From Hyphomicrobium sp. (GTDB lineage Bacteria; Pseudomonadota; Alphaproteobacteria; Rhizobiales; Hyphomicrobiaceae): DNA of 64,000 nt. How positions within the stretch are numbered: position 1 is the first letter of the stretch; every line of letters starts with the position of its first letter. Shown here piece by piece: positions 1 through 64,000 of the stretch. The notes below the pieces were generated by a model. The model made no database searches. It had not been told where the DNA came from and saw only the letters and a program-made list of their open reading frames with translations. Position numbers and translations under genes: made by a program. The stretch is from contig NZ_DAIQCD010000004.1 of assembly GCF_036780825.1 (NCBI RefSeq), forward strand, positions 33,412-97,411, given 5' to 3'.

Positions 1-911
1 TTCAGGAGATTGCGCCAGGTGCGCTCGCCGGCGTGCGGTTCGCCCGAGACGAGCAGCACGCGCAGGTTCTCGCGCACGCCCTCGGCAACGATGACGACGC
101 GGTTGTTGGCGGATGTGAGCTCACCGGGCTCGGTCGCGAGCTCGACCTCGAGGATGTTGGTGCCCGCATGCGGGAATGGCATCGCGATCGACACCGGCTC
201 GTCGACGCTTGCCGTCCGAAGCTCGTCGGGGCGGCCCTCGCGGCGCACGCGGAGCGAGGCGCCGCCACCGCTACCCGCCGACCGGCGGCCGGTCTCGCGC
301 ACGGCGATCCTGATATCGCGAGACTGCCCGACGAGGCCATAGCGCGGTGCATCCAGGATCTCGATGCGCCTGTCGAATTCGTCCGGCGTGCCGGTGAGAA
401 GGGCGTGCACGGGGGCGTCGAAGCCGAGCGCGGCGGTGGATGTCGGAACGTCATGCACCTGGCCGTCCGTGATCAGCACCACGCCGGCGATGCGGTCCGG
501 CGGCGTGCTCGTCAGAACGGAGTTGAGTGTCGAGAAAAGGTGCGTGCCCTGGGTGGCGGCGTCTTCGCTCTGCGTGGATGTCGCCCATTTGATTTCGAGA
601 TTTGCGATCTTGCCGAGGCGCTGCTCGAGCTCGCGGCGGATGGCGGCTTTCTGCTCGGGACGCTTGTCGAGGGCCTGGCTCGTGCTTTCGTCGACAACCA
701 CCACGGCGATGTTGGCCAGGCTTTCGCGCTCCTCCTCGCGCAGCGTCGGGTTCATGAGCGCGGCGATCAGGGCGGCGAGCGCGAGGCCGCGCCAAAGGGC
801 GCCCCGGCTTCTGCGGAAGAGAAGGATGGCGACGAGCACAAGCGCGAGCAGAGCCGCCGCCCAGATGAGCGGAACCGGAACCAGCGGTGTGAACTCGATC
901 GACCAGTTCAT
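1..911 (-). CDS. Membrane-anchored vWA-like protein of the MoxR-DUF58-DUF4159 operon (3' end outside window; absent from ORF track)
   Basis: ATG at 911 reads MNWSIEFTPLVPVPLIWAAALLALVLVAILLFRRSRGALWRGLALAALIAALMNPTLREEERESLANIAVVVVDESTSQ (two TM helices, then a MIDAS-like DxSxS). It starts 50 bp after the DUF4159 gene. Confidence 0.75.
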   Translation of the reverse strand, partial: MNWSIEFTPLVPVPLIWAAALLALVLVAILLFRRSRGALWRGLALAALIAALMNPTLREEERESLANIAVVVVDESTSQALDKRPEQKAAIRRELEQRLGKIANLEIKWATSTQSEDAATQGTHLFSTLNSVLTSTPPDRIAGVVLITDGQVHDVPTSTAALGFDAPVHALLTGTPDEFDRRIEILDAPRYGLVGQSRDIRIAVRETGRRSAGSGGGASLRVRREGRPDELRTASVDEPVSIAMPFPHAGTNILEVELATEPGELTSANNRVVIVAEGVRENLRVLLVSGEPHAGERTWRNLL

Positions 912-961
912 GCCTTGCTCTTACTCCTCGCGCGGGTTCACGCCGGCGGCCCGCGCAGCCG

Positions 962-3883
962 TTATTGCCCCAGCCGTTCCAGCAATGCGGGAACGTGCAC
1001 CTGGTCGGCCTTGTAGTTGCCGGTCAGCGCGTGCATGACGATGTTGATGCCGGTGCGCAGCGCCATCTCTCGCTGGCTTTCGCCGCCCGGAACGACCGGG
1101 TAAAGCGGGCGGCCCGAACTGTCGAGCGCCCAGGCGGACGCGAAGTCGTTCGAGGTGATCATGATCGACGTCACGCCGTCGGCGCGCCGCGCCCTGCGGC
1201 TCTCGCCGTCTCCTTCGGACGTCGCCTCGACCCAGAGCTGCCCGCCTTCCCAGCGGCCCGGGAACGAGCGCAGCAGGTAGAACGATTTCGTCAGCACGTG
1301 ATCCTCAGGGACAGGCTCGAGACGGGGTACGTCAAGCGTGCCGATCAGGCGCTTCAGCGCCGCACCGTTGCGGCCTTCGAAGCTCGAAGCCGTCGGCATT
1401 CCCGTGCCGGAGTCCCGGGTGTCGAAGATGACCATGCCGCCCTGTTTCATGTAAGCGTCGATCTTGGCCAGCGTCGGCTGCGGCAACGGCTTGGCGCTCG
1501 CGAGCACGGGCCAGTAGAGCACCGGATAGAACGCGACCTCGTCGTTGACGATGTCGACCCCGATGGGCTCGCCCGGCTCGACCGCGGTGCGCAAAGCGAG
1601 CACGCGCGAGAGGCCTTCGAGGCCGGCCTTGCTCGTGGCATCGGCGCCGGCGTCGCCGGTCAGGACGTAGCCGAGCGTGACGTCGGCGGTGGCGGTCTGT
1701 GCTGTCTTGCCGCCCGGCACTGCGGAGAAGTCCGCGGCCGGCTGGCGTGCCTGTGCGGACGCGGGCTCCGGGGCGCCGAGGATGGCGGCCGAGGCGAGCA
1801 TGCCGGCCAGGAGCGCGCCGGCGGCGGTCGGCGTGCGCGGCCGGCGCCAGGAGGCGAGTGCGCCGAACAAGCCGAGAAGCGCCAGCACGGCCACGATGTC
1901 GATGAAGATCAGGCTGAGCGACGTGGCAAGCAGCGCGGGCGCAAGCGGCGTCGAAGGTTGGGTCTCGTAGAGCATACGCTGCGCCCCTGCCAGGCTGGGA
2001 AGTGGCGCCAGCGTGCTCTTTGGATCAAGAACGTTCAGCGCATGCGGACTTCCCTGGGCACCATAGTATCCCGGAGGATGCGGACGGCTAGCCTTAACGG
2101 AAGCGAGCTTTGCCGCCGGGATGGCTTCCGCGGTGGGCGGCGGCTGGCGCAGGATGCCGAAGCCATCGAGAACCTGCACGGGTGCGAAGACATCTGCGGT
2201 GGCGGCCGCCCGGGAGGAGGCGCTCTGGTCGTCCTCGCGATCGGCGGTGCCGGCGGGCGCCTGCGAAGCGCCCTCCGGGGGCGCGAGGCTGCCGAGTGCC
2301 GTGATCCGTTGCAGCATCTCCACGAAAAGACCCGACATCGGCAGGTTCGACCAATCCGAGTTGGCGGTAACGTGGAAGAGCACGATCTGCCCCGCGCCGC
2401 GCGCCGCGGCCGTGACGAGAGGCGTGCCGTCGGCGAGGCGCGCCCACACCTTCACGGCGGGCGTCAGCCGTGCCGGATCGGCGAGCACCTGCCGGCTGAC
2501 GGTCACGTCCTGGGGCACGGTGATGCCGGCGAAGACGCTGGTGTCGTCGAAAGGTGCAAGTGGTTGGGGTGCCGACCAGGAGAGTGCGCCGCCAAGCGTG
2601 CGACCGCCCATGCGCAGTGCCACCGGGAGCAGGTCGTCGCCGCCGCTTTCGAGGCGTGGGCCCGCAAAGCGCACGAGGATGCCGCCGCGCTCGACCCAGC
2701 TTTCCACGCGGTCCTTCATCTCGCCCGAAAGAGTTCCGATGTCGGCGAGCATGAGGACGCTCGCGTTCTGCTCGAAGATCGTGTCGATCCCCTTGGCCAG
2801 ATTGTGGTCCTTCGGGCGGATGATCTCGGCGAATGGCTGGACGGCCTTCTCGAGATAATAAAGCGGCGCCAGCAGCGGCTGAGCCTGCTCCTGGCTCTCC
2901 CCCGAGAGCATGCCGACACGCTGCCATTGGGACCGTCCGTCGAGCAGGCTCACAGCGCCAGCGGAATGCTCGCCGGCCAGCCCGAGACGGGTGACCTGAT
3001 TGCGCAGCTCGAGCGGCAGGTCGAACGCGACCTCCGTGCGTGTCGCGCCGGAAGGAAGCGTGAAGGATGCTTCACCCAGGCGTTGTCCGCGAGCCGAGAA
3101 GGCATCGATGCGCCCCGATCGGGCCGGGCCTCCGGTGCGCAGCACGGCGGCCATGAGCTTGCCGTCGGCGCCAAGATAGGCCGTAAGACCGAGCGGCTCG
3201 GAGCCGGCGGCGTCCTCGACGAGGGCGAACGTGCCTTCGCCCGCCGCCTGTTCGAGACCGTCCGCGAAGCTCGCCACGTCGCCATCGTGGTCGATGCCGT
3301 CGGCGAGCCAGAGCACGTTCGGCGCGACCACATTGGCGGAGGCGAGAGCGGTGGAAAGCCTAGCGAGCGTACCCTTACGGTCGGGAGCGTAGGGCTGCGG
3401 CTCGACGGCGGCGAGCGTGGCGCGAGCGTCGGCCGGCGCCTCGAGGCGCAGCGTCCGCGATTGCGACGCGGGTGCCGTCTCGGCCACGATCACGGGGCGT
3501 TTCTGCCGCTGTGCCTCCCCGAGAGCCTCCTCGGCGAGGGCCGAGCGCCGTGTCCATTCCGTAGCGGCGGCCCACCCATTGTCGATCACGAGCACAAGGG
3601 GGCCGCTGCCCGTCATGGCGCGGCCGCGCTCCGGATTGAGCACCGGCTCGGCGAGCGCAAGGATCACGAGTGCGGCGGCGGCGAGGCGCAGCAGCAGGAG
3701 CCACCACGGCGTCTTGGCCGGCGTCTTCTCCTCGTTCTCGAGGCCGACGAGGATGCGTGTCGCGGGAAATTCCACCTGCTTGGGGCGTGGCGGAACCGTC
3801 TTGAGCAGCCAATAGATCAGCGGCAGGCTGGCGAGGCCCGCCAGCAGCCATGGATTGAGGAAGGCCAGCGCGCCGAGGCTCAT
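962..3883 (-). CDS. BatA-N / vWA-like / GATase-like / DUF4159 domain protein
   Basis: Start MSLGALAFLNPWLLAGLASLPLIYWLL (BatA N-terminal double TM) overlaps the DUF58 stop as ATGA. C-terminus has DUF4159-like YMKQGGMVIFDTRD and ALRTGINIVMHALTGNYKADQVH. Confidence 0.85.
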   Translation of the reverse strand: MSLGALAFLNPWLLAGLASLPLIYWLLKTVPPRPKQVEFPATRILVGLENEEKTPAKTPWWLLLLRLAAAALVILALAEPVLNPERGRAMTGSGPLVLVIDNGWAAATEWTRRSALAEEALGEAQRQKRPVIVAETAPASQSRTLRLEAPADARATLAAVEPQPYAPDRKGTLARLSTALASANVVAPNVLWLADGIDHDGDVASFADGLEQAAGEGTFALVEDAAGSEPLGLTAYLGADGKLMAAVLRTGGPARSGRIDAFSARGQRLGEASFTLPSGATRTEVAFDLPLELRNQVTRLGLAGEHSAGAVSLLDGRSQWQRVGMLSGESQEQAQPLLAPLYYLEKAVQPFAEIIRPKDHNLAKGIDTIFEQNASVLMLADIGTLSGEMKDRVESWVERGGILVRFAGPRLESGGDDLLPVALRMGGRTLGGALSWSAPQPLAPFDDTSVFAGITVPQDVTVSRQVLADPARLTPAVKVWARLADGTPLVTAAARGAGQIVLFHVTANSDWSNLPMSGLFVEMLQRITALGSLAPPEGASQAPAGTADREDDQSASSRAAATADVFAPVQVLDGFGILRQPPPTAEAIPAAKLASVKASRPHPPGYYGAQGSPHALNVLDPKSTLAPLPSLAGAQRMLYETQPSTPLAPALLATSLSLIFIDIVAVLALLGLFGALASWRRPRTPTAAGALLAGMLASAAILGAPEPASAQARQPAADFSAVPGGKTAQTATADVTLGYVLTGDAGADATSKAGLEGLSRVLALRTAVEPGEPIGVDIVNDEVAFYPVLYWPVLASAKPLPQPTLAKIDAYMKQGGMVIFDTRDSGTGMPTASSFEGRNGAALKRLIGTLDVPRLEPVPEDHVLTKSFYLLRSFPGRWEGGQLWVEATSEGDGESRRARRADGVTSIMITSNDFASAWALDSSGRPLYPVVPGGESQREMALRTGINIVMHALTGNYKADQVHVPALLERLGQ

Positions 3884-4871
3884 GGCATCTCTTCCGCGCC
3901 GGATGGGCGCATGCCTGCGCCGCTGCCGCTCCAGCGATAGCCGTGCTCGCGGCCTTCGAGGCGCATGACGAGCGTGAGCAGCGGCTCCGTCGGCGGGCGG
4001 TCGGTATGATGGACGAGGAACGACCACCCAAGCCGCAAGGCGAGATCCTGCAGCGCCTGGCGATGGGCCTCGAGGCGCGCTTGATAGCGGGTGCGGAGGC
4101 TTTCCGCCCGATCCGCGATCCAGGCTTCGCCGCCCTCGGAGGGCAGGAACTCGGTGCGTCCCTCATAGGGGAGCGTTTCCTCGGCCGGATCGAGCACCTG
4201 CACGAGGTGGCCGGTGGCGCCGCCCGCCGCCAATGCTTCCATGCTCTCGCGCAACTCGTCGATGGGATCGAGGAAGTCGCTGATCAGGATCAGCCCCGAG
4301 AAGCGGCTGACGCGTGCCGAGGAGGGGCGCCCCGCGGCAAGTTGCGGCGCGCCGGCGTGGGACGCGATGGCCTCGGCGATGCGTGTTGCGGCGCGCCGGC
4401 TGGAGGTGGGCGGCGTCAGGCCAAGCAGGCCCACGCGCTCGCCTCCGCGCACGAGAAGTTCCGCCGCCGCCAGCATCAGGATCAGGGCCCGGTCGCGCTT
4501 GGTCACATCGGCGAGATGGCTTCGGAAGGCCATCGAGGGCGAGAGATCGGGCCATAGCCACACCGTGTGCGCGGCCTCCCATTCGCGCTCGCGGACATAG
4601 AGGTGATCGGAGCTCGCCGAGCGGCGCCAATCGATGAGCTGTGCGGAGTCCTGGGATTCGTAGGTGCGGAACTGCCAGAACGTCTCGCCCGGGCCGGCGC
4701 GGCGGCGTCCGTGGATGCCGTGTGCCACGGTCTGAGCGATGCGGTCCGCCTCGATGAGGAGATCGGGCAGCTTGTCGGCCAGGGCATGGGCGTCGCGCTC
4801 GAGGGTGAACACCCGCGCGTCGCTGCCTTGCGCAGACTGGCCGGGGGCATGCCCGCGGGGCGCCATCGTCG

Positions 4872-4875
<4 letters not shown>
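3880..4875 (-). CDS. DUF58 domain protein
   Basis: HGRRRAGPGETFWQFRTY, IDWRRSA and VREREWE motifs; GTGA overlap with the MoxR stop. Confidence 0.9.
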
Positions 4876-5870
<995 letters not shown>

Positions 5871-6238
5871 GATGGCCAAGCTCACGGGTTGCGGATTACG
5901 GCTACGGCGTGCGACGCCGGACAGGGAGGCTGCCGGGCGACCTGCTGCACATCGCTCGATGTGACCGGCTGGCGGGGGCCCCGGTCAAGTTAATACTCGG
6001 TAAGACGCTTCGGGAAATCTCCTTAGCGGTTGCCAGAGGACTATGCTGCAGATTGGGCACCCACAGGGCAAGCCTGCATCTGCCCATAAGCCGGACTCTT
6101 GCGAATGCCTGCCCTTTATGGATCGCCGTTCGCCATGCGCTCGAACGTTGCGGCAGCATTCGGAAAATCCACGATAATGTGTAATTTTATGTTCCAACAG
6201 ACGATTTCCAGACGGTGAGGGATGCAGGCAGCGCATCG

Positions 6239-6775
6239 ATGGACCGACTAGAGGAGCTTTTGAGAGAGGCCGATGCGCGGGGTGCGGCTCCGGTCGAAGC
6301 ATGGGATCCTCCCTATTGCGGCGATATCGGGCTCGCCATCGCGGGCGACGGCCAGTGGCTCTACCAGGGAAGCGCCATCCCGAGGCGCGAGATCGTGAAG
6401 CTGTTCGCACGCGTGCTGCGGCGCGATGCGGATGGGCGCACCTATCTGGTCACGCCGGCGGAAAAGGTGGATGTGGCCGTGGCGGACGCGCCCTTCATCG
6501 CGGTCGAGATGCAGGTTCAGGGGCGCGGGACGGAGCAGGCGCTGCTGTTCCGCACCAACGTGGATGACGTCGTGCGCTGTGACGCCGACCACCCGCTGCG
6601 CTTTACCATTGGCGCGGCCGATGGAGCGTTCAAACCGTATGTGCGCATCCGCGGCCGCCTCGAGGCATTGCTGTCGAGAGCCCTGGTCTACGATCTCGTC
6701 GAACTTGCGGACGAGGGACCGGATGGGCGCCCAGGCCTATGGAGCGGTGGCGCGTTCTTCGAGTTGCCGAGCTGA
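6239..6775 (+). CDS. DUF1285 domain protein
   Basis: PVEAWDPPYCGDIGLAIAGDGQWLYQGSAIPR and YLVTPAEKV; divergent from moxR. Alternative GTG start at 6215. Confidence 0.85.
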   Translation: MDRLEELLREADARGAAPVEAWDPPYCGDIGLAIAGDGQWLYQGSAIPRREIVKLFARVLRRDADGRTYLVTPAEKVDVAVADAPFIAVEMQVQGRGTEQALLFRTNVDDVVRCDADHPLRFTIGAADGAFKPYVRIRGRLEALLSRALVYDLVELADEGPDGRPGLWSGGAFFELPS

Positions 6776-6788
6776 GCGGCGCTGAGGG

Positions 6789-7658
6789 TCACCATGCCAG
6801 CGCGGGCATAGCGGCGAGGGGAAGTCTTTCGACTGCAGAGAAAAGCTCCGATAGATGCTCGCTCGTCAAAGGCTCCGTGACGTGAATGCCGCTCGCGATG
6901 AAGACGCTGTCGAGGCCGGCGGCCGCGGCGCCTTTGATATCCGTGCGGATGCCGTCGCCGATGCACAGGATGCGCTCGCGCGGAACCGGTGTGCCGCGCA
7001 GCGTCTCGATCATGGAAAAGGCCACATCGTAGACGGGCAGGTAGGGCTTCCCGGCATAGGAGACGCTGCCGCCAAGAGCGATAAACTCGGCGGCGAGGGC
7101 GCCGGCGCAATAGACGATCTCGGAGCCGCGCTCGACGGTGAGATCGGGGTTGGCGCAAATCATCGGCACCTTGCGCTCCGCAAGCGCGGCCAGGACGGCG
7201 GCGTAATCGTCTGGCGTCTCGATCTCGTCGTTGAATAGGCCCGTGCAGGAGACCGCGTCGGCGTCGGCGGCCTCCGACAGCGTGACACCGAGCCCCTCGT
7301 AAAGGGGAAGATCGCGATCAGGGCCGAGGTGGAACACGCGCCGGCCCGTATAGGCGCCGACGAGCGCGCGCGCGGCATCTCCGGAGGTCAGGACGGCATC
7401 CCAGGCCGCGCGCGGCACGCCGAGGCGATCCAGCTGGATCACGATTTGCTCGGACGGCCGAGGCGCGTTGGATAATAGCAGTACGGTTCCACCGGCGCGG
7501 CGAAACTGCGTGCAGGCGTCACAAGCGGCGGCGAAAGCGTGAACGCCGTTGTGCATGACGCCCCAGATGTCCGTCAGCCAGACATCGCGCGCGGGCGCCA
7601 GCTCGGCGATCGATGACAGAATGGGAACGGATTGGGCAAGCGAGGGCGACGTATCCAT
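6789..7658 (-). CDS. HAD-IIA hydrolase (TIGR01459-like)
   Basis: Motif I WLTDIWGVMHNG, LSNAPRP, CANPD, GKP, IGDGIRTDIKGA. Confidence 0.9.
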   Translation of the reverse strand: MDTSPSLAQSVPILSSIAELAPARDVWLTDIWGVMHNGVHAFAAACDACTQFRRAGGTVLLLSNAPRPSEQIVIQLDRLGVPRAAWDAVLTSGDAARALVGAYTGRRVFHLGPDRDLPLYEGLGVTLSEAADADAVSCTGLFNDEIETPDDYAAVLAALAERKVPMICANPDLTVERGSEIVYCAGALAAEFIALGGSVSYAGKPYLPVYDVAFSMIETLRGTPVPRERILCIGDGIRTDIKGAAAAGLDSVFIASGIHVTEPLTSEHLSELFSAVERLPLAAMPALAW

Positions 7659-7757
7659 GCGCCATGCCTACTGGCTCAGGAGGCTTGGAGCAAGCGCTGC
7701 GAGGCGCTTGCCCTTCCATCAGCCGGGCCGTGTCATGCCCATATTCAAGGCCGCGCC

Positions 7758-9572
7758 TTATGCGGCGGTGCGCCCGCTGCGCGGGCCGCTCACCACATCG
7801 GCCCTGACAGGGCGCGCGCCGCCAAAGAACTGGCCCTGTCCGAGGAGCGCCCCGAAGCCGAACACTCGGGCGAGCTGTTCCTCGTTGTCGATGCGCTCGA
7901 CGACTAGCGTCAGGCCGTGGCGGGCAAGATGGCGGCAGACGTCGCTCGACGGAATCGAGCCGCTTGGCGCGGGCAGTCCCTCGAGGAACACGGACGCGTC
8001 GAGCTTGGCGAATACGAAGCCCTGCTCGGCCAGCATCTCGAAATCCATGTCGAGGTCGGTCAGGTGCGAGAGCGCGAAGCGGAAGCCGAGTGCACGCATG
8101 TCGGCAAGCGAATCCCATTCCGGCGTCGAGAACGCCCGTACGTCGGTCTGCGTGAAGGAAAGCACGAGCTGGCTGGCGAGGCTCGCTCGCTGGTGCAGAG
8201 TCTCGGCCAACTCGCCGAGGAAATACTCGTCCGCGACGGATTCGCCGCTGAAGGCCGAGAACACGGAGCCGCTCTTCCCCCGCTCCTCGAGGCGGCGCGC
8301 GACGGCGGCCGTGCGCGTGACGCGTACGCCGTCGAACAAGGGAAGGAGGCCGGTGCCGCGCAGGTCCGGACCGCCTGGCGCTGCCTCAAGCGGGTTGCCG
8401 TCGGCATCGCGCAGGCGCACGGCCACTTCATAGTGGCGTGTCTGCTGATCCTCGAGGCCGAGGATCGGCTCAAGCGAGACGTCGATCCGCCCAGCGGAGA
8501 TGGCGTCAGCCATGAGGCGCGCGTGGGCGTCGGCGTTGGACCGCGGGCGCTGCTGCGGTTTTGCCTGCGGGGCGGCGGCAGCGCCCCGGACGAATGGCGG
8601 AAGCGGCGGCGGCTCTGATGCCGGCTCAGCGCGAGACGCCGTCTTGGGGGTGGATTTTCCTTCGGATTCGACGGCCCGCATTGTGCCGGCCGTCATGCGC
8701 AGGGCGGCGATCGAGCGCTCGATGGAGGCGGTGTCGGGCGATGCGCCGGCGGTTGCAGAAGGGCGCGACGCATCCTTTCCTCCGTCTGCGCCGTCAGCCG
8801 CAGGCGCCGGTTGCGCGCGGGATTGTTCGGCCGCGTTGACTTCGGCGAGAAGCCGCTTGATGGCGTCCTGGATCACCTCCACATCGGCTTCGCGCGGGGC
8901 TGAGGCCTTAGCCTGGGACGGCGCTGCCTTTGGCGAGGCGCCGTCGTGTGCAGGGGCGGGGCCGGGCAGAGACAGCTCGGCGGAGCCCGGGACGCGCCCG
9001 GTGACGAACGGCGGAAGCTTTTGCTCGGCCGCCGGACGGAACGACCACAGATCCTGAAGGTCCTCGGCGCGCGCGGGATTTGCGCTCTCGGCAGGCCGTC
9101 CGGCCGGGAGCGGCAGGGGCGGCGGCGCCGTGCGATCGGCTTGGCGCGAAGGTGCCGGGGGCGGCGGCTGCATGCCGGCGCCGGTCTTCGTCGTGGAGCG
9201 CTGCGGAGCCGCCGGCCGCACGTCGGCCCGGAACGGCGGCGGATCCTGGGCGGGCGCGCGCGCCGCTTTCGATGCCGGTGCCGCCTGCGGCAGGCCGGGC
9301 GCCGGGGACGGCGCCTTCAGCATGCCGTCCTGGGGATGGCGCGGTGGAGCGGCCGCACGGTCACGGGAGGGCGCCCGATCGAGCGCATGGCGCTTGCGGC
9401 GCCACATGACGGCATGGGCAGTGAGGAGGAGGAGATAAGCCGAGAGAGCGGCCGTTGCCGCGACGGGGCCGGGCAGGCCGGCGTGTTGATGCAGCGCTAC
9501 CGCAGCCGCGCCCGCGACCAAGCCCATGGCCACAACGACGATGGTCTGCGAGGCAGTCTGATTTCCGGTCAT
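7758..9572 (-). CDS. Membrane-anchored degenerate EAL-domain protein (TipF-like)
   Basis: Two N-terminal TM helices, a long Pro/Ala-rich linker, then an EAL fold (LEPILGL..HYEVAVRLRD, FAKLD, VERID, GQGQFFG). Confidence 0.8.
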   Translation of the reverse strand: MTGNQTASQTIVVVAMGLVAGAAAVALHQHAGLPGPVAATAALSAYLLLLTAHAVMWRRKRHALDRAPSRDRAAAPPRHPQDGMLKAPSPAPGLPQAAPASKAARAPAQDPPPFRADVRPAAPQRSTTKTGAGMQPPPPAPSRQADRTAPPPLPLPAGRPAESANPARAEDLQDLWSFRPAAEQKLPPFVTGRVPGSAELSLPGPAPAHDGASPKAAPSQAKASAPREADVEVIQDAIKRLLAEVNAAEQSRAQPAPAADGADGGKDASRPSATAGASPDTASIERSIAALRMTAGTMRAVESEGKSTPKTASRAEPASEPPPLPPFVRGAAAAPQAKPQQRPRSNADAHARLMADAISAGRIDVSLEPILGLEDQQTRHYEVAVRLRDADGNPLEAAPGGPDLRGTGLLPLFDGVRVTRTAAVARRLEERGKSGSVFSAFSGESVADEYFLGELAETLHQRASLASQLVLSFTQTDVRAFSTPEWDSLADMRALGFRFALSHLTDLDMDFEMLAEQGFVFAKLDASVFLEGLPAPSGSIPSSDVCRHLARHGLTLVVERIDNEEQLARVFGFGALLGQGQFFGGARPVRADVVSGPRSGRTAA

Positions 9573-9937
9573 AATTTCTTCTCTTCCCTCGATACTTCAG
9601 TGCGACCCGCCCCCCTAACTCAACGACGGATTCCTCCGCCAACGAATCGCTCCGCCCAGGGTCGGACCGTTCCCCCGGCAAGGCAACGTTGCCTCCCCGC
9701 GGTATCACCAGCATTTCGCGAGTGCCGTCGTCCGCATAGGCCGACAGTGGCCAAGATGCACCGGGTTTGGTGGCGCAACGGCTACAATGTTTGCGGGGGA
9801 GGGCCGCAAAGCAGCCATGGCCTAGCCGCGAGGGAACCCGAATCGGGAGGCCGTTTAGATGTCGTTAGGCGAATCGGCGTGCTATCGCCATGTCCGGGCC
9901 GCCTCACTCTGTCCGGCGTACGAAGGAGAGTTGCCCG

Positions 9938-10687
9938 ATGTCGATGAGTGTTATTGCGCGCGCGTGCGATTGCGTGGCGTTGCCCGAGCTTGCGGGCTGT
10001 CGCGTGCTGGTTACAGGACTTACCACCGATTTCGGATTCGATGTCGCTCGCTCTTTTGCCGATCGCGGAGCGCGTCTCATCGTCCAGTCGCCGGATGCAG
10101 GCCCGGCGCTGACGGAGCTTGCCACTCTTTTGGCCGACAACGCGAGGGAGATGCATCTTTTCGATGCTCCACTCGACAGCGAGGCAGACGCGGCGCGGCT
10201 GGTGCAGACCGTGGCGCAGGAGCTCGGCGGTATCGACGCGATGGTCAACCTTGCGTGTGTGGAACGCGCCTTCGTCGACGGATTGGAGACGCCCGGTGAC
10301 GTGGAGCGCCTCGTTTCCGAAGTGCTGAGACTGCCGCTGCGGCTCACGGAGGTGGCGGCCAACCGCATGCGCCTCGTCTGGCGCGAGGGCGTCATTCTGA
10401 ACGCGGTGCGCATGTCCAGCGCGTCCGGCGGGCGGGCGATGATGCTGGCCGATGTGCTGCGCGCTGAGCTCGCAGCCCTGACGCGCGGCCTTGCGCGCGA
10501 GTGGGCCGAGCACGGGATCAGCATCAATGCCGTGGCTCCGCCGTCGTCGGTTGCGGTCCTCACCGGAGAGACGGAGGCCTCGGAGGCCGATCTGGCCGCG
10601 GTCGCGATCGAGCTTGCGAGCCGAAAGGGACGGGGCGTGTCGGGGCATGTGCTCGACGCCACCGGCAGCGCGGGGCACTGCTGCTGA
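9938..10687 (+). CDS. SDR-fold protein lacking catalytic YxxxK
   Basis: RVLVTGLTTDFG, GGIDAMVN and LTRGLAREWAEHGISINAVAP; SD GAAGGAG upstream of ATG 9938. Confidence 0.8.
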   Translation: MSMSVIARACDCVALPELAGCRVLVTGLTTDFGFDVARSFADRGARLIVQSPDAGPALTELATLLADNAREMHLFDAPLDSEADAARLVQTVAQELGGIDAMVNLACVERAFVDGLETPGDVERLVSEVLRLPLRLTEVAANRMRLVWREGVILNAVRMSSASGGRAMMLADVLRAELAALTRGLAREWAEHGISINAVAPPSSVAVLTGETEASEADLAAVAIELASRKGRGVSGHVLDATGSAGHCC

Positions 10688-10766
10688 GGCCGACGGCCAA
10701 GAAACGACCTCCTGAATACATTGGACCGAGGGCGATGAACCTCGGCTTCCATCGCGACGAAGGGCT

Positions 10767-13700
10767 CTATTCCGCCGGCGCAGGCGTCGGATGCGGCTCG
10801 GCGTCTTCTGCCGTGCGGCGCGACGAGCCGATGGCGCTTAGCACCGTCGGGATGACGAACAGCGTCAGGAGCGTGCCGAGCGACATGCCGCCGACGATGA
10901 CCCAGCCGATCTGCTGGCGGCTCTCGGCGCCGGCGCCCGTGGCCATGGCGAGCGGTACGGCGCCGAGCACCATGGCGCCGGTCGTCATCAGGATCGGGCG
11001 CAGGCGCAGCGTCGCAGCCTCGATGACGGCGTCCTTCCATTTGCGGCCGGCCTGCTCGAGCTGGTTGGCGAACTCGACGATGAGGATGCCGTGCTTGGTG
11101 ATGAGGCCCACCAGAGTCACGAGGCCGATCTGCGAATAGACGTTGAGCGAGCCGCCGACGACGTAGAGCAGCCCGAGCGCGCCACACATCGAGAGCGGCA
11201 CGGTGATCAGGATGATCAGCGGATCGCGGAAGCTCTCGAACTGGGCCGCGAGCACGAGGTAGATGAATGCCAGCGCCATCACGAACACCATGGCGAGGCT
11301 GTCGCTCGAGGCGCGATAGTCACGGCTCTGTCCATTGACGTCGGTCTGGATGCCCTGGGGCAGCACCTCGTCGACGGTGCGCTCGATGTGATCGAGAACC
11401 TCGCCGAGGGCGTAGCCTGATGCGATGTTTCCGGAGATCGTCACCGAGCGAAGCTGATTGAAGCGCCTGAGATCCTTCGGCGCGACGCTTTCCACGACGC
11501 GGACGATGTTGGAAAGCTGCACCATCTCGCCTGAAGGCGAGCGCAGGAAGATGGTGTCCAAGGCAGCGGGGCTCGAACGGTCCGGAATGTCGAGCTGCAC
11601 CATGACGTCGTATTGTTCGCCATTCATCTCGAAGCGCGTCACCTGGCGGCCGCCGAGCAGGGTCTCGAGGGTGCGCCCGACGACGTTGACGTCAAGCCGC
11701 AGGTCCGAAACCTTGGCCCGGTCCATCTCGATGCGGAACTCCGGCGTGTTGAGCTTGAGGTCGCTCTCGAGGCTTTCGAGGCCGGGATAGCTTTCGAGCG
11801 CCTGGAGGAGGCGCGTGGCCATCTGGTCGAGCTCCTCATAGGTGCCCGACGATTGCACGACGAACTCGACCGGCTTCGAGGAGCCGCGCTGGCCGAAGGC
11901 GTTCGGGTTGGGCGTGAAGGCGAAGACGCCGGTGATGCGGCGCACCTTCGGGCTGATCTCGCGGGTGATCTCCTGCTGCGAGCGGGTGCGCTCGCTCCAG
12001 TCCTTGAGAGGCGCGAAGATCAGGAAGCCGGACACCTCCGGGTTGCCGTTGATGACGAGGCGCGAGGCGATCTCCGGCACGCCGGCAAGAATGGCGTCGG
12101 CCTCAGCGCTATAGCGGCTGGTGTAGGCGAGGGTCGCCCCTTCCGGTCCGGTGCCGCGCACGCGGATGACGCCGCGGTCCTCGACGGGGGCCAGCTCGGA
12201 CTTGAGATTGATGAAAAAGTAGTAGCTCGAGCCGGCAACGCCCAAGGCAAGCATCAGCACGAGAACGCCGTGACGTACGACTGTCGTCAGCGAGCGCCGG
12301 TAGCCGCTCTCGAGCCCGGTCAGGATCCGCTCGATAAAGAGGAAGATGCGGCCGGGTTCGGGATTGTGGCGTAACAGCCGTGCACACATCATCGGCGTCA
12401 GCGTGAGCGCGACGAAGCCCGAGATGATGACGGCGCCGGCGAGCGTCAGCGCGAACTCGAGGAAGAGGCGGCCGGTCTTGCCCGGCGCGAAGGCGATCGG
12501 CGCGTAGACGGCGGCCAGCGTGAGCGTCATGGCGATGACGGCGAAGCCGATCTCGCGCGTGCCCTTGATCGCTGCCTCCAGCGGCTTCATGCCGTCCTCG
12601 ATGTGCCGATAGATGTTCTCGAGCACCACGATCGCATCATCGACGACGAGGCCGATGGCGAGCACCATGGCCAGGAGGGTCAGCGTGTTCACGCTGAACC
12701 CGAATATGAGCATCAGCGTGAACGTTGCGATCAGCGAGATCGGGATGGTGACGATCGGGATCAGAGAGGCACGCGGCGAGCGCAGGAAGAAGATGATGAC
12801 GAGCACCACGAGCAGGATCGCTTCGCCGATGGTGTGGTAGACGGCCTCGATCGAGCGCTCGATGAAGATGGCGTCGTCGTTGCCGACATGGGCCTGCATG
12901 CCGTTGGGCATGGTTTCGTTGATGCGGGGCAGCAGGGCGCGAACGGCTTTCGAGACGTCGAGCGGATTGGAGACGGCCTGCTTGATCACGCCGACGGCGA
13001 TGGCCGTGCCCCCCTCGAAGCGGCTTTCGCGCCGCTCGTCGAAGGCGCCCAGCTCGACGCGCGCCACCTCGCCAAGCTTCACCTGGTGCGTGCCCGACAT
13101 CTTGATGACGATGTTGCGGAACTCGTCGGGCGTGACGAGGCCGGTGCGCGACAGCACGCTGAACTCGCGGTTGGCGCTTTCGATGCGGCCGGACGGCAGC
13201 TCCACGTTCTGGGCGCGAAGCGCGTTCTCAACGTCCTGCACAGTGAGTGCGAAGGCGGCGAGCCGTTCGCGGTCGATCCAGATGCGCATCGCATAGCGGC
13301 GCTCGCCATAAATCATGACGTCGGCGACGCCGTTCAGGTTTTTGATCTGATCGATGACGAAGCGGTCGATGTAGTCGGTGATCTCGAGCGGGTTCAGCAC
13401 CGGCGAGTTGAACACCAGCATCATGATGGGCTGCGCATCGGCCTCGACCTTAGCGATCACCGGCTCGTCGATCTCGTCCGGGAGCCGGCCGCGCACGCGC
13501 GAGACGCGGTCGCGCACATCGCTCGCCGCCACGTCCTGGTCGACGTCGGGGCGGAAGCGCACACTGATGCGGCTCTGCTCCGAGCGGCTTTGGGAATCGA
13601 TCACGTCGATGCCGGGAATGCCGGCGATCGAGCCTTCCAGGATCTGCGTCACCTGGGTCTCGATGATGCGCGCGGAGGCGCCCGGATAGCGTGTCGACAC

Positions 13701-13838
13701 CGAAACCACCGGCTCGTCCACGTTCGGATACTCACGCACGGTGAGACGCGAATAGGAGACGATGCCGAGCAGGATGAGGACGAGGCTCAAGACGGTCGCG
13801 AATACCGGCCGGCGGATGCAGAACTCGGACAGGCTCAT
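10767..13838 (-). CDS. RND efflux permease (AcrB/MdtC-like)
   Basis: 1023 aa; CIRRPVFATV start; proton-relay motifs VVDDAIVVLEN, TKHGILIVEFAN, RLRPILMTT. Confidence 0.95.
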   Translation of the reverse strand: MSLSEFCIRRPVFATVLSLVLILLGIVSYSRLTVREYPNVDEPVVSVSTRYPGASARIIETQVTQILEGSIAGIPGIDVIDSQSRSEQSRISVRFRPDVDQDVAASDVRDRVSRVRGRLPDEIDEPVIAKVEADAQPIMMLVFNSPVLNPLEITDYIDRFVIDQIKNLNGVADVMIYGERRYAMRIWIDRERLAAFALTVQDVENALRAQNVELPSGRIESANREFSVLSRTGLVTPDEFRNIVIKMSGTHQVKLGEVARVELGAFDERRESRFEGGTAIAVGVIKQAVSNPLDVSKAVRALLPRINETMPNGMQAHVGNDDAIFIERSIEAVYHTIGEAILLVVLVIIFFLRSPRASLIPIVTIPISLIATFTLMLIFGFSVNTLTLLAMVLAIGLVVDDAIVVLENIYRHIEDGMKPLEAAIKGTREIGFAVIAMTLTLAAVYAPIAFAPGKTGRLFLEFALTLAGAVIISGFVALTLTPMMCARLLRHNPEPGRIFLFIERILTGLESGYRRSLTTVVRHGVLVLMLALGVAGSSYYFFINLKSELAPVEDRGVIRVRGTGPEGATLAYTSRYSAEADAILAGVPEIASRLVINGNPEVSGFLIFAPLKDWSERTRSQQEITREISPKVRRITGVFAFTPNPNAFGQRGSSKPVEFVVQSSGTYEELDQMATRLLQALESYPGLESLESDLKLNTPEFRIEMDRAKVSDLRLDVNVVGRTLETLLGGRQVTRFEMNGEQYDVMVQLDIPDRSSPAALDTIFLRSPSGEMVQLSNIVRVVESVAPKDLRRFNQLRSVTISGNIASGYALGEVLDHIERTVDEVLPQGIQTDVNGQSRDYRASSDSLAMVFVMALAFIYLVLAAQFESFRDPLIILITVPLSMCGALGLLYVVGGSLNVYSQIGLVTLVGLITKHGILIVEFANQLEQAGRKWKDAVIEAATLRLRPILMTTGAMVLGAVPLAMATGAGAESRQQIGWVIVGGMSLGTLLTLFVIPTVLSAIGSSRRTAEDAEPHPTPAPAE

Positions 13839-14995
13839 CAGGTGCCTCGCGCGGCCGGTGCGCTGCTGCTGGCGACGACCTCGACGATCGTGCCGTTCTT
13901 CAGCTTCTGCTGACCGGCGACCACGACCATGGCGTTCTCCGCAAGGCCTTCCAGAATCTCCACCATGCCGTTGCTGCGGCCCCCGAGCTCGACCCTTGCT
14001 TCAAGGGCTTGACCGTTCTCCACCGTGTAGACGATCTTGTCATCGCCGCGCGGAACGATCGCCGCTTCCGGGACGACGATCACGTTACGCGTCACCTGAC
14101 CCTTTACGCGGACGCGCGCAAAGAGGCCGGGCCTGAGAGCGAGGCCGGGGTTCTCGAGGCGGGCGCGGATCGACAGCGCGCGGCCGTTCACGTCGATGTG
14201 CGGATCGATGGCGTAGATGGTGCCGGTGAAGCTGCTGCCGGGAAGCGCATCGACTGTGATCTCGACGGTTTGTCCGGTGGCGACCTGGGCCAAGAACAGC
14301 TCCGGGAGCTTAAAGTCGATCTTAAGGGCGTCGATCTTCTCGAGGTTGACGATCGCTTCTCCGGCGCCGACGTAGGCACCTGGCGAAACCTTGCGAATGC
14401 CGGCGACGCCGCTGAAGGGGGCGCGGATCGCATGCTTCGAGAGCCGCACCTTGGCAAGCTCGAGGGCCGCGCGCGTGGTTTCGGCGTTGGTCGAGGCTTC
14501 GTCGCGCGCGCGCTCGGTGACGTTGCCGGAGCGGGCGAGAGAGTTGGCGCGCCCGAGGTTGCTTTCGGCGAACGTGAAGCGGGCCTGTGCGTCGGCCACC
14601 TCGGCCTGGGCCAGCGCGTCGTCGAGCTGCACCATTACGTCGCCGGCCGCGACGGGCGCGCCCTCGGCGAGGAAGATCTGCGTGATACGGCCGGGGATCT
14701 CAGAGGTGATCTGCACGCTCTCGTCGGATTGCAGCGTGCCGATGGCGCGCAGGTCCTGCGTCGACGTGGTGGCAAGCGCGGGAGCCGCCTCGACGGTTAC
14801 GCTCGGTATCGTGCCGGGTCTTGCATCGCGTTGCTTGCGGGCGGGGGCGTCCTCGGCGGCATCGGCCGGCGCGGCAGACTGCCAAAGGGCGGCAACGCTG
14901 TTCCGCGCCATGTCCCACGGCTTGTCGTCCCAAAGATAGAGGGTGACGCCGCCTGTGAGCGCAAGGAGTGCGCCTGCGATGAAAACCTTAACCAT
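13838..14995 (-). CDS. RND membrane fusion protein
   Basis: N-terminal TM, IGTLQSDESVQITSEIPGRI, IRAPFSGVAG, LRPGLFARVRV; stop overlaps the permease start. Start is uncertain (ORF extends to 15106). Confidence 0.9.
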   Translation of the reverse strand: MVKVFIAGALLALTGGVTLYLWDDKPWDMARNSVAALWQSAAPADAAEDAPARKQRDARPGTIPSVTVEAAPALATTSTQDLRAIGTLQSDESVQITSEIPGRITQIFLAEGAPVAAGDVMVQLDDALAQAEVADAQARFTFAESNLGRANSLARSGNVTERARDEASTNAETTRAALELAKVRLSKHAIRAPFSGVAGIRKVSPGAYVGAGEAIVNLEKIDALKIDFKLPELFLAQVATGQTVEITVDALPGSSFTGTIYAIDPHIDVNGRALSIRARLENPGLALRPGLFARVRVKGQVTRNVIVVPEAAIVPRGDDKIVYTVENGQALEARVELGGRSNGMVEILEGLAENAMVVVAGQQKLKNGTIVEVVASSSAPAARGT

Positions 14996-15432
14996 GCGTG
15001 TCCTTCTGCCCAGGGGTTTGTTCCGCGGCCGGACAACCGATTGAGACGAATGCGGCCGCGCGTCCGCGGCATCCTCTGGTGTCAGTTGCCCCGAACAACG
15101 GGCCAAGCACGCACAATCCGTCGTTTCTAGGGCGCTTACGCTCCGTTGGGATTGGGCACGCCGAATAAGCGCGCTCCAGATGTCTGCCGTAAGACGGCGT
15201 CACATGCCCGATGTGGGCCCGATGCGGAGCCGGAGCACGCGCATCGCGAACGATCAGGCTCTGGATACGCCCCGGTCGATGGAAGCACGGGGAATGGCCC
15301 CACATTTCGGTCTGATCAGGCTATTTTGCGGCATCGTATCTGAACCGCGGCTGAACGGGTCCAGCCTAGGGGAGCTTACGCTCGAAATGTGGCCGGAGCC
15401 ACAGTCATAACGGCTCGCGGGCGACCGGCCGC

Positions 15433-16587
15433 TCAATCCCAGCCGAAGGAGCGGAGCTGCCAGGGATCGTTGCCCGGATTTGCCCAGTCGTGGGGCTTGG
15501 CCGGGTGGCTGGCTGGTGCGGCGGGCTTGCTGGCGCGGGCCGACGGAGCGGGATGCGGCGCGCTGCCGTGCTCGTCAGGGCCGGAGATCGGCCAGGTCGC
15601 GGCGCGGTCGGCCAGCGGGGCCTTGGCTGCCGCGGCGGATTTCGACGCGAGGGCCTTTTCCGCGATCGCATCGTATTCAGGCAGCGTTATGGCCGGATGC
15701 GCGCTCTCTATGTGCACGACCCGATAGCCGCGGGCTTTGAGCTCGGCGAGAAGGCTCGCCAGGGCGCCAGCCGTGGAGGGCTGGATATCATGAAAGAGCA
15801 GGATGCCCTTTTTGGTGCGGTCGAGCTGGGCGAGCACGTTTCGCAGCACGATGCCCGGGCTCTTGGTGCGGAAGTCCTTCGAATCGACGTGAATTCCGAA
15901 GATGCCAAAGCCCCGGCTTTTGATGTAGTCGCGCGTCGCCTTGCTGTGGCCGAGATAGGGGAAACGGAAGAACGGTGCGACGGGCCCGCCGACGGCGGCG
16001 GCCACGGCGGAGAGACCGAGCTCGAATTCCCGCTTCATAGCAGCGTCACCCAGGCTCGCTAGGTTCTTGTGCGACCACGTGTGCGTGCCGACGGTGTGGC
16101 CGCGGCGGACTACTTCGCGCAGAGTCGCCGGATCGGAGATCGCCATGCGGCCGACCGAGAAGAATGTCGCCTTGACGCAATCCGCGTCGAGCGCGTTCAA
16201 AATGGGCACGGTGTAGCGGCGTGAGGGGCCATCGTCGAACGTCAGGACGACTTCGCCGGGTTCGAGAAACTTGGGCTCGTCCTTGAGGTACTGCTCTCCG
16301 AACTCGAGCCCGCCGGTCGCGTCGATCTCGACCACCCTCGAGGTGCCAAGCGCGTCGGGCCGCGCGTGGCAACCGGACGTGATGTCCGGCCTATCGACGG
16401 TGGCGACTGCGGGGCCGACCGAAAGAGCGTATCCGCCATCATGGCCGCCGCCATCGTGTGTGCCGTGGGGCGCATGTGGGTGAGGGACGTCGAAGCCGGT
16501 CTCGGCCCGGACATTTCCGGAGACCAACATGGCGCCGGCCACAGCGGCGAACGCCAGGGCCAGCCATGTGCACCGACTGGCGCTCAT
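15433..16587 (-). CDS. Exported polysaccharide deacetylase (CE4/NodB homology)
   Basis: Signal-peptide-like N-terminus; TFDDGP, HTWSH, RFPY and ILLFHD motifs; SD AGGAG upstream. Confidence 0.9.
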   Translation of the reverse strand: MSASRCTWLALAFAAVAGAMLVSGNVRAETGFDVPHPHAPHGTHDGGGHDGGYALSVGPAVATVDRPDITSGCHARPDALGTSRVVEIDATGGLEFGEQYLKDEPKFLEPGEVVLTFDDGPSRRYTVPILNALDADCVKATFFSVGRMAISDPATLREVVRRGHTVGTHTWSHKNLASLGDAAMKREFELGLSAVAAAVGGPVAPFFRFPYLGHSKATRDYIKSRGFGIFGIHVDSKDFRTKSPGIVLRNVLAQLDRTKKGILLFHDIQPSTAGALASLLAELKARGYRVVHIESAHPAITLPEYDAIAEKALASKSAAAAKAPLADRAATWPISGPDEHGSAPHPAPSARASKPAAPASHPAKPHDWANPGNDPWQLRSFGWD

Positions 16588-17009
16588 CCGGTCATCTCCT
16601 CTCGTGCAGGCCTTGATCGAACTTGGCCGGGACGGCGCAAGCTCTGCCCGTCGCATCCCCTTAACGTTGGTAGATGAGTTTGTAGCCAAATTGCAACCGC
16701 TCTCGGCAGCGGCATATTTTTCGCCAATCGCAGTGTCGCAGAGGTGACGGCTATGCTAGAGCACGGGCGCTTTTGGTTGGACGGCGATGTGCGATCGTGC
16801 TCGAAGCTGCCGTTTGAGAAGCTGGTCCACATCCGATGCGGGCGCTGGGCGCTCGGTCTTGTCTCTGCGACGCGGCTGCTACTGCGCATGGCAAAGCTCC
16901 CGGCTCTCTCGCCGAAGCGGCGCGGGCCGGGCTGCGGAAGCCGATGCCGCCGCTGGCGGTCGCGCCCCCGAACCCTCCGCATAGCGGGCGATGGCGTGAT
17001 GGAGCATTG

Positions 17010-18389
17010 ATGACAAGTGTAGACGAGACAGAAGTTGCTCCGGATGTCGAAGCCGTCAGCATCGCGGATCTGGTGCGCGAGGTTGCGCTCGCGCTGCACG
17101 ACGGGGACAATCCGCGCGCAGCCGCGCTCGTCACCGGCCTACACCCTCGCGATCTCGCGGATGTCGTCGAACTTCTCTCCCCGGAGCATCGCGTCGCGCT
17201 CATCCAGGCGCTGGGGCCGGCCTTCAATTACGAGGTTCTGTCGGAGATCGACGAGGGAGTCCGCGACCAGCTCTCCGAGGCACTTCCCAACGAGCTTCTG
17301 GCGAAGGCAGTCACCGAACTCGACACGGATGACGCCGCCTACCTGATCGAGAACCTCGAGCAGGCCGACCGGGACGAGATTCTTGCCCACCTGCCCAAGG
17401 GCGAGCGGGCGGCCCTCGAGCGCCAGCTCGAGTATCCTGAGGAGACGGCCGGGCGCCTGATGCAGAGCGACTTCGTCGCCGTGGCGCCCTACTGGACCAT
17501 CGACCAGGTGATCGAGCATGCGCGGGAGACCGACGACCTTCCAGATACGTTCGCCGAGATCTTCGTCGTGGATCCTGCATTCCGGGTTCTTGGCAGCGTC
17601 GATCTCTCCCGACTCCTGCGGACGAGGCGCGACGTTCCCGTCTCGGACATCATGGAGGCGGATCTGCAAGTCGTGCTCGCTACCGACGATCAGGAGTCGG
17701 TGGCGCGCCAGTTCGAGCGCTACAGCCTGATCTCGGCGCCCGTCGTCGACGAGAACGGCAAGCTTGTCGGCGTGATCACCGTCGATGACGTGGTGGAGAT
17801 CATCCAGTCCGAGGCCGACGAGGACATGCGCGCCCTTGGCGGCGTCGGCGACGAGAGCATCGGCGACACCGTCATCCAGACGGCCCAGAGCCGCGTGCCG
17901 TGGCTGATCGTCAACCTTGGCACGGCGGTGCTGGCATCGTTCGTCATCAAGATGTTCGACGCCACCATCGAGCAGATGGTAGCGCTCGCCGTACTAATGC
18001 CGGTCGTGGCGTCGATTGGCGGCAATGCGGGCACTCAGACGATGACCGTCACCGTGCGTGCGCTCGCCACCAACAAGCTCGGCGCCATCAACGCGCGCCG
18101 GATCATCTCGCGCGAGGCGACCGTCGGTCTGCTCAATGGTTTCGTGCTGTCGCTGATCATGGCCTCTATCGTGTTCCTGTGGTTCGGCTCGACGAAGCTC
18201 GGAACGGTGATCGGTGCGGCGATGGTGGTCAACCTGTTCGCGGCGGCGCTGGCCGGCATCCTTATTCCGCTGGTCCTTTATCGTTTCAAGCTGGACCCTG
18301 CGCCGGCATCGGGCGTGTTCGTCACCATGATCACCGATTGCGTGGGATTCTTCGCTTTTCTCGGGCTCGCGTCCCTGATCCTCTTTTAG
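17010..18389 (+). CDS. mgtE: Magnesium transporter MgtE
   Basis: MgtE_N helices, tandem CBS (YPEETAGRLMQSDF, GVITVDDV), TM motifs GGNAGTQT and DPAPASGVFVTMITD. Confidence 0.95.
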   Translation: MTSVDETEVAPDVEAVSIADLVREVALALHDGDNPRAAALVTGLHPRDLADVVELLSPEHRVALIQALGPAFNYEVLSEIDEGVRDQLSEALPNELLAKAVTELDTDDAAYLIENLEQADRDEILAHLPKGERAALERQLEYPEETAGRLMQSDFVAVAPYWTIDQVIEHARETDDLPDTFAEIFVVDPAFRVLGSVDLSRLLRTRRDVPVSDIMEADLQVVLATDDQESVARQFERYSLISAPVVDENGKLVGVITVDDVVEIIQSEADEDMRALGGVGDESIGDTVIQTAQSRVPWLIVNLGTAVLASFVIKMFDATIEQMVALAVLMPVVASIGGNAGTQTMTVTVRALATNKLGAINARRIISREATVGLLNGFVLSLIMASIVFLWFGSTKLGTVIGAAMVVNLFAAALAGILIPLVLYRFKLDPAPASGVFVTMITDCVGFFAFLGLASLILF

Positions 18390-18434
18390 GCCCGGATATC
18401 GAGCTTGGCTCTGAGGCACGCTCGCCCATGCAAC

Positions 18435-19628
18435 TCAGGGGCAGGCGAGCTGGTGGTGCGGCTCCGCCTGCACCGGGGCTTTCATCTCGGGAAGACGAGA
18501 GAAGAAGTCATGCTGGGCCGCGCACTTGAGCACGGTGACGGCGCGCCACGTGGAATAGGGATCGTCGACCTCGATCAGCGAAGCGCCGGCAAGCTCGAGC
18601 AGGGCGCGGGCGAGACACATCGGCAGTGACGGCTGGCCGACGCTCGGCGCGCCGGGCTGGCCGCGCAGATACACCTCGATCTGTGCCAGATCGCCGTCCG
18701 CGGTGGCGACGACGCCCAGGGTGCCGCGGGCATCGGCGCGCCGTACGGCCTCGGCGAGGAGGTTGATGAGGATCTGCCGCATCGGGCGGCGCTCCACGAG
18801 CAGCGACAGCCCTTCCGGGATCTCCGCTTCGAGCGTCAGGCCATGGGTGCTGCTCGGACTGCAATGGAAGGACCAGGCCTCGTCGACCATGGTCGCCAGA
18901 TCGACGGGAGAGATGACGGCTGCGGCCGGGTCATGATCGAGGAGGCAGGTGATGGCCAAGGTATCCTCGGCCGATTTCAGGAGATCGCGGCCGCACTCGC
19001 CAATGTGGCGGGCATATTCGCGGTAGCGAGGGTGTCCGACGGGCCCGAGCAGCTCGGAGTGCATGACGTCGGAGAAGCCGATCACGGCGTTGAGAGGTGT
19101 GCGCAACTCGTGGCTGACCCGGGCCATGAGATCGCCCCACGGCTGCGTGCAGGGTGTTGCGAGGCGGTTGAGGCGAGCGGCGGCGCGGGTCAGGCCGCCG
19201 AGGTCGGCGGGAAGCCCGGCGGGCATGATGCGGTCCCCCATGAAGGGCAGCGGGGAGGGCGAGGCCCCGCTGCCCTGTTCTTGCGGGGAGAGAGCGTTCA
19301 CACACGTCTCGGCGTGCGGCGGAGCCTTGGGCTGAGAGGCTGGCCGAACCGGCGAAGCCGTGCGGAACGGGAGGACTACGCTTGGCACGGCAATCGCGAA
19401 CAGCGCGATGGCAATGCCACTGACAAGAAGCACCTGCGAGGGCAGGGACGTGGAATGGAGCCAGGCGAAAGCCAGCGCCGAGACGTGGAGCGCCAGCGCG
19501 CCGCGGAGAAGCCATAGCCTGCCGGAGCCGATTCCGGACCGGGCTTCGGCCTCTGTGCGAGAGGTGGCCGGCGCGGCGTCGCCGAGGCCAGACTCCTCCC
19601 GTGTACAGGCCGACAGGGTCCCAGCCAT
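18435..19628 (-). CDS. Membrane HisKA protein with DivJ/PleC-like H-box and degenerate ATPase domain
   Basis: Two TM helices; MARVSHELRTPLNAVIGFSDVM; CA domain shortened with no DxGxG or GxGLGL. Confidence 0.8.
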   Translation of the reverse strand: MAGTLSACTREESGLGDAAPATSRTEAEARSGIGSGRLWLLRGALALHVSALAFAWLHSTSLPSQVLLVSGIAIALFAIAVPSVVLPFRTASPVRPASQPKAPPHAETCVNALSPQEQGSGASPSPLPFMGDRIMPAGLPADLGGLTRAAARLNRLATPCTQPWGDLMARVSHELRTPLNAVIGFSDVMHSELLGPVGHPRYREYARHIGECGRDLLKSAEDTLAITCLLDHDPAAAVISPVDLATMVDEAWSFHCSPSSTHGLTLEAEIPEGLSLLVERRPMRQILINLLAEAVRRADARGTLGVVATADGDLAQIEVYLRGQPGAPSVGQPSLPMCLARALLELAGASLIEVDDPYSTWRAVTVLKCAAQHDFFSRLPEMKAPVQAEPHHQLACP

Positions 19629-19771
19629 CCTGCGTCTCCAATTCCAAATTTTCGAGTGTTGCGCGTGACGAAGGATCACCGGCCGCCCGGCGAATCACAT
19701 GTCTACTTCACCGATTCGAGTCGCGCCTGTCGAGGGAGATTAAATGAGCGCTATCAGAGTTTTCCGGCGTG

Positions 19772-22423
19772 TTACTTATCGAGCATTCTGCTCACGATCT
19801 CGAACACGTCGCGTGACAGACCGGGATTTCGAGCGATGTGTTGCAGCGCCCTTTTTGACGCCGCCCGGCGCACCGGCTCCAGGGAATGCGTGACGCGGAA
19901 AGCGGCCAGCATGCGGGCTGCGATGGAAGGATTGAAGCGGTCTATAGCGAGCACCTGGCGGGTGAGGAACTCGTAGCCGGCGCCGTCCGGCCGGTGGAAT
20001 TGGACCGGATTCTGAAGTGCGAAGACACCGATCAGGGCCCGAACTTTGTTGGGAGCCGTGAGGCTGAACAAGGGATGGCGGGTGAGCGCCCGGATCTGGC
20101 GGAGTGCCGCGCGTTGCGGCGAGCGGGCCTGGGCCGAGAACCAGGTGTCGATGACGAGATGGTCGTCGTGCCAGCGCTCGAAAAAATGCTGCAGGGCCCT
20201 TTCGCGGACGTCGCCCGTGCCGGCCGCGATGAGCGTCAGCGCGTGAGCCTCGTCGGTCATGTTGCTCGCCGTGAAGAAATGATCGGCGAGGCGGGCTTCA
20301 TCGGCGGCCGTGCCGCGCGCGACGAGCAGCGTCAGGGCTCCGTTGCGCAGCGCGCGCCGCCCTGCGCTGGCGGCATCTGGTGAGAAGCGCGCCGGCGGCC
20401 GCATCTCGGCGTAGATCGCTTCGAGGTCGGCGCCGAGTGCCTTGCCCGTAAGCTTGGAGAGCTGGCGATGGGCGCGGAAGATCAGGCCGGGGTCCACGTT
20501 GCGCCCAATGGTGCGGGCGATATCCGCCTGGCTCGGGAGCTTCAGAAGCTCGGCTCTGTAGGCGGGCTCGAGCTCGCTCTTTGCGATCGAGGCGCCGAGC
20601 GCCGCGATGAAGTCAACCGCGCGCGCGCCTGCGCGCTCGCCCTTGCGCAGGCTCTTCACCATGTCGACCAGGACCCGCGTGGCATAGGTGTTCGCGGCCT
20701 GCCAGCGGTTGAACAGATCCTGGTCGTGCACCATCAGGAAGGCGAGGTCGCGATCGGAAAGGTTCTGCGTCACGTTCACGGGCGCCGAGAAGCCGCGCAG
20801 GATCGATGCCACGGGCGGGGATGGCACGTCCACGAAGCGGAACGTCTGCGAGCGCTTCGTTACGTGCAGCACGCAACTGTCGATCGCGTCGTCCTTGTCG
20901 CGCTTGAGCGGGATCTCCTCGCCGTCGCGGCCGATGAGTCCGATGCGCACCGGGATGTGCAGCGGCTTCTTCCGGGCTTCGCCTGGCGTCGGCGGAAGGA
21001 CCTGCTCGATCTTGAGCTCGGCCTGCTTTTTTGCCTTGTCATAGCTCAGGGTGGAGACGAGCTCGGGCGTTCCCGCCTGCGCGTACCAGAGCATGAAGTG
21101 GGAGAGGTCGCGCCCTGATGCGTCTTCGAAGGAGCGGAGGAAATCTTCGATGGTCGCCGCCTGTCCGTCGTGGCGGTCGAAATAGAGATCCATGCCGCGC
21201 CGGAAGTCTTCGGCGCCGAGAATGGTCTCGATCATGCGGACGAGCTCCGCGCCCTTCTCGTAGACCGTTGCCGTGTAGAAGTTGTTGATCTCGATATAGC
21301 TCTCCGGCCGCACCGGATGTGCGAGGGGGCCCGCGTCCTCGGTGAACTGCGTGGCGCGCAGCTTGCGCACGTCGGCGATCCTCTGCACCGTCGCGGAGCG
21401 TTCGTCGGCCGAGAATTCCTGGTCGCGGTAGACCGTGAGGCCTTCCTTGAGGCAGAGCTGGAACCAGTCGCGGCAGGTAATCCGGTTGCCGGTCCAGTTA
21501 TGGAAATACTCGTGCGCGACGACGCTTTCGATGGATTCGAAATCGATATCCGTCGCCGTCTCCGGTGAGGCGAGGATCAGGCGGTCGTTGAAGATGTTGA
21601 GGCCTTTGTTCTCCATGGCCCCGAGGTTGAAGTCGGAGACGGCGACGATGTTGAACACGTCGAGGTCGTACTCGCGCCCGAACTGCCGCTCGTCCCAACG
21701 CATGGAGCGCTTGAGGGCGTCCATGGCCCATTCGGCGCGCGCCTCCTTGCCATGCTCGACATAGATCTTGAGGGCGACCTTGCGGCCGGAGGCGGTCTTG
21801 AAGGTCGATGCGATGTGGCCGAGATCGCCGCCGACAAGCGCGAAGAGATAGGAGGGCTTGGGGAACGGATCGTGCCAGACGGCGAAATGCCGGCCCTTCG
21901 CGAGGCGCCCGCGTGCCACGGGGTTGCCGTTGGCAAGCAGCACCGGCGCCAAGGCGCGATCGGCCTCGATGCGGCAGGTGTAGGTGGCCAGCACGTCGGG
22001 CCTGTCGGGGAAGAACGTGATGCGGCGGAAGCCTTCGGCTTCGCACTGCGTGCAGAAGACGCCGCGCGAGCGATAGAGGCCCTCGAGGGCCTTGTTGGCG
22101 TCGGGATTGATGACCGTCGTGATTTCGAGCGTAAAGGGGCGAGCGGGCGGGCTCGGAATATGAAGCGCGGTTTCGCTCTGCGTGTGGGCCCGTGCGGCCA
22201 GCGGCTTGCCGTCAATCGCGATCGCTGTGAGCGCCAGCTCCTCGCCGTCAAGGACGAGGGGGCGCGAGGCCGCGCCGGCTGCGGGGTTGCGGCGGATCCT
22301 GAGTGCCGCCTTCACCTCCGTGCGCTCCGGATCGAGGGCCACGTCGAGGTCGACGTGGTCGACGAGGTAGTCCGGCGGTCGGTAATCCTTGAGGCGGCGC
22401 GGGCGGGGCGTGTCGGTCTTCAT
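19772..22423 (-). CDS. pepN: Aminopeptidase N (M1)
   Basis: GAMENKGLN, HEYFHNWTGNRITCRDWFQLCLKEG, NNFYTATVYEKGAE. Confidence 0.97.
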   Translation of the reverse strand: MKTDTPRPRRLKDYRPPDYLVDHVDLDVALDPERTEVKAALRIRRNPAAGAASRPLVLDGEELALTAIAIDGKPLAARAHTQSETALHIPSPPARPFTLEITTVINPDANKALEGLYRSRGVFCTQCEAEGFRRITFFPDRPDVLATYTCRIEADRALAPVLLANGNPVARGRLAKGRHFAVWHDPFPKPSYLFALVGGDLGHIASTFKTASGRKVALKIYVEHGKEARAEWAMDALKRSMRWDERQFGREYDLDVFNIVAVSDFNLGAMENKGLNIFNDRLILASPETATDIDFESIESVVAHEYFHNWTGNRITCRDWFQLCLKEGLTVYRDQEFSADERSATVQRIADVRKLRATQFTEDAGPLAHPVRPESYIEINNFYTATVYEKGAELVRMIETILGAEDFRRGMDLYFDRHDGQAATIEDFLRSFEDASGRDLSHFMLWYAQAGTPELVSTLSYDKAKKQAELKIEQVLPPTPGEARKKPLHIPVRIGLIGRDGEEIPLKRDKDDAIDSCVLHVTKRSQTFRFVDVPSPPVASILRGFSAPVNVTQNLSDRDLAFLMVHDQDLFNRWQAANTYATRVLVDMVKSLRKGERAGARAVDFIAALGASIAKSELEPAYRAELLKLPSQADIARTIGRNVDPGLIFRAHRQLSKLTGKALGADLEAIYAEMRPPARFSPDAASAGRRALRNGALTLLVARGTAADEARLADHFFTASNMTDEAHALTLIAAGTGDVRERALQHFFERWHDDHLVIDTWFSAQARSPQRAALRQIRALTRHPLFSLTAPNKVRALIGVFALQNPVQFHRPDGAGYEFLTRQVLAIDRFNPSIAARMLAAFRVTHSLEPVRRAASKRALQHIARNPGLSRDVFEIVSRMLDK

Positions 22424-22591
22424 GGAAACTCAGATAGCATGCGGAACCGGCCGTGAGCTACGGCCATCGCGTTGCGGAACAGGCCGGCCCGGTGTCTTCA
22501 TAGATAGCGTCGCGAGCCCGTTTGAAGGCAAGGTGCTTGGCGCGGCCTCGGAGCGAGCTCCGGCATTGCTGCCTTGTAAGCGCCTGCCGCC

Positions 22592-23191
22592 TCAGCGGTT
22601 GAGTGCGATGACGAGGGTGCGCGGGTTGCCGCCGTTCTCCGCGATGTAGTTCTGGAACAACGTGTTGAGGAACGTGGTCATCTCGAAGCCGATGATCTCG
22701 GCCTCGCGCACCTTGTAGACGCCGCCGCGGCGGACGAGGCGCCAGCGCACGTCGTAGGTGTCTCCGCTCTTCAGAGTGATCCGGCTATCGACGTAGACAC
22801 CGCTCGCCGTCTCCTTCGTCTGGCCCACCATGATGGCGCGCGCGACGGGATAGCGTGGGCCTTCCTTGGCGGCGTAGCGGGAGATGAAATTGATCATGCC
22901 GGCGTAATAGGCTGGCCGGTCCGACTTGGCGAGGCTCTGGGCGTAGGAGCCAAGGGCGCTGATGGCGATGCTCGGCACGTCGGCATGGCTGCGCAGGACG
23001 GTCGCGTATTCGGCCTCAGAGCCAGAGCGCTGAGCGGCGATGAGCTGGTTTGCCACGCGCTGCATGAATTTTGCGGGCGTTTCCGACTGGGCCTGCGTTT
23101 CGGGGCCGGCGAGGGCGACCAGCGAGAGTACCGTTGCCGCGAGCGTGAAAATCGCGCCCCCCCGGGCCAGGCGCTGCCAAACCGTCGTCAT
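22592..23191 (-). CDS. mlaC: MlaC/Ttg2D-like periplasmic lipid-binding protein
   Basis: Signal peptide; ADVPSIAISALG..; C-terminal VRWRLVRRGGVYKVREAEIIG. Confidence 0.7.
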   Translation of the reverse strand: MTTVWQRLARGGAIFTLAATVLSLVALAGPETQAQSETPAKFMQRVANQLIAAQRSGSEAEYATVLRSHADVPSIAISALGSYAQSLAKSDRPAYYAGMINFISRYAAKEGPRYPVARAIMVGQTKETASGVYVDSRITLKSGDTYDVRWRLVRRGGVYKVREAEIIGFEMTTFLNTLFQNYIAENGGNPRTLVIALNR

Positions 23192-23469
23192 CGAGCTTCG
23201 CTCCGCAATTCCTGCCGGTCCGAATCCTCCCTGCGGAGAAATCAACCGCATTTACCATTGAGCATGGCGTTACGCCACAAGTCAAAGCCCTGTGCAGCCG
23301 GGAATATGTCCCGTTCCAAGCCGTGCCGCGCGCCCCGTGAGAGCCGCGCCGACAGCATCCCCCGCGAACGGGCCAAGGGCCGTTGAGCGTCCATGCGCAC
23401 GCGGAATGCTAGCGACCACCCGCGACGGAAATTCGGCGATGGTGAGACTGATTTCGGCAATGCTCATGC

Positions 23470-23492
23470 TTGACACATAAACATATGTTTAT
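23470..23492 (+). promoter_or_regulatory. sigma70 -35 (TTGACA) overlapped by a perfect 16-bp palindrome ATAAACAT|ATGTTTAT; probable SahR operator
   Basis: TTGACA at 23470-23475; palindrome at 23477-23492, 31 bp before the sahR ATG. Confidence 0.8.
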
Positions 23493-23523
23493 ATGTTTGT
23501 CGGCGATTGGAGCCGAAGCCGCC

Positions 23524-24537
23524 ATGACTGGATCTCTTGACAGCGAAAACCTCGTGCTGGCCCTCAAGGCCGCGGCCGAGACCACGCGCCTCAGAATCCT
23601 GCTCCTGCTTGCGGCCGGGGAGCTCAACGTCAAGGACTTGACCCAGATCCTGGGCCAGAGCCAGCCGCGCATCAGCCGCCACCTGAAGCTTTTGGCCGAG
23701 GCCGGCCTCATCGAGCGGTTCCGGGAAGGAAGCTGGGTGTATTTTCACGTCTCAGACCGCTCGGGCGGCGGGCGCCTCGCGCGGCGCATTCTCGACGCGG
23801 CGGACGTGAGCGACCCTGTCCTGCGCCGTGATGCGGCCCGGGCGGAGGCCTTGAAGCACGAGCGAGAGGCCACCGCGCAGGATTATTTCCGAAAGCACGC
23901 GGCTGATTGGGACCGGATTCGCAAGCTCTATGTTTCAGACACAGCCGTAGAATCGGCGGTCGTCGCAGCATTCGGCGGGCAGCCTTTGCGCATGCTGGTC
24001 GATCTCGGCACCGGCACGGGGCGCATGCTCGAGGTTTTGTCGGGCCGCTACCAGCGCGGCCTTGGCCTCGACGTGAACCAGTCGATGCTGGCGTATGCGG
24101 GGAGCCGGCTCAAGACGGCGGGCCTCACTCACGCGGAAGTGCGCCATGGCGACATCTACAACGTAGCGCTTCCCGATGGGGCAGCCGATGGCGTCGTCAT
24201 CCACCAGGTGCTGCACTATCTCTCGGAGCCGGCGCATGCCGTTCGCGAGGCGGCGCGCATTCTCGCCCCGGGAGGGCAACTCGTGATCGTCGACTTCGCG
24301 CCCCACGGCCTCGAGGAACTGCGCGAGCAGCACGCCCACGAGCGGCTCGGCTTTGAAGCGGAGCAGGTGGCGGCATGGCTCGCCGAGGCAGGGCTGTCGG
24401 ACGTCGAGATCGAGAAGCTCGCGCCCGAAACGCATGACGACCGCCAGCAGCTCACGGTGTCGCTCTGGCTCGCGCGCAAGCCGGAGTGTGCGGAGGCGTC
24501 GGGCAGGACGCAGAAACTTGAACGGATCGGATCATGA
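23524..24537 (+). CDS. sahR: ArsR-HTH + SAM-methyltransferase-fold methionine regulator (SahR-type)
   Basis: LKAAAETTRLRIL..SQPRISRHLKLL fused to VDLGTGTGRML; first gene of the metF-metH operon. Confidence 0.88.
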   Translation: MTGSLDSENLVLALKAAAETTRLRILLLLAAGELNVKDLTQILGQSQPRISRHLKLLAEAGLIERFREGSWVYFHVSDRSGGGRLARRILDAADVSDPVLRRDAARAEALKHEREATAQDYFRKHAADWDRIRKLYVSDTAVESAVVAAFGGQPLRMLVDLGTGTGRMLEVLSGRYQRGLGLDVNQSMLAYAGSRLKTAGLTHAEVRHGDIYNVALPDGAADGVVIHQVLHYLSEPAHAVREAARILAPGGQLVIVDFAPHGLEELREQHAHERLGFEAEQVAAWLAEAGLSDVEIEKLAPETHDDRQQLTVSLWLARKPECAEASGRTQKLERIGS

Positions 24538-25472
24538 CACCGCCAGGCAATGAAAGAAAAAGCCGTCTCGTCGGAGCGGGCGAAATCGACGTTTCGTTTG
24601 AGTTCTTCCCGCCGAAGACCGAGAAGATGGAGGAGGCGTTGTGGACCGCGATCGAGCGGCTCACTCCGCTCTGCCCCGAGTTCGTCTCCGTCACCTATGG
24701 CGCGGGCGGCTCGACGCGTGAACGCACGCACGCGACCGTCGCCCGCATCATCGCGGAGACCGCGCTGCACCCGGCCGCGCATCTCACCTGCGTGGATGCA
24801 ACGCGCGAGGAAGTGGACGCCGTCGCGCGGGCTTATTGGGATGCCGGTGTCCGCCACATCGTGGCGTTGCGCGGCGATCCGGAAGGCGGCATCGGCCAGC
24901 GCTACACGCCGACACCGGGCGGCTATGCGAACGCGGCCGAGCTGGTGGCGGGACTGAAGAAGATCGCGAACTTCGAGATCTCAGTGGCGGGCTATCCGGA
25001 AAAGCATCCCGAGAGCGCGTCGCTCCAGGCCGACCTGGACAATCTCAAGGCCAAGGTCGATGCCGGAGCAGACCGCATCATCACGCAGTTCGGCTTCGAC
25101 AATGCGCATTACCTGCGCTTCCTCGAACGCGCCCGTGCGGCCGGCATCTGGGTTCCGATCACGCCTGGTGTGGTGCCGATCCACAATTTCCGTCAGGTGG
25201 CGGGCTTTGCCGTCAAAGCCGGCGCCAGTGTACCGGCGTGGCTCGCGCGCCGCTTCGAAGGGCTCGATAACGATCCAGCGACGAGCCACTTGGTGGCGGC
25301 GGCCGTCGCCACGGAGCAGGTGATGGATCTCGTGGACCAGGGCGTGAAAGCCTTTCACTTCTATACGCTGAACCGCGCAGACCTGGTTTATGCAATCTGT
25401 CATCTGCTAGGCCTGCGGCCGCTGAACGAGGCGCCGCTGGAGACACGCAAAGCCGTGGGGAGCTGGAAATGA
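24534..25472 (+). CDS. metF: 5,10-methylenetetrahydrofolate reductase
   Basis: [38 protein letters not shown]. Confidence 0.97.
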
Positions 25473-26530
25473 GCAAGAAAGACATCCGCGCCGCTCTCGA
25501 GAAGGCCGCCGCCGAACGTATCCTGATCATCGACGGCGCCATGGGCACCATGATCCAGGGCTACGGGCTCGACGAAGCCGGCTATCGCGGGACGCGCTTC
25601 AAGGATTGGCCGCGCGACGTCAAAGGCAACAATGATCTTCTCGTGCTGTCACAGCCCGGCATCATCGAGGAGATTCACTCGCAGTATCTCGAAGCCGGGG
25701 CCGACATCATCGGCACGAACACGTTCAACGCGCAGCGCATTTCCATGGCGGATTACGGCATGGAGGACCTCTCCTACGAGATGAATGTCGCTGCGGCGAC
25801 GCTCGCGCGGCGGGCTGCCGACAAATTCGAGCGCCTCACGCCGGACAAGCCCCGCTTCGTCGCCGGTGCTGTCGGGCCGACCAACCGTACCGCTTCGATT
25901 TCGCCCGATGTCAACAACCCGGGCTTCCGCAACGTCACCTTCGACGGCCTGCGTGCCGCCTATAGAGAGCAGGTGCTCGGGCTGATCACGGGCGGTGCGG
26001 ACATCATCCTCATCGAGACGATCTTCGATACGCTCAACGCCAAGGCGGCCGGCATGGCAGCGCTCGAGGCGTTCGACGAGAAGGGGGTCGAGCTGCCGAT
26101 CATGATCTCGGGAACCATCACCGACCGCTCGGGACGCACGCTTTCTGGACAGACGCCTGAGGCTTTCTGGTACTCGATGCGTCATCTGAGGCCGTTCTCA
26201 ATCGGCCTCAACTGTGCGCTTGGCGCGGACCTGATGCGTCCCTTCCTCGCGGAGCTGGCGCAGATCGCGGACGTGTGCGTATCGGCTTATCCCAACGCCG
26301 GCCTGCCCAACGCCATGGGCGGATACGACGAGACGGCCGACGACATGGCGGGGAAGACCGAACCGTGGGCGAGCGACGGCCTCATCAATCTCATCGGCGG
26401 CTGTTGCGGCTCCACGCCCGATCATATTCGCCGGATCGCGGAGCAGGTCGCGAAGTATCCGCCACGGAAAATTCCGGAGATCGCGCCGAAGATGCGCCTC
26501 TCGGGCTTGGAGCCGTTCGTGCATGGATGA
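25469..26530 (+). CDS. metH: Methionine synthase, N-terminal half (homocysteine-binding domain)
   Basis: [11 protein letters not shown]; Zn ligands GLNCALG and IGGCCG; ends SGLEP, the normal domain boundary. Confidence 0.95.
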
Positions 26531-26550
26531 GGGAGCGGCGGCCGGTCGTT

Positions 26551-26591
26551 CTTTCCCGAGATGGGAGAGGATGCTCGAGGGCAGGTGAGGG
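26551..26591. repeat. Degenerate alphaproteobacterial REP-like palindrome (TCCC..GGGAGAGG..GGTGAGGG type)
   Basis: CTTTCCCGAGATGGGAGAGGATGCTCGAGGGCAGGTGAGGG lies in the gap between the two metH halves. Confidence 0.4.
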
Positions 26592-26733
26592 ACTTCGCAA
26601 GCTTCGTGACGGATAGGTTCAGGCGGAAGCCGCTTGGTGCGGCGCCGGGCCGGGCGTGAGCGGCCAGATCGATGTCGATCGCGTCTCGTGTGCGCGATGA
26701 CGAATAGAAACGTAAACGGATTGTAGTCTAGAG

Positions 26734-29430
26734 ATGACCACGGCAAGCGCAGCGCAGTCCTTCATCAACGTTGGCGAGCGGACGAACGTCACGGGCTCGG
26801 CGAAATTCCGCAAGCTCATCGAAGCGGGAGACTACCCCGCTGCGCTCGCAGTCGCGCGGCAGCAGGTCGAGGCTGGCGCCATGATCCTCGACGTCAATAT
26901 GGACGAGGGCCTGCTCGACAGCGAAAAGGCGATGACGACGTTCTTGAACCTCATCGCGTCCGAGCCCGACATCGCCCGCGTGCCGATCATGATCGATAGC
27001 TCGAAATGGACCGTCATCGAGGCAGGCCTAAAGTGCTTGCAGGGCAAGGCCATCGTCAACTCGATCTCGCTCAAAGAGGGCGAGGCGGCGTTCATCGAGC
27101 AGGCGCGCAAGGTGCAGCGCTATGGCGCCGCCGTGGTCGTCATGGCGTTCGACGAGGTGGGCCAGGCAGATACGGTCGAGCGCAAGGTCGCGATTTGCGA
27201 GCGCGCCTACAAGGTCCTGACCGAGAAAGTCGGTTTTGAGCCCCAGGATATCGTCTTTGATCCGAACATCTTCGCGGTTGCCACGGGCATCGAGGAGCAC
27301 AACGGCTACGGGCTCGCCTTCATCGAGGCCGTGCGGCAGATCAAGGAGAAGTTTCCGCTCGTGCACGTCTCGGGCGGCGTCTCCAACCTGTCGTTCGCCT
27401 TCCGCGGCAACGAGCCGGTGCGCGAGGCGATGCACGCCGTATTTCTCTATCATGCCATCCGGGCCGGCATGGACATGGGCATCGTCAACGCCGGGCAGCT
27501 CGCGCTTTACGACGACATCCCGGCAGAGCTGCGCGAGCTTTGCGAGGACGTGATCCTCAACCGGCGGCCCGACGCCACGGACCGCCTGCTCGATGCGGCG
27601 CCGCGTTTCAAGGGCGACGGCAGCGGCGCCAAGGCCAAGGAGAAGGATCTCTCCTGGCGCGAAGGGACGGTGGAAGAGCGCCTTTCGCATTCCCTCGTGC
27701 ACGGCATCACCGACTTCATCGAGGCCGATACGGAAGAAGCGCGCCAGAAGTATCCGAAGCCGCTCGAGGTCATCGAAGGTCCGCTGATGGACGGCATGGG
27801 CGTCGTCGGCGACCTGTTCGGCGCCGGCAAGATGTTCCTGCCGCAGGTGGTGAAGAGCGCGCGCGTCATGAAGCAGGCGGTCGCCTACCTGCAGCCTTTC
27901 CTCGAGGAGGAGAAGCGGCGCTCCGGCATCGACCAGATGCCGGCGGCCGGCAAGGTCGTCATGGCGACGGTGAAGGGCGACGTGCACGACATCGGGAAGA
28001 ACATCGTCGGCGTCGTTCTCCAGTGCAACAACTACGAGGTGATCGACCTCGGCGTCATGGTTCCGGCGGCCAAGATCCTTGAGACGGCGCGGCATGAGAA
28101 GGCGGATATGATCGGCCTCTCCGGCCTCATCACGCCGTCGCTCGACGAGATGTGCTTCGTCGCCGCCGAGATGGAGCGTGAGGGCTTCTCCTGTCCGCTG
28201 CTGATCGGTGGTGCAACGGCCAGCCGGGTGCACACGGCCGTCAAGATCAGCCCCAACTACAAGCGGGGCCAGGCGATCTATGTGCTGGATGCCAGCCGCG
28301 CCGTGGGCGTCGTCTCGAAACTCCTCTCGGAGACGGAGAGCAAAAGCTACGTCGACAACATCCGGACTGAGTATGTGAAGGTGCGCGAGAACCATCTCGC
28401 GAACGAGGCCAAGAAGGCGCGCATGGCGATCAGCGCGGCGCGCGCCAACCGGTTCGCCATTGACTGGGAGGGCTATACGCCGCCCAAGCCGTCCTTCCTC
28501 GGCACGCGCACGATCAAGAACTTCGATCTCTCCGAGCTCGTGCCCTATATCGACTGGACACCCTTCTTCCAGGCCTGGGAGCTGACCGGCCGCTATCCAG
28601 CGATCCTGAGCGACAACAAGGTCGGCAGCGAGGCGCGCAAGCTCTTCGCTGACGCACAGGCGCTGCTCGAGCGCATCGTGAGCGAGAAATGGTACACTGC
28701 GAATGCGGTCGTCGGCTTCTGGCCGGCCAACGCCATCGGCGATGACATCACGGTGTATACGGACGACACGCGCACGAAGGAGCGGGCGACGCTCTTCACG
28801 CTGCGCCAGCAGATCGCACGCGATCCCTCGCGCAACCGCGCGCATACCGCGCTTGCGGATTTTGTGGCGCCGAAGGAGACGGGGCTTGCCGATTACGTGG
28901 GCGGCTTCGCGGTGACGGCCGGCTTCGGCGAAGACGAAGCGATTGCCGCCCATATCGATAAGACCGACGATTACAGCCGCATCATTGCCAAGGCGCTCGC
29001 CGACCGTCTGGCGGAGGCATTCGCCGAGGCCATGCACGCTAAGGTGCGCCGCGAACTCTGGGGCTATGCGCGGGACGAGACCTTGTCAAACGACGACCTG
29101 ATCCTCGAGAAGTACCAGGGCATCCGCCCGGCGCCAGGCTATCCCGCACAGCCGGACCATACCGAGAAGCGCACGCTGTGGGATCTCATGAACGTCGAGG
29201 CCGAGACCGGCATCGAGCTTACGGAAAGCGGCGCCATGTGGCCGGGCGCATCGGTGTCCGGCATTTATTTCTCCCATCCGAAAAGCCATTACTTCGGGGT
29301 GGGGAAAGTGGAGCGGGATCAGGTCGAGGACTACGCCCGCCGCAAGGGCTGGAGCCTGGAGGAGGCCGAGCGATGGCTAGCGCCGGTGCTCAACTACGAC
29401 CCTATTTCGACGAAGCGAAACGTGGCATGA
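26734..29430 (+). CDS. metH: Methionine synthase, C-terminal half (pterin-binding, cap, B12-binding and reactivation domains)
   Basis: [14 protein letters not shown]12 motif [28 protein letters not shown]. Confidence 0.97.
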
Positions 29431-29483
29431 TCGGCAATCTCGCCCCTTAGACGGGGGCCGCCATAAAGAGATGAGAGACCGGG

Positions 29484-29843
29484 ATGCCGTTCGTGAACCT
29501 GGCCGTGGCACAGGCGGCTGCGGCGTGGATTGCCGCGCCGAACCTCGTCGGCATGGTAATGGGCTATGGGCCGGGCTACTACTACGTGGTGGCGGCGGTC
29601 GGAGCCGTGATCGTTCTGATCGGCGCGGTGATCGGCTCGCGGATCACGGATAGCATTGCGCGGCCGACGCTGCTTTCGCTCGTTGCCTCCGTCTCGTTCG
29701 CGATCATTGCCGCAGCCCTGGCTCTCGTCGTATTCGGGCCGAGTGTCGGGCACTCCGAGTTTGCGACGCATATGTTCACGTTCTCGCCGGTCGCGGCCGC
29801 TATCGCCGGTTATTTTTTCGCAACGCGCTACGCCGGCGCGTAG
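29484..29843 (+). CDS. Hypothetical small membrane protein (3-4 TM)
   Basis: 119 aa, mostly hydrophobic, GC-ending codons, isolated in an intergenic slot. Confidence 0.65.
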   Translation: MPFVNLAVAQAAAAWIAAPNLVGMVMGYGPGYYYVVAAVGAVIVLIGAVIGSRITDSIARPTLLSLVASVSFAIIAAALALVVFGPSVGHSEFATHMFTFSPVAAAIAGYFFATRYAGA

Positions 29844-30087
29844 GCGGCCCGCTCAATGCGTTATTCCGGAACTCGGGGCCGGCATGCTCTAAAGTGCTGC
29901 ACGGTGTTTGATTCTCGTTGCCGTCCGCTCGGTGCCGCATGCTCCCGTGCCAATGAGCTGAAGGGTATGGCGTCACCGGGTCTTTATCTGATCGTGCTTC
30001 CTTTGCTCCAGGCGCGCTTGCATGGCTTCTCCATGGCGGGCGTCCGCGTTTCCAGAAGCACGCCAACCGGGGGAGGCCTGCCTCATT

Positions 30088-30435
30088 ATGCTTGGACGTC
30101 TTGTTCTCTTGCTGCTCCAGATCGTCATCGGATGGTTTGGCAGCACGGCGATCATGGGCTTCATCAAGTTCGGCGAGTTCCGGCTTTTCATTTTCGCCGT
30201 GGTCGCTGCCATCGTCGTCTTCCTGATCGGCATCATTGCGGCGCAGGTCCTGAAGGATGTGGGCACGCCATCGAGCCACACGCTTTCCTGGGCGCTTGGC
30301 CTCGGCCTCCTGGCCGCGGTGCTCTGGACGTGGGGGCCGCAGCTGCCGCTCTTGTCCGAGATTCCATGGGGACGCGTGCGGGCCGAATATGCGGTGCTGG
30401 CGGCGGCGATCCTGGGCTATCAGATCAAAAGATAG
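30088..30435 (+). CDS. Hypothetical small membrane protein (4 TM)
   Basis: SD GGAGG, then MLGRLVLLLLQIVIGWFG..; followed by a terminator. Confidence 0.75.
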   Translation: MLGRLVLLLLQIVIGWFGSTAIMGFIKFGEFRLFIFAVVAAIVVFLIGIIAAQVLKDVGTPSSHTLSWALGLGLLAAVLWTWGPQLPLLSEIPWGRVRAEYAVLAAAILGYQIKR

Positions 30436-30455
30436 CGCGACCATGCTTGCAAGAA

Positions 30456-30487
30456 AAAGGCGCGAGACCATCAAGTCTCGCGCCTTT
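30456..30487. terminator. Bidirectional intrinsic terminator
   Basis: AAAGGCGCGAGAC-CATCAA-GTCTCGCGCCTTT, a 13-bp stem with an A-tract on the left and TTT on the right. Confidence 0.8.
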
Positions 30488-30558
30488 CCCTTGCGTGTCC
30501 CGCATCAGGAGCGGCGGGGGGAGCTGAACCGTGAGAGGCCGAATGGTCAGGCAAAAGC

Positions 30559-30642
30559 TCAGACCATGCCGACCACGATTGCAGCGAGGAATCCGAATGA
30601 CACAAGTGCAGCAAGCACATTCAGTCGCATCGAGAGTTCCAT
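30559..30642 (-). CDS. 27-aa single-TM small protein MELSMRLNVLAALVSFGFLAAIVVGMV
   Basis: Perfect SD AGGAGG 5 nt before ATG; one hydrophobic helix; downstream terminator with U-tract on this strand. Confidence 0.7.
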   Translation of the reverse strand: MELSMRLNVLAALVSFGFLAAIVVGMV

Positions 30643-31008
30643 CGTTGCCTCCTGCCGGCTTAGCCGGCTGCTGATCACCGCCGCATCCGGCTTGGGCGCC
30701 GAGGGCGTGTGAGGTGATCTCGTCGAGGACTTGAAGCGCAAACTTGCGCTTCAGCACGCTGTTCTTCTCCACGCATCTTAGACAGGGTGTCGCCCCGTTC
30801 CTGGAGCGGACCGCCGGGGAAGGGTCCCGGTCGGACGATAAGAAGTATTGAGCAAATAAGTTCCTTGCCAAGTGAAAAAGATCATGCGCTGCACAATGCT
30901 GGCGCTGTGCCGGCGCACGTCCGCGCAAAAGTATTTCGCCATTCGGCTTCTGATTCATGCTGCGATGCAAGCCGCCTTAGGGCTCCCGAAGCAAGGCGGG
31001 CACAGGGC

Positions 31009-31821
31009 TTAGCGCCCCTCGAACTTCGCCTTGCGCTTCTCGAGAAAGGCGCGGCGGCCCTCCTCATAGTCGGCGCTTTCGAAGCAGGCCCTGACGGCGT
31101 CGTCGAGGGTTCCTATGTCGGGATGCTCCGGATGGCGCACGAGTTCGTTCACGGCGAGCTTCGCCGCCTGAACAGAGAGCGGGGCATTGGCTGCAATATC
31201 TCCCGCGACCGTCCGCACTGCGATCTCCAGGTTCTCGGCCTCGACGACATCGTTGACGAGCCCGATGCGCAGCGCCTCTGCGGCCGTGACGTGGCGGCCG
31301 GTAAACAGCATCTCCTTGACGAAGGCGGGCGGCGCCATGGCCAGGAGTGGGGGGACCCAGCGTGGATTGTAGCCGAGACCGAGCTTGGCGGCCGGGATGG
31401 CGAACTGTGCCTTCGGATCGGCCAGCCGCATGTCCGCACACGCCGCGATGCCCAGTCCGCCGCCGAGACAGAAGCCGTGTATCATGGCGATGACCGGTTT
31501 CTGCGCCGACAGAAGCGCCATAAAGGCGGCGTGGTTCAAACGGTCATAGTCGGCCACGCCGGCGCCGGTGCGTGCGCCGTCGAATTCCGAGATGTCGGCG
31601 CCGGCGGAGAAGGCGCGGGTGCCCGAGCCCCGCAGCACGATCACGCGTACCGAGGGATCGGCCTCGGCTGCTGCGACGTGCGCTGGAAATTTCTCCCACA
31701 TGGCGGCGGTGAGGGCGTTCATCCGGTCCGGGTTCTCGGCGACGATCCACGCGAGAGGCCCGTCGATCAAGAGTTTGAGGTCTGCGGGTGTGCCTCGCGG
31801 CGCGTCGGTCATGGCGGCCAT
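31009..31821 (-). CDS. Enoyl-CoA hydratase/isomerase family protein
   Basis: AFSAGADISEF, AMIHGFCLGGG, CADMR, FTGRHVTAAEAL. Confidence 0.93.
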   Translation of the reverse strand: MAAMTDAPRGTPADLKLLIDGPLAWIVAENPDRMNALTAAMWEKFPAHVAAAEADPSVRVIVLRGSGTRAFSAGADISEFDGARTGAGVADYDRLNHAAFMALLSAQKPVIAMIHGFCLGGGLGIAACADMRLADPKAQFAIPAAKLGLGYNPRWVPPLLAMAPPAFVKEMLFTGRHVTAAEALRIGLVNDVVEAENLEIAVRTVAGDIAANAPLSVQAAKLAVNELVRHPEHPDIGTLDDAVRACFESADYEEGRRAFLEKRKAKFEGR

Positions 31822-32049
31822 CCTTTCGTTGGGCGCAGCTTGCGGCTTTGTGCCGTGGTGCGCAACGCGGCCCCACGCCTCGATTTTCGGAAAAAGGGTG
31901 CGAGGCCATGTGGTTAAGGATTGACAGGGCGTCCACCCGCGCCGATACCCCTTGCATCGGAGGTCTGCCGCTGAACCATCTGACGGCGGAACCGTATCCG
32001 ATTTATAGTAGAGGCGCCCGCTGGCACTGGATCGCGCGGGCCGCCCCGC

Positions 32050-32141
32050 TTTTCCGAAAGCACTCTAGTCTTGGTTTTAGGGTCTGATCCACGGTCTCGC
32101 TGGGCGGGTGTCCGCGTTGCTCTCAAACAATCAGGCTCTAG
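32050..32141. repeat. CTAG/TTAG-terminated palindromic intergenic repeat fragments
   Basis: TTTTCCGAAAGCACTCTAG matches the 3' end of the 38479 element; TTAGGGTCTGAT...ATCAGGCTCTAG form imperfect terminal inverted repeats (32077-32141). Confidence 0.55.
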
Positions 32142-32159
32142 TCCGAAGGAGCAAAGGGT

Positions 32160-33035
32160 ATGAACAGCGTCAAGCACACGGTGGCCCGCGGCGGAAAGCG
32201 TCCCGCCGGCGTATCGCCTGTGCCGGAGGACGCCATCTGGCGGACGCTGTGCAGCGAGGCTCAGGCGGCGATGACGGCAGAGCCGGCACTCGCCGGGTTC
32301 ATTCACGGGAGCATCGCGCGGCATGAGCGCCTCGAGGATGCGATCTGCCACCGCATCGCACAGCGCCTCGGCCATGCCGATGTCGGCGCCGGGCTGATCG
32401 AGCAGACGTTTCGCGATGTGCTCGGATCCCATCCGGAACTCGGCCGCGCGTTCAACGCGGATCTCGCAGCCGTCCTCGAGCGCGATCCGGCGACATCCCG
32501 CTATCTCGAGCCCTTTCTCTACTTCAAGGGCTTTCATGCCCTCGTCACCTACCGTTTTGCGCACGAGCTATGGCGCCACGACCGCCGCGATTTCGCACTC
32601 TACCTGCAGAGCCAGGCGTCGCGTCTGTTCGCAGTGGATATCCATCCAGCGGCCCGGCTCGGCAATGGATTGATGTTGGATCACGCCACGGGCGTTGTGA
32701 TCGGTGAGACTGCGACGCTCGGGGACAACTGCTCGCTGCTGCACGCGGTCACGCTTGGCGGCAGCGGGAAAGTTACGGGCGACCGGCACCCCAAGATCGG
32801 ATCCGGTGTTCTCATCGGCGCCGGCGCAAAGGTGCTCGGCAACATCCACGTGGGAAATTGCTCGCGCATCGCGGCGGGCAGCGTGGTGCTGCGCGATGTG
32901 CCCCCGCACGTGACGGTTGCCGGCGTTCCAGCACGCATCGTGGGGCCGGCCGGCACGGCCGAGCCCGCACGGTCCATGGATCAGACCTTTGTCTCCGATC
33001 CATCCACGCTACCAGACGACTATGCAATGCTTTGA
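32160..33035 (+). CDS. cysE: Serine O-acetyltransferase
   Basis: ERDPA, YFKGFHAL, VDIHPAA, LDHATGVVIGETA, DRHPKIG hexapeptide repeats. Confidence 0.96.
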   Translation: MNSVKHTVARGGKRPAGVSPVPEDAIWRTLCSEAQAAMTAEPALAGFIHGSIARHERLEDAICHRIAQRLGHADVGAGLIEQTFRDVLGSHPELGRAFNADLAAVLERDPATSRYLEPFLYFKGFHALVTYRFAHELWRHDRRDFALYLQSQASRLFAVDIHPAARLGNGLMLDHATGVVIGETATLGDNCSLLHAVTLGGSGKVTGDRHPKIGSGVLIGAGAKVLGNIHVGNCSRIAAGSVVLRDVPPHVTVAGVPARIVGPAGTAEPARSMDQTFVSDPSTLPDDYAML

Positions 33036-33108
33036 CCTCGCACAGCATCGCTCTTGCCCCTTGGGGTACGATGCGGGGGTGAGTGGCCGATAACGAGGAG
33101 CGCGAAGA

Positions 33109-33324
33109 GTGAAAAAAGACGAACTGGCGAAGCTGCAGGCCTATTTGAGCAAAACGTTTGGCGCTCCGAAGCTCGAAGTGCGTCCGCAACCCAAGAAGGC
33201 CGATATGGCCGAGGTCTTCATCGGCGGAGAATTCGTCGCCACCCTCTACCGTGAGGAAGAGGAGGGAGAGATCAGCTACCAGTTCCAGATGGCTATCCTC
33301 GAAATGGATCTCGAGGACGCGTGA
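33109..33324 (+). CDS. DUF3126 family protein
   Basis: GTG start after GAGGAG; KLQAYL..F..AEVFIGGEF..SYQFQMAILE. Confidence 0.85.
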   Translation: MKKDELAKLQAYLSKTFGAPKLEVRPQPKKADMAEVFIGGEFVATLYREEEEGEISYQFQMAILEMDLEDA

Positions 33325-33337
33325 GGGGCGGCCGGCG

Positions 33338-33871
33338 ATGGCGCTCTACGAGCTGGATGGCATATCCGCCGACACTCCTCCCGACGGCCGATACTGGGTG
33401 GCGCCCAATGCGGTCGTCATCGGAAAGGTGGCGATCGAGCAGGATGCCAGCATCTGGTTCGGCGCGGTACTGCGCGGCGATAACGAGCTGATCCGGGTTG
33501 GAGCGCGCTCCAACGTGCAAGACGGCTGCGTTCTTCATACGGATCCGGGATTTCCGCTCGATATCGGTGAAGACTGCACCATTGGCCACATGGTCATGCT
33601 GCATGGCTGCACCATCGGCCGGGGCAGCCTGATCGGCATCGGGTCGATCATCCTGAACGGCAGCCGGATCGGGGAGGAATGCGTGATCGGCGCCAATACG
33701 CTGATCCCCGAGGGCAAGGTCATCCCGCCGCGCTCGATGGTGCTCGGCTCGCCCGGCAGGATAATCCGGGAGCTGACCGATGAAGAGGTGCGCGGCTTCA
33801 GCAAGGGTGCCGGGCGCTACGTGGCCAACTGGAAACGCTACAAGGCCGGCCTTCGCGCTCAAGCGGAATAG
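33338..33871 (+). CDS. Gamma-carbonic-anhydrase-like LbH protein
   Basis: IWFGAVLRGDNE, SNVQDGCVLHTDPG, TIGHMVMLHGC. Confidence 0.93.
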   Translation: MALYELDGISADTPPDGRYWVAPNAVVIGKVAIEQDASIWFGAVLRGDNELIRVGARSNVQDGCVLHTDPGFPLDIGEDCTIGHMVMLHGCTIGRGSLIGIGSIILNGSRIGEECVIGANTLIPEGKVIPPRSMVLGSPGRIIRELTDEEVRGFSKGAGRYVANWKRYKAGLRAQAE

Positions 33872-34045
33872 AGGCCCGCATGGCGGTGAGCGGGCCACAG
33901 ACCATCCGGAACGTATCGTGCCCAAGAAAATGAGCCGGACGCGGGGGATGTCGCGTCCGGCTCGAGGGAGCCCGGCTTTGGGGGGACAGGGCAGGGAGCC
34001 CGGGCTCGGGGAAGCCTTTATGACGTGCGCCGTCGATCCTTTTCC

Positions 34046-34690
34046 TTACTGCCCGTCCCGCACGCCGGCGATGGCGTCCGGTGCAGCGCGATCGGTGGCG
34101 TCGAGCGAGACCCATACGCGCGGATCGAGGTACGATTGGCGCATGATGAAATAGTAGTCGGAATCGCTCCAAAGCCGGACGTCATCGACCTTGTTGTCGA
34201 GGACGAAATCGCCCTGGGCGGTGCGGGCCGTGAGCACGGCGTGGCCTTCGCCCTTCTCGTCGCGCACGACGGTGAGCAGGAGCGAGCTTCTCGGCCAGCC
34301 GCGCGAGAGCAGGATCCTCTGCTTCAACAGCGCGTAGTCCTCGCAGTCGCCGCGATCGACCGGGTAGGTCCAATACTCGCTGACGCCGTAGATGTCCTGG
34401 TCGGTCGCGGGCTCGATGGCGTGATTGACCCAGCGGTTGACCTCGTCGAGCTCGCTCAGCCGCTCGGGCGTGGGCTGGAAGCGCACGTCCTCGATGCGCT
34501 GCGGATTGCATTCGCTGGGGTTGCGGTCACAGAAACGGACGAACCCATACGGCGGCTGCGACGGACCATACACGCGCATGAACGGAGAACTCTTGGCGGT
34601 GACGGCCCGGTAGACGGATGGTTCCGCCATCGCTCCCGTCGGCCCGGCCAACGCCGCCATGGCCACTACGCACACTACGAGACGCTTCAT
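34046..34690 (-). CDS. Transglutaminase-like cysteine proteinase (BTLCP/C93, LapG-like), exported
   Basis: Signal peptide MKRLVVCVVAMAALA; triad GDCEDY / GHAVL / VLDN. Confidence 0.9.
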   Translation of the reverse strand: MKRLVVCVVAMAALAGPTGAMAEPSVYRAVTAKSSPFMRVYGPSQPPYGFVRFCDRNPSECNPQRIEDVRFQPTPERLSELDEVNRWVNHAIEPATDQDIYGVSEYWTYPVDRGDCEDYALLKQRILLSRGWPRSSLLLTVVRDEKGEGHAVLTARTAQGDFVLDNKVDDVRLWSDSDYYFIMRQSYLDPRVWVSLDATDRAAPDAIAGVRDGQ

Positions 34691-34826
34691 ACTCACTACC
34701 CCTACGAACCCTCTCACGCGATCGACAGTAGCCGAGAAAAGTCGTGGCCGTCTGAAGTACGGCGCCAGAAATCGAGCAAAATTTGAGCTAAATTGGCGTT
34801 CCCCACGGGACATCTGTTCGCCCCGG

Positions 34827-35459
34827 TCAGCCGAAGTATCGCCGCAGGGCTTCCGGATCGGGAATGTCAACAAATTGCACGCCGATACCGCGGTCGTGGT
34901 AGCGCATGACCTTGCAGCGCAGCTTGCCGAACATCACCACGTCTCCGATCTGTGGGCGGATGTCGGTCTGGATGGACGCTCCTGAAAGGGAGACGTCGAT
35001 CACACGGCAGTCGATGGTCGTGCCGTCGCTGAGCTGAAGCTTCGAGGTCCGGTTGACGGGCATGCGCTGGTGGCGCCGCCCGAAGGCGCTGCCGAGCTCA
35101 TCCTTGTTGACCAGCCACGTGATCTGCGCGGCGAGCTTCTCCCGCTTGTGCTGGCTTGCGGTGAGCGAGATGGCGAAGCCGCCGTCGAAGGTGCGCACGA
35201 CCACGCCTTCGATGCCGCCGATCTCATCCAGGTAGGCCACGATGCGCTCGCCGATATCCACCTCGACCGGGGACATGAACGATGCGCCGCCGACCGAAAT
35301 GTCGTTGAGCCTACAAGGAAACTCCTGCTTGTTCGCGCGCATGAAGCGGCCGAGGAGGGCGAGCGGGTAGCGCTTATGGCGCCGCCGGTCGGGAACGATC
35401 CGGGCGTCGAGCCGCAGCGACGGCTTCAGGATGCTGGCTGAACTATGAGACATGGACAA
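34827..35459 (-). CDS. Tandem PilZ-domain protein
   Basis: RRHKR..DISVGG and RRHQR..DVSLSG, both c-di-GMP motifs intact. Confidence 0.9.
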   Translation of the reverse strand: MSMSHSSASILKPSLRLDARIVPDRRRHKRYPLALLGRFMRANKQEFPCRLNDISVGGASFMSPVEVDIGERIVAYLDEIGGIEGVVVRTFDGGFAISLTASQHKREKLAAQITWLVNKDELGSAFGRRHQRMPVNRTSKLQLSDGTTIDCRVIDVSLSGASIQTDIRPQIGDVVMFGKLRCKVMRYHDRGIGVQFVDIPDPEALRRYFG

Positions 35460-35552
35460 ACCCGCGCCTTACCGAAGCACAACTTTCCCAGGCCCCAAAA
35501 CGGCACGTCAGCCGTTCATGGACCATAGGAGTCCCATATTGGAACAGCAGGT

Positions 35553-35568
35553 TTAACGAACGCCTAAC
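35553..35568. promoter_or_regulatory. Probable CtrA box
   Basis: TTAA-CGAACGC-CTAAC, one mismatch to TTAA-N7-TTAAC, about 95 bp upstream of the PilZ gene. Confidence 0.6.
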
Positions 35569-35857
35569 CGCCGCCCCGATACTGCACGCTGGAGAGGGGC
35601 GCCCTGGGGCCTCAACGCGCCAGTGAGCGGCGGGTTTCCCTCACCCATGTCCGGCGGAGGCGGGAAGCTGCCGGGGGTGCGCCGCGCGGGCGAGCGATAT
35701 TGTGCCTTCTGCCCTTGCGGCAGTGGCGTGAGTTGATGGTAAATAGTAAACTACAACAATGGTTTATACTTCCGAAGAAGGTGGCTCGCCAGCGGCAGGC
35801 TCTTCATCGATGCGGTCCAAGCATGGGTTCGCTGTGGGACAAGCCAGCTGCTGGGGA

Positions 35858-36535
35858 TCAGCGTGTATGGGTTTCAGCGCTGCCGCGCCGCACGGCAGCA
35901 AGCCCGCCCTCATAGACGCGGAACTGGCGATGCCCCTGCCGGACGATGCGCGCTGTCCGCACGTGCGGGCTCAGCGGAAGCTGGCGCTCGTGCCATGAGG
36001 ATGCGTAGTTTTCCTCGCCCTCGGGCCAGACGGACTCGGCCGCGAGCAGGCGGAGGCGGGAGATCCGATCGGCATAAGTCGCCGCTGGATCCTCATGAAA
36101 GGCGAGGTGCCCGAGCAACCTATCGATCTCGTAGCCGGTATGAAACAGCGGGAGGAGGATCAGCTCGAACTCCCTCCGGACGGGATGGCCGCAATCGTGC
36201 TTCCCGCTCGCGTCGCTCGGCGCTTCGCCGGTGAAGAGGCCGATGCGGCGACAGTCTATGATGGACATCAGATGCGGCTCGAGCAGCCCCCGGTCGGCCT
36301 CGGTCCAGCATGCCATGAAGTCCTGTTCCCTGAGGCTCGTCCCGAAACGGGCGCTCACACGTGAGCCGGCGAGGCGGAAGCGGAAGGCGGATCGGCCGAT
36401 ACGCTCGAGGATGAAGGTGTCGGGCAGCAGCGGCGAGATGCGGGAGGGTTGGATCTCCAGGCGCCTCGGCGCCGGGCGCCCTCCTCTGAGCTCGTTCCAA
36501 TAGGCATAGATGGCCTCGGTTGCCGGGTGTCTCAT
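35858..36535 (-). CDS. PAS-like domain protein (PAS_5/DUF1457)
   Basis: MRHPATEAIYAYWNELRGGRPAPRR..I.P..LLPDTFIL..FRLAG. Confidence 0.85.
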   Translation of the reverse strand: MRHPATEAIYAYWNELRGGRPAPRRLEIQPSRISPLLPDTFILERIGRSAFRFRLAGSRVSARFGTSLREQDFMACWTEADRGLLEPHLMSIIDCRRIGLFTGEAPSDASGKHDCGHPVRREFELILLPLFHTGYEIDRLLGHLAFHEDPAATYADRISRLRLLAAESVWPEGEENYASSWHERQLPLSPHVRTARIVRQGHRQFRVYEGGLAAVRRGSAETHTR

Positions 36536-36766
36536 CTCGGTCCTGTTTTCGGGGCGCACGCCTCGGACAGGACCGCAGCAGATCGCCGCGCCCGCCCAGA
36601 GCAGTGGCTCTGCGGAATTGTTCAGCTCACCGGCGTTTCAAGGTGGGCCTGGCATCGACAACAGCAGCTTCCGTGCCATATGCAGCGGGGCTGCTATCCC
36701 GGCGACCGGCACGGCTCTGCCGTGCTACTCACGTGTCCAATATCCGACAGGAGCGAGGAGACCCGC

Positions 36767-37507
36767 GTGATCCCCACCAACGCGCCCCGGCATGAGCCTG
36801 CTTTCAATGTCCCGAACGTCGTGCTTTTTCTGCTTGCGCTCTTAGTGCTCGTGCACGCGGCCTTCGCGCTCCTTTCCAACGACGAGGCGTTCTGGCTCGT
36901 GCTGGCCGGCGCATTCATCCCCGGACGCTATGGGCCGGGCGGCGCTGATCTCCCAGGGGGAGAGCTCGCGCTCTTCACCTCACCCTTTACCCACATGTTG
37001 CTGCATGGAGACTGGATGCATCTCGCTTTCAACGGAGCATGGCTGCTCGCGTTCGGCGGTGCAATAGCGGAACGGCTCGGAACGTTGCGCTTTCTGGTGT
37101 TCTTCACACTTTCCGGACTCGCCGGCGCCGGCGTCTTCTACGTCGCAAATCCCGGGTTGATGCAGCCCATGATCGGTGCTTCAGGCGCCATCTTCGGGCT
37201 CATGGGCGGCGTGCTGCGAATTCTCTTTCCGGCCGTAGATTCAGGAGGGTTCCGCCGCTTGCGGGAGGCACCCCGCTCGGTGCCGCTGATGCCCCTCCGC
37301 GCGGCGCTGACGGACTCGCGCATCCTTGGCGTGAGCGCGATCCTCGTTGTTTTGAACGTGCTCACCGTCATCGGTTTCGGCGTTGCACAAAACTCCGCGG
37401 GAATCGCATGGGAAGCCCATCTCGGAGGTTATTTGTTCGGCCTTATTGCTTATGGGATTTTTGATATTTCCGCCCGGCCGGAATCTGTGCAACCAAACGT
37501 TGATTGA
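36767..37507 (+). CDS. Rhomboid intramembrane serine protease
   Basis: HGDWMHL..N, GASGAIFG (Ser), AWEAHLGG (His); GTG start after GAGGAG. Confidence 0.92.
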   Translation: MIPTNAPRHEPAFNVPNVVLFLLALLVLVHAAFALLSNDEAFWLVLAGAFIPGRYGPGGADLPGGELALFTSPFTHMLLHGDWMHLAFNGAWLLAFGGAIAERLGTLRFLVFFTLSGLAGAGVFYVANPGLMQPMIGASGAIFGLMGGVLRILFPAVDSGGFRRLREAPRSVPLMPLRAALTDSRILGVSAILVVLNVLTVIGFGVAQNSAGIAWEAHLGGYLFGLIAYGIFDISARPESVQPNVD

Positions 37508-37702
37508 ACTCTTGCGCAGCTTGCGAGTTTGCATCACTCTGTAATTCGAGGTGCACGGATAGTGCGTAAAGCGTTCTCTAGTGACACGACTGAAGGCGAA
37601 AATAATCTAAAACAATAAAGCCTGTGCGGTCGCAAATGCTGATGTAGCTGGCCGGCGAGCCAGTGGGCGGGCGTTTCGGACGTGGCAGGCGGGAGGCAAG
37701 TC

Positions 37703-38134
37703 ATGAACGTTGCATCGATACTGAAGTCGAAGGGCAGGGCAGTTTCGACCGTACGGCCGAACGCCACGCTGCTCGACGTCGTGAAGAAGCTCGCTCCCAA
37801 GAAGATCGGCGCGGTCGTCGTCGTGGGAGACAGCGGCCGGGTGGACGGCATCATTTCGGAACGCGATATCATTCGCGCTGTTGCCGATCACGGCGTCCAT
37901 GCGCTCGGCATGACGGTGTCCGAAGTCATGACGCGTGTGGTGGTCTCCTGCCAGGAGATGAGCGAGCTTGACGAGCTGATGGAGATGATGACGAAGGGGC
38001 GTTTCCGCCATCTTCCCGTTATTGAAGACGACGCGCTCGTCGGGATCATCTCGATCGGAGACGTGGTGAAGTATCACCTTGCCGAGGTGCAGCTGGAAGT
38101 CTCGGCCATGCGCAACTACATCGCGACGGGTTGA
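37703..38134 (+). CDS. CBS-pair protein
   Basis: GIISERDII, MTKGRFRHLPV, GIISIGDVVK. Confidence 0.92.
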   Translation: MNVASILKSKGRAVSTVRPNATLLDVVKKLAPKKIGAVVVVGDSGRVDGIISERDIIRAVADHGVHALGMTVSEVMTRVVVSCQEMSELDELMEMMTKGRFRHLPVIEDDALVGIISIGDVVKYHLAEVQLEVSAMRNYIATG

Positions 38135-38170
38135 GGCGGCGCGCTGCGACGCGTGATCCATTCGGGTCGT

Positions 38171-38201
38171 CGTCGGGAGCAAACAACGTTTGCTCCCGAC
38201 G
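38171..38201. terminator. Perfect 14-bp hairpin downstream of the CBS gene
   Basis: CGTCGGGAGCAAAC-AAC-GTTTGCTCCCGACG; no clear U-tract. Confidence 0.55.
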
Positions 38202-38478
38202 TGTAAGACCGACACCAAGGACTGATCCAAGTTCGCGAAGCGAAGGAAGCGTGCCCGGTCGCGAGGTCTGATTTTCGTTCGGCTGTAAAACCGGACCTGC
38301 ATATTTGGAGCCGTTTCATCTCCAAGCGCGGTGCGCGGCGGGCGATATTTTTTATCAGCGATGTTTCCTGCGGCGAACGGTTTCTGCATCCATCGAGAGA
38401 GGGCGGACGGCGACCCCTTTAAGGGACGTTTTTTTGCTCTTGCTTTCGCTTCTCGAAAGCCGGGTCGCAACGCAATGC

Positions 38479-38592
38479 TTAGAGCCGTTCCGCTTTAAGT
38501 AGAATCGAGGAACGGCTCTAAGCTTTTGTTTCCTCGTGCTTCCCACTTTTCCGGACGCACTCTAGAGCCTGATAGTTTCACGCTCTCAAACA
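38479..38592. repeat. Palindromic intergenic repeat (Rhizobiales Bru-RS/RIME-like, MITE-like)
   Basis: TTAGAGCCGTTCC-N17-GGAACGGCTCTAA perfect 13-bp stem, then ..TTTTCCGGACGCACTCTAG, abutting CTAGAGCCTGAT..CTCTCAAACA. Confidence 0.7.
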
Positions 38593-38729
38593 TTGGACGG
38601 ACTGTGTGAACGCGGCCGAGTTCTCGACGGCTTGCTGTTGGAAAGACGGCCATGTGCGCCACTTTCGTCCAGCCGGATTTCAGATGATAGTCTCCGTGAA
38701 ACGCTCGCGCTCACGCGGATGCGGAAGGC

Positions 38730-39713
38730 TCACGAAGCGGCGACCTCGGTCCCGCCGCCGGCTTGATGGCGGCCCTCGAGCTCCCGCGTGAGATCCTCGA
38801 TCTCGCGCTTCGCCGCCGCTTCTCCTCGCTGGATCATTTCCTCGGCACGATGGAAATCGAAGAGGCCGATGCCGTGCAGCCGCGGGCTAATCATGGAGTC
38901 CGGTGGATCACCGGCCAAGCGTGAGCGCGCGATACGATCCTGCACGATGTTGAACGCATCGACCATGACCGTTGAGATGCCAGGCACATCCTCGCCCCGC
39001 CCGAAGATTTGCCGCTGCAGGAGCCGGCGCACGGCAATACCGTTCTTTCCGGTCACGGGGGGCGGCTCCTCCACGTCCGGATCGGCGTGCGGTATGGCGC
39101 TGATGTTCGAGATGGTGCCTCGGTTCGAAATATCGATATTGAGATTGACCGCGATGACGTAGCGCGCGCCGAGGGCACGGCAGACGGAAACCGGAATGGG
39201 ATTGACGAGCGCCCCGTCGAACAGCCAGCGCCCCTCCACCTTCACCGGCCGGAAAACGCCGGGAAGCGCGTAAGAGGCGCGGACCGCGTCGACCAGGTTG
39301 CCGCGAGAGAGCCAGACCTCGTGGCCGGTCCCGATCTCGGTGGCGACCGCCGTGAAGCGCCGCGGAAGATCCTCGAACGTGATGTCGCCGAGCTGCCGAC
39401 GCAGGCGCTCGCCGAGGCGGTGACCCGTGATCAGCCCGGTGCCGGAAAGATTGAAATCGAGATAGCCGAACACGCGACGGCGCGTAAGCTCGCGGGCGAA
39501 TGTCTCGAGGTCATCGAGCTGGCCCGCAACCTCGCACGCACCGACGACGGCGCCGATGGATGTGCCGGCAATGATGTCGGGGTAGATGCCGGCGCTGTTG
39601 AGGGCGCGCAATACGCCGATGTGAGCCCATCCTCTGGCCGCCCCGCCGCCAAGGGCCAGTCCGATCTTGACCTTGCCTGCGCCGGGATTTGCCATGGCCA
39701 TGCCAGACTCCAC
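38730..39713 (-). CDS. Patatin-like phospholipase (RssA/NTE family)
   Basis: LGGGAARGWAHIG, GTSIG, DGA motifs. Confidence 0.92.
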   Translation of the reverse strand: MESGMAMANPGAGKVKIGLALGGGAARGWAHIGVLRALNSAGIYPDIIAGTSIGAVVGACEVAGQLDDLETFARELTRRRVFGYLDFNLSGTGLITGHRLGERLRRQLGDITFEDLPRRFTAVATEIGTGHEVWLSRGNLVDAVRASYALPGVFRPVKVEGRWLFDGALVNPIPVSVCRALGARYVIAVNLNIDISNRGTISNISAIPHADPDVEEPPPVTGKNGIAVRRLLQRQIFGRGEDVPGISTVMVDAFNIVQDRIARSRLAGDPPDSMISPRLHGIGLFDFHRAEEMIQRGEAAAKREIEDLTRELEGRHQAGGGTEVAAS

Positions 39714-39938
39714 TCCTCCGGCCTCGTCCCTGCCCAGGGCTCAACCGGTGCGGGTGCTTCGTGGAATCCGTCGCGTCGCCGAGCCTCGGGATCCCCTCAA
39801 CTCTTACGTGGAGACTAGCAGATTTCGATTAAAGTCCCACTACCAAGGGTGTGACCGAATAGAAAACTCCTTTACGCGGTGACGGTTATCGCGCGGAGCC
39901 GAAGCGGGCGCCTTGGTTCCCGTGTTCACCCAGATCCT

Positions 39939-40367
39939 TCAAGGATCGCTTCGCGTAAGCTTTCCGCGCGCCTCACTGCCGAACTCGACCCGGCGGTAGA
40001 AGCAGGATCTGGCACCTGTGTGGCAGGCGACGCCGGCACCCTCCACGGCAACCTTGAGCCAGATGGCGTCCTGGTCGCAATCGACGCGGGCTTCGCGGAT
40101 GGCGAGGAGGTTGCCGCTCTCTTCGCCTTTCCGCCACAGGCGCTGTCGCGAGCGGCTCCAAAAATGCGCGATGCCCGTGTCGAGGGAGAGCCGCAGGGCC
40201 TCGGCGTTCATCCAGGCGAACATCAGCACCGCGCCCGTGGCATCATCGGTCACGATGGCGGCGATCAGCCCATCGGCGCCGAATTTGGGCTGGAAGACGA
40301 GACCTTCTTCGATCTCCGTGGCTGAGCCGCGCGCGGGAAAGCCGGTTGGAAGGCGGTCGTCGGACAT
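39939..40367 (-). CDS. hisI: Phosphoribosyl-AMP cyclohydrolase
   Basis: [31 protein letters not shown]. Confidence 0.96.
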
Positions 40368-40504
40368 GGAGGCCCTTTGTCTGTAAAATCGGGGAGACGT
40401 GACAAGATGGACGGGCACGACGCGGCTCGAATGGCAGCGCGCGGCGTCCTATATATAGAAGCCACTGGGAAAAGTCGGAAGAGCGAGAGGGGATACCAAC
40501 GCCT

Positions 40505-40966
40505 ATGGCGGACCTTGACGACATCTACAATCAAAGGATTTTCGAGCTGGCGGCGGCGATCCCGCATTCCGACAGGCTCGAGCATCCGGATGCCTCCGCC
40601 CGCGCGCACTCGAAGCTGTGCGGCTCGACCGTCGAGATCGATCTGAAGCTCGACGGCGACCGCATCTCCGGCTTTGGCCAGTCGGTCAAGGCTTGCCTGC
40701 TCGGCCAGGCGTCGGCGGCGATCGTGGGCCGTGAGATCGTCGGCACGCAAGTCAGTGAACTCAGGGCCGTGGCGGCCGCCATGCGCGACATGCTGAAGGC
40801 CGGGGGGCCGCGGCCGCAGGGACGCTGGGCGGACCTCGGGCTACTCGAGCCGGTCAAGGATTATCCGCATCGCCACGCGTCGACGCTGCTGATCTTCGAC
40901 GCCATCGAGCGCGCGCTCGATGATGTGAACGCAGGCGCATCGCCGCGCGCTGCCGCGGGCGCCTGA
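40505..40966 (+). CDS. IscU/NifU_N-like scaffold-fold protein
   Basis: HSKLCGSTVEIDL, VKACLLGQAS. Confidence 0.85.
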   Translation: MADLDDIYNQRIFELAAAIPHSDRLEHPDASARAHSKLCGSTVEIDLKLDGDRISGFGQSVKACLLGQASAAIVGREIVGTQVSELRAVAAAMRDMLKAGGPRPQGRWADLGLLEPVKDYPHRHASTLLIFDAIERALDDVNAGASPRAAAGA

Positions 40967-40998
40967 CAGCCGGCGCGATCGAGGAGGACTTTGCAGCG

Positions 40999-41307
40999 AT
41001 GGGCTGGCTTGCGGCAATCGTCAAAGCGCCGATCCATGCCTATCGCTGGACGTTGAAGCCGCTGATGGGCGCCGAGTGCCGCCACCTGCCCACCTGCTCG
41101 GAATACGCGCTCGAGGCGATCGACAGGAATGGCCCATGGCGCGGCCTGTGGCTGACGCTGTCGCGGCTTGCCCGCTGCCATCCCTGGGGCAGCGCAGGCT
41201 ACGATCCTCCGCCCGATATCCGCGGCGAGCACCACCCGTTCGCGCCTTGGAAGTATGGGCGCTGGCGGCGCGACTGCTGCTCGCAGAATTGGCAACGGAA
41301 CGGCTGA
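40999..41307 (+). CDS. yidD: Membrane protein insertion efficiency factor YidD
   Basis: CRHLPTCSEYALEAI..RCHPWG..GYDP. Confidence 0.93.
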   Translation: MGWLAAIVKAPIHAYRWTLKPLMGAECRHLPTCSEYALEAIDRNGPWRGLWLTLSRLARCHPWGSAGYDPPPDIRGEHHPFAPWKYGRWRRDCCSQNWQRNG

Positions 41308-41512
41308 TTTCAGCAGGCAGGGTGGCAAGGCGCTCTCTTGCTCTTTCGCGCGCTTTCACATCGTAGTTTTGCGATCCAACGTCGCGATGCTCTTCGCCGT
41401 GTAAGCGCGGGCACTGGCTGCGACACGCCCATCTATTTTTTGATAGAGCAGGATGTCGGCTGGCGCGTGTGCGAAGCGGACCGGTTTTGCATTGTGCGCG
41501 CTTTCTCAGTGC

Positions 41513-41542
41513 TTGACAGATCTTGGTCAGTTGACCTATTTT
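41513..41542 (+). promoter_or_regulatory. Candidate promoter (TTGACA) with overlapping palindrome GGTCA-GT-TGACC upstream of tmd
   Basis: TTGACA at 41513-41518, palindrome at 41525-41536, followed by an AT-rich tract. Confidence 0.45.
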
Positions 41543-41899
41543 TTCGACATAAAGAAATAATGAGCGGGAGGAACTTGGTATGGCGCACACGGTCCGGTTC
41601 TAGTGTCCTGCGTTCGGAGCTCGCGTGAGTTTGCGGTTAGTCTCCGCGACGAACTTCGAAATCATAAGGGACGCGGGAACGTTTAAGTACGCGCTTGAAC
41701 GGTGAAGCAAACGCGCCGCGTCTGCCTCGCTGATTACGCTACCGCATAAAAAACAAAAACGAGAACTCCTCGGAAAACCCCGGTTTTCCGATGGCAGCCG
41801 CTCGGCCTCGCAAAGGAATTGCGCTTGCCGGCCTGGGTTCAGGACGAAGGGAGAGTCATGCCTTGCTCTCTGGAATTCTGAACAAGAAAAACGAGTTGA

Positions 41900-44197
<2,298 letters not shown>

Positions 44198-44370
44198 GGC
44201 CCCGATCCACACGCTTGCACACGCTTGAAAGATGAAAGCCGGCGGCGCTCTCGGGCGCCGTCGGCAGCGCGACGTATCTCCCCAATTTTGCAGACCTGCA
44301 CGGTCCAGCAGGACGAGTGTCTCGTCGAATGGATCCGAACTCCATCCACTCAAGGAAACAAGAGGAATTC

Positions 44371-44910
44371 ATGTCTGAGATTTGGTTCAGGACTGGCGAA
44401 GCCACGGTGTTCGCGTCTGAAGGCCAGGTGACCGATGCGATGCCGGAGGTCGTGATCGGCTCCGTCAAGGGCCCGGTCGGCACGGCGTTCGCCACGATGA
44501 TGGGCCAGTCCGCAGGTCACACGCGGATGTTCATCCTGCGCGACTGCAACCAGATGGTTCGCCCGGCGGCGATCATGACCTCGAAGGTGACCATCGCCAG
44601 CGCCGAGTACGTCGATCTTCTCGGCGGCGTGGTGCAGGCAGCGCTCGGCGACGCGATCGTCGATGCGGTGGCCAACGGCATCATCCCGAAGGACATTGCA
44701 AACGACGTGGCGATCATCACCACGGTGTGGCTCGATCCGCGGACGGCGACGGACGCGAACCTCGACAAGAAAGAGCTCTACAAGAACAACTACGAGGCCA
44801 TGACCACGGCGCTGACGCGGGCCATGAAGCAGGAGCCGACGGTTGACGAGCTGATCGCCAACCGCAAGACGATCCGCCACTACGCCCTGGCGGGCATCGA
44901 TATCGACTGA
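44371..44910 (+). CDS. fae: Divergent formaldehyde-activating enzyme family paralogue (Fae2/Fae3-like)
   Basis: FRTGEATV..DAMPEVVIGSVKGPVG, VRPA..SKVTI, NNYEA..RAMKQEPTVDELIANR; SD GAGG. Confidence 0.85.
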   Translation: MSEIWFRTGEATVFASEGQVTDAMPEVVIGSVKGPVGTAFATMMGQSAGHTRMFILRDCNQMVRPAAIMTSKVTIASAEYVDLLGGVVQAALGDAIVDAVANGIIPKDIANDVAIITTVWLDPRTATDANLDKKELYKNNYEAMTTALTRAMKQEPTVDELIANRKTIRHYALAGIDID

Positions 44911-44935
44911 GCTGCGGCTTCGTCTCAACACGTAT

Positions 44936-44971
44936 CGCCAGCCGGGCTCGCTCCCGGCTGGCGTTTGTTTT
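44936..44971 (+). terminator. Intrinsic terminator after the fae paralogue
   Basis: CGCCAGCCGGG-CTCGCT-CCCGGCTGGCG followed by TTTGTTTT. Confidence 0.85.
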
Positions 44972-45210
44972 GAGTAATGCGGGCGGATGCCCGATTGGTT
45001 CGATCGTTTGTTGATACTTAAAGTATTGAATAATATGATCTGCGGACAACGCTCGTCGAGCAGAACCTGCGCGCCCCCGAAGGCGTTGCTCCAGCACCGC
45101 ATCCAGGTCAGGCACGGCTTGTTTGATCGTTGCCCTGGATTTGACAAGGCGCTGTCATTGAGTGCCATCGGGACGGCCGCAAGACGCAGGCCTGGATCAA
45201 GAGAGAGAAG

Positions 45211-45555
45211 ATGATGTTCATTGCCATGAATCGCTTCAAGGTCATGAAGGGCGCGGAGGCCGATTTCGAGAAGGTCTGGCTTTCGCGCGAAAGCCACCTC
45301 GATGAACTGCCGGGCTTTATCGAGTTCCACCTGCTCAAAGGGCCGGAGCGCGATGATCATGTTCTTTACGCCTCGCACACGATCTGGCGCTCGAAGGCCA
45401 ACTTTGAGGCGTGGACCAAATCGGAGCAGTTCCGCAAAGTTCATGCCGGCGCAGGGGCGACCAAGCCGCTCTATCAAGGCCATCCGGAGTTTGAGGGGTT
45501 CACCGTTCTGCAGACTGTGGCCCAGGACGGAACACGGAGCGTTGCTGCCGAATGA
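45211..45555 (+). CDS. ABM-family monooxygenase (IsdG/HmuQ-like heme-degrading)
   Basis: FIAMNRF (Asn), YASHTIW, WTKSEQFRKVH (His). Confidence 0.8.
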   Translation: MMFIAMNRFKVMKGAEADFEKVWLSRESHLDELPGFIEFHLLKGPERDDHVLYASHTIWRSKANFEAWTKSEQFRKVHAGAGATKPLYQGHPEFEGFTVLQTVAQDGTRSVAAE

Positions 45556-45655
45556 GCGTAAGGCGGCACGGGGACAGAGATCTCAGTGCAGGGCGATCCG
45601 GCCTCCGTCTCGACCGGCAGCAGCTCGAGCGTAAGGGACATGCGGACATGCGGGG

Positions 45656-46834
45656 TCATGGGAGTGTGAGACGCGCGCTCAAAATGGGGCGCGGGACCGG
45701 ACGGCGCAGGGCTGGAACATAGGTGCAAAGGAAAAGCATCCAGCCCGTCATCCAAAAGATGGCGGCCGTGCGGATTGGATCGGGCAGCCCTGAGGGTATG
45801 ACGGGCGTCAAGACGCGCAGCAGGGCCGATAGCCAGACCAGAGCAAAGGCGAGCGCCAGCCGCCGGCCCAACGCAAGCCTATCGTCCCTGCGTGCCATGA
45901 CCGAGCGCGCCATGATCGCGAGGATCATCGTTCCCATCGCGCCCATGGTCAGCGCGTGGATGGCGGCCGGCGCCGCGCTCCATTCGGGGTGCAGCATGGC
46001 CAAACCGAGGAGCAGCAATCCCGCCGGCAACCAGATCCAAGCCAGATGCAATAGGAGGAGTGCGGGGTAGCGGCGCACGCTCCAAGTCTGCCAGCCGAGA
46101 AGTCTCGCGATCTGGAGCGCTCCTGACAGAATGAGCAGGAGCCCTGCCGCCCTGTGAGCTTCGGCAAAGGCGAGAAGACCGCCACAGACGAGCGCTCCCA
46201 AGCTCAGAACGGACAGGACAGGGCTGTCCCGCATGAGGCTCGGCGCGGTCTGTCTCTCGAGCCAGCTTCTGGTGAAGGCTGGCACGGCGCGGCCGCCGAC
46301 GAGGCAAATCAATAGCGCAAACCCAAGGACCGCTTCCGTTGCCCCGGCCGACGCGACCCCATCTTCACGCAGGCGAGCGAGATAGAGGAGATCGCTCGCA
46401 ATCAGCATCAGCAGCGCGAGTGCAAGATAGGCCTTGGACCAGATCCGCCGCGTGAGTGTGTGCCAAGCGACGAGGGCCGCGAGCGTTGCGAGGTACGCTT
46501 GTGTTCCCGCTGTCAGGAGGATGTCGGGCAGCGTATCCGCCCGAAGAAAGCTCAGACGCGACACGGCCCATAGGATGCACATGGCCACTGTGAGACTTGG
46601 CGCGATGGGGCCGTGCTTTGTCCAGGCGGGTAAAGAGGTGAGCAGATAGCCGCCGATGGCTGCGCCACCCATGCCGAACAGCAACTCGTGCAAATGCCAC
46701 GCGACCGGCTCGGGCCCTACTCCGTAGGGAAGGAGCCATACGGCGGGCACTGCCAAGGCCGTTAAAGCCGCGAGCAGGAACAGGGGCCGATGTGGCGTGT
46801 GCCAGAATGGGCGGTCCTGCTGCACGTTCCTCAT
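45656..46834 (-). CDS. nnrS: NnrS family membrane protein
   Basis: PHRPLFLLA, WHLHELLFG..GYLLT..W, HALTMGAMGTMIL. Confidence 0.88.
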   Translation of the reverse strand: MRNVQQDRPFWHTPHRPLFLLAALTALAVPAVWLLPYGVGPEPVAWHLHELLFGMGGAAIGGYLLTSLPAWTKHGPIAPSLTVAMCILWAVSRLSFLRADTLPDILLTAGTQAYLATLAALVAWHTLTRRIWSKAYLALALLMLIASDLLYLARLREDGVASAGATEAVLGFALLICLVGGRAVPAFTRSWLERQTAPSLMRDSPVLSVLSLGALVCGGLLAFAEAHRAAGLLLILSGALQIARLLGWQTWSVRRYPALLLLHLAWIWLPAGLLLLGLAMLHPEWSAAPAAIHALTMGAMGTMILAIMARSVMARRDDRLALGRRLALAFALVWLSALLRVLTPVIPSGLPDPIRTAAIFWMTGWMLFLCTYVPALRRPVPRPILSARLTLP

Positions 46835-47131
46835 GAGGGCTGTGTGGAGGGCGACCGGCCGCCTTCCTTCGCTGAGCCTGCCCCGCATTGCGAGCGGGAC
46901 CAGTCCGCTTTTCTACTGCGTCCTCACCAGAGCGCCAGATGTCTTTAAAGCGTGCGAGCAGGCACGTAAGCGGTATGAGGTGGCGGGCGGAGAGCGATGA
47001 AACAGAGAACTACGTTTACGCTATTCCCCTCCCTAGCCCTCCTTAAAGCGGCCATGACAACCGATGGGGCCTCGTTCGGACAGAGCTTTGAGATTCCCCC
47101 TGGCGCTTAGCGCAACTTTGGCATATTCATT

Positions 47132-47151
47132 ATCTCAATGATTCTTGAGAT
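47132..47151. promoter_or_regulatory. Probable ArsR operator
   Basis: Perfect inverted repeat ATCTCAA-TGATTC-TTGAGAT 12 bp before the arsR ATG. Confidence 0.75.
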
Positions 47152-47163
47152 GTTGAAGTTGCG

Positions 47164-47526
47164 ATGAACGAGAAGCAAGCCCTTAACGCCTTCGCCGCAC
47201 TCTCGCAGGAGACGAGACTCCGTATCGTCCGGTTGCTGGTGACCGCTGGCCCGGAAGGCATGTCGGCTGGAGCCATCGGCGAAGCGATGGATGGCGCGTC
47301 GTCGTCTCGTATGTCGTTTCACCTGAGCCATCTCGAACAGGCCGGACTTGTCGTGTCCCGCCGTGAGGGACGGTCGATCATCTACAGCGCTGCGCTGGCC
47401 ACGCTTTCCGGTCTCGTGGAATTCCTCATGCGCGATTGCTGTCAGGGCCACCCGGAAGTCTGCAATCCGGCAATGGCGGCGCTGTCCTCCTGTTGCGACC
47501 CCACGAAAGGCAGGTCCCATGTCTGA
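47164..47526 (+). CDS. arsR: As(III)-responsive ArsR (C-terminal CC..C type)
   Basis: FAALSQETRLRIVR, SFHLSHL, As-binding DCCQGHPEVC. Confidence 0.92.
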   Translation: MNEKQALNAFAALSQETRLRIVRLLVTAGPEGMSAGAIGEAMDGASSSRMSFHLSHLEQAGLVVSRREGRSIIYSAALATLSGLVEFLMRDCCQGHPEVCNPAMAALSSCCDPTKGRSHV

Positions 47527-47749
47527 TGGACAAGAGCACCGCGTCTTCAACGTCCTATTCCTCTGCACCGGTAATTCGGCGCATCCTATCCTGATCAACC
47601 GGCCTGTCGTCGTCAGCCCGAGGGGCGTCAAGCTCTGCCGACCGTCCGAGGACGTGCTCGGCCTGTTGCCGCCGCAGTGCGGCGCGTTCGTCAAGGAAGA
47701 TGGCGAGCGCGTGATCGACGAACACGGCCGGCGCGTCGCAACGGCCTGA
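47519..47749 (+). pseudogene. arsC: In-frame chimera: first 21 aa of an LMW-PTP-type ArsC fused to the last 55 aa of a glutaredoxin-type ArsC
   Basis: FNVLFLCTGNSA|HPILINRPVVVSPRGVKLCRPSE; junction at GCG 47579-47581. Confidence 0.85.
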
Positions 47750-47758
47750 GGGAATTGC

Positions 47759-48814
47759 GTGTCCACCTTCGAACGCTACCTCACCCTTTGGGTCGCCCTG
47801 TGCATCGTTGTCGGCATCGCGCTTGGCCACTTCCTGCCTGGCGTGTTCCAGATGATTGGCTCGGCAGAGATCGCCAGCGTCAACCTGCCGGTGGCGGTGC
47901 TGATCTGGCTGATGGTCATCCCTATGCTGCTCAAGATCGACTTCGCAGCATTGGGCGAAGTCGGCCGCCACTGGCGGGGCATCGGCGTGACGCTGTTCAT
48001 AAACTGGGCGGTAAAACCGTTCTCGATGGCGCTGCTGGGCTGGCTGTTCATCGGCTGGCTGTTCCGGCCGTATCTGCCGGCGGATCAGATCGACAGCTAT
48101 ATTGCCGGCCTCATCATTCTTGCCGCCGCGCCATGCACGGCCATGGTGTTCGTCTGGTCGAACCTCACAAAGGGTGAGCCGCATTTTACATTGAGTCAGG
48201 TTGCCCTAAACGATGCCATCATGGTCGTCGCCTTCGCGCCGATTGTCGGGCTGCTGCTGGGCCTGTCAGCGATCACGGTGCCATGGGGTACGCTGGTTCT
48301 GTCCGTCGTGCTCTACATCGTCATTCCCGTCATCATCGCGCAGATCATTCGTCGCCGGATGCTGACGCTCGGCGGGCAAGCTGCACTCGACAGGCTACTC
48401 GCAAAACTCGGCACGGCTTCCCTTGTGGCGCTGCTGACGACGCTTGTTTTGCTGTTCGGATTTCAGGGCGAACAGATCATCGCGCAGCCGATGATCATCG
48501 GCCTGCTTGCCGTGCCAATCCTGATTCAGGTCTATTTCAATTCCGGCCTTGCCTATCTGCTCAACCGGATGGCCGGCGAGCAGCATTGCGTCGCTGGCCC
48601 CTCGGCGCTGATCGGGGCGTCGAACTTCTTCGAACTGGCGGTTGCTGCCGCCATCAGCCTGTTCGGGTTTCACTCGGGCGCGGCGCTCGCCACTGTTTTC
48701 GGTGTGCTAATCGAAGTGCCGGTGATGCTCTCGGTCGTCTGGATCGTAAACCGCTCCAAAGGCTGGTATGAGCGCGGTGGCAAAGTATCAGAACTCGCGA
48801 AAGAGCAGCGTTGA
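47759..48814 (+). CDS. acr3: Arsenite efflux pump Acr3
   Basis: [43 protein letters not shown]. Confidence 0.96.
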
Positions 48815-49530
48815 TGTCTGACGATCTTCCCAATCTCGATGCCGCTTGCGTTGATATTCCTGGCATAGACCGGCTGCGTGCAGCAACGCCGTCTACCCAT
48901 CCACCGCGTATCCTGCTGCTTTACGGCTCGCTTCGCGAACGATCCTACAGCCGTTTCCTGACATTCGAGGCCGAGCGTCTGCTGAAACATTTCGGGGCGG
49001 AAACACGTATCTTCGATCCGTCCGGCCTGCCGCTGCCGGATGGCGCTCCCGTCGATCATCCCAAGGTGCAGGAACTGCGCGACCTCTCGCTCTGGTCGGA
49101 GGGCCAGGTCTGGACCAGCCCCGAGCGACATGGTGCGATGAGTGCCGTCATGAAAGCCCAGATCGACTGGATTCCGCTCTCAGTCGGCGCAATCCGCCCA
49201 ACGCAGGGCCGGACCCTCGCGGTGATGCAGGTATCGGGCGGCTCGCAGAGCTTCAACGCGGTCAACCAGATGCGCGTGCTCGGCCGCTGGATGCGGATGA
49301 TGACGATCCCCAACCAGTCCTCCGTCGCCAAAGCGTATCAGGAGTTCGATGAAGCTGGCCGGATGAGACCGTCCTCCTATTATGACCGGGTGGTCGATGT
49401 GATGGAGGAACTGGTCAAGTTTACGCTGCTGACGCGCGACGTATCGCTCTACCTGACGGATCGCTATTCCGAGCGAAAGGAAAGCACCGAAGCTTTGGCG
49501 CGGCGGGTGAGCCTGACGGCGGCGACCTGA
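48814..49530 (+). CDS. arsH: Organoarsenical oxidase ArsH
   Basis: [35 protein letters not shown] coupling with acr3. Confidence 0.96.
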
Positions 49531-49679
49531 CCAGTATTGTAACGGCGCGGCCACTGTTGTCGTGCTGTGGCGGGCTATCGGCGGCAATTCGCATTATCGC
49601 GTGCAATCGGCGGTGTTTGGCGGGCCATGCGGGATAGCGATGAGAACGATATCTACTCCATAGCCCTCTATTACCCTCC

Positions 49680-49945
49680 CAAATAAGCGGTCGATCGGAC
49701 GCTTCTTCATCCGTGACGGGTTGTTGGGGATGATCGCGACAGCGCCAGCCTTGGTGATGGCCTCGCGGAAGTGATTTGCGCCGTAGGCGGCATCGGCCAG
49801 CCGCCCGTCGGGCCGATCCTCACCGAGCAGGGCAGCAGCCTGGGGCGCATCGCCGCGCTGACCGGCGGTCAGGATGATCCTGGCCGGGCAGTCAAGGCTG
49901 CGCACGGCCAGGTGGATCTTGGTGCTAAGGTCGCCGCGGGAGCGG
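49680..49945 (-). mobile_element. Internal fragment of an IS5-family transposase
   Basis: RSRGDLSTKIHLAV..RIILTAGQRGDAPQA..ADAAYG..AIIPNNPSR; N- and C-termini missing; no inverted repeats found. Confidence 0.8.
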
Positions 49946-50041
49946 ACAATATACTGAATTATCAGACATTTTTGCGCCTACTGCGTGTCGGTGGGCCTGC
50001 GCGATGGTCCTGTCGAAGGTCAGGTAGCGAACTCCTTGCCG

Positions 50042-50950
50042 CTACGCCTCCGGCTCGCGAGGGAACGCAGCCAGCACCGTGTCGATGAAGTGCCGCAGCT
50101 TGGGCGTCATCCGGCGATCCTGCGCATAGAGAAGATGCATAGGGCGGGAAGGCCCGTCGTAGTCGGCAAGAACCTGAACCAAACGACCGGCTGCGATGTC
50201 GTCGCGCAGCGCAACCATTGGCCCGAGCGTCACTCCAAAGCCGACCAGCGCCGCATGGTGAAGGCCCTTCCAGTCATTCGCCCTCAACCTGCCATGGACG
50301 GGTATACGAAACAGCGTGCCTGCTTTCCGGAAAGTCCATTCACGCGCCATCGCCTGCGACCAGTAACTGAAGCCTAGGCATTCATGCCGGCTCAGATCGT
50401 CAGGTGTGGCGGGGACGCCGCGCTCTTCGAGATAGCCAGGTGCGGCGCAGGCAATCAATTTATAAGGGCTGAGCTCTCGCGCGCTAAGTGCGCTGGTTTC
50501 CGAAAGTGGACCGATACGGATCACGGCTTCGAAGCCGTCCTCGACCAGATCAACCAACCGATCTGACAAGACGACGTCCGCTTGTACTTCGGGGTTCTCC
50601 ACAAGATATCGGGTGATGACCGGGAGGAGCGCATGGGTACCGAACGTCACGGGAGCATTGATCCGCAAGACGCCCCGCGCAACCTTGCGGACTTCGGTCG
50701 CCTCGGCTTCTGCGTCCTGGATATCGCCAAGGATCGTCCGGCAGCTTTCACAGTAGCGCTGACCGAATTCGGTCAGGCTCTGCCGCCGTGTGGTGCGGCT
50801 GATCAGGCGCAGGCCGAGGCGGCTTTCAAGAGCGGCAACATGCTTTGCCACCATCTGCGGCGATACTCCGAGGCTCTCAGCCGCTGCGGCGAAGGAGCCT
50901 AGTTCTGCCGCCTTGACGAAGGCGGCCATGCTTTCGAGCCGGTCAGGCAT
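50042..50950 (-). CDS. LysR family regulator (CrgA/DmlR-like)
   Basis: GSFAAAA..SPQMVAKHVAALE..RLISRTTRRQSLTE; DLVEDGFEAVIRIG. Confidence 0.93.
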   Translation of the reverse strand: MPDRLESMAAFVKAAELGSFAAAAESLGVSPQMVAKHVAALESRLGLRLISRTTRRQSLTEFGQRYCESCRTILGDIQDAEAEATEVRKVARGVLRINAPVTFGTHALLPVITRYLVENPEVQADVVLSDRLVDLVEDGFEAVIRIGPLSETSALSARELSPYKLIACAAPGYLEERGVPATPDDLSRHECLGFSYWSQAMAREWTFRKAGTLFRIPVHGRLRANDWKGLHHAALVGFGVTLGPMVALRDDIAAGRLVQVLADYDGPSRPMHLLYAQDRRMTPKLRHFIDTVLAAFPREPEA

Positions 50951-50951
50951 T

Positions 50952-50984
50952 CAACACCATTGGTTGTTTCTGTACGGTAGAAAC
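50952..50984. promoter_or_regulatory. Probable LTTR binding sites in the LysR/YciI divergent promoter
   Basis: CAAC-N7-GTTG (50952-50966) followed by GTTTCT-N7-AGAAAC (50966-50984), abutting the LysR ATG. Confidence 0.55.
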
Positions 50985-51046
50985 TACGATTTATCATTAC
51001 TGTTTGCCAATGTTAGTCGTGCCTTCGCAATAAAAGGACATCGATC

Positions 51047-51445
51047 ATGGCATTCTATATCGTCACCATGTCTCATCCCGACGGACCGGAATGGAACCGT
51101 CACGTCGCTGAACATGTCGAATATCTGCTGGAACTGGTCGAGAAGGAAAAGCTGAAGGCCTCCGGCCCGCTGAAGGGATCGCCGTTGCGGTCAGGCTTTC
51201 TGATCATAGTCGCGAACAGCAGGACGGAGGTCGAAGCCCTGATCGAAGAAGATCCCTTCAGCCGGGAAAAACTGATCGTGTCGCTCTCCATTGAAGAATG
51301 GGATCCACTCTTCGGCGTCTTCGGCGAAGAATCCAGCAGAACTCTGCCGCCGGACCTCAATGCGATTGCCGAAAAACTTGGGTACGCCTGGGGTCGGCTC
51401 CCCGGTGCCGATCCACGCGACCCTGATCTAGGGCGGACAATGTGA
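51047..51445 (+). CDS. YciI family protein
   Basis: HVAEHVEYL..ASGPL..GFLII..DPF; SD AAGGA. Confidence 0.85.
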   Translation: MAFYIVTMSHPDGPEWNRHVAEHVEYLLELVEKEKLKASGPLKGSPLRSGFLIIVANSRTEVEALIEEDPFSREKLIVSLSIEEWDPLFGVFGEESSRTLPPDLNAIAEKLGYAWGRLPGADPRDPDLGRTM

Positions 51446-51689
51446 TAGCGCGCTCAGCCCTGCTCGATCTGCAAAGTGCGGGCTGCAAGTTTGAAAGCAA
51501 CGCCGCGCCGGCCTCGGTGGGCGCGACGGATCGAGTCAGCGCGCCAGAAGCCGCACTCCTAGGCGCTCCTCCAGTCATCGCATCGCGTGGCGGAGTGTAG
51601 GAAGGGTGATACTCCGAGATCGGCCGCAGCAGTAGTAAAGCTCTGGCGGCGCACGACGGCGGCAAAAGCGGTCCGATCGTTGAGTGAGG

Positions 51690-51775
51690 TGCGAGTCATT
51701 CCTAGCAGAAACCTTGCTCGATCAGGTCGTGGCCCCGGTGATCTACCGGATATTGTTCACCAAAACCGCTCCAGC
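51690..51775 (+). pseudogene. Probable C-terminal relic of a TetR-family regulator
   Basis: LAETLLDQVVAPVIYRILF resembles the TetR C-terminal helix; no intact start or HTH upstream. Confidence 0.4.
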
Positions 51776-51827
51776 TGCCTGGCGCCGATTACGGCGCAGG
51801 GCTTTTCCGCGCCAGCCTCGCGCGGGG

Positions 51828-52769
51828 CTAATGCGTGACGGCCAGCGCCTCAAGCTGCGTGGGCGCCATTAACGCGAAGGCCGAACGCATCTCGCGTGCT
51901 TCTTCGCCCGGGGAACGGCCAAAGAGCCGCCTGAACTCACGGTTAAACTGCGAAGCGCTTTCATAGCCCACCCGCGCCGCCGCCGCCGCTGCCGTCAGAT
52001 TGTCACGGATCATCATCAGCCGCGCCTGATGCAGACGCACGGATTTGATGTACTGAATGGGCGAGGTCGCAGCGACCGCCTTGAAATGCGCGTGAAAGGC
52101 CGGGACGCTCAGCCCTGCCTCGCCCGCCAACGTCGCCACATCCAGCGACTGGCCGTAGTCGTTGTGGATGCGCCGCAGCGCCCGCGCGATGCGCCCGAAA
52201 TTACCATGACTTGCCAAAGCTGCGCGGATGGCCCCGCCCTGCGGCCCAATCAGCACCCGAAAACACAGCTCGCGCATGATTGCTGGCCCCAGTACCCGCG
52301 CCTCAAGCGGCGATTGCAGGGCGCGTAGCAGTCGCAAGGTGGTATCGGCCAGCGTGGCATCGAGCGGCGTCGAGAGGATCCCCACGGGCGTGGCAGGCGG
52401 CACCGAGGCGCTCTGATCGACCTCGATCACCAGATCGGCCAGCGCCGTCATGTCGAGCCGGACCGATACGGCCAGCAGCGGCTCCTCCGGGCTCGCCTCG
52501 GTTTCGGTCGAAAACGGCAGCGGCACCGAGAGCACCAGATAATGCTGCGCATCATAATGATAGACCTGATCCGCCAGATAGCCGCGTTTGTGGCCCTGAC
52601 AGACGATGACGATGCTCGGCTCATAAAGCACCGGCGTGCGTCCCAAAGGGTGATCGGTGCGCATCAGCCGCACCCCGTCCAGCGCGGTTCTGGTGTGGCC
52701 CTCATGCGGGGCCAGTTGCTGAATCAGGGCGATCATCTCCTGCTGTAGCATTGGGTCGGGTGCATGCAT
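51828..52769 (-). CDS. AraC family regulator (AraC_N/YqhC-like)
   Basis: LYEPSIVIVCQGHK, SVPAFHAHFK..TSPIQYIK..RL, VGYESASQFNREFRRLFG. Confidence 0.93.
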   Translation of the reverse strand: MHAPDPMLQQEMIALIQQLAPHEGHTRTALDGVRLMRTDHPLGRTPVLYEPSIVIVCQGHKRGYLADQVYHYDAQHYLVLSVPLPFSTETEASPEEPLLAVSVRLDMTALADLVIEVDQSASVPPATPVGILSTPLDATLADTTLRLLRALQSPLEARVLGPAIMRELCFRVLIGPQGGAIRAALASHGNFGRIARALRRIHNDYGQSLDVATLAGEAGLSVPAFHAHFKAVAATSPIQYIKSVRLHQARLMMIRDNLTAAAAAARVGYESASQFNREFRRLFGRSPGEEAREMRSAFALMAPTQLEALAVTH

Positions 52770-52972
52770 GCTGCACGGTCCTGAAAATTTAAGTTCAAGA
52801 TGAACATGGCATATTATATGCGTTTCAATCTATGAATTTATGAATACCAAATAGGATTAGGCAATTATGAAATAGCCCTCGGCCTAGTCCGGCCTTCTAT
52901 CGCTCCTTAGGTTCCCACCATCGCAACACCGACCCCAGGCGGGCGCATCGCAGTGAACGAACGGAGCCTTCC

Positions 52973-53827
52973 ATGCAAAACATCTCTCCCAAAAACATCT
53001 GGTTCATCACCGGGGCCGCACGCGGCATCGGCCTGTCGCTGGCCCGTCAGGTTCTGGCGCGGGGCGATGCCGTCGCCGCCACATCGCGCAATCTTGCCAG
53101 CCTGCGCAATGCGCTTGGCGAAGACAGCGCGCAGTTTCTGGCGCTCGCGGTCGATCTGGCCGATGATGCCAGCACCAAGGCCGCCATTGAGCGCACCATC
53201 GCCCATTTCGGCCGCATCGACCGCGTGGTGAACAACGCAGGCTACGGCCAGCAGGGCGCGATCGAGGCGCTGTCGGATGCCGAGCTGCGGCGCAATTTCG
53301 ACGTCAACGTCTTCGCCCCGCTCAACGTGCTGCGCCATGCGCTGCCGCATCTGCGCGCCGCCCGTAGCGGGCATATCTTCAACGTCGCATCCATCGTCGG
53401 CTTTCAGGGCGGTTATGCGGGTTGGGGCAGCTATGTCGCCAGCAAATTCGCGCTGGCCGGTCTGACCGAAAGCCTGCGCGCCGAGGTGGCAGAACTGGGG
53501 ATCAAGGCCACGGTGGTTTACCCCGGCCCCGTCCGCACCGGCTTCCTGTCGAAGGACAGCCTCGTCGTCGCCGAACGCGCGATTGCCGATTATACCGAGG
53601 CGCAGGCCTCGCTCGACCTGCATCTGAATGCGCTGGATGGCAAGCAGGCTGGCGACCCGGAAAAGGTGGCGGCACTGATTATTGAGGCCTCAAAGGTTGC
53701 CGAGCCGCCTTTGCACCTGTTTGCAGGCAAAATCGCCACCACGCTGGCTGATGAGAAGATGAACGCGGTGAAGACGGATCTCGACGCCTGGCGCACAGCC
53801 TCGGATGCCACTGATTTTGAGGACTGA
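52973..53827 (+). CDS. SDR family oxidoreductase
   Basis: ITGAARGIG, NNAGYG, YVASKF all intact. Confidence 0.93.
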   Translation: MQNISPKNIWFITGAARGIGLSLARQVLARGDAVAATSRNLASLRNALGEDSAQFLALAVDLADDASTKAAIERTIAHFGRIDRVVNNAGYGQQGAIEALSDAELRRNFDVNVFAPLNVLRHALPHLRAARSGHIFNVASIVGFQGGYAGWGSYVASKFALAGLTESLRAEVAELGIKATVVYPGPVRTGFLSKDSLVVAERAIADYTEAQASLDLHLNALDGKQAGDPEKVAALIIEASKVAEPPLHLFAGKIATTLADEKMNAVKTDLDAWRTASDATDFED

Positions 53828-53889
53828 ACCTCAAGCACCGGGCAGGCCCATCCTGTACCTGCCCGGGGCCAACCCTGTGAGAGCTTGCC

Positions 53890-54447
53890 ATGTTCGACGA
53901 AATCCCGCCAGAAAAAGCCTATCGCATTCTCGAATCCGGCCCCATCGTCATGGTCTCCACCCGCTCGCACGCGGGCAAGGCCAATCTGATGACCATGGGC
54001 TTCCACATGATGATCAGCCACGCGCCGCCGCTCGTCGGCGCGGTCATCGGGTCCTGGGATCACAGCCAGAAGGCCCTGCTGGAAACCGGCGAATGCGTGC
54101 TTGCGGTGCCGACCGTTGATCTGGCCGAGACGGTGGTCGATATCGGCAATTGCTCGGGCGATGAAATCGACAAGTTCGATCATTTCGGCCTGACGCCCTT
54201 ACCGGCGCAGACCGTGGGCGCGCCGCTCGTCACAGAATGCTGGGCCAATCTGGAATGCCGCATCGCCGATGATGGCTGGCTAAACCGCTATGACATGGTG
54301 GTGCTGGAAGTGCAGCGCATCTGGGCTGACACCAAGCGCCGCGAAAAGCGGCTGATCCACCATCAGGGTGACGGACGCTTCAGCGTCGATGGCGGAACCA
54401 TCGATCTTGGTGAACGCATGGTCAAATGGCGCTATCTCATGGACTGA
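53890..54447 (+). CDS. Flavin reductase-like FMN-binding protein
   Basis: ANLMTMGFH, IGNCSG..DKF, APLV.EC.ANLEC, HHQG.G.F. Confidence 0.88.
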   Translation: MFDEIPPEKAYRILESGPIVMVSTRSHAGKANLMTMGFHMMISHAPPLVGAVIGSWDHSQKALLETGECVLAVPTVDLAETVVDIGNCSGDEIDKFDHFGLTPLPAQTVGAPLVTECWANLECRIADDGWLNRYDMVVLEVQRIWADTKRREKRLIHHQGDGRFSVDGGTIDLGERMVKWRYLMD

Positions 54448-54504
54448 TCCCGCGGACAGAGATAGCGGAGCCGATACTGCGGCTCAGCGAGGTATCAGTT
54501 CCGC

Positions 54505-54937
54505 CGCCAGGACTGGACATCCATCCCGCCAAACAACATCGGCATCGGCAGTTGAAAGATAAAATACGGATTGATGACCGGCAGTACTCTGGCTGCATCA
54601 AGCCGCGCCCGGTGATCCTCGGACAGATGCAGCGAAAGCGCCGCGAAGTTCGCCGTTAACTGTGCAGGCCGGCTCGCGCCTAAGGACCGCCACGGAAGCG
54701 CTACGGCAGAAATGCGTGAGAGGCCTGCGCGTCACCGAGATTTCGCCTGGCTTCATAGATACGGGTTTTGCAGATGCGGCCATCGACGATCCTGCCGTCA
54801 AGGCAGCCATACTGAAGCGGAAGGAGGAAATGGCCGTCTCTCCTGACGCCATCGCACGGGCCATCGCCTTTGCCGTCGAGCAGCCCGACGATGTCGAGAT
54901 CGGCAGCATCGTCGTGCGTCCTACTGCTCAGGATTGA
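54505..54937 (+). pseudogene. Degraded SDR (YdfG/COG4221-like) gene
   Basis: Intact C-terminus LRVTEISPGFIDT..PDAIARAIAFAVEQPDDVEIGSIVVRPTAQD; upstream relics SAAKFAV and GLDI..NNIGIG are in other frames. Confidence 0.75.
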
Positions 54938-55000
54938 GAAGCGCCAACAGGAACGCCGGCACCGACCTTACGAAATCGGCGTATCGTGCAGCAGTCGTGC

Positions 55001-55444
55001 TCAGCCGGCGTCGTGCACATGCAATGTGGGGGAATCCGGATTTGCCGGCAGCAGCGTATCGAGGGTCACCTCGCCGAACCGCCTGACGAACAGCGCTTCC
55101 GCCTGCGCCATCGTCTCGGAGAGGGCGGCGTTGACGTTCTTTTGAATCATACAATCCGTACGCTCGCTGCGATTACCTATGGCGAACAGGGTCGGGCAAT
55201 TGAGCGCCTGATAGACATCCAGCAATGTGATCTCCGCCAGCGGACGCGCCAGCCGCCAGCCACCACCATGGCCTTTGCCTGAATGGACATGGCCTGCCTC
55301 GCGTAACCCCGCCATCGTCCTGCGGAACACCGCCGGATTGGTTCCCATGCTCTTGGCGAGCATCTCGGAGGTCAGCGGCTCGTCGACCTGCCCCATGTGG
55401 AGCAGGACGTGCAGCACGTCGGAAAGCCTTGTGTCCTTGTTCAT
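55001..55444 (-). CDS. Rrf2 family regulator (non-Fe-S, SaiR/SifR-like)
   Basis: TRLSDVLHVLLH, TNPAVFRR..L..AG.V.S.KG.GGG; C-terminal DCMIQ but no three-Cys cluster motif. Confidence 0.9.
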   Translation of the reverse strand: MNKDTRLSDVLHVLLHMGQVDEPLTSEMLAKSMGTNPAVFRRTMAGLREAGHVHSGKGHGGGWRLARPLAEITLLDVYQALNCPTLFAIGNRSERTDCMIQKNVNAALSETMAQAEALFVRRFGEVTLDTLLPANPDSPTLHVHDAG

Positions 55445-55497
55445 CCGTATTTCCGTTTGCGAGCTTTCAGGCCGCAGACCGGCCTGATCCGGAGTTC

Positions 55498-55556
55498 ATG
55501 TATCTGTTCTTGATACGTAAGGCGGCACTGGTTATATGTATCTTCGTCTGATACAT
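55498..55556. promoter_or_regulatory. Two tandem ATGTATC-N7-GATACRT operators in the Rrf2/MFS divergent promoter
   Basis: 55498-55518 ATGTATC-TGTTCTT-GATACGT; 55536-55556 ATGTATC-TTCGTCT-GATACAT (perfect). Confidence 0.8.
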
Positions 55557-55570
55557 GATCCGGTGCCCAA

Positions 55571-57166
55571 ATGTCCAGCTTTGACAGTTCGACTTCGCCT
55601 GAAGACGCCATTCTTCTTCATGGTGATTCCTTGCCCGACCCTACGGTCCACGATCCCGCGCGACGCCGCAGCATCCTGATCACGGTCTGCATCGCGCTGA
55701 TGGCGGTCATCGCCGCCGTGACCGGCCTCAATGTCGCGCAGCCGCATCTGGCGCTCGATCTCGGGGCCAGCCAGAGCCAGGTGCTCTGGATGATCAATCT
55801 CTATGCGATCAGCCTTGCCTCGCTGCTGCTGCCGCTGGGCGCGGTGGGAGACCGCTGGGGCCGCAAGCCGGTGCTGCTGATCGGCCTTGCGGTTTTCGGG
55901 GTCGCCAATATTGGCTCGGCTCTTGCCCCGAGCGTCGAGGTGATGCTCGGCGCACGCTTCCTGAGCGGCGTCGGCGCGGCGATGATCATGCCGGTGACGC
56001 TCTCGGTCATTACCTCGGCCTTTCCCGACGAGGAACGATCGAAGGCCATCGGCATCTGGACCGGCGTGGCCGGCGCGGGCGGCATCCTCGGCATGTTCCT
56101 TTCCGCCGTGCTGGTCGATTTCCTGTCCTGGCGCTGGCTGTTCGCGCTTCCTGTCGTACTGGTAGCAGTTGCCGCGGTCATGGCTTTGCGTGCCGTTCCC
56201 AATTCGCGCCAGTCCTCGGAACATCGGTTCGATACGGTCGGCTCTGTCCTGTCGCTTCTCGCCATCATGGGCGCGAGTTTTGTTCTGCATGAAGGCCCGG
56301 CGATTGGTTGGACAGCGGCTCCGACGCTGTTTGGCTTTGCGGTCAGCATCGCCGCCTTCATCGCTTTCGTCTGGTGGGAACTGCGCCATCCCGACCCGTT
56401 GCTTGATATCAGGCTGTTCAGGAAACGCAGTCTGACCAGTGGCTCGGTCTCTCTGACGACCTGGTTCGGCGTGCAGGCCGGCGTATTCATCGTCCTCTAT
56501 CCATTCTTCCAGGCGGTCCTCGGGTGGTCGGGCCTGCGCGCCACGCTGGGCCTCATGCCCATGGCGTTGCTGATGATGGTTTTTTCCGGGGTCGCGCCGC
56601 TTCTGTCCGCACGAATCGGCCCGAAGACGACGATCGCCGGGGGCGTGCTGCTGGGTGCGACGGGGCTGGCACTGATGTCGCTCCTTGTGTCGGTCGATGG
56701 CGGATACCTCTCGGTTCTGCCGGGCATGGTCGCGATGGGCATCGGCATGGGATTGGCCATGGCGCCCTCGACGGAAGCGATCACGTCCTCCCTGCCACGC
56801 GATCAGCAGGGTGTCGCGTCGGCGCTCAACGATGTCACGCGCGAGTTGGGAACATCACTTGGGGTCGCTCTGCTCGGCGCGGTGTTCGCCGCAGGCTACA
56901 CAAGCGCGATCGCTCCGCGACTGGCCGGATTTCCCGGCGATGCAGCCAGACTGGCGGGACAAAACATTGCCAACGCAATGGCCCTCGCGGACGGCGGGTT
57001 GCCTTACGCGGATAGCCTCTACAGGGCCGCGCAGGAAGCTTTCGTCGAAAGCTGGCAGCAGGCGATGTGGGTCGGCGTCGGTGTGATGGCGCTGCTTTTC
57101 CTTTTTATCGTCCTGCGCGGCCCTGAGCGGCCTGCGTCAACCGAATCCACTTCCGCAAAAGCCTGA
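55571..57166 (+). CDS. MFS DHA2 (14-TMS) exporter
   Basis: WMINLY..L.PLGAVGDRWGRK, RFLSGVG, SALNDVTRELG. Confidence 0.93.
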   Translation: MSSFDSSTSPEDAILLHGDSLPDPTVHDPARRRSILITVCIALMAVIAAVTGLNVAQPHLALDLGASQSQVLWMINLYAISLASLLLPLGAVGDRWGRKPVLLIGLAVFGVANIGSALAPSVEVMLGARFLSGVGAAMIMPVTLSVITSAFPDEERSKAIGIWTGVAGAGGILGMFLSAVLVDFLSWRWLFALPVVLVAVAAVMALRAVPNSRQSSEHRFDTVGSVLSLLAIMGASFVLHEGPAIGWTAAPTLFGFAVSIAAFIAFVWWELRHPDPLLDIRLFRKRSLTSGSVSLTTWFGVQAGVFIVLYPFFQAVLGWSGLRATLGLMPMALLMMVFSGVAPLLSARIGPKTTIAGGVLLGATGLALMSLLVSVDGGYLSVLPGMVAMGIGMGLAMAPSTEAITSSLPRDQQGVASALNDVTRELGTSLGVALLGAVFAAGYTSAIAPRLAGFPGDAARLAGQNIANAMALADGGLPYADSLYRAAQEAFVESWQQAMWVGVGVMALLFLFIVLRGPERPASTESTSAKA

Positions 57167-57181
57167 TGCGGGGAGAATTTC

Positions 57182-58087
57182 ATGCACTATGATGCGATCA
57201 TCATCGGCGGCAGCTTCGCCGGCCTTTCCGCTGCCATGTATCTTGCCCGCGCCCGCAAATCCGTCTGCGTTCTCGATACGGGTGAGCCGCGCAATCGCTT
57301 CGCCGCCGCATCGCACGGCTTATTTGCGCAGGATGGGAGCGATCCCAAACTCATGCTTGACACGATGCGCCAGCAGGTTGGCGCCTATCCGACCGTACGC
57401 TTTTTCAACGATGCCGCCGTCGAGGCACAGAAGGCAGACGGTTCGTTCTCCGTGACCTTGCAGAGCGGGGCGACCATCGCCGGAAAGCGCCTGCTGCTCG
57501 CCTTCGGCGTCTCAGACATTCTTCCCGAGATGCCGGGGCTAGCCGAACGCTGGGGCGCATCCGTCATTCATTGCCCCTATTGCCACGGCTACGAGTTCAG
57601 CGACCGCCTGCTCGGCGTGCTGAACGTCTCGCCAATGTCCTACCATCAGGCGATGCTGATCGCAGACTGGGGCCCGGCGACCTTCTACCTGGACGGCGGC
57701 GAGCTGGAGGCAGCGGCCAGCGAAGCGCTTTCCCGGCGCGGTGTGCGCATCGAGCCGGCGCGTGTCGAACATGTGACGGGTGACGGATCCAACCTTTCGG
57801 CAATCCACCTTTCGGATGGCAGCACGCAGCCCATCGATGCTCTGTTCATCAGTCCACGCAATCGTCTCAACAGCGAGATTGCCGGGACGCTGGGCTGCGA
57901 TATCGATCATGGGCCACTCGGCTCAACCGTGAAGGTCGACCAGATGCAGATGACCAGCGTTCCCGACGTGTATGCCGCCGGCGACATTACCCGCATGGCG
58001 CACAACGTCACCTTCGCCTGCGCCGACGGGGTCATGGCGGCAATGGCGATCCATCGCTCCCTTGTGTTCGGGGGTGACAAGCAATGA
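57182..58087 (+). CDS. TrxB-like FAD oxidoreductase (GliT/HlmI-like dithiol oxidase group)
   Basis: IIGGSFAGLSAA, HCPYCHGYE, VYAAGD; the canonical NADPH GxGxxA motif is absent. Confidence 0.85.
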   Translation: MHYDAIIIGGSFAGLSAAMYLARARKSVCVLDTGEPRNRFAAASHGLFAQDGSDPKLMLDTMRQQVGAYPTVRFFNDAAVEAQKADGSFSVTLQSGATIAGKRLLLAFGVSDILPEMPGLAERWGASVIHCPYCHGYEFSDRLLGVLNVSPMSYHQAMLIADWGPATFYLDGGELEAAASEALSRRGVRIEPARVEHVTGDGSNLSAIHLSDGSTQPIDALFISPRNRLNSEIAGTLGCDIDHGPLGSTVKVDQMQMTSVPDVYAAGDITRMAHNVTFACADGVMAAMAIHRSLVFGGDKQ

Positions 58088-58764
58088 ACGACAATCTCAC
58101 GCCGTTCCTGAACCCGACCTCTGTCGCATCTTACGCCGAGGAAACTTTGAAGAAAGTCCCCGGCCTCACCGACCTGCACCGCATGACCGAGCTGCTTCTC
58201 GCCGAGCACGCGCCGGACGCAGCGCGCATCCTCGTGGTCGGCGCCGGCGGCGGGCTGGAACTGAAGGCGATGGCGCAAGTGCGACCGGAATGGCGCTTCA
58301 CCGGCGTCGATCCGTCACCTGCCATGCTGGACCTCGCACACAAAGCCGTCTCGCCGTTCGCTGGCCGCATGGACCTGAGTGCCGGAACTGTGGATGAGGC
58401 ACCGCCCGGTCCATACGACGGCGCGACATGTCTTCTCACGCTTCACTTTCTCGACAGGGATGAAAGGCTGAAGACGCTGCGGGAAATCCGTCATCGCCTG
58501 AAACCCGGCAGCGCCGTCGTCGTCGCTCATCACACCGCGCCGGACGCCGCCTCGGAGCGATGGCTCGCTCGCTCGGCTCTCTTCGCCGACCGGGACGGGT
58601 CCGATCCGGCAAAGGCCGCCGCTTCCGCAGCTATTATGGCACAGCGTCTGCCCCTCCTGACGCCTGACGACGAGGAGACGCTTCTGCTGGAAGCAGGTTT
58701 TGTGGACCCGGCGCTGTTCTATGCCGCGTTTTCGTTCCGCGGCTGGGTCGCGATCGCCGGCTGA
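58084..58764 (+). CDS. Class I SAM-dependent methyltransferase
   Basis: ILVVGAGGGLE, FTGVDPSPAML, YDGATCLLTLHF; ATGA coupling with the oxidoreductase. Confidence 0.9.
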   Translation: MNDNLTPFLNPTSVASYAEETLKKVPGLTDLHRMTELLLAEHAPDAARILVVGAGGGLELKAMAQVRPEWRFTGVDPSPAMLDLAHKAVSPFAGRMDLSAGTVDEAPPGPYDGATCLLTLHFLDRDERLKTLREIRHRLKPGSAVVVAHHTAPDAASERWLARSALFADRDGSDPAKAAASAAIMAQRLPLLTPDDEETLLLEAGFVDPALFYAAFSFRGWVAIAG

Positions 58765-58802
58765 GTGGTGGGTTTGCCTGACCGGACATAGGAGCCGACA
58801 TA

Positions 58803-59771
58803 TTGGCCATCAAACTCTACAATTTTGCCTTCGGGCCTTATCCGCAAAGGCTCAACATCTACCTGGCCGAGAAAAAGCCAACCAATGTTGAGGTCACCCT
58901 GTTCGACGAGCCGGACAGACGGGCCGATGTCCCGCCGGCAGCGATCACGGCGCTTACTGTGACCGGGTCGATGCCTATCCTCAAAGATGAGGACGGCACG
59001 GTCATTGGTCAGTCGCTGGCGATCCTCGAATATCTCGAGGACAAGGCCTTCGGTCCCGACATGTTGGGAGCAATGCCTGCTGCGCGGGCGCGCACCCGGC
59101 AATTCGTGCATATGCTCGATGAAGCGCTGACGTTCTTCGGCCTATGGGGGCGTCATGGCAGTCCGCTCGGCCATGGCATCGTGCGGACCAGTCAGGACGT
59201 CGCCGAAATCTGCGCTATCAGGTATTTCGGGCAACTGCGTCTTATCGAGAAAATGATTGGCGGCACTGAGTTCATCGCAGGAGATCGGATAACCGTGGCC
59301 GACTGCGTTGCCATGGCGACCCTGCAATATGCGGCAGACTTCTACGCGGTACCGGTTCCACCGGAATGCATCAAACTACAGACGTGGTTCGAACATTTCT
59401 CCACGCGACCGAGCGCCGCTCGGCCCGGATACCCCGAGGATAAGCTTGCACGGGCGCAGGGCCTGGCCGCCTACTCGCTCAGCAGGCGCAGCAACCCTGA
59501 TGACGCGATTGCCGATCTGCGCTGCCGCGAAGGTACGATCATGAAGCGAATAGGTTTCTATTTCCGCGATGGCAGCCGGACTTGTTCGCCCCCCGTGCCG
59601 GACGCAGTCGCTGAATGGGCTGCCGAAAAAGAATATGATGTCGTAGTGTGGACAGGGCTGCCCAGCAACTTCAAGGATAAGACTGGCAAAGAGTTCTCAG
59701 TCGCAGAGGCAATTAGTCACCTCCAATCGCTGACTAAAGACGGCAAGTCTATGGCCGCAACTTATGTTTGA
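58803..59771 (+). CDS. Glutathione S-transferase (about aa 1-221) fused in frame to the 3' remnant of an unrelated gene
   Basis: LYNFAFGPYPQRL, SMPILKDEDG..QSLAILEYLE, ITVADC; after ..AQGL the sequence switches to AAYSLSRRS..DLRCREGT..VVWTGLPSNF. Confidence 0.75.
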   Translation: MAIKLYNFAFGPYPQRLNIYLAEKKPTNVEVTLFDEPDRRADVPPAAITALTVTGSMPILKDEDGTVIGQSLAILEYLEDKAFGPDMLGAMPAARARTRQFVHMLDEALTFFGLWGRHGSPLGHGIVRTSQDVAEICAIRYFGQLRLIEKMIGGTEFIAGDRITVADCVAMATLQYAADFYAVPVPPECIKLQTWFEHFSTRPSAARPGYPEDKLARAQGLAAYSLSRRSNPDDAIADLRCREGTIMKRIGFYFRDGSRTCSPPVPDAVAEWAAEKEYDVVVWTGLPSNFKDKTGKEFSVAEAISHLQSLTKDGKSMAATYV

Positions 59772-59903
59772 AGCGCACCGGATCTAATCCGAACGCCTCT
59801 AAGGAATGCCTTACAAGTCGAGCCATGGTTTGCCGCGTTTGCAACCGCCGGGGATGCAGCACATACCAATGCATCCGTAGGCGACGGTGAGCCGCCCATC
59901 TAG
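59466..59903 (+). pseudogene. 3' remnant of an uncharacterised gene (possibly GGCT-like) with an internal TGA at 59769
   Basis: The frame continues past TGA as SAPDLIRTPLRNALQVEPWF.. to TAG 59901-59903, which overlaps the qatD stop in one CTAG. Confidence 0.6.
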
Positions 59904-60652
59904 CTCCGCTCGGCAAGTAGGTCTTTGAGGTTATTCAGAATGGCTGCGGACATGTCTCTTACTGAAATCCCATGCAGACGCGCCAATCCCTCGACAGCGA
60001 CCCAAACATCGCTTGGTGTGGAAGGATTACCGCTAGTTTGTGTGAACGGTCCGTCCGTCTCTGTCAAAATGCGATCGAGAGGCAAAGATTTGGTTATTGC
60101 CGCCCGCTTTTCATTTACGAGCATCTCGGCGTTCACTGAAAAATAGCAGCCGAGATCTACCGCCCGCTTTGCCTCTTTCGCGGTACCGGTGAACCAATGA
60201 AGCACAACGCGTCCACGCTGGGGCGGCATGTATTGCTCGACCATATCGAGCACGGCTTTCGTCGCTCTGACGCTATGCGTCGTGACGATCTTGTTCCCCG
60301 CCGCCGCACAGAGCGTCAGCACACGAGCGAAAATCTCTTTTTGCGTCTCAAACGACCTGTAGAACCGCGGGCCGGCGTCCAGTCCGACCTCGCCAACATA
60401 GCGTGTTAGCGGAAGCAATTCCTCCCACAGCCCGATCTCGCGGGCGCGCTCGCCGACCAGTTGAGGATGCAGGCCGAGAGCCGCGCGAACGTGACGGGTG
60501 GCGGACGCCAGTTCATGGTTCCGCGGCCAAGCTCTAGGCGTGGTGGTCACGGCGAGGGTGAAAACGCCATCGCTCTCGCAACGCTCCACCGCGGCCACGT
60601 GGTCCGGGTAGAGATCGAGGTGGCAATGAAAATCAACGAGACTTGATCGCAT
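59900..60652 (-). CDS. qatD: Qat system TatD-family nuclease
   Basis: DFHCHLDLY, LGLHPQL, VGEVGLD, HSVRA, HWFTG, LTETDGPF. Confidence 0.92.
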   Translation of the reverse strand: MRSSLVDFHCHLDLYPDHVAAVERCESDGVFTLAVTTTPRAWPRNHELASATRHVRAALGLHPQLVGERAREIGLWEELLPLTRYVGEVGLDAGPRFYRSFETQKEIFARVLTLCAAAGNKIVTTHSVRATKAVLDMVEQYMPPQRGRVVLHWFTGTAKEAKRAVDLGCYFSVNAEMLVNEKRAAITKSLPLDRILTETDGPFTQTSGNPSTPSDVWVAVEGLARLHGISVRDMSAAILNNLKDLLAERS

Positions 60653-60660
60653 GATGCCTC

Positions 60661-62010
60661 TTACGACGGTGCGGTGCGAACGCCAGTCAGCAAGCGCCCA
60701 ACCTCTTCCAATCCGCGGCGGTAGACATCAGCCAAGTCATCGTGACGGGAAGGATCATCATAGAGCGGCCCTGGCTTGTGGATGAGGGCCTTGGCGAGTT
60801 CCGGACGCTTCGATAGCCGCGCGATCGCGATCTGAAAGGATCGGACCTGCTGACCTTCGGCCTGTCGGGTGTCTAATGTGGCAGTCTTCAGGTCTGGCAC
60901 GCCGTAAATTGTCGAATCCTTGCCCTGTAGAGAGGCCCGTCGAATGAGACACGGTAGGCAGTATCCGCAGTGTCCCTGTGGCTTCTTGGTCCAGCGCCCC
61001 TTCGTCGGCGATGAACATGATAGCGACAGCGGGGCGAGCTGCTTCAACAGGGCCGGATTGGTGCATTGGGTGACCATCTCCCCCTTGGTCTTGTCCCAAT
61101 AGGGATTTTCGACCTTCCCTCCGACACCGAGCGCCCGCAGCAGATCGTTCCACCGGGCCATGTAGAAGGGATGCGTCGTGCGGGTGCTGAGCGCGCCGAG
61201 CCGAAGTCTATCGAGCGGCACGTTGAGCGCGATCAACCCGTTTTCCGGAACCTTGAGCACGAAGTCGCGGCCGAGCGCAGTCCCGGCGGCCAAGCCCAGC
61301 GAGAAGAACAGGAACGAGCGGCCGCGTGTGGTGTCCTCCGATCCGACGTCCTCGACAAACCCGCTATCGAAGCTCATCCATACCCGCAGCCGATCGAAAG
61401 AAGAGGCTTTATAAGCGGCTTTCAAACCGTGGAAGCACTGCTCCTGCGACTTGCTCACCAGTCCTTCGCCGGCATGGCTGACCAGAAGCGGCGTCTCGCC
61501 GGCATTCAAGCTGTCGATCGCACCGATCAAACTGTCCAAACCACCGGAGAACAAGCTCACGCCATCGAACGGGGCGGGAATGAGGGTGGGCGCGGCAGGA
61601 GAAACCAGCTTCGCGTAGCCCTTGGCCCGTTTGCGGAAGCCCACATCCCATCTGTCGCCTGTCAGGAAGTTCAAGGCGCGGACCAAGATCGGCGCGGCGG
61701 CCGTCCATCGCACTGGATCGCTCACGGGGACGACTAATCGAATCTCGCGCGTCCAGGCATCCTGCGATTCCGTCGAGCGGGAGATGCGGGTGTCCGCTGC
61801 GTGAACGTGGGCCGCGACCACGAGCATGTCCGCGCCGATCTCGCTCGGGGTCAGGTGCAGCGCCTTGAGGTCAGCCAAGGCGTGGCCGATCCCATGATCG
61901 AGACGCTTGCCCGCTACCAACTGTAAGATCGATGCGACTTCGTCGCGCGCCTTTGGAACACGGGTCTTATCGTCCTCGCCGAAACGGCCAATGATGACAT
62001 GGCGCCTCAT
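60661..62010 (-). CDS. qatC: Qat system QueC-like protein
   Basis: LFSGGLDSLIG, RGRSFLF, VPENG, STRTTHP, SCSSP..HCGYCLPCLIRR. Confidence 0.93.
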   Translation of the reverse strand: MRRHVIIGRFGEDDKTRVPKARDEVASILQLVAGKRLDHGIGHALADLKALHLTPSEIGADMLVVAAHVHAADTRISRSTESQDAWTREIRLVVPVSDPVRWTAAAPILVRALNFLTGDRWDVGFRKRAKGYAKLVSPAAPTLIPAPFDGVSLFSGGLDSLIGAIDSLNAGETPLLVSHAGEGLVSKSQEQCFHGLKAAYKASSFDRLRVWMSFDSGFVEDVGSEDTTRGRSFLFFSLGLAAGTALGRDFVLKVPENGLIALNVPLDRLRLGALSTRTTHPFYMARWNDLLRALGVGGKVENPYWDKTKGEMVTQCTNPALLKQLAPLSLSCSSPTKGRWTKKPQGHCGYCLPCLIRRASLQGKDSTIYGVPDLKTATLDTRQAEGQQVRSFQIAIARLSKRPELAKALIHKPGPLYDDPSRHDDLADVYRRGLEEVGRLLTGVRTAPS

Positions 62011-62885
62011 TTCGCTGCCTCCCCATCGCCCATCGTCTGCAACACGTCGAAGGCGGATTGATAGACGTTAGTTACAAAGCCCATCACTGCATCTGGGGTC
62101 AGCGACTGAATGTTGACACCCGCGGCGTTGATCGCGTCGCTGACACCCCGCTGGATGAAATCACGCAATTGCGCCTGAACCCTCTCGGCCGCGCGCGGAT
62201 CGGCAGGCAAGGTTACGACCTTGGTGCCGATGTCGTTACAGATGCGCGCCTCGATCGCGTGAGTCGCATATAGTTCGAAGACGGTCTGGATTTGCCCAGG
62301 TGTCAGCGCGTCGATGTCGGTAATGCCAGCACCGGCGAGATCGGCGATCGTCTCGACGAAGGCGTCTCGCGCGATTCCCTCATCAATAGACCCACCTTCG
62401 GGGCAGATATAATCGGCGAGACCCGCGAACACTTCCTCGATCGGACGCCCGGCGAGGCTTTCAAGGTTGAGCGTTCGTAGCGCCTCACGCACGCCATTCG
62501 CGCTGGCGTCGTTGAGGAACCTGACCAGTCCAGCACCCGCGCCCCGCGACGAACCCATCCGCTGCGCAGCCTGGCGTGAGCCGCCCGCTGATTTGGACAC
62601 ATATTGCGAAACCGCGCGGCCGAGGCTCCTACGGTCGCTTCCGCCCGAACTTGCGAAACGCGTGAAATTGTTTCGGGCGGAAGTGAAGCGATCCGACGCC
62701 CCTGCCGGCGCGGTCGGCCGAGGTGCTGGCGCGGGAGGAACTGCGGGCGGCGCTCCATCAGGAGCCGGGGATTGCGTTCCGTCGCTATCACCCGCGCCAG
62801 CTCCGCCGTCGCTGTCACCTTGCAACCAACTCGGAATGAGCGGCGTACCGCCTCCTGCACCCCCATAGGCGTTCGACGTGCCCAT
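62007..62885 (-). CDS. qatB: Qat system protein QatB
   Basis: MGTSNAYGG..LIPSW, RFTSARNNFTRFA, GGSIDEGIARDAF; TGATG coupling to qatA and ATGA to qatC. Confidence 0.9.
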   Translation of the reverse strand: MGTSNAYGGAGGGTPLIPSWLQGDSDGGAGAGDSDGTQSPAPDGAPPAVPPAPAPRPTAPAGASDRFTSARNNFTRFASSGGSDRRSLGRAVSQYVSKSAGGSRQAAQRMGSSRGAGAGLVRFLNDASANGVREALRTLNLESLAGRPIEEVFAGLADYICPEGGSIDEGIARDAFVETIADLAGAGITDIDALTPGQIQTVFELYATHAIEARICNDIGTKVVTLPADPRAAERVQAQLRDFIQRGVSDAINAAGVNIQSLTPDAVMGFVTNVYQSAFDVLQTMGDGEAAK

Positions 62886-64000
62886 CAGCGACCACCCTTC
62901 CGCGTGCGAAGCGCGGCGCTCGCCGTGGGCTTCAGGAAGGACGAACCGGAGGTGGACCATCCTAAGAGTAGATTCTCGAAGCGCGCCACGGCGTCGGAAT
63001 CCTTGACGACACCCTCCCAACCCGACGCGGGCCAAGGCCCGCACCGATCGGCGGGCAAGGCTTCGAGCAGGTCAAGAAGATTGGCTTGAAGCGTCGGATG
63101 CGCGCGAACTAGCACCGCGAGTCCGTCGATGCCGGGTGGCACGGTATCAAAGGTGTCTCCGCCCATAACGCGCCCGCGCAGTTCCTCGAAGACCTGCGCC
63201 GCCTCCGCAGGAACGAGTTGCTTGAGTTCGCCTTCGAACGCTTGGACCGCGAGTTTTGGGCCGAGCAGTTTTTCGACCACAGCGGCGAGACGCCCGAGGA
63301 CGGAGGCCGCGCCAAAATAGTCTTTCCGATCCTTGGTGACGAACAGATAGGGGCGCAGATCGACCTCAGCCAAGGCCGGCGATAGCCGCGCCCAGGCCCG
63401 TATCGCGTCGGCCGCCTTCCATTCCGTCAGAACGGCACTGTCTTTGGAATCCGGCACGACGGTCGGCTTGGTGTCATCGATGACACTGATTTTCGGCCCG
63501 GCCCGCTTGGCCTTTGGAACTGGCTTCTTCTCCAACGCGGCGGCTTCAAGCGCCGCCAAGTCTGCGCAACGGCCGTCTGGATCACGGGCGGCGGCGCTGG
63601 CGATCTGATCGAATAGTCTGGAGAGGAACCGTTCGGCCAGCATTAGTTTCGCCAGGACGGGCAGCTTCACCTCTTCTCCGAAGCCGCGAGCGAGCGCGGT
63701 CTGATGGCGCAGCAGCAAGGTGTTCAAGAAGCGCTTGATCTGCCGCGGATTGCCCTGAGTACCGCTGGCCAGGATCGGACCGATCTGGTCGCTCAAGGTG
63801 AGCGCGTTCTGTACCTGGCCGGCTTTGTCGCCCAAGGCGGTCTTCACCGTCTGCGCGTCGAGCCCGGCCGTCTTCCAAGGCCGTTTGAGCAATTCACGCG
63901 CGACTGTGATGAGCGACGAGTAAGCGGGATCGTCGTCACCCAGCTCGGCGCCGATGAGCAACAGGGTGACGTAGATACGGGTTTCTGTTTCGCCCAAAGC
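62885..64000 (-). CDS. qatA: Qat system KAP-family P-loop NTPase (5' part outside window)
   Basis: LGETETRIYV, GNPRQIKRFLN, LAKLMLAERF, VDLRPYLFV. Confidence 0.88.
   Translation of the reverse strand, partial: ALGETETRIYVTLLLIGAELGDDDPAYSSLITVARELLKRPWKTAGLDAQTVKTALGDKAGQVQNALTLSDQIGPILASGTQGNPRQIKRFLNTLLLRHQTALARGFGEEVKLPVLAKLMLAERFLSRLFDQIASAAARDPDGRCADLAALEAAALEKKPVPKAKRAGPKISVIDDTKPTVVPDSKDSAVLTEWKAADAIRAWARLSPALAEVDLRPYLFVTKDRKDYFGAASVLGRLAAVVEKLLGPKLAVQAFEGELKQLVPAEAAQVFEELRGRVMGGDTFDTVPPGIDGLAVLVRAHPTLQANLLDLLEALPADRCGPWPASGWEGVVKDSDAVARFENLLLGWSTSGSSFLKPTASAALRTRKGGR

Follow-up and report, generated by a model that had tools for sequence, protein, structure and literature searches.

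Disulfide toxins of the gliotoxin, holomycin and thiolutin kind are weapons found widely among fungi and bacteria, and they are also candidate antibiotic scaffolds. The question raised here is whether a small group of genes in Hyphomicrobium sp. forms a defence against such compounds. The group lies at positions 55001-59771 of the window (the whole stretch of DNA that was analysed, 64,000 nucleotides) and consists of an Rrf2 regulator gene on the reverse strand, divergent from four forward-strand genes for an MFS transporter, a CxxC flavoprotein, a methyltransferase and a GST. All five genes were found where a sequence-only reading of this DNA had placed them, apart from the end of the GST gene. 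The ATGA coupling described in that reading was also seen, the ATG of the methyltransferase overlapping the TGA of the flavoprotein. Based on sequence comparisons, we consider the group to be probably an Rrf2-repressed detoxification operon directed against dithiol or disulfide natural-product toxins (epidithiodiketopiperazines, for example gliotoxin; dithiolopyrrolones, for example holomycin; and similar thiol chelators).

The neighbourhoods of related Rrf2 and oxidase genes (80 + 80 loci) were surveyed, and it was found that the genes do co-occur in other genomes, as had been supposed. The grouping is far beyond chance, since the same genes recur beside this Rrf2 subfamily in many genomes. 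The methyltransferase was the commonest partner of the 80 closest Rrf2 genes (61/80), followed by the oxidase (26/80), and the GST (8/80) and the MFS gene (6/80) recurred sporadically. The constant part appears to be the Rrf2 gene with its operator, to which effectors are mixed and matched, and the five-gene form looks like a lineage-specific assembly within a much wider modular regulon.

No NRPS condensation domain was detected in the whole genome (99.85% complete), which bears out the earlier statement that no NRPS or other biosynthetic gene is located nearby. Stand-alone resistance, as proposed in the sequence-only reading, fits this absence, and that part of the proposal stands; the five-gene set as a fixed system does not. 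The genes for DepH, HlmI and GliT each belong to a biosynthetic cluster, and DepH is nested in the clade of the window oxidase; on these grounds the window genes could be the remnant of such a cluster, providing tailoring and self-resistance for a disulfide product of this organism. However, besides the missing condensation domain, no recurring biosynthetic genes were found around the 160 related loci, and stand-alone genes linked to a regulator make up most of the oxidase clade. A cluster remnant is therefore highly improbable.

The flavoprotein and its relatives

The flavoprotein gene (57182..58087, forward strand) is predicted to encode an FAD-dependent dithiol oxidase of the DnoP/DepH clade, 301 aa in length, with the motif HCPYCHGYE. 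The protein matched 3fbs from A. tumefaciens (2e-79), DepH (1.8e-76) and HlmI (1e-48) in the PDB over the full length, and GliT with an E-value of 8e-24. The bit scores were 260 for DepH, 169 for HlmI, 88 for GliT and at most 82 for TrxR. DepH is 50% identical to the flavoprotein, and the DnoP sequences from the P. aeruginosa group are 48-49% identical (48% for the P. paraeruginosa orthologue). P. paraeruginosa, the sister species of P. aeruginosa, was used for the DnoP comparisons, and a P. aeruginosa protein fragment (P0131) was nearly identical to the P. paraeruginosa orthologue.

The flavoprotein has a TrxR-like fold with the N-terminal FAD-binding GxGxxG, present as IIIGGSFAG (Pyr_redox_2, 80 bits). 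No NAD(P)H motif was found in the second domain, where the aligned region is LLGVLNVSPMSYHQAML, without GxGxxG/A, as in DepH. With the TrxB equivalog model the protein scored 80 bits, the cut-off being 343. In a FastTree phylogeny of 86 sequences, DepH, 3fbs and the DnoP orthologue were placed inside the flavoprotein clade, and HlmI and 4fk1 outside. The active-site residues listed in the DnoP SI (PMC11317636), namely R37, N38, H45, P55, H130 and H135, are all present, as are the redox-active C131 and C134, and together with HCPYCHGYE they are kept in at least 97% of 84 oxidase family sequences. The tree, the scores and the missing NADPH motif agree with the earlier assignment of the protein to the DepH/HlmI/GliT type of dithiol oxidase, and not to the thioredoxin reductases. 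We infer that the flavoprotein would carry out O2-dependent dithiol oxidation.

In P. aeruginosa, a non-producer, the stand-alone dithiol oxidase DnoP (PA4170) protects against gliotoxin, chaetocin, chetomin and holomycin by detoxifying them (Dolan, Duong & Whiteley, PNAS 2024, PMC11317636). Its authors introduced it as a 'single protein system' and call its natural substrate uncertain (PMC11317636). DnoP is induced by those toxins and by TPEN, and added zinc represses dnoP (PMC11317636). The dnoP mutant was specifically sensitive to the toxins and unchanged in TPEN sensitivity, from which the authors conclude that DnoP has no direct part in zinc homeostasis; the neighbouring PA4169 was co-induced by gliotoxin with a log2FC of about 3 (PMC11317636). 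As DnoP protects a non-producer, defence by a stand-alone oxidase has been known since 2024, and for this core idea the claim of the sequence-only reading that no description existed has to be withdrawn (PMC11317636).

Among the 120 best long proteins with an oxidase domain, 111 were fusions to methyltransferases of other families, and some of the fused methyltransferase domains were TPMT/TehB-like. Two types of oxidase-methyltransferase fusion were inspected, and both follow the same Rrf2 subfamily and operator. An MFS gene is located directly downstream of one type and about 3.8 kb downstream, past four other genes, in the other. Oxidase, methyltransferase and exporter have been combined repeatedly, even fused, across Proteobacteria and Actinomycetota. 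Apparent fusions of the oxidase to DJ-1 (P0178 and P0131) were rejected as frameshifted assemblies, and those of Rrf2 to the oxidase (P0122 and P0132), single records each, were not trusted.

The Rrf2 regulator and its putative operator

The Rrf2 gene (55001..55444, reverse strand) encodes a predicted repressor of 147 aa of the cluster-less YwnA-like type (Pfam Rrf2, 102 bits), with 1ylf and YwnA (1xd7) as the closest solved structures. Fe-S types of Rrf2 (IscR/NsrR/RirA/RsrR) have at least three cluster-ligand cysteines within a C-terminal loop; here Cys98 alone is conserved, and the protein was far under every cut-off of the equivalog models for these types. His12, His16 and Cys98 were invariant in 150 of 150 sequences of the subfamily, and His59 was found in 146 of them. 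These four are candidate sensor residues. At position 101 the window protein has Gln, the usual residue in the subfamily being Glu. The other four Rrf2 genes of the genome fall outside this subfamily. In the P. aeruginosa group, the DnoP orthologue has a divergent neighbour that does belong to it (the uncharacterised PA4169 in P. aeruginosa), with 53% identity to the window Rrf2 over 131 aa without gaps. Rrf2 adjoins the oxidase gene in approximately 68 of 80 genomes (about 85%), the DnoP locus included.

Two 21-bp palindromes between the Rrf2 and MFS genes are predicted to be operator sites. Site 1 (55498..55518) has the form ATGTATC-N7-GATACGT, and site 2 (55536..55556), just upstream of the MFS start, is the perfect palindrome ATGTATC-N7-GATACAT; the spacing between them is 38 bp. 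The 21-bp family consensus ATGTAAC-N7-GTTACAT was found upstream of Rrf2 in 48 of 70 and 70 of 79 loci, against about 1-2.4 expected. Paired palindromes approximately 34-40 bp apart (mostly 36-37) were present in 37 related divergent loci, and a palindrome of the same type is found at the DnoP/PA4169 locus. Across all 3.2 Mb of the genome, matches to the pattern with at most one mismatch occurred in this intergenic region and at one other site (C2:195248), which is at chance level and was rejected.

A cluster-less, YwnA/HypR-like Rrf2 with a conserved cysteine at the HypR Cys99 position might also control a general response to thiol/disulfide or reactive-oxidant stress (hypochlorite, diamide, allicin, quinones). 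As in HypR-MerA, the single Rrf2 cysteine would be the target of oxidation, and the task of the enzymes would be to mend or clear low-molecular-weight thiols that have become oxidised, and not foreign toxins; regulons of this kind often include GSTs and flavin disulfide enzymes. However, the window Rrf2 scored 39.6 bits with the HypR model NF041852, far from the cut-off of 180, and it has no cysteine near position 33 that would complete the Cys33/Cys99 pair of HypR. Cys98 is moreover the sole cysteine in 63 of the 150 subfamily members. The enzymes point in the same direction, as the partner is an NADPH-independent oxidase and no reductase, and a methyltransferase as the main partner fits oxidant repair poorly. 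Induction of DnoP by TPEN, which is a chelator and not an oxidant, and the specific toxin sensitivity of the mutant also speak against this reading (PMC11317636). An oxidant regulon is thus unlikely in our view.

The invariant His/His/Cys set of the Rrf2 protein and the increase of dnoP with TPEN and its decrease with added zinc (PMC11317636) would suit a response to zinc starvation as well, one that handles an endogenous thiol metabolite or a metallophore and no foreign toxin. Yet loss of dnoP does not make the bacterium sensitive to TPEN (PMC11317636), zinc-uptake or metallophore genes were linked in 0 of 160 loci, and the operator is found nowhere else in this genome, bar the one chance-level site. 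We give a zinc-starvation response little credence and prefer detoxification of dithiol toxins.

The methyltransferase, the pump and the GST

The methyltransferase gene (58084..58764, forward strand) encodes a class I SAM-dependent enzyme of 226 aa (Pfam Methyltransf_12/25) from an uncharacterised CmoA/CysG-like family, which has more than 5,000 clusters with generic names throughout. The AF2 model (pLDDT 87.6) gave CysG/BelI and CmoA as top folds. Only the first His of the His-His-Asp metal motif of CysG/BelI is kept (invariant H121), and the next residue is Phe. GtmA was absent from the PDB sequence matches (E<=0.01) and from the top 50 fold matches, and the suggested relationship to GtmA does not extend past the class I fold, by sequence or by fold. 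A role as thiol S-methyltransferase is presumed; carboxyl O-methyltransferases and CmoA are the closest proteins of known structure, which makes S-methylation a guess. A survey centred on the methyltransferase relied on peptide patterns, which pick up only close relatives; it yielded 13 loci and strongly understated the link to Rrf2, which became visible in the survey centred on Rrf2. Stand-alone relatives of the methyltransferase were seen in sphingomonads, in GC-rich DNA.

The TPMT and TehB families are known for methylation of S, Se and Te. Methyltransferase domains fused to the oxidase match these families (29.8 and 22.9-25.7 bits, at or near the cut-offs), and the His/Cys site in Rrf2 could bind soft metals, so the locus might be thought to act against selenite, tellurite and similar agents (chalcogen oxyanions or thiophilic metalloids). 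Selenotrisulfide or thiol adducts would then be handled by the flavoprotein, and the methyltransferase would yield volatile methylated products. However, the window methyltransferase itself gave no match to the TPMT or TehB models, the reduction of oxyanions needs an NAD(P)H site that the oxidase does not have, and the tested homologue acts on organic dithiols (PMC11317636). Chalcogen detoxification therefore seems a poor candidate.

The first gene of the operon (55571..57166, forward strand) encodes a probable DHA2-type MFS efflux pump of 531 aa (MFS_1, 180 bits). Its best family was DHA2/EmrB TIGR00711 (226.5 bits, the cut-off being 230.2), ahead of SmvA, QacA and LfrA. Orthologues with 69-83% identity follow the same Rrf2 subfamily in loci L187, L189, L192, L204 and L220. 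Presumably the pump exports re-oxidised or methylated toxin.

The GST gene (58803..59771, forward strand) has a TTG start preceded by GGAG, and its homologous part extends to about 59466. The domains at residues 1-205 (GST_N_2, 40.8 bits; GST_C, 28.9 bits) correspond to the cytosolic GST architecture, in which a thioredoxin-like N-domain is followed by a helical C-domain; among solved structures, 4n0v and yeast Gtt2 match best. Intact relatives are 229-231 aa long, and their homology to the window GST stops at about residue 222. The last few codons of the gene and its stop have been lost, and the frame continues into approximately 98 foreign codons, for which no Pfam or family match was found. 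Position 59466, previously given as the gene end, is thus right as the limit of homology, which stops at approximately 59440-59470, but it is no stop codon and the frame stays open to 59771. As its 3' end is damaged, the GST may be impaired. GST orthologues (64-78% identity) follow the methyltransferase in the 8 Rrf2 loci mentioned above.

Proposed mechanism and comparison with known systems

Dithiol toxins enter the cell as disulfides; cytoplasmic reduction turns them into dithiols, which remove zinc from proteins. In the detoxification operon that we favour, an Rrf2 dimer would bind the two palindromes of the Rrf2-MFS intergenic region and repress both divergent units, as the conserved operator suggests. 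Induction would require a signal that inactivates the repressor, most likely the loss of a metal held by His12, His16 and Cys98, or alternatively a modification of the single invariant Cys98. The DnoP-like flavoprotein would re-oxidise the dithiol to the non-chelating disulfide with O2 and without NADPH, as was shown for DnoP and DepH. Going by linkage only, the methyltransferase may cap thiols by S-methylation, the MFS pump may export the products and the GST may handle mixed disulfides of glutathione and toxin.

More speculatively, the PA4169-type Rrf2 could be a metal-dependent, probably Zn(II), repressor that reports the stripping of metal by dithiol toxins in the cytoplasm; the metal would bridge two subunits, bound by His12/His16 in one and by Cys98, perhaps together with Glu101, in the other. 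PA4169 might in that case be the missing dnoP regulator, its type might govern a convergent bacterial counterpart of GliT/GtmA/GliA in hundreds of species, and the 226-aa methyltransferase might represent a new family of toxin-thiol S-methyltransferases. We regard this wider proposal as possible and hold it tentatively.

To our knowledge, DnoP is the only described bacterial defence of this kind in a non-producer. PA4169 and its family offer a specific candidate regulator with a defined operator for dnoP-type defence, and the methyltransferase family a second candidate effector, under Rrf2 more often than the oxidase (61/80 vs 26/80). Confirmation would account for the way in which bacteria sense disulfide toxins and would make resistance to dithiol-based drugs predictable from genome sequence. 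The link of the PA4169-type Rrf2, its operator and the methyltransferase arm appear to be undescribed in the searchable literature, with no mention of them in PMC11317636 or in an October 2026 review.

Similarly to HypR-MerA of S. aureus and YwnA, the locus has a cluster-less Rrf2 with a conserved cysteine near position 98-99 and a flavin disulfide enzyme that it presumably controls. It differs in that the Rrf2 fails the HypR model, has no second sensing cysteine and has the extra invariant His16 and His59, and in that its enzyme partner is an oxidase, whereas that of HypR is an NADPH reductase. DepH (FK228), TdpH and HlmI (holomycin) are disulfide-forming FAD oxidases of biosynthesis, which carry CPYC and work without NADP; their genes lie within NRPS/PKS clusters, and each enzyme serves one product. 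DepH shares half of its residues and its clade with the window oxidase, but the latter is linked to a regulator in a genome without NRPS.

In the self-protection of Aspergillus fumigatus, GliT re-oxidises the dithiol, GtmA S-methylates it and GliA exports it, the genes being located in or near the biosynthetic cluster. The same three-route logic may apply to the window operon, where S-methylation and export are suggested, although GliT is distant and GtmA has no detectable similarity to the window methyltransferase. This parallel, first drawn in the sequence-only reading, is now backed by comparative genomics, including the natural oxidase-methyltransferase fusions under the same Rrf2. DnoP is alike in its clade, its CxxC and active-site residues, the lack of an NADPH site, its non-producing host, the divergent Rrf2 gene and the type of palindrome. 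Unlike DnoP, whose neighbour is a DJ-1/PfpI gene, the window oxidase gene shares an operon with those for the MFS pump, the methyltransferase and the GST.

Gene content and borders of the unit

The Rrf2 regulator (147 aa, 55001-55444) lies on the minus strand, and 126 bp separate it from four co-oriented plus-strand genes. The complete gene set proposed in the sequence-only reading is thus present in the window. First comes an MFS pump of 531 aa, with DHA2/EmrB as its best family (226.5 bits vs a cut-off of 230.2), followed by a flavoprotein of 301 aa containing HCPYCHGYE, a class I methyltransferase of 226 aa whose ATG overlaps the flavoprotein stop as ATGA, and a GST that starts with TTG at 58803 and has GGAG in front of the start. 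The spacing is 15, -4 and 38 bp, ribosome-binding sites are present, and no credible internal terminator was found within the four-gene run. Based on these three features the four genes look like a single operon.

The GST had been thought to end at 59466, but there is no stop at that position and the frame is open to 59771. Intact GSTs of relatives have 229-231 aa, and the homology of the window GST stops at about residue 222 (about nt 59440-59470). Its own last few codons and stop are lost, and 59467-59771 holds about 98 unrelated codons instead, for which no family match was found. GC drops there to 0.56-0.58, and the segment resembles a scar at the junction of the detox operon with a defence island. 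The Qat anti-phage system adjoins the unit directly after the GST on the minus strand (59900-64000), with QatD (59900-60652, 349 bits) and QatC (60661-62010, 535 bits), both minus-strand genes, matching NCBIfam equivalogs. More genes lie upstream of these two in the Qat region. To the left of Rrf2 only the last 85 or so codons of a short-chain dehydrogenase are left (54680-54937). In Peteryoungia ipomoeae (L218) and Rhizobium sp. RU33A (L222) an intact copy, accompanied by the flavin reductase and another dehydrogenase, flanks Rrf2, and in Peteryoungia it occupies the corresponding position. The truncated dehydrogenase and the GST read-through therefore indicate that the unit is bounded by rearrangement scars. 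Shinella daejeonensis resembles the window at the DNA level (73.6% over 4.3 kb) across precisely these five genes, and not beyond them.

The oxidase and its relation to DnoP

The closest solved relatives of the flavoprotein were an A. tumefaciens oxidoreductase (3fbs, 2e-79) and DepH (1.8e-76, about 50% identity), followed by HlmI (1e-48), a B. anthracis protein (1e-35) and GliT (8e-24). True thioredoxin reductases scored at most 82 bits, the TrxB equivalog model gave 80 bits against a cut-off of 343, and GxGxxG was absent from the segment matching the TrxB NADPH site. In a tree rooted on B. anthracis 4fk1, with HlmI as the next branch, the clade of the flavoprotein also holds DepH, 3fbs and the DnoP orthologue. 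Together these results uphold the assignment as a dithiol-oxidase-type flavoprotein and not TrxB. At least 97% of 84 family members retain R37, N38, H45, P55, H130, C131, C134 and H135.

PA4170 of P. aeruginosa was named DnoP by Dolan, Duong and Whiteley (PNAS 2024, PMC11317636), who described a DepH-group dithiol oxidase in a host that produces no disulfide toxin. DnoP confers protection against gliotoxin, chaetocin, chetomin and holomycin and also complements a gliT deletion of A. fumigatus; its inducers are the same toxins and the zinc chelator TPEN (PMC11317636). A free-standing defence that centres on such an oxidase, the core of the sequence-only reading, has therefore been described before (PMC11317636). 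The most fitting interpretation of the present locus is an operon directed against dithiol/disulfide toxins and repressed by Rrf2. Within it the DnoP-type oxidase is the part with experimental support, obtained in a homologue, and roles in toxin defence are inferred from linkage for the methyltransferase, pump and GST. The lack of NRPS genes noted for the neighbourhood extends to the entire genome, which points to defence rather than a producer's self-protection.

The Rrf2 regulator and its candidate operator

DnoP was termed a 'single protein system' whose signalling cascade 'has yet to be elucidated', and the paper does not mention Rrf2 (PMC11317636); an October 2026 review names no regulator either. 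In the dataset of the DnoP paper PA4169, divergent from dnoP, is a 'conserved hypothetical protein' of 143 aa co-induced by gliotoxin (log2FC about 3; PMC11317636). We found no paper on PA4169 in a search that was thin on subscription journals and so is not proof of absence, and no link between Rrf2 and dithiol toxins among the top-ranked matches of a search mostly outside such journals. In the sister species P. paraeruginosa the DnoP locus agrees with PA4169-PA4172 in synteny and protein lengths. Its gene divergent from the oxidase encodes 142 aa, matches Pfam Rrf2 with 116 bits, and is 53% identical to the window Rrf2 over 131 residues without gaps. Among 80 genomic oxidase homologues, Rrf2 was the sole widespread neighbour (about 68), either divergent or co-oriented upstream. 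Two database proteins of 439-454 aa (P0122, P0132) carry Rrf2 and oxidase domains in a single product; they represent genuine but rare fusions, or else gene calls that read through.

The Rrf2/MFS intergenic region contains two 21-bp palindromes, ATGTATC-N7-GATACGT and ATGTATC-N7-GATACAT, 38 bp apart. The consensus ATGTAAC-N7-GTTACAT was found upstream of Rrf2 in 48 of 70 oxidase-centred loci (about 1 expected) and in 70 of 79 Rrf2-centred loci (about 2.4 expected), with the background of the loci themselves giving the expectations. A pair of sites spaced about 34-40 bp (mostly 36-37) is usual in divergent loci, and co-oriented loci have a single site ending at the Rrf2 start codon. Across the 3.2-Mb genome the pattern occurred only in this intergenic region, plus one chance-level match. 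In P. paraeruginosa ATCC 9027 an operator-like ATGAAAC-N7-GTTTCAT (L172:7828-7848) overlaps the annotated long-ORF dnoP start (MKLMLF...). As DnoP homologues and the P. aeruginosa record P0131 start at MTFDVII, the start annotated for the 311-aa PA4170 may lie about 15 codons too far upstream. DnoP-type defences thereby gain a candidate regulator and a candidate operator.

His12, His16 and Cys98 were invariant in 150 members of the Rrf2 subfamily, and 146 had His59. At position 101, 133 members have Glu and the window protein Gln. A three-cysteine Fe-S motif is lacking, and an identity as HypR was rejected (model 39.6 bits vs 180). Cys98 is the sole cysteine in 63 members, and a conserved two-cysteine switch is therefore impossible. 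The main alternative to metal sensing would be that the disulfide toxin directly modifies this invariant Cys98. In the solved relatives, 1ylf and YwnA, His12 and the Cys are retained and His16 is missing. In RsrR/NsrR, residues 8-12 of one subunit lie opposite the Cys loop of the other, and the window Rrf2 matches RsrR in register across residues 11-86. Together with the invariant residues, this makes a His/His/Cys metal site between the subunits plausible. Such a metal site would fit the response of dnoP to TPEN and zinc.

The methyltransferase as partner of the sensor

The 80 closest Rrf2 homologues (56-88% identity) had the methyltransferase family as neighbour in 61 loci, the oxidase in 26, the GST orthologue in 8 and the MFS orthologue in 6. 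The methyltransferase is by this count a core partner of the sensor and no add-on. Every partner combination was seen (Rrf2 with methyltransferase 38, with oxidase 11, with both 9), and the genes of the unit thus co-occur in other genomes in varied sets. Shinella daejeonensis and Mesorhizobium sp. SB112 carried the full set, Brucella gallinifaecis a near-full one. In the split-gene loci (L192, L003, L179, L223) the MFS gene of B. gallinifaecis and the methyltransferase genes of a Mesorhizobium MAG, Sphingomonas hylomeconis and Pannonibacter phragmitetus are in two pieces, possibly by decay or assembly errors. An alphaproteobacterial MAG (L199:2345-3830) has two tandem methyltransferase copies after the oxidase. 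Plasmid unnamed1 (283 kb) of Rhizobium cremeum (L210) carries an Rrf2/methyltransferase-GST unit, which fits horizontal spread of the regulon.

The methyltransferase family comprises more than 5,000 clusters with generic names only. Its confidently predicted structure (pLDDT 87.6) was nearest to the carboxyl O-methyltransferases CysG/BelI and to CmoA, and only one residue of their His-His-Asp metal site is retained. The suggested likeness to GtmA was not borne out, as GtmA was absent from the PDB sequence matches at E<=0.01 and from the 50 best fold matches.

Searching only proteins above 414 aa with the oxidase domain gave 283 clusters at E<=1e-15, and 111 of the best 120 also contained a methyltransferase domain. 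Many are named 'bifunctional NAD(P)/FAD-dependent oxidoreductase/class I SAM-dependent methyltransferase' by NCBI, and Nocardioides, Microbacterium and other Actinomycetota account for most of them. At least two further methyltransferase families are represented among the fused domains, one matching the TPMT and TehB models, families known for S/Se/Te methylation. Two fusion types examined lie behind an Rrf2 of the same subfamily (55-56% identity) and the same operator; an MFS gene is directly downstream of one and about 3.8 kb downstream of the other, after four genes. Next to an Rrf2 and a fusion, L269:5650-9217 holds three more class I methyltransferases, a periplasmic binding protein and then an MFS gene. 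Three unrelated methyltransferases have thus joined this oxidase and sensor, which speaks for selection acting on the methylation of one substrate class. The unstudied family of the window methyltransferase emerges as a frequent candidate second arm of DnoP-type defences. The pairing of oxidase and methyltransferase parallels GliT/GtmA in Aspergillus, and HlmI with S-methylation in Streptomyces.

Follow-up and report, generated by a model that had tools for sequence, protein, structure and literature searches.

Of the known clusters of the anti-phage Qat system, 98% take the canonical form qatA-qatB-qatC-qatD (PMC13434339). QatB and QatC in complex make up the minimal unit, and defence is abolished by the G2D substitution, by mutants of the SGGxDS motif, and by mutants of T278/T280 (PMC13279940). 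The N terminus of QatB occupies a pocket in QatC, and an NDG-modified GTSKAY peptide has been detected by LC-MS/MS, while the tail of QatB binds QatD, which cuts single-stranded DNA (PMC13639016). The enzymology of QatD and its inhibition by nucleoside triphosphates (NTPs) have likewise been described (PMC13434339). The P. aeruginosa and E. coli systems differ in their need for QatA and QatD. What QatC does chemically is unsettled; two groups failed to reconstitute a reaction with 7-carboxy-7-deazaguanine (CDG). The first-pass annotation of our sequence called the mechanism only partly resolved, which is consistent with the 2026 papers.

In this study, we analyzed a 64,000-nucleotide stretch of contig C4 of a Hyphomicrobium genome (hereafter the window), which runs out within a four-gene locus. 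We consider it very likely that this locus is a complete, intact, and canonical qatABCD operon that is carried as cargo of a conjugative element. The genes qatA-qatB-qatC-qatD are adjacent and co-oriented on the minus strand (window 59900-64843), in agreement with the earlier description of four coupled genes encoding, in this order, a KAP NTPase, QatB, a QueC-like protein, and a TatD nuclease. Reading of the open reading frames and their junctions indicates translational coupling: qatA and qatB overlap by 1 nt (TGATG), qatB and qatC overlap by 4 nt (ATGA), and an 8-nt gap containing GAGG separates qatC from qatD. The qatA gene overshoots the window end by 843 bp. Retrieval of its 5' end from the contig (C4:96296-98254, window 62885-64843) revealed a stop-free gene of 652 codons, so that the truncation or frameshift upstream that had been raised as an objection does not exist. 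A longer qatB frame starting from a GTG and reaching to 63044 overlaps qatA and was rejected as the real start in favor of the ATG that gives MGTS.

Table 1. Features of the qatABCD locus and its downstream border (window coordinates)
Feature	Position	Strand	Description
qatD	59900..60652	-	TatD-family (type II, HxH) nuclease, 250 aa
qatC	60661..62010	-	QueC-family ATPase with a PP-loop, extended at both termini, 449 aa
qatB	62007..62885	-	Partner and putative substrate of QatC, 292 aa, start MGTS
qatA	62885..64000 in window, whole gene to 64843	-	KAP-family P-loop NTPase; window holds the C-terminal 371 codons
Convergent-gene remnant	59466..59900	+	Left border mark of the imported defence module

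All four genes were assigned with PADLOC profiles and with NCBIfam equivalogs that have bit score cut-offs. Each exceeds the cut-off of its equivalog and matches the corresponding PADLOC Qat profile end to end, and the earlier naming of the genes as qatABCD is thereby borne out. QatA scores 913.7 bits against a cut-off of 600 (NF041923, using a 661-aa open frame without stops) and 1044.7 bits in PADLOC (E = 0, profile positions 1-644 of 646). The corresponding values are 249.3 against 100 (NF041924) and 478.3 bits (3.1e-144, positions 1-293 of 294) for QatB, 535.3 against 280 (NF041925) and 701.5 bits (1.1e-211, positions 1-452 of 453) for QatC, and 349.2 against 230 (NF041926) and 413.8 bits (5.7e-125, positions 3-249 of 250) for QatD. 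These scores rule out a chance match. Pfam searches detected KAP_NTPase in QatA (E = 1.6e-49) and TatD_DNase in QatD (E = 5.4e-48). QatC can be aligned over its full length with solved structures of QatC, 9vlk (1.4e-126) and 9zee (1.3e-119, residues 1-448), and residues 1-288 of QatB align with the QatB of 9zee (6.6e-47). Relatives of QatD in the PDB include 3gg7 (4.8e-62) and 9xsn (3.3e-51).

The published functional residues all occur here and do not vary across 80 homologous loci, and the present copy carries every residue found to be required by published mutagenesis. QatA has a Walker A motif (G40DWGAGKS47) and a Walker B motif (IVLIDD209), and both are unchanged in all 76 sequences compared. 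The N terminus of QatB (MGTSNAYGGAGGGTPLIPSW) begins with MGTS, and its residues G2, T3, S4, P18, and W20 are invariant in all 79 homologues compared. Its Pro/Ala/Gly-rich stretch ahead of the conserved FTSAR motif measures 66 aa, compared with 59 to 80 aa in homologues. QatB accordingly displays the sequence features by which Qat membership is judged, with Gly2, the Pro and Trp residues in a putatively disordered tail (expected length, 30 to 90 aa), and a putative helical body.

In QatC, we located the PP-loop (S155GGLDS160) and the Cys cluster of the four-Cys Zn site (C332...C348GxC351xxC354xxR357R358, with CGYCLPC at 348-354). Residues T276 and T278 are the equivalents of T278 and T280 in P. 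aeruginosa, the Thr-x-Thr replacing Tyr-x-Asp. Further motifs comprise H280-P281, D61, D73x4R78x7W86xR88, D119xW121xxxF125, R229xR231xxxF235, E256xG258, and P303x4T308K309. We recovered every motif that PMC13329287 and PMC13279940 list, including those of "cluster 2," and all of them are conserved. In QatD, the HCH motif lies at residues 9 to 11, and H9, H11, H62, E88, D92, H126, H152, E198, and D200 are invariant in 81 of 81 sequences. These ligands correspond to H8, H10, H60, E86, D90, H124, H148, E194, and D196 of A. baumannii QatD (PMC13434339). The claim of intact catalytic motifs (SGGLDS, CGYCLPC, HCH, and the remaining QatD ligands) was therefore confirmed for each of them.

How the present copy may act we infer from the published homologues. 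Loss of Met1 from QatB would expose Gly2, and QatC, which belongs to the QueC family of PP-loop ATPases and binds Zn, would associate 1:1 with the helical body of QatB. QatC might then activate a carboxylate substrate in an ATP-dependent manner and join it to the N terminus of QatB. The substrate could be CDG or a related compound, in a reaction parallel to the deazaguanylation of CdnD by Cap9 in type IV CBASS. The tail of QatB may also tether QatD, putatively a two-metal 3'-5' single-stranded DNA exonuclease and AP endonuclease that is reportedly inhibited at physiological NTP levels. QatA would be a DNA-binding KAP NTPase oligomer that broadens the phage range.

In this genome, CDG could be provided by chromosomal folE, queD, and queE. 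None of these three genes is located on the qatABCD contig. A genome profile search detected a canonical cluster on C12 (queC, 21741-22409; queE, 19968-20591; queD, 19512-19859), with folE on C24 (25293-25826) and tgt on C29. These genes allow a 7-deazaguanine precursor to be supplied in trans, in line with what had been proposed from the lack of queD, queE, and folE beside the operon. In a census of 37 Qat-bearing genomes, two, Oceanibium sediminis O448 and a Hoeflea MAG, have an intact qatABCD and Tgt, with QueC, QueD, and QueE all undetected, which fits poorly with the view that the substrate must be CDG made by the host. If this holds, the first substrate of QatC would not be host-made CDG. 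The CDG-binding Tyr/Asp pair is changed to Thr/Thr (T276 and T278) in the present QatC. The census provides a cheap comparative handle on what QatC attaches to QatB.

The proposal that the operon lies at the end of an island did not hold, since merely the window stops there. A complete SIR2-HerA system lies upstream of qatA in the same orientation, at a distance of 27 bp (HerA, 770.8 bits, PADLOC positions 3-574 of 576; SIR2, 498.2 bits, positions 2-344 of 345), and a conjugative backbone comes next on C4, with genes for a ParB-like protein, DUF736, DUF932, RepA, ParA, TraF, a DUF3363 relaxase-type protein, TraG, and TrbE. A tyrosine recombinase was not found on C4, which ends within the trb region. 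Both qatABCD and SIR2-HerA are probably carried on a conjugative element, either an ICE or a plasmid, and the locus is an example of Qat stacked right behind SIR2-HerA on such an element.

On the other side, beyond the end of qatD, the flanking DNA is a deletion scar. The DNA homology to the Agrobacterium burrii locus (L009) begins at 59454, and the convergent-gene remnant is 92% identical in amino acids to residues 71 to 215 of the 215-aa protein that follows qatD there (L009 10108-10755). The remnant is 5' truncated and fused in frame to a GST open reading frame (58803-59771), and it is cut by a TGA at 59769. The qatABCD cassette itself is horizontally mobile. QatC is 92 to 95% identical across Alpha-, Beta-, and Gammaproteobacteria. 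All 40 relatives of the host that we compared lack the cassette. The shared DNA corresponds exactly to the operon, giving a clean, sharp-bordered defence cassette that moves among these three classes at 84 to 91% nucleotide identity.

Might the two neighboring systems then be a single six-gene composite whose halves cooperate? This would add to the canonical Qat explanation rather than contradict it, but we consider it unlikely. The halves share a strand and are separated by a 27-bp spacer, without a terminator-like site between them. Agrobacterium burrii, Bosea massiliensis, and Nitratireductor rhodophyticola carry the entire 8.35-kb sir2-herA-qatABCD block (window 59454-67805) in colinear form, at 84 to 91% nucleotide identity. 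However, the adjacency occurs in only 3 of 80 Qat loci, Qat and SIR2-HerA are each known to defend alone and are listed as separate systems by PADLOC, and subsets of Qat by themselves defend in E. coli. Moreover, mobile elements as a rule carry unrelated defence systems in clusters. Slightly more doubtful still is the fuller version in which the block would be one co-transcribed, co-transferred, and cooperating unit that spreads among Hyphomicrobiales on conjugative elements, for instance with a nucleotide/NAD+ collapse caused by SIR2-HerA relieving the NTP inhibition of QatD.

A second alternative is a cassette of intact sequence that is nevertheless silent or does not function in this host, a hitch-hiking cargo that perhaps lacks its own promoter or a suitable phage. 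The DNA common to most other loci ends 0 to 9 bp upstream of the qatA ATG, implying that the cassette carries no conserved promoter, and the deletion scar downstream of qatD points in the same direction. A crude sigma-70 scan of 8.6 kb detected no promoter, although the E. coli consensus that was applied makes this weak evidence for an alphaproteobacterium. Against silence, the four open frames and conserved catalytic residues argue against decay, and the six-gene block has been maintained in three other genera at the nucleotide identity given above. In addition, the spacer between herA and qatA lacks a terminator-like hairpin, such sites being found only inside sir2, qatC, and qatD, and the operon is, judging from this arrangement, probably transcribed by read-through from sir2-herA. 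Taken together, we regard silent cargo as improbable and retain an intact qatABCD operon as the preferred reading.

The profile scores lead us to reject, as hardly conceivable, the explanation that the genes are housekeeping paralogues without a defence role, namely a QueC of the queuosine pathway and a TatD/YcfH DNase of general function beside an unrelated ATPase. It is true that QatD matches Pfam TatD_DNase and is weakly similar to the YcfH, YjjV, and TatD structures, and that QatC and QueC both have the Cys cluster and a PP-loop with SGGxDS. Yet QatD, which passes its own equivalog (349 versus 230), reaches only 132 bits against a cut-off of 206 with TIGR00010 (YchF/TatD), and only 58/438, 56/481, and 46/395 bits (score/cut-off) with the E. 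coli equivalogs PRK10812, PRK11449, and PRK10425. QatC has no Pfam match: a whole-genome search with PF06508 finds the queC on C12, not the qatC locus, and both the canonical QueC signature (YxQxHxxE, VPxRN, YPDC) and the QueC Tyr/Asp substrate pair are missing. The assignment by HMMs to housekeeping TatD/QueC clades that the first-pass annotation had considered is thus not what we find. Furthermore, a canonical queC is already present with queE and queD, the operon sits on what appears to be a conjugative element and is missing from all 40 relatives examined, and E. coli QatC did not complement a queC deletion (PMC13329287).

Membership of type IV CBASS was rejected as well, since neither a CD-NTase nor a TGT-like Cap10 was matched in the flanking genes by PADLOC and Pfam scans; the neighbors of the QueC-like gene are QatA, QatB, and QatD, followed by HerA and SIR2. 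The likeness to Cap9-CdnD of that system (Wassarman et al., bioRxiv 10.1101/2025.04.06.647259) lies in a QueC-family enzyme that takes the Gly2 amine of its partner into the active site. Conjugation in Cap9-CdnD is ATP dependent, and the N terminus of the partner is MGGS there and MGTS in QatB. By comparison, QatC is about 20 kDa larger, its CDG-binding Tyr/Asp is remodelled to Thr/Thr, and its substrate is putative. SIR2-HerA (Nezha) is a separate known defence system, a neighbor of Qat and not a component, and its genes are located beyond the window.

The locus is in essence one more canonical copy of an already known system, automatically annotatable, and as such changes little. The gene set and order are identical to those of P. 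aeruginosa QatABCD, for which crystal structures of QatBC are available (Gao, Wassarman, Kranzusch 2026, PMC13279940); we attribute PDB 9zee/9zef to this system because the numbering of P16 and W18 agrees. Both copies have in common MGTS, the P-x-W tail motif, SGGxDS, the four Cys, T-x-T, and the LSTRTTHPFYMAR loop. The present copy differs in its alphaproteobacterial host, in a QatB tail richer in Pro and Ala, and in its position behind SIR2-HerA. Near-identical cassettes are found on plasmids of Sphingobium sp. YC-XJ3 (NZ_CP117472) and Sphingopyxis sp. 113P3 (NZ_CP009453), with 84% nucleotide identity over the entire operon and already correctly named qatA-D by RefSeq/PGAP. The lengths of qatD (753 nt), qatC (1350 nt), and qatA (1959 nt) are all equal, whereas qatB has 888 nt on the plasmids and 879 nt here, a difference of three codons, and the gene overlaps and gap are identical to those of the RefSeq qatABCD on NZ_CP117472. 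The flanks, in contrast, differ, with IS21 elements and CopG/TraG on the plasmid and SIR2-HerA and the GST-fusion scar in the present copy.

The operon at window 59900-64843 is a known system, qatABCD, in its canonical form. All four open reading frames that the first-pass annotation had placed on the minus strand at window 59900-64000, in the order KAP NTPase, QatB, QueC-like protein, and TatD nuclease, were recovered, and their products match the PADLOC profiles essentially end to end (QatD, 413.8 bits; QatC, 701.5 bits; QatB, 478.3 bits) or, for QatA, over profile positions 1 to 644 of 646 (1044.7 bits). Likewise, NCBIfam equivalog cut-offs are exceeded by QatD (349.2 bits; cut-off, 230), QatC (535.3; 280), QatB (249.3; 100), and QatA (913.7; 600). 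A housekeeping QueC/TatD assignment, which the annotation had named as fatal to its reading, is ruled out by the profile scores: QatD falls far under the cut-offs of TIGR00010 (YchF/TatD) and three E. coli TatD-family equivalogs, and Pfam QueC gives no match to QatC. A truncated or frameshifted qatA, the other defect it had envisaged, falls because the gene is complete and free of stops in the assembly, where the window corresponds to C4:33412-97411 and cuts through it. In a PDB sequence search, three of the proteins resembled solved structures of the Qat family or close to it: QatC resembled 9vlk (1.4e-126) and 9zee (1.3e-119), with residues 1 to 448 aligned, QatB resembled 9zee chain A (6.6e-47), and QatD resembled 3gg7 and 9xsn; the same search returned no solved relative of QatA.

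As read from the sequence, qatA and qatB share a single nucleotide (TGATG; GGAAGGGTGG lies upstream), qatB and qatC share four (ATGA; GGGGAGG lies upstream), and an 8-nt gap with GAGG inside separates qatC from qatD. A longer qatB starting from a GTG at 63044 was rejected: it would run 160 nt into qatA, and 79 of 79 homologues keep the MGTS start.

Coordinates of the Qat operon, its neighbors, and 7-deazaguanine genes (C numbers, contigs of the host genome, G000; L002, host locus running past the window end)
Feature	Location	Strand	Remarks
Remnant of 215-aa gene	window 59466-59900	plus	5'-truncated, residues 71-215 left; 92% identity to Agrobacterium burrii
qatD	window 59900-60652	minus	250 aa
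qatC	window 60661-62010	minus	449 aa
qatB	window 62007-62885	minus	292 aa, from the ATG giving MGTS
qatA	window 62885 to window end (C-terminal 371 codons); whole gene C4:96296-98254	minus	652 aa
herA	L002 5283-7034	minus	PADLOC HerA, 770.8 bits; 27 bp upstream of qatA
sir2	L002 7031-8098	minus	PADLOC SIR2, 498.2 bits
Backbone past sir2	L002 8266 onward		divergent 779-aa ParB-HTH protein, DUF736, DUF932, RovC-like DNA-binding protein
Backbone, further genes	C4		RepA (PF10134), ParA, TraF-like S26 peptidase, DUF3363 relaxase-type protein, TraG, TrbE/VirB4
YhaV-family toxin	L002 11604-12128	plus	Pfam, 1.9e-58
queC	C12:21741-22409		whole-genome family search
queE	C12:19968-20591		whole-genome family search
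queD	C12:19512-19859		whole-genome family search
folE	C24:25293-25826		whole-genome family search
tgt	C29		whole-genome family search
Second PTPS/QueD-family gene	G000:C49:1396-1737		108.7 bits; apart from the C12 queC-queE-queD cluster

We checked the residues shown or proposed to be essential in papers from 2026, together with alignments of proteins from 80 related loci, and found nearly all of these functional columns to be invariant across the homologues. The motifs first read from the DNA are real, namely, SGGLDS at QatC 155-160, CGYCLPC at QatC 348-354, and HCH at QatD 9-11. QatC has its PP-loop (S155GGLDS160), a Zn site of C332, C348, C351, and C354 followed by RR, and an invariant Thr pair, T276/T278, within LSTRTTHPFYMAR, corresponding to T278/T280 of the Pseudomonas aeruginosa protein. 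It also contains every "cluster 2" motif of PMC13329287 (D61, D73x4R78x7W86xR88, DxWxxxF, RxRxxxF, ExG, HP, and Px4TK). QatB carries MGTS, P18, and W20, with 66 Pro/Ala/Gly-rich residues ahead of the conserved FTSAR motif (59 to 80 in homologues). In QatD, H9, H11, H62, E88, D92, H126, H152, E198, and D200 correspond, in the same order, to H8, H10, H60, E86, D90, H124, H148, E194, and D196 of Acinetobacter baumannii, and QatA has a Walker A motif, GDWGAGKS, and a Walker B motif, IVLIDD.

For the Hyphomicrobium copy we infer a mechanism from homologues described in the literature. The minimal defense unit is a 1:1 QatB-QatC complex (PMC13279940), and Edman data show that Met1 of QatB is removed (PMC13376578). 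The Hyphomicrobium QatBC would join in the same 1:1 complex, and loss of Met1 would place the Gly2 amine of QatB in the QatC active site. Defense is abolished by QatB G2D and by mutations of SGGxDS or the Thr pair (PMC13279940), and also by mutations or deletions in the P-x-W region of the QatB tail. A 7-amido-7-deazaguanine adduct was seen by one group, at low abundance, on the GTSKAY peptide of QatB (PMC13639016). Two groups were unable to reconstitute a reaction with 7-carboxy-7-deazaguanine (CDG), and in QatC Thr/Thr takes the place of the CDG-binding Tyr/Asp pair. The QatB tail tethers QatD as well (PMC13639016), and might do so here. QatD combines Mg-dependent 3'-5' ssDNA exonuclease activity with Ca-dependent AP endonuclease activity, and physiological NTP levels inhibit it (PMC13434339). 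DNA binding, oligomerization, and an effect on phage range have been reported for QatA, which in this host would likewise shape phage range.

The first-pass annotation had supposed that any 7-deazaguanine precursor would come from genes elsewhere in the genome. Whole-genome family searches bore this out: queC, queE, queD, the second PTPS gene, folE, and tgt all lie off contig C4. We then surveyed the CDG pathway in 37 isolate or near-complete Qat-bearing genomes with a single QueE model type, which gave a match in 31. Three of the six genomes lacking one (two Bosea and Terripilifer) have QueC and QueD, and another, Pollutimonas, has QueC only. With this one QueE model type, no match to QueC, QueD, or QueE was found in Oceanibium sediminis O448 or in a Hoeflea metagenome-assembled genome (6.2-Mb contig), both of which have Tgt (472 to 500 bits) and an intact qatABCD and are therefore apparent queuosine salvagers. 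Qat without a CDG pathway in these two genomes is a preliminary pointer on the QatC substrate, a lead rather than a result; if the absence holds, it would argue against host-made CDG as an obligatory substrate.

QatC is 92 to 95% identical across genera of three proteobacterial classes, including Bosea, Agrobacterium, many sphingomonads, Brevundimonas, Paracoccus, Luteimonas, Roseateles, Pollutimonas, and Algiphilus, and wherever the contig permits the operon is full (80/80 loci). None of 24 congeners or 16 same-order genomes has a QatC that scores above the cut-off. Subthreshold QatC-like matches near 200 bits (cut-off, 280) occur within 640- to 680-aa open frames in two same-order genomes (G040:C18:8744-9799, G040:C11:4072-5070, and G032:C4:793354-794379), and two weaker ones (about 110 to 130 bits) lie in 480-aa frames of the congeners G005 and G010; these may represent a distinct QueC-like family or fusion.

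The operon had been placed at the end of the island, which does not hold: SIR2-HerA and conjugative backbone genes continue past the window end. Canonical qatABCD sits on a mobile element, either an ICE or a plasmid, next to a second system that is also known, a complete SIR2-HerA (Nezha-type) system (L002 5283-8098, or C4:98282-101097, just beyond the window), and the conjugative backbone spans L002 8266-18293 and C4:111872-129894. A 772-aa minus-strand frame upstream of sir2 (L002 8026-10344) was not accepted as a gene, since the 779-aa ParB-HTH frame on the opposite strand is better conserved among relatives (54 to 75% versus 39 to 54% identity). A small frame (L002 11300-11635) upstream of the YhaV-family toxin could be its PrlF-type antitoxin; many sphingomonad loci have a relative of the toxin, with 65 to 68% identity, close to their Qat operon. 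Contig C4 breaks off among the trb genes and encodes no tyrosine recombinase/integrase, and an Rfam scan of the 19-kb locus gave no match. The host is a Hyphomicrobium, its RpoB sharing 95% identity with the H. zavarzinii protein.

The block sir2-herA-qatABCD is colinear in Bosea massiliensis, A. burrii (window 59454-67805), and Nitratireductor rhodophyticola. In A. burrii an intact 215-aa gene follows qatD and converges on it; its remnant in Hyphomicrobium, which is fused in frame to a GST frame (58803-59771) and has a TGA at 59769 breaking it, is the scar at the left edge of the imported block. The intact A. burrii protein has an N-terminal ILGWGSLIW motif. The DNA common to most loci is shorter, from window 59900/59967 at the qatD end to 64843/64852, 0 to 9 bp before the qatA ATG, with 84 to 91% nucleotide identity in the closest loci. 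Identity within the operon is uneven: the A. burrii QatD matches the host protein at 96%, whereas loci whose QatA, QatB, and QatC reach 92 to 97% have a QatD at only 81 to 87%, and in most loci DNA homology gives out 67 nt short of the 3' end of qatD. Such a mosaic pattern suggests recombination within the cassette.

The sequence upstream of qatA is not shared with most other Qat copies. Given also that the 27-bp herA-qatA spacer contains no terminator-like hairpin, transcription of qatABCD probably starts upstream of sir2; the 8.6-kb scan behind this, which likewise found no sigma-70-like promoter, is uninformative for an alphaproteobacterium.

In conclusion, only the stacking with SIR2-HerA and the lead on Qat without a CDG pathway go beyond routine annotation. 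The operon itself is already known: gene sizes match those of a Sphingobium plasmid cassette that RefSeq names qatA-D, except for three extra codons in the Sphingobium qatB.
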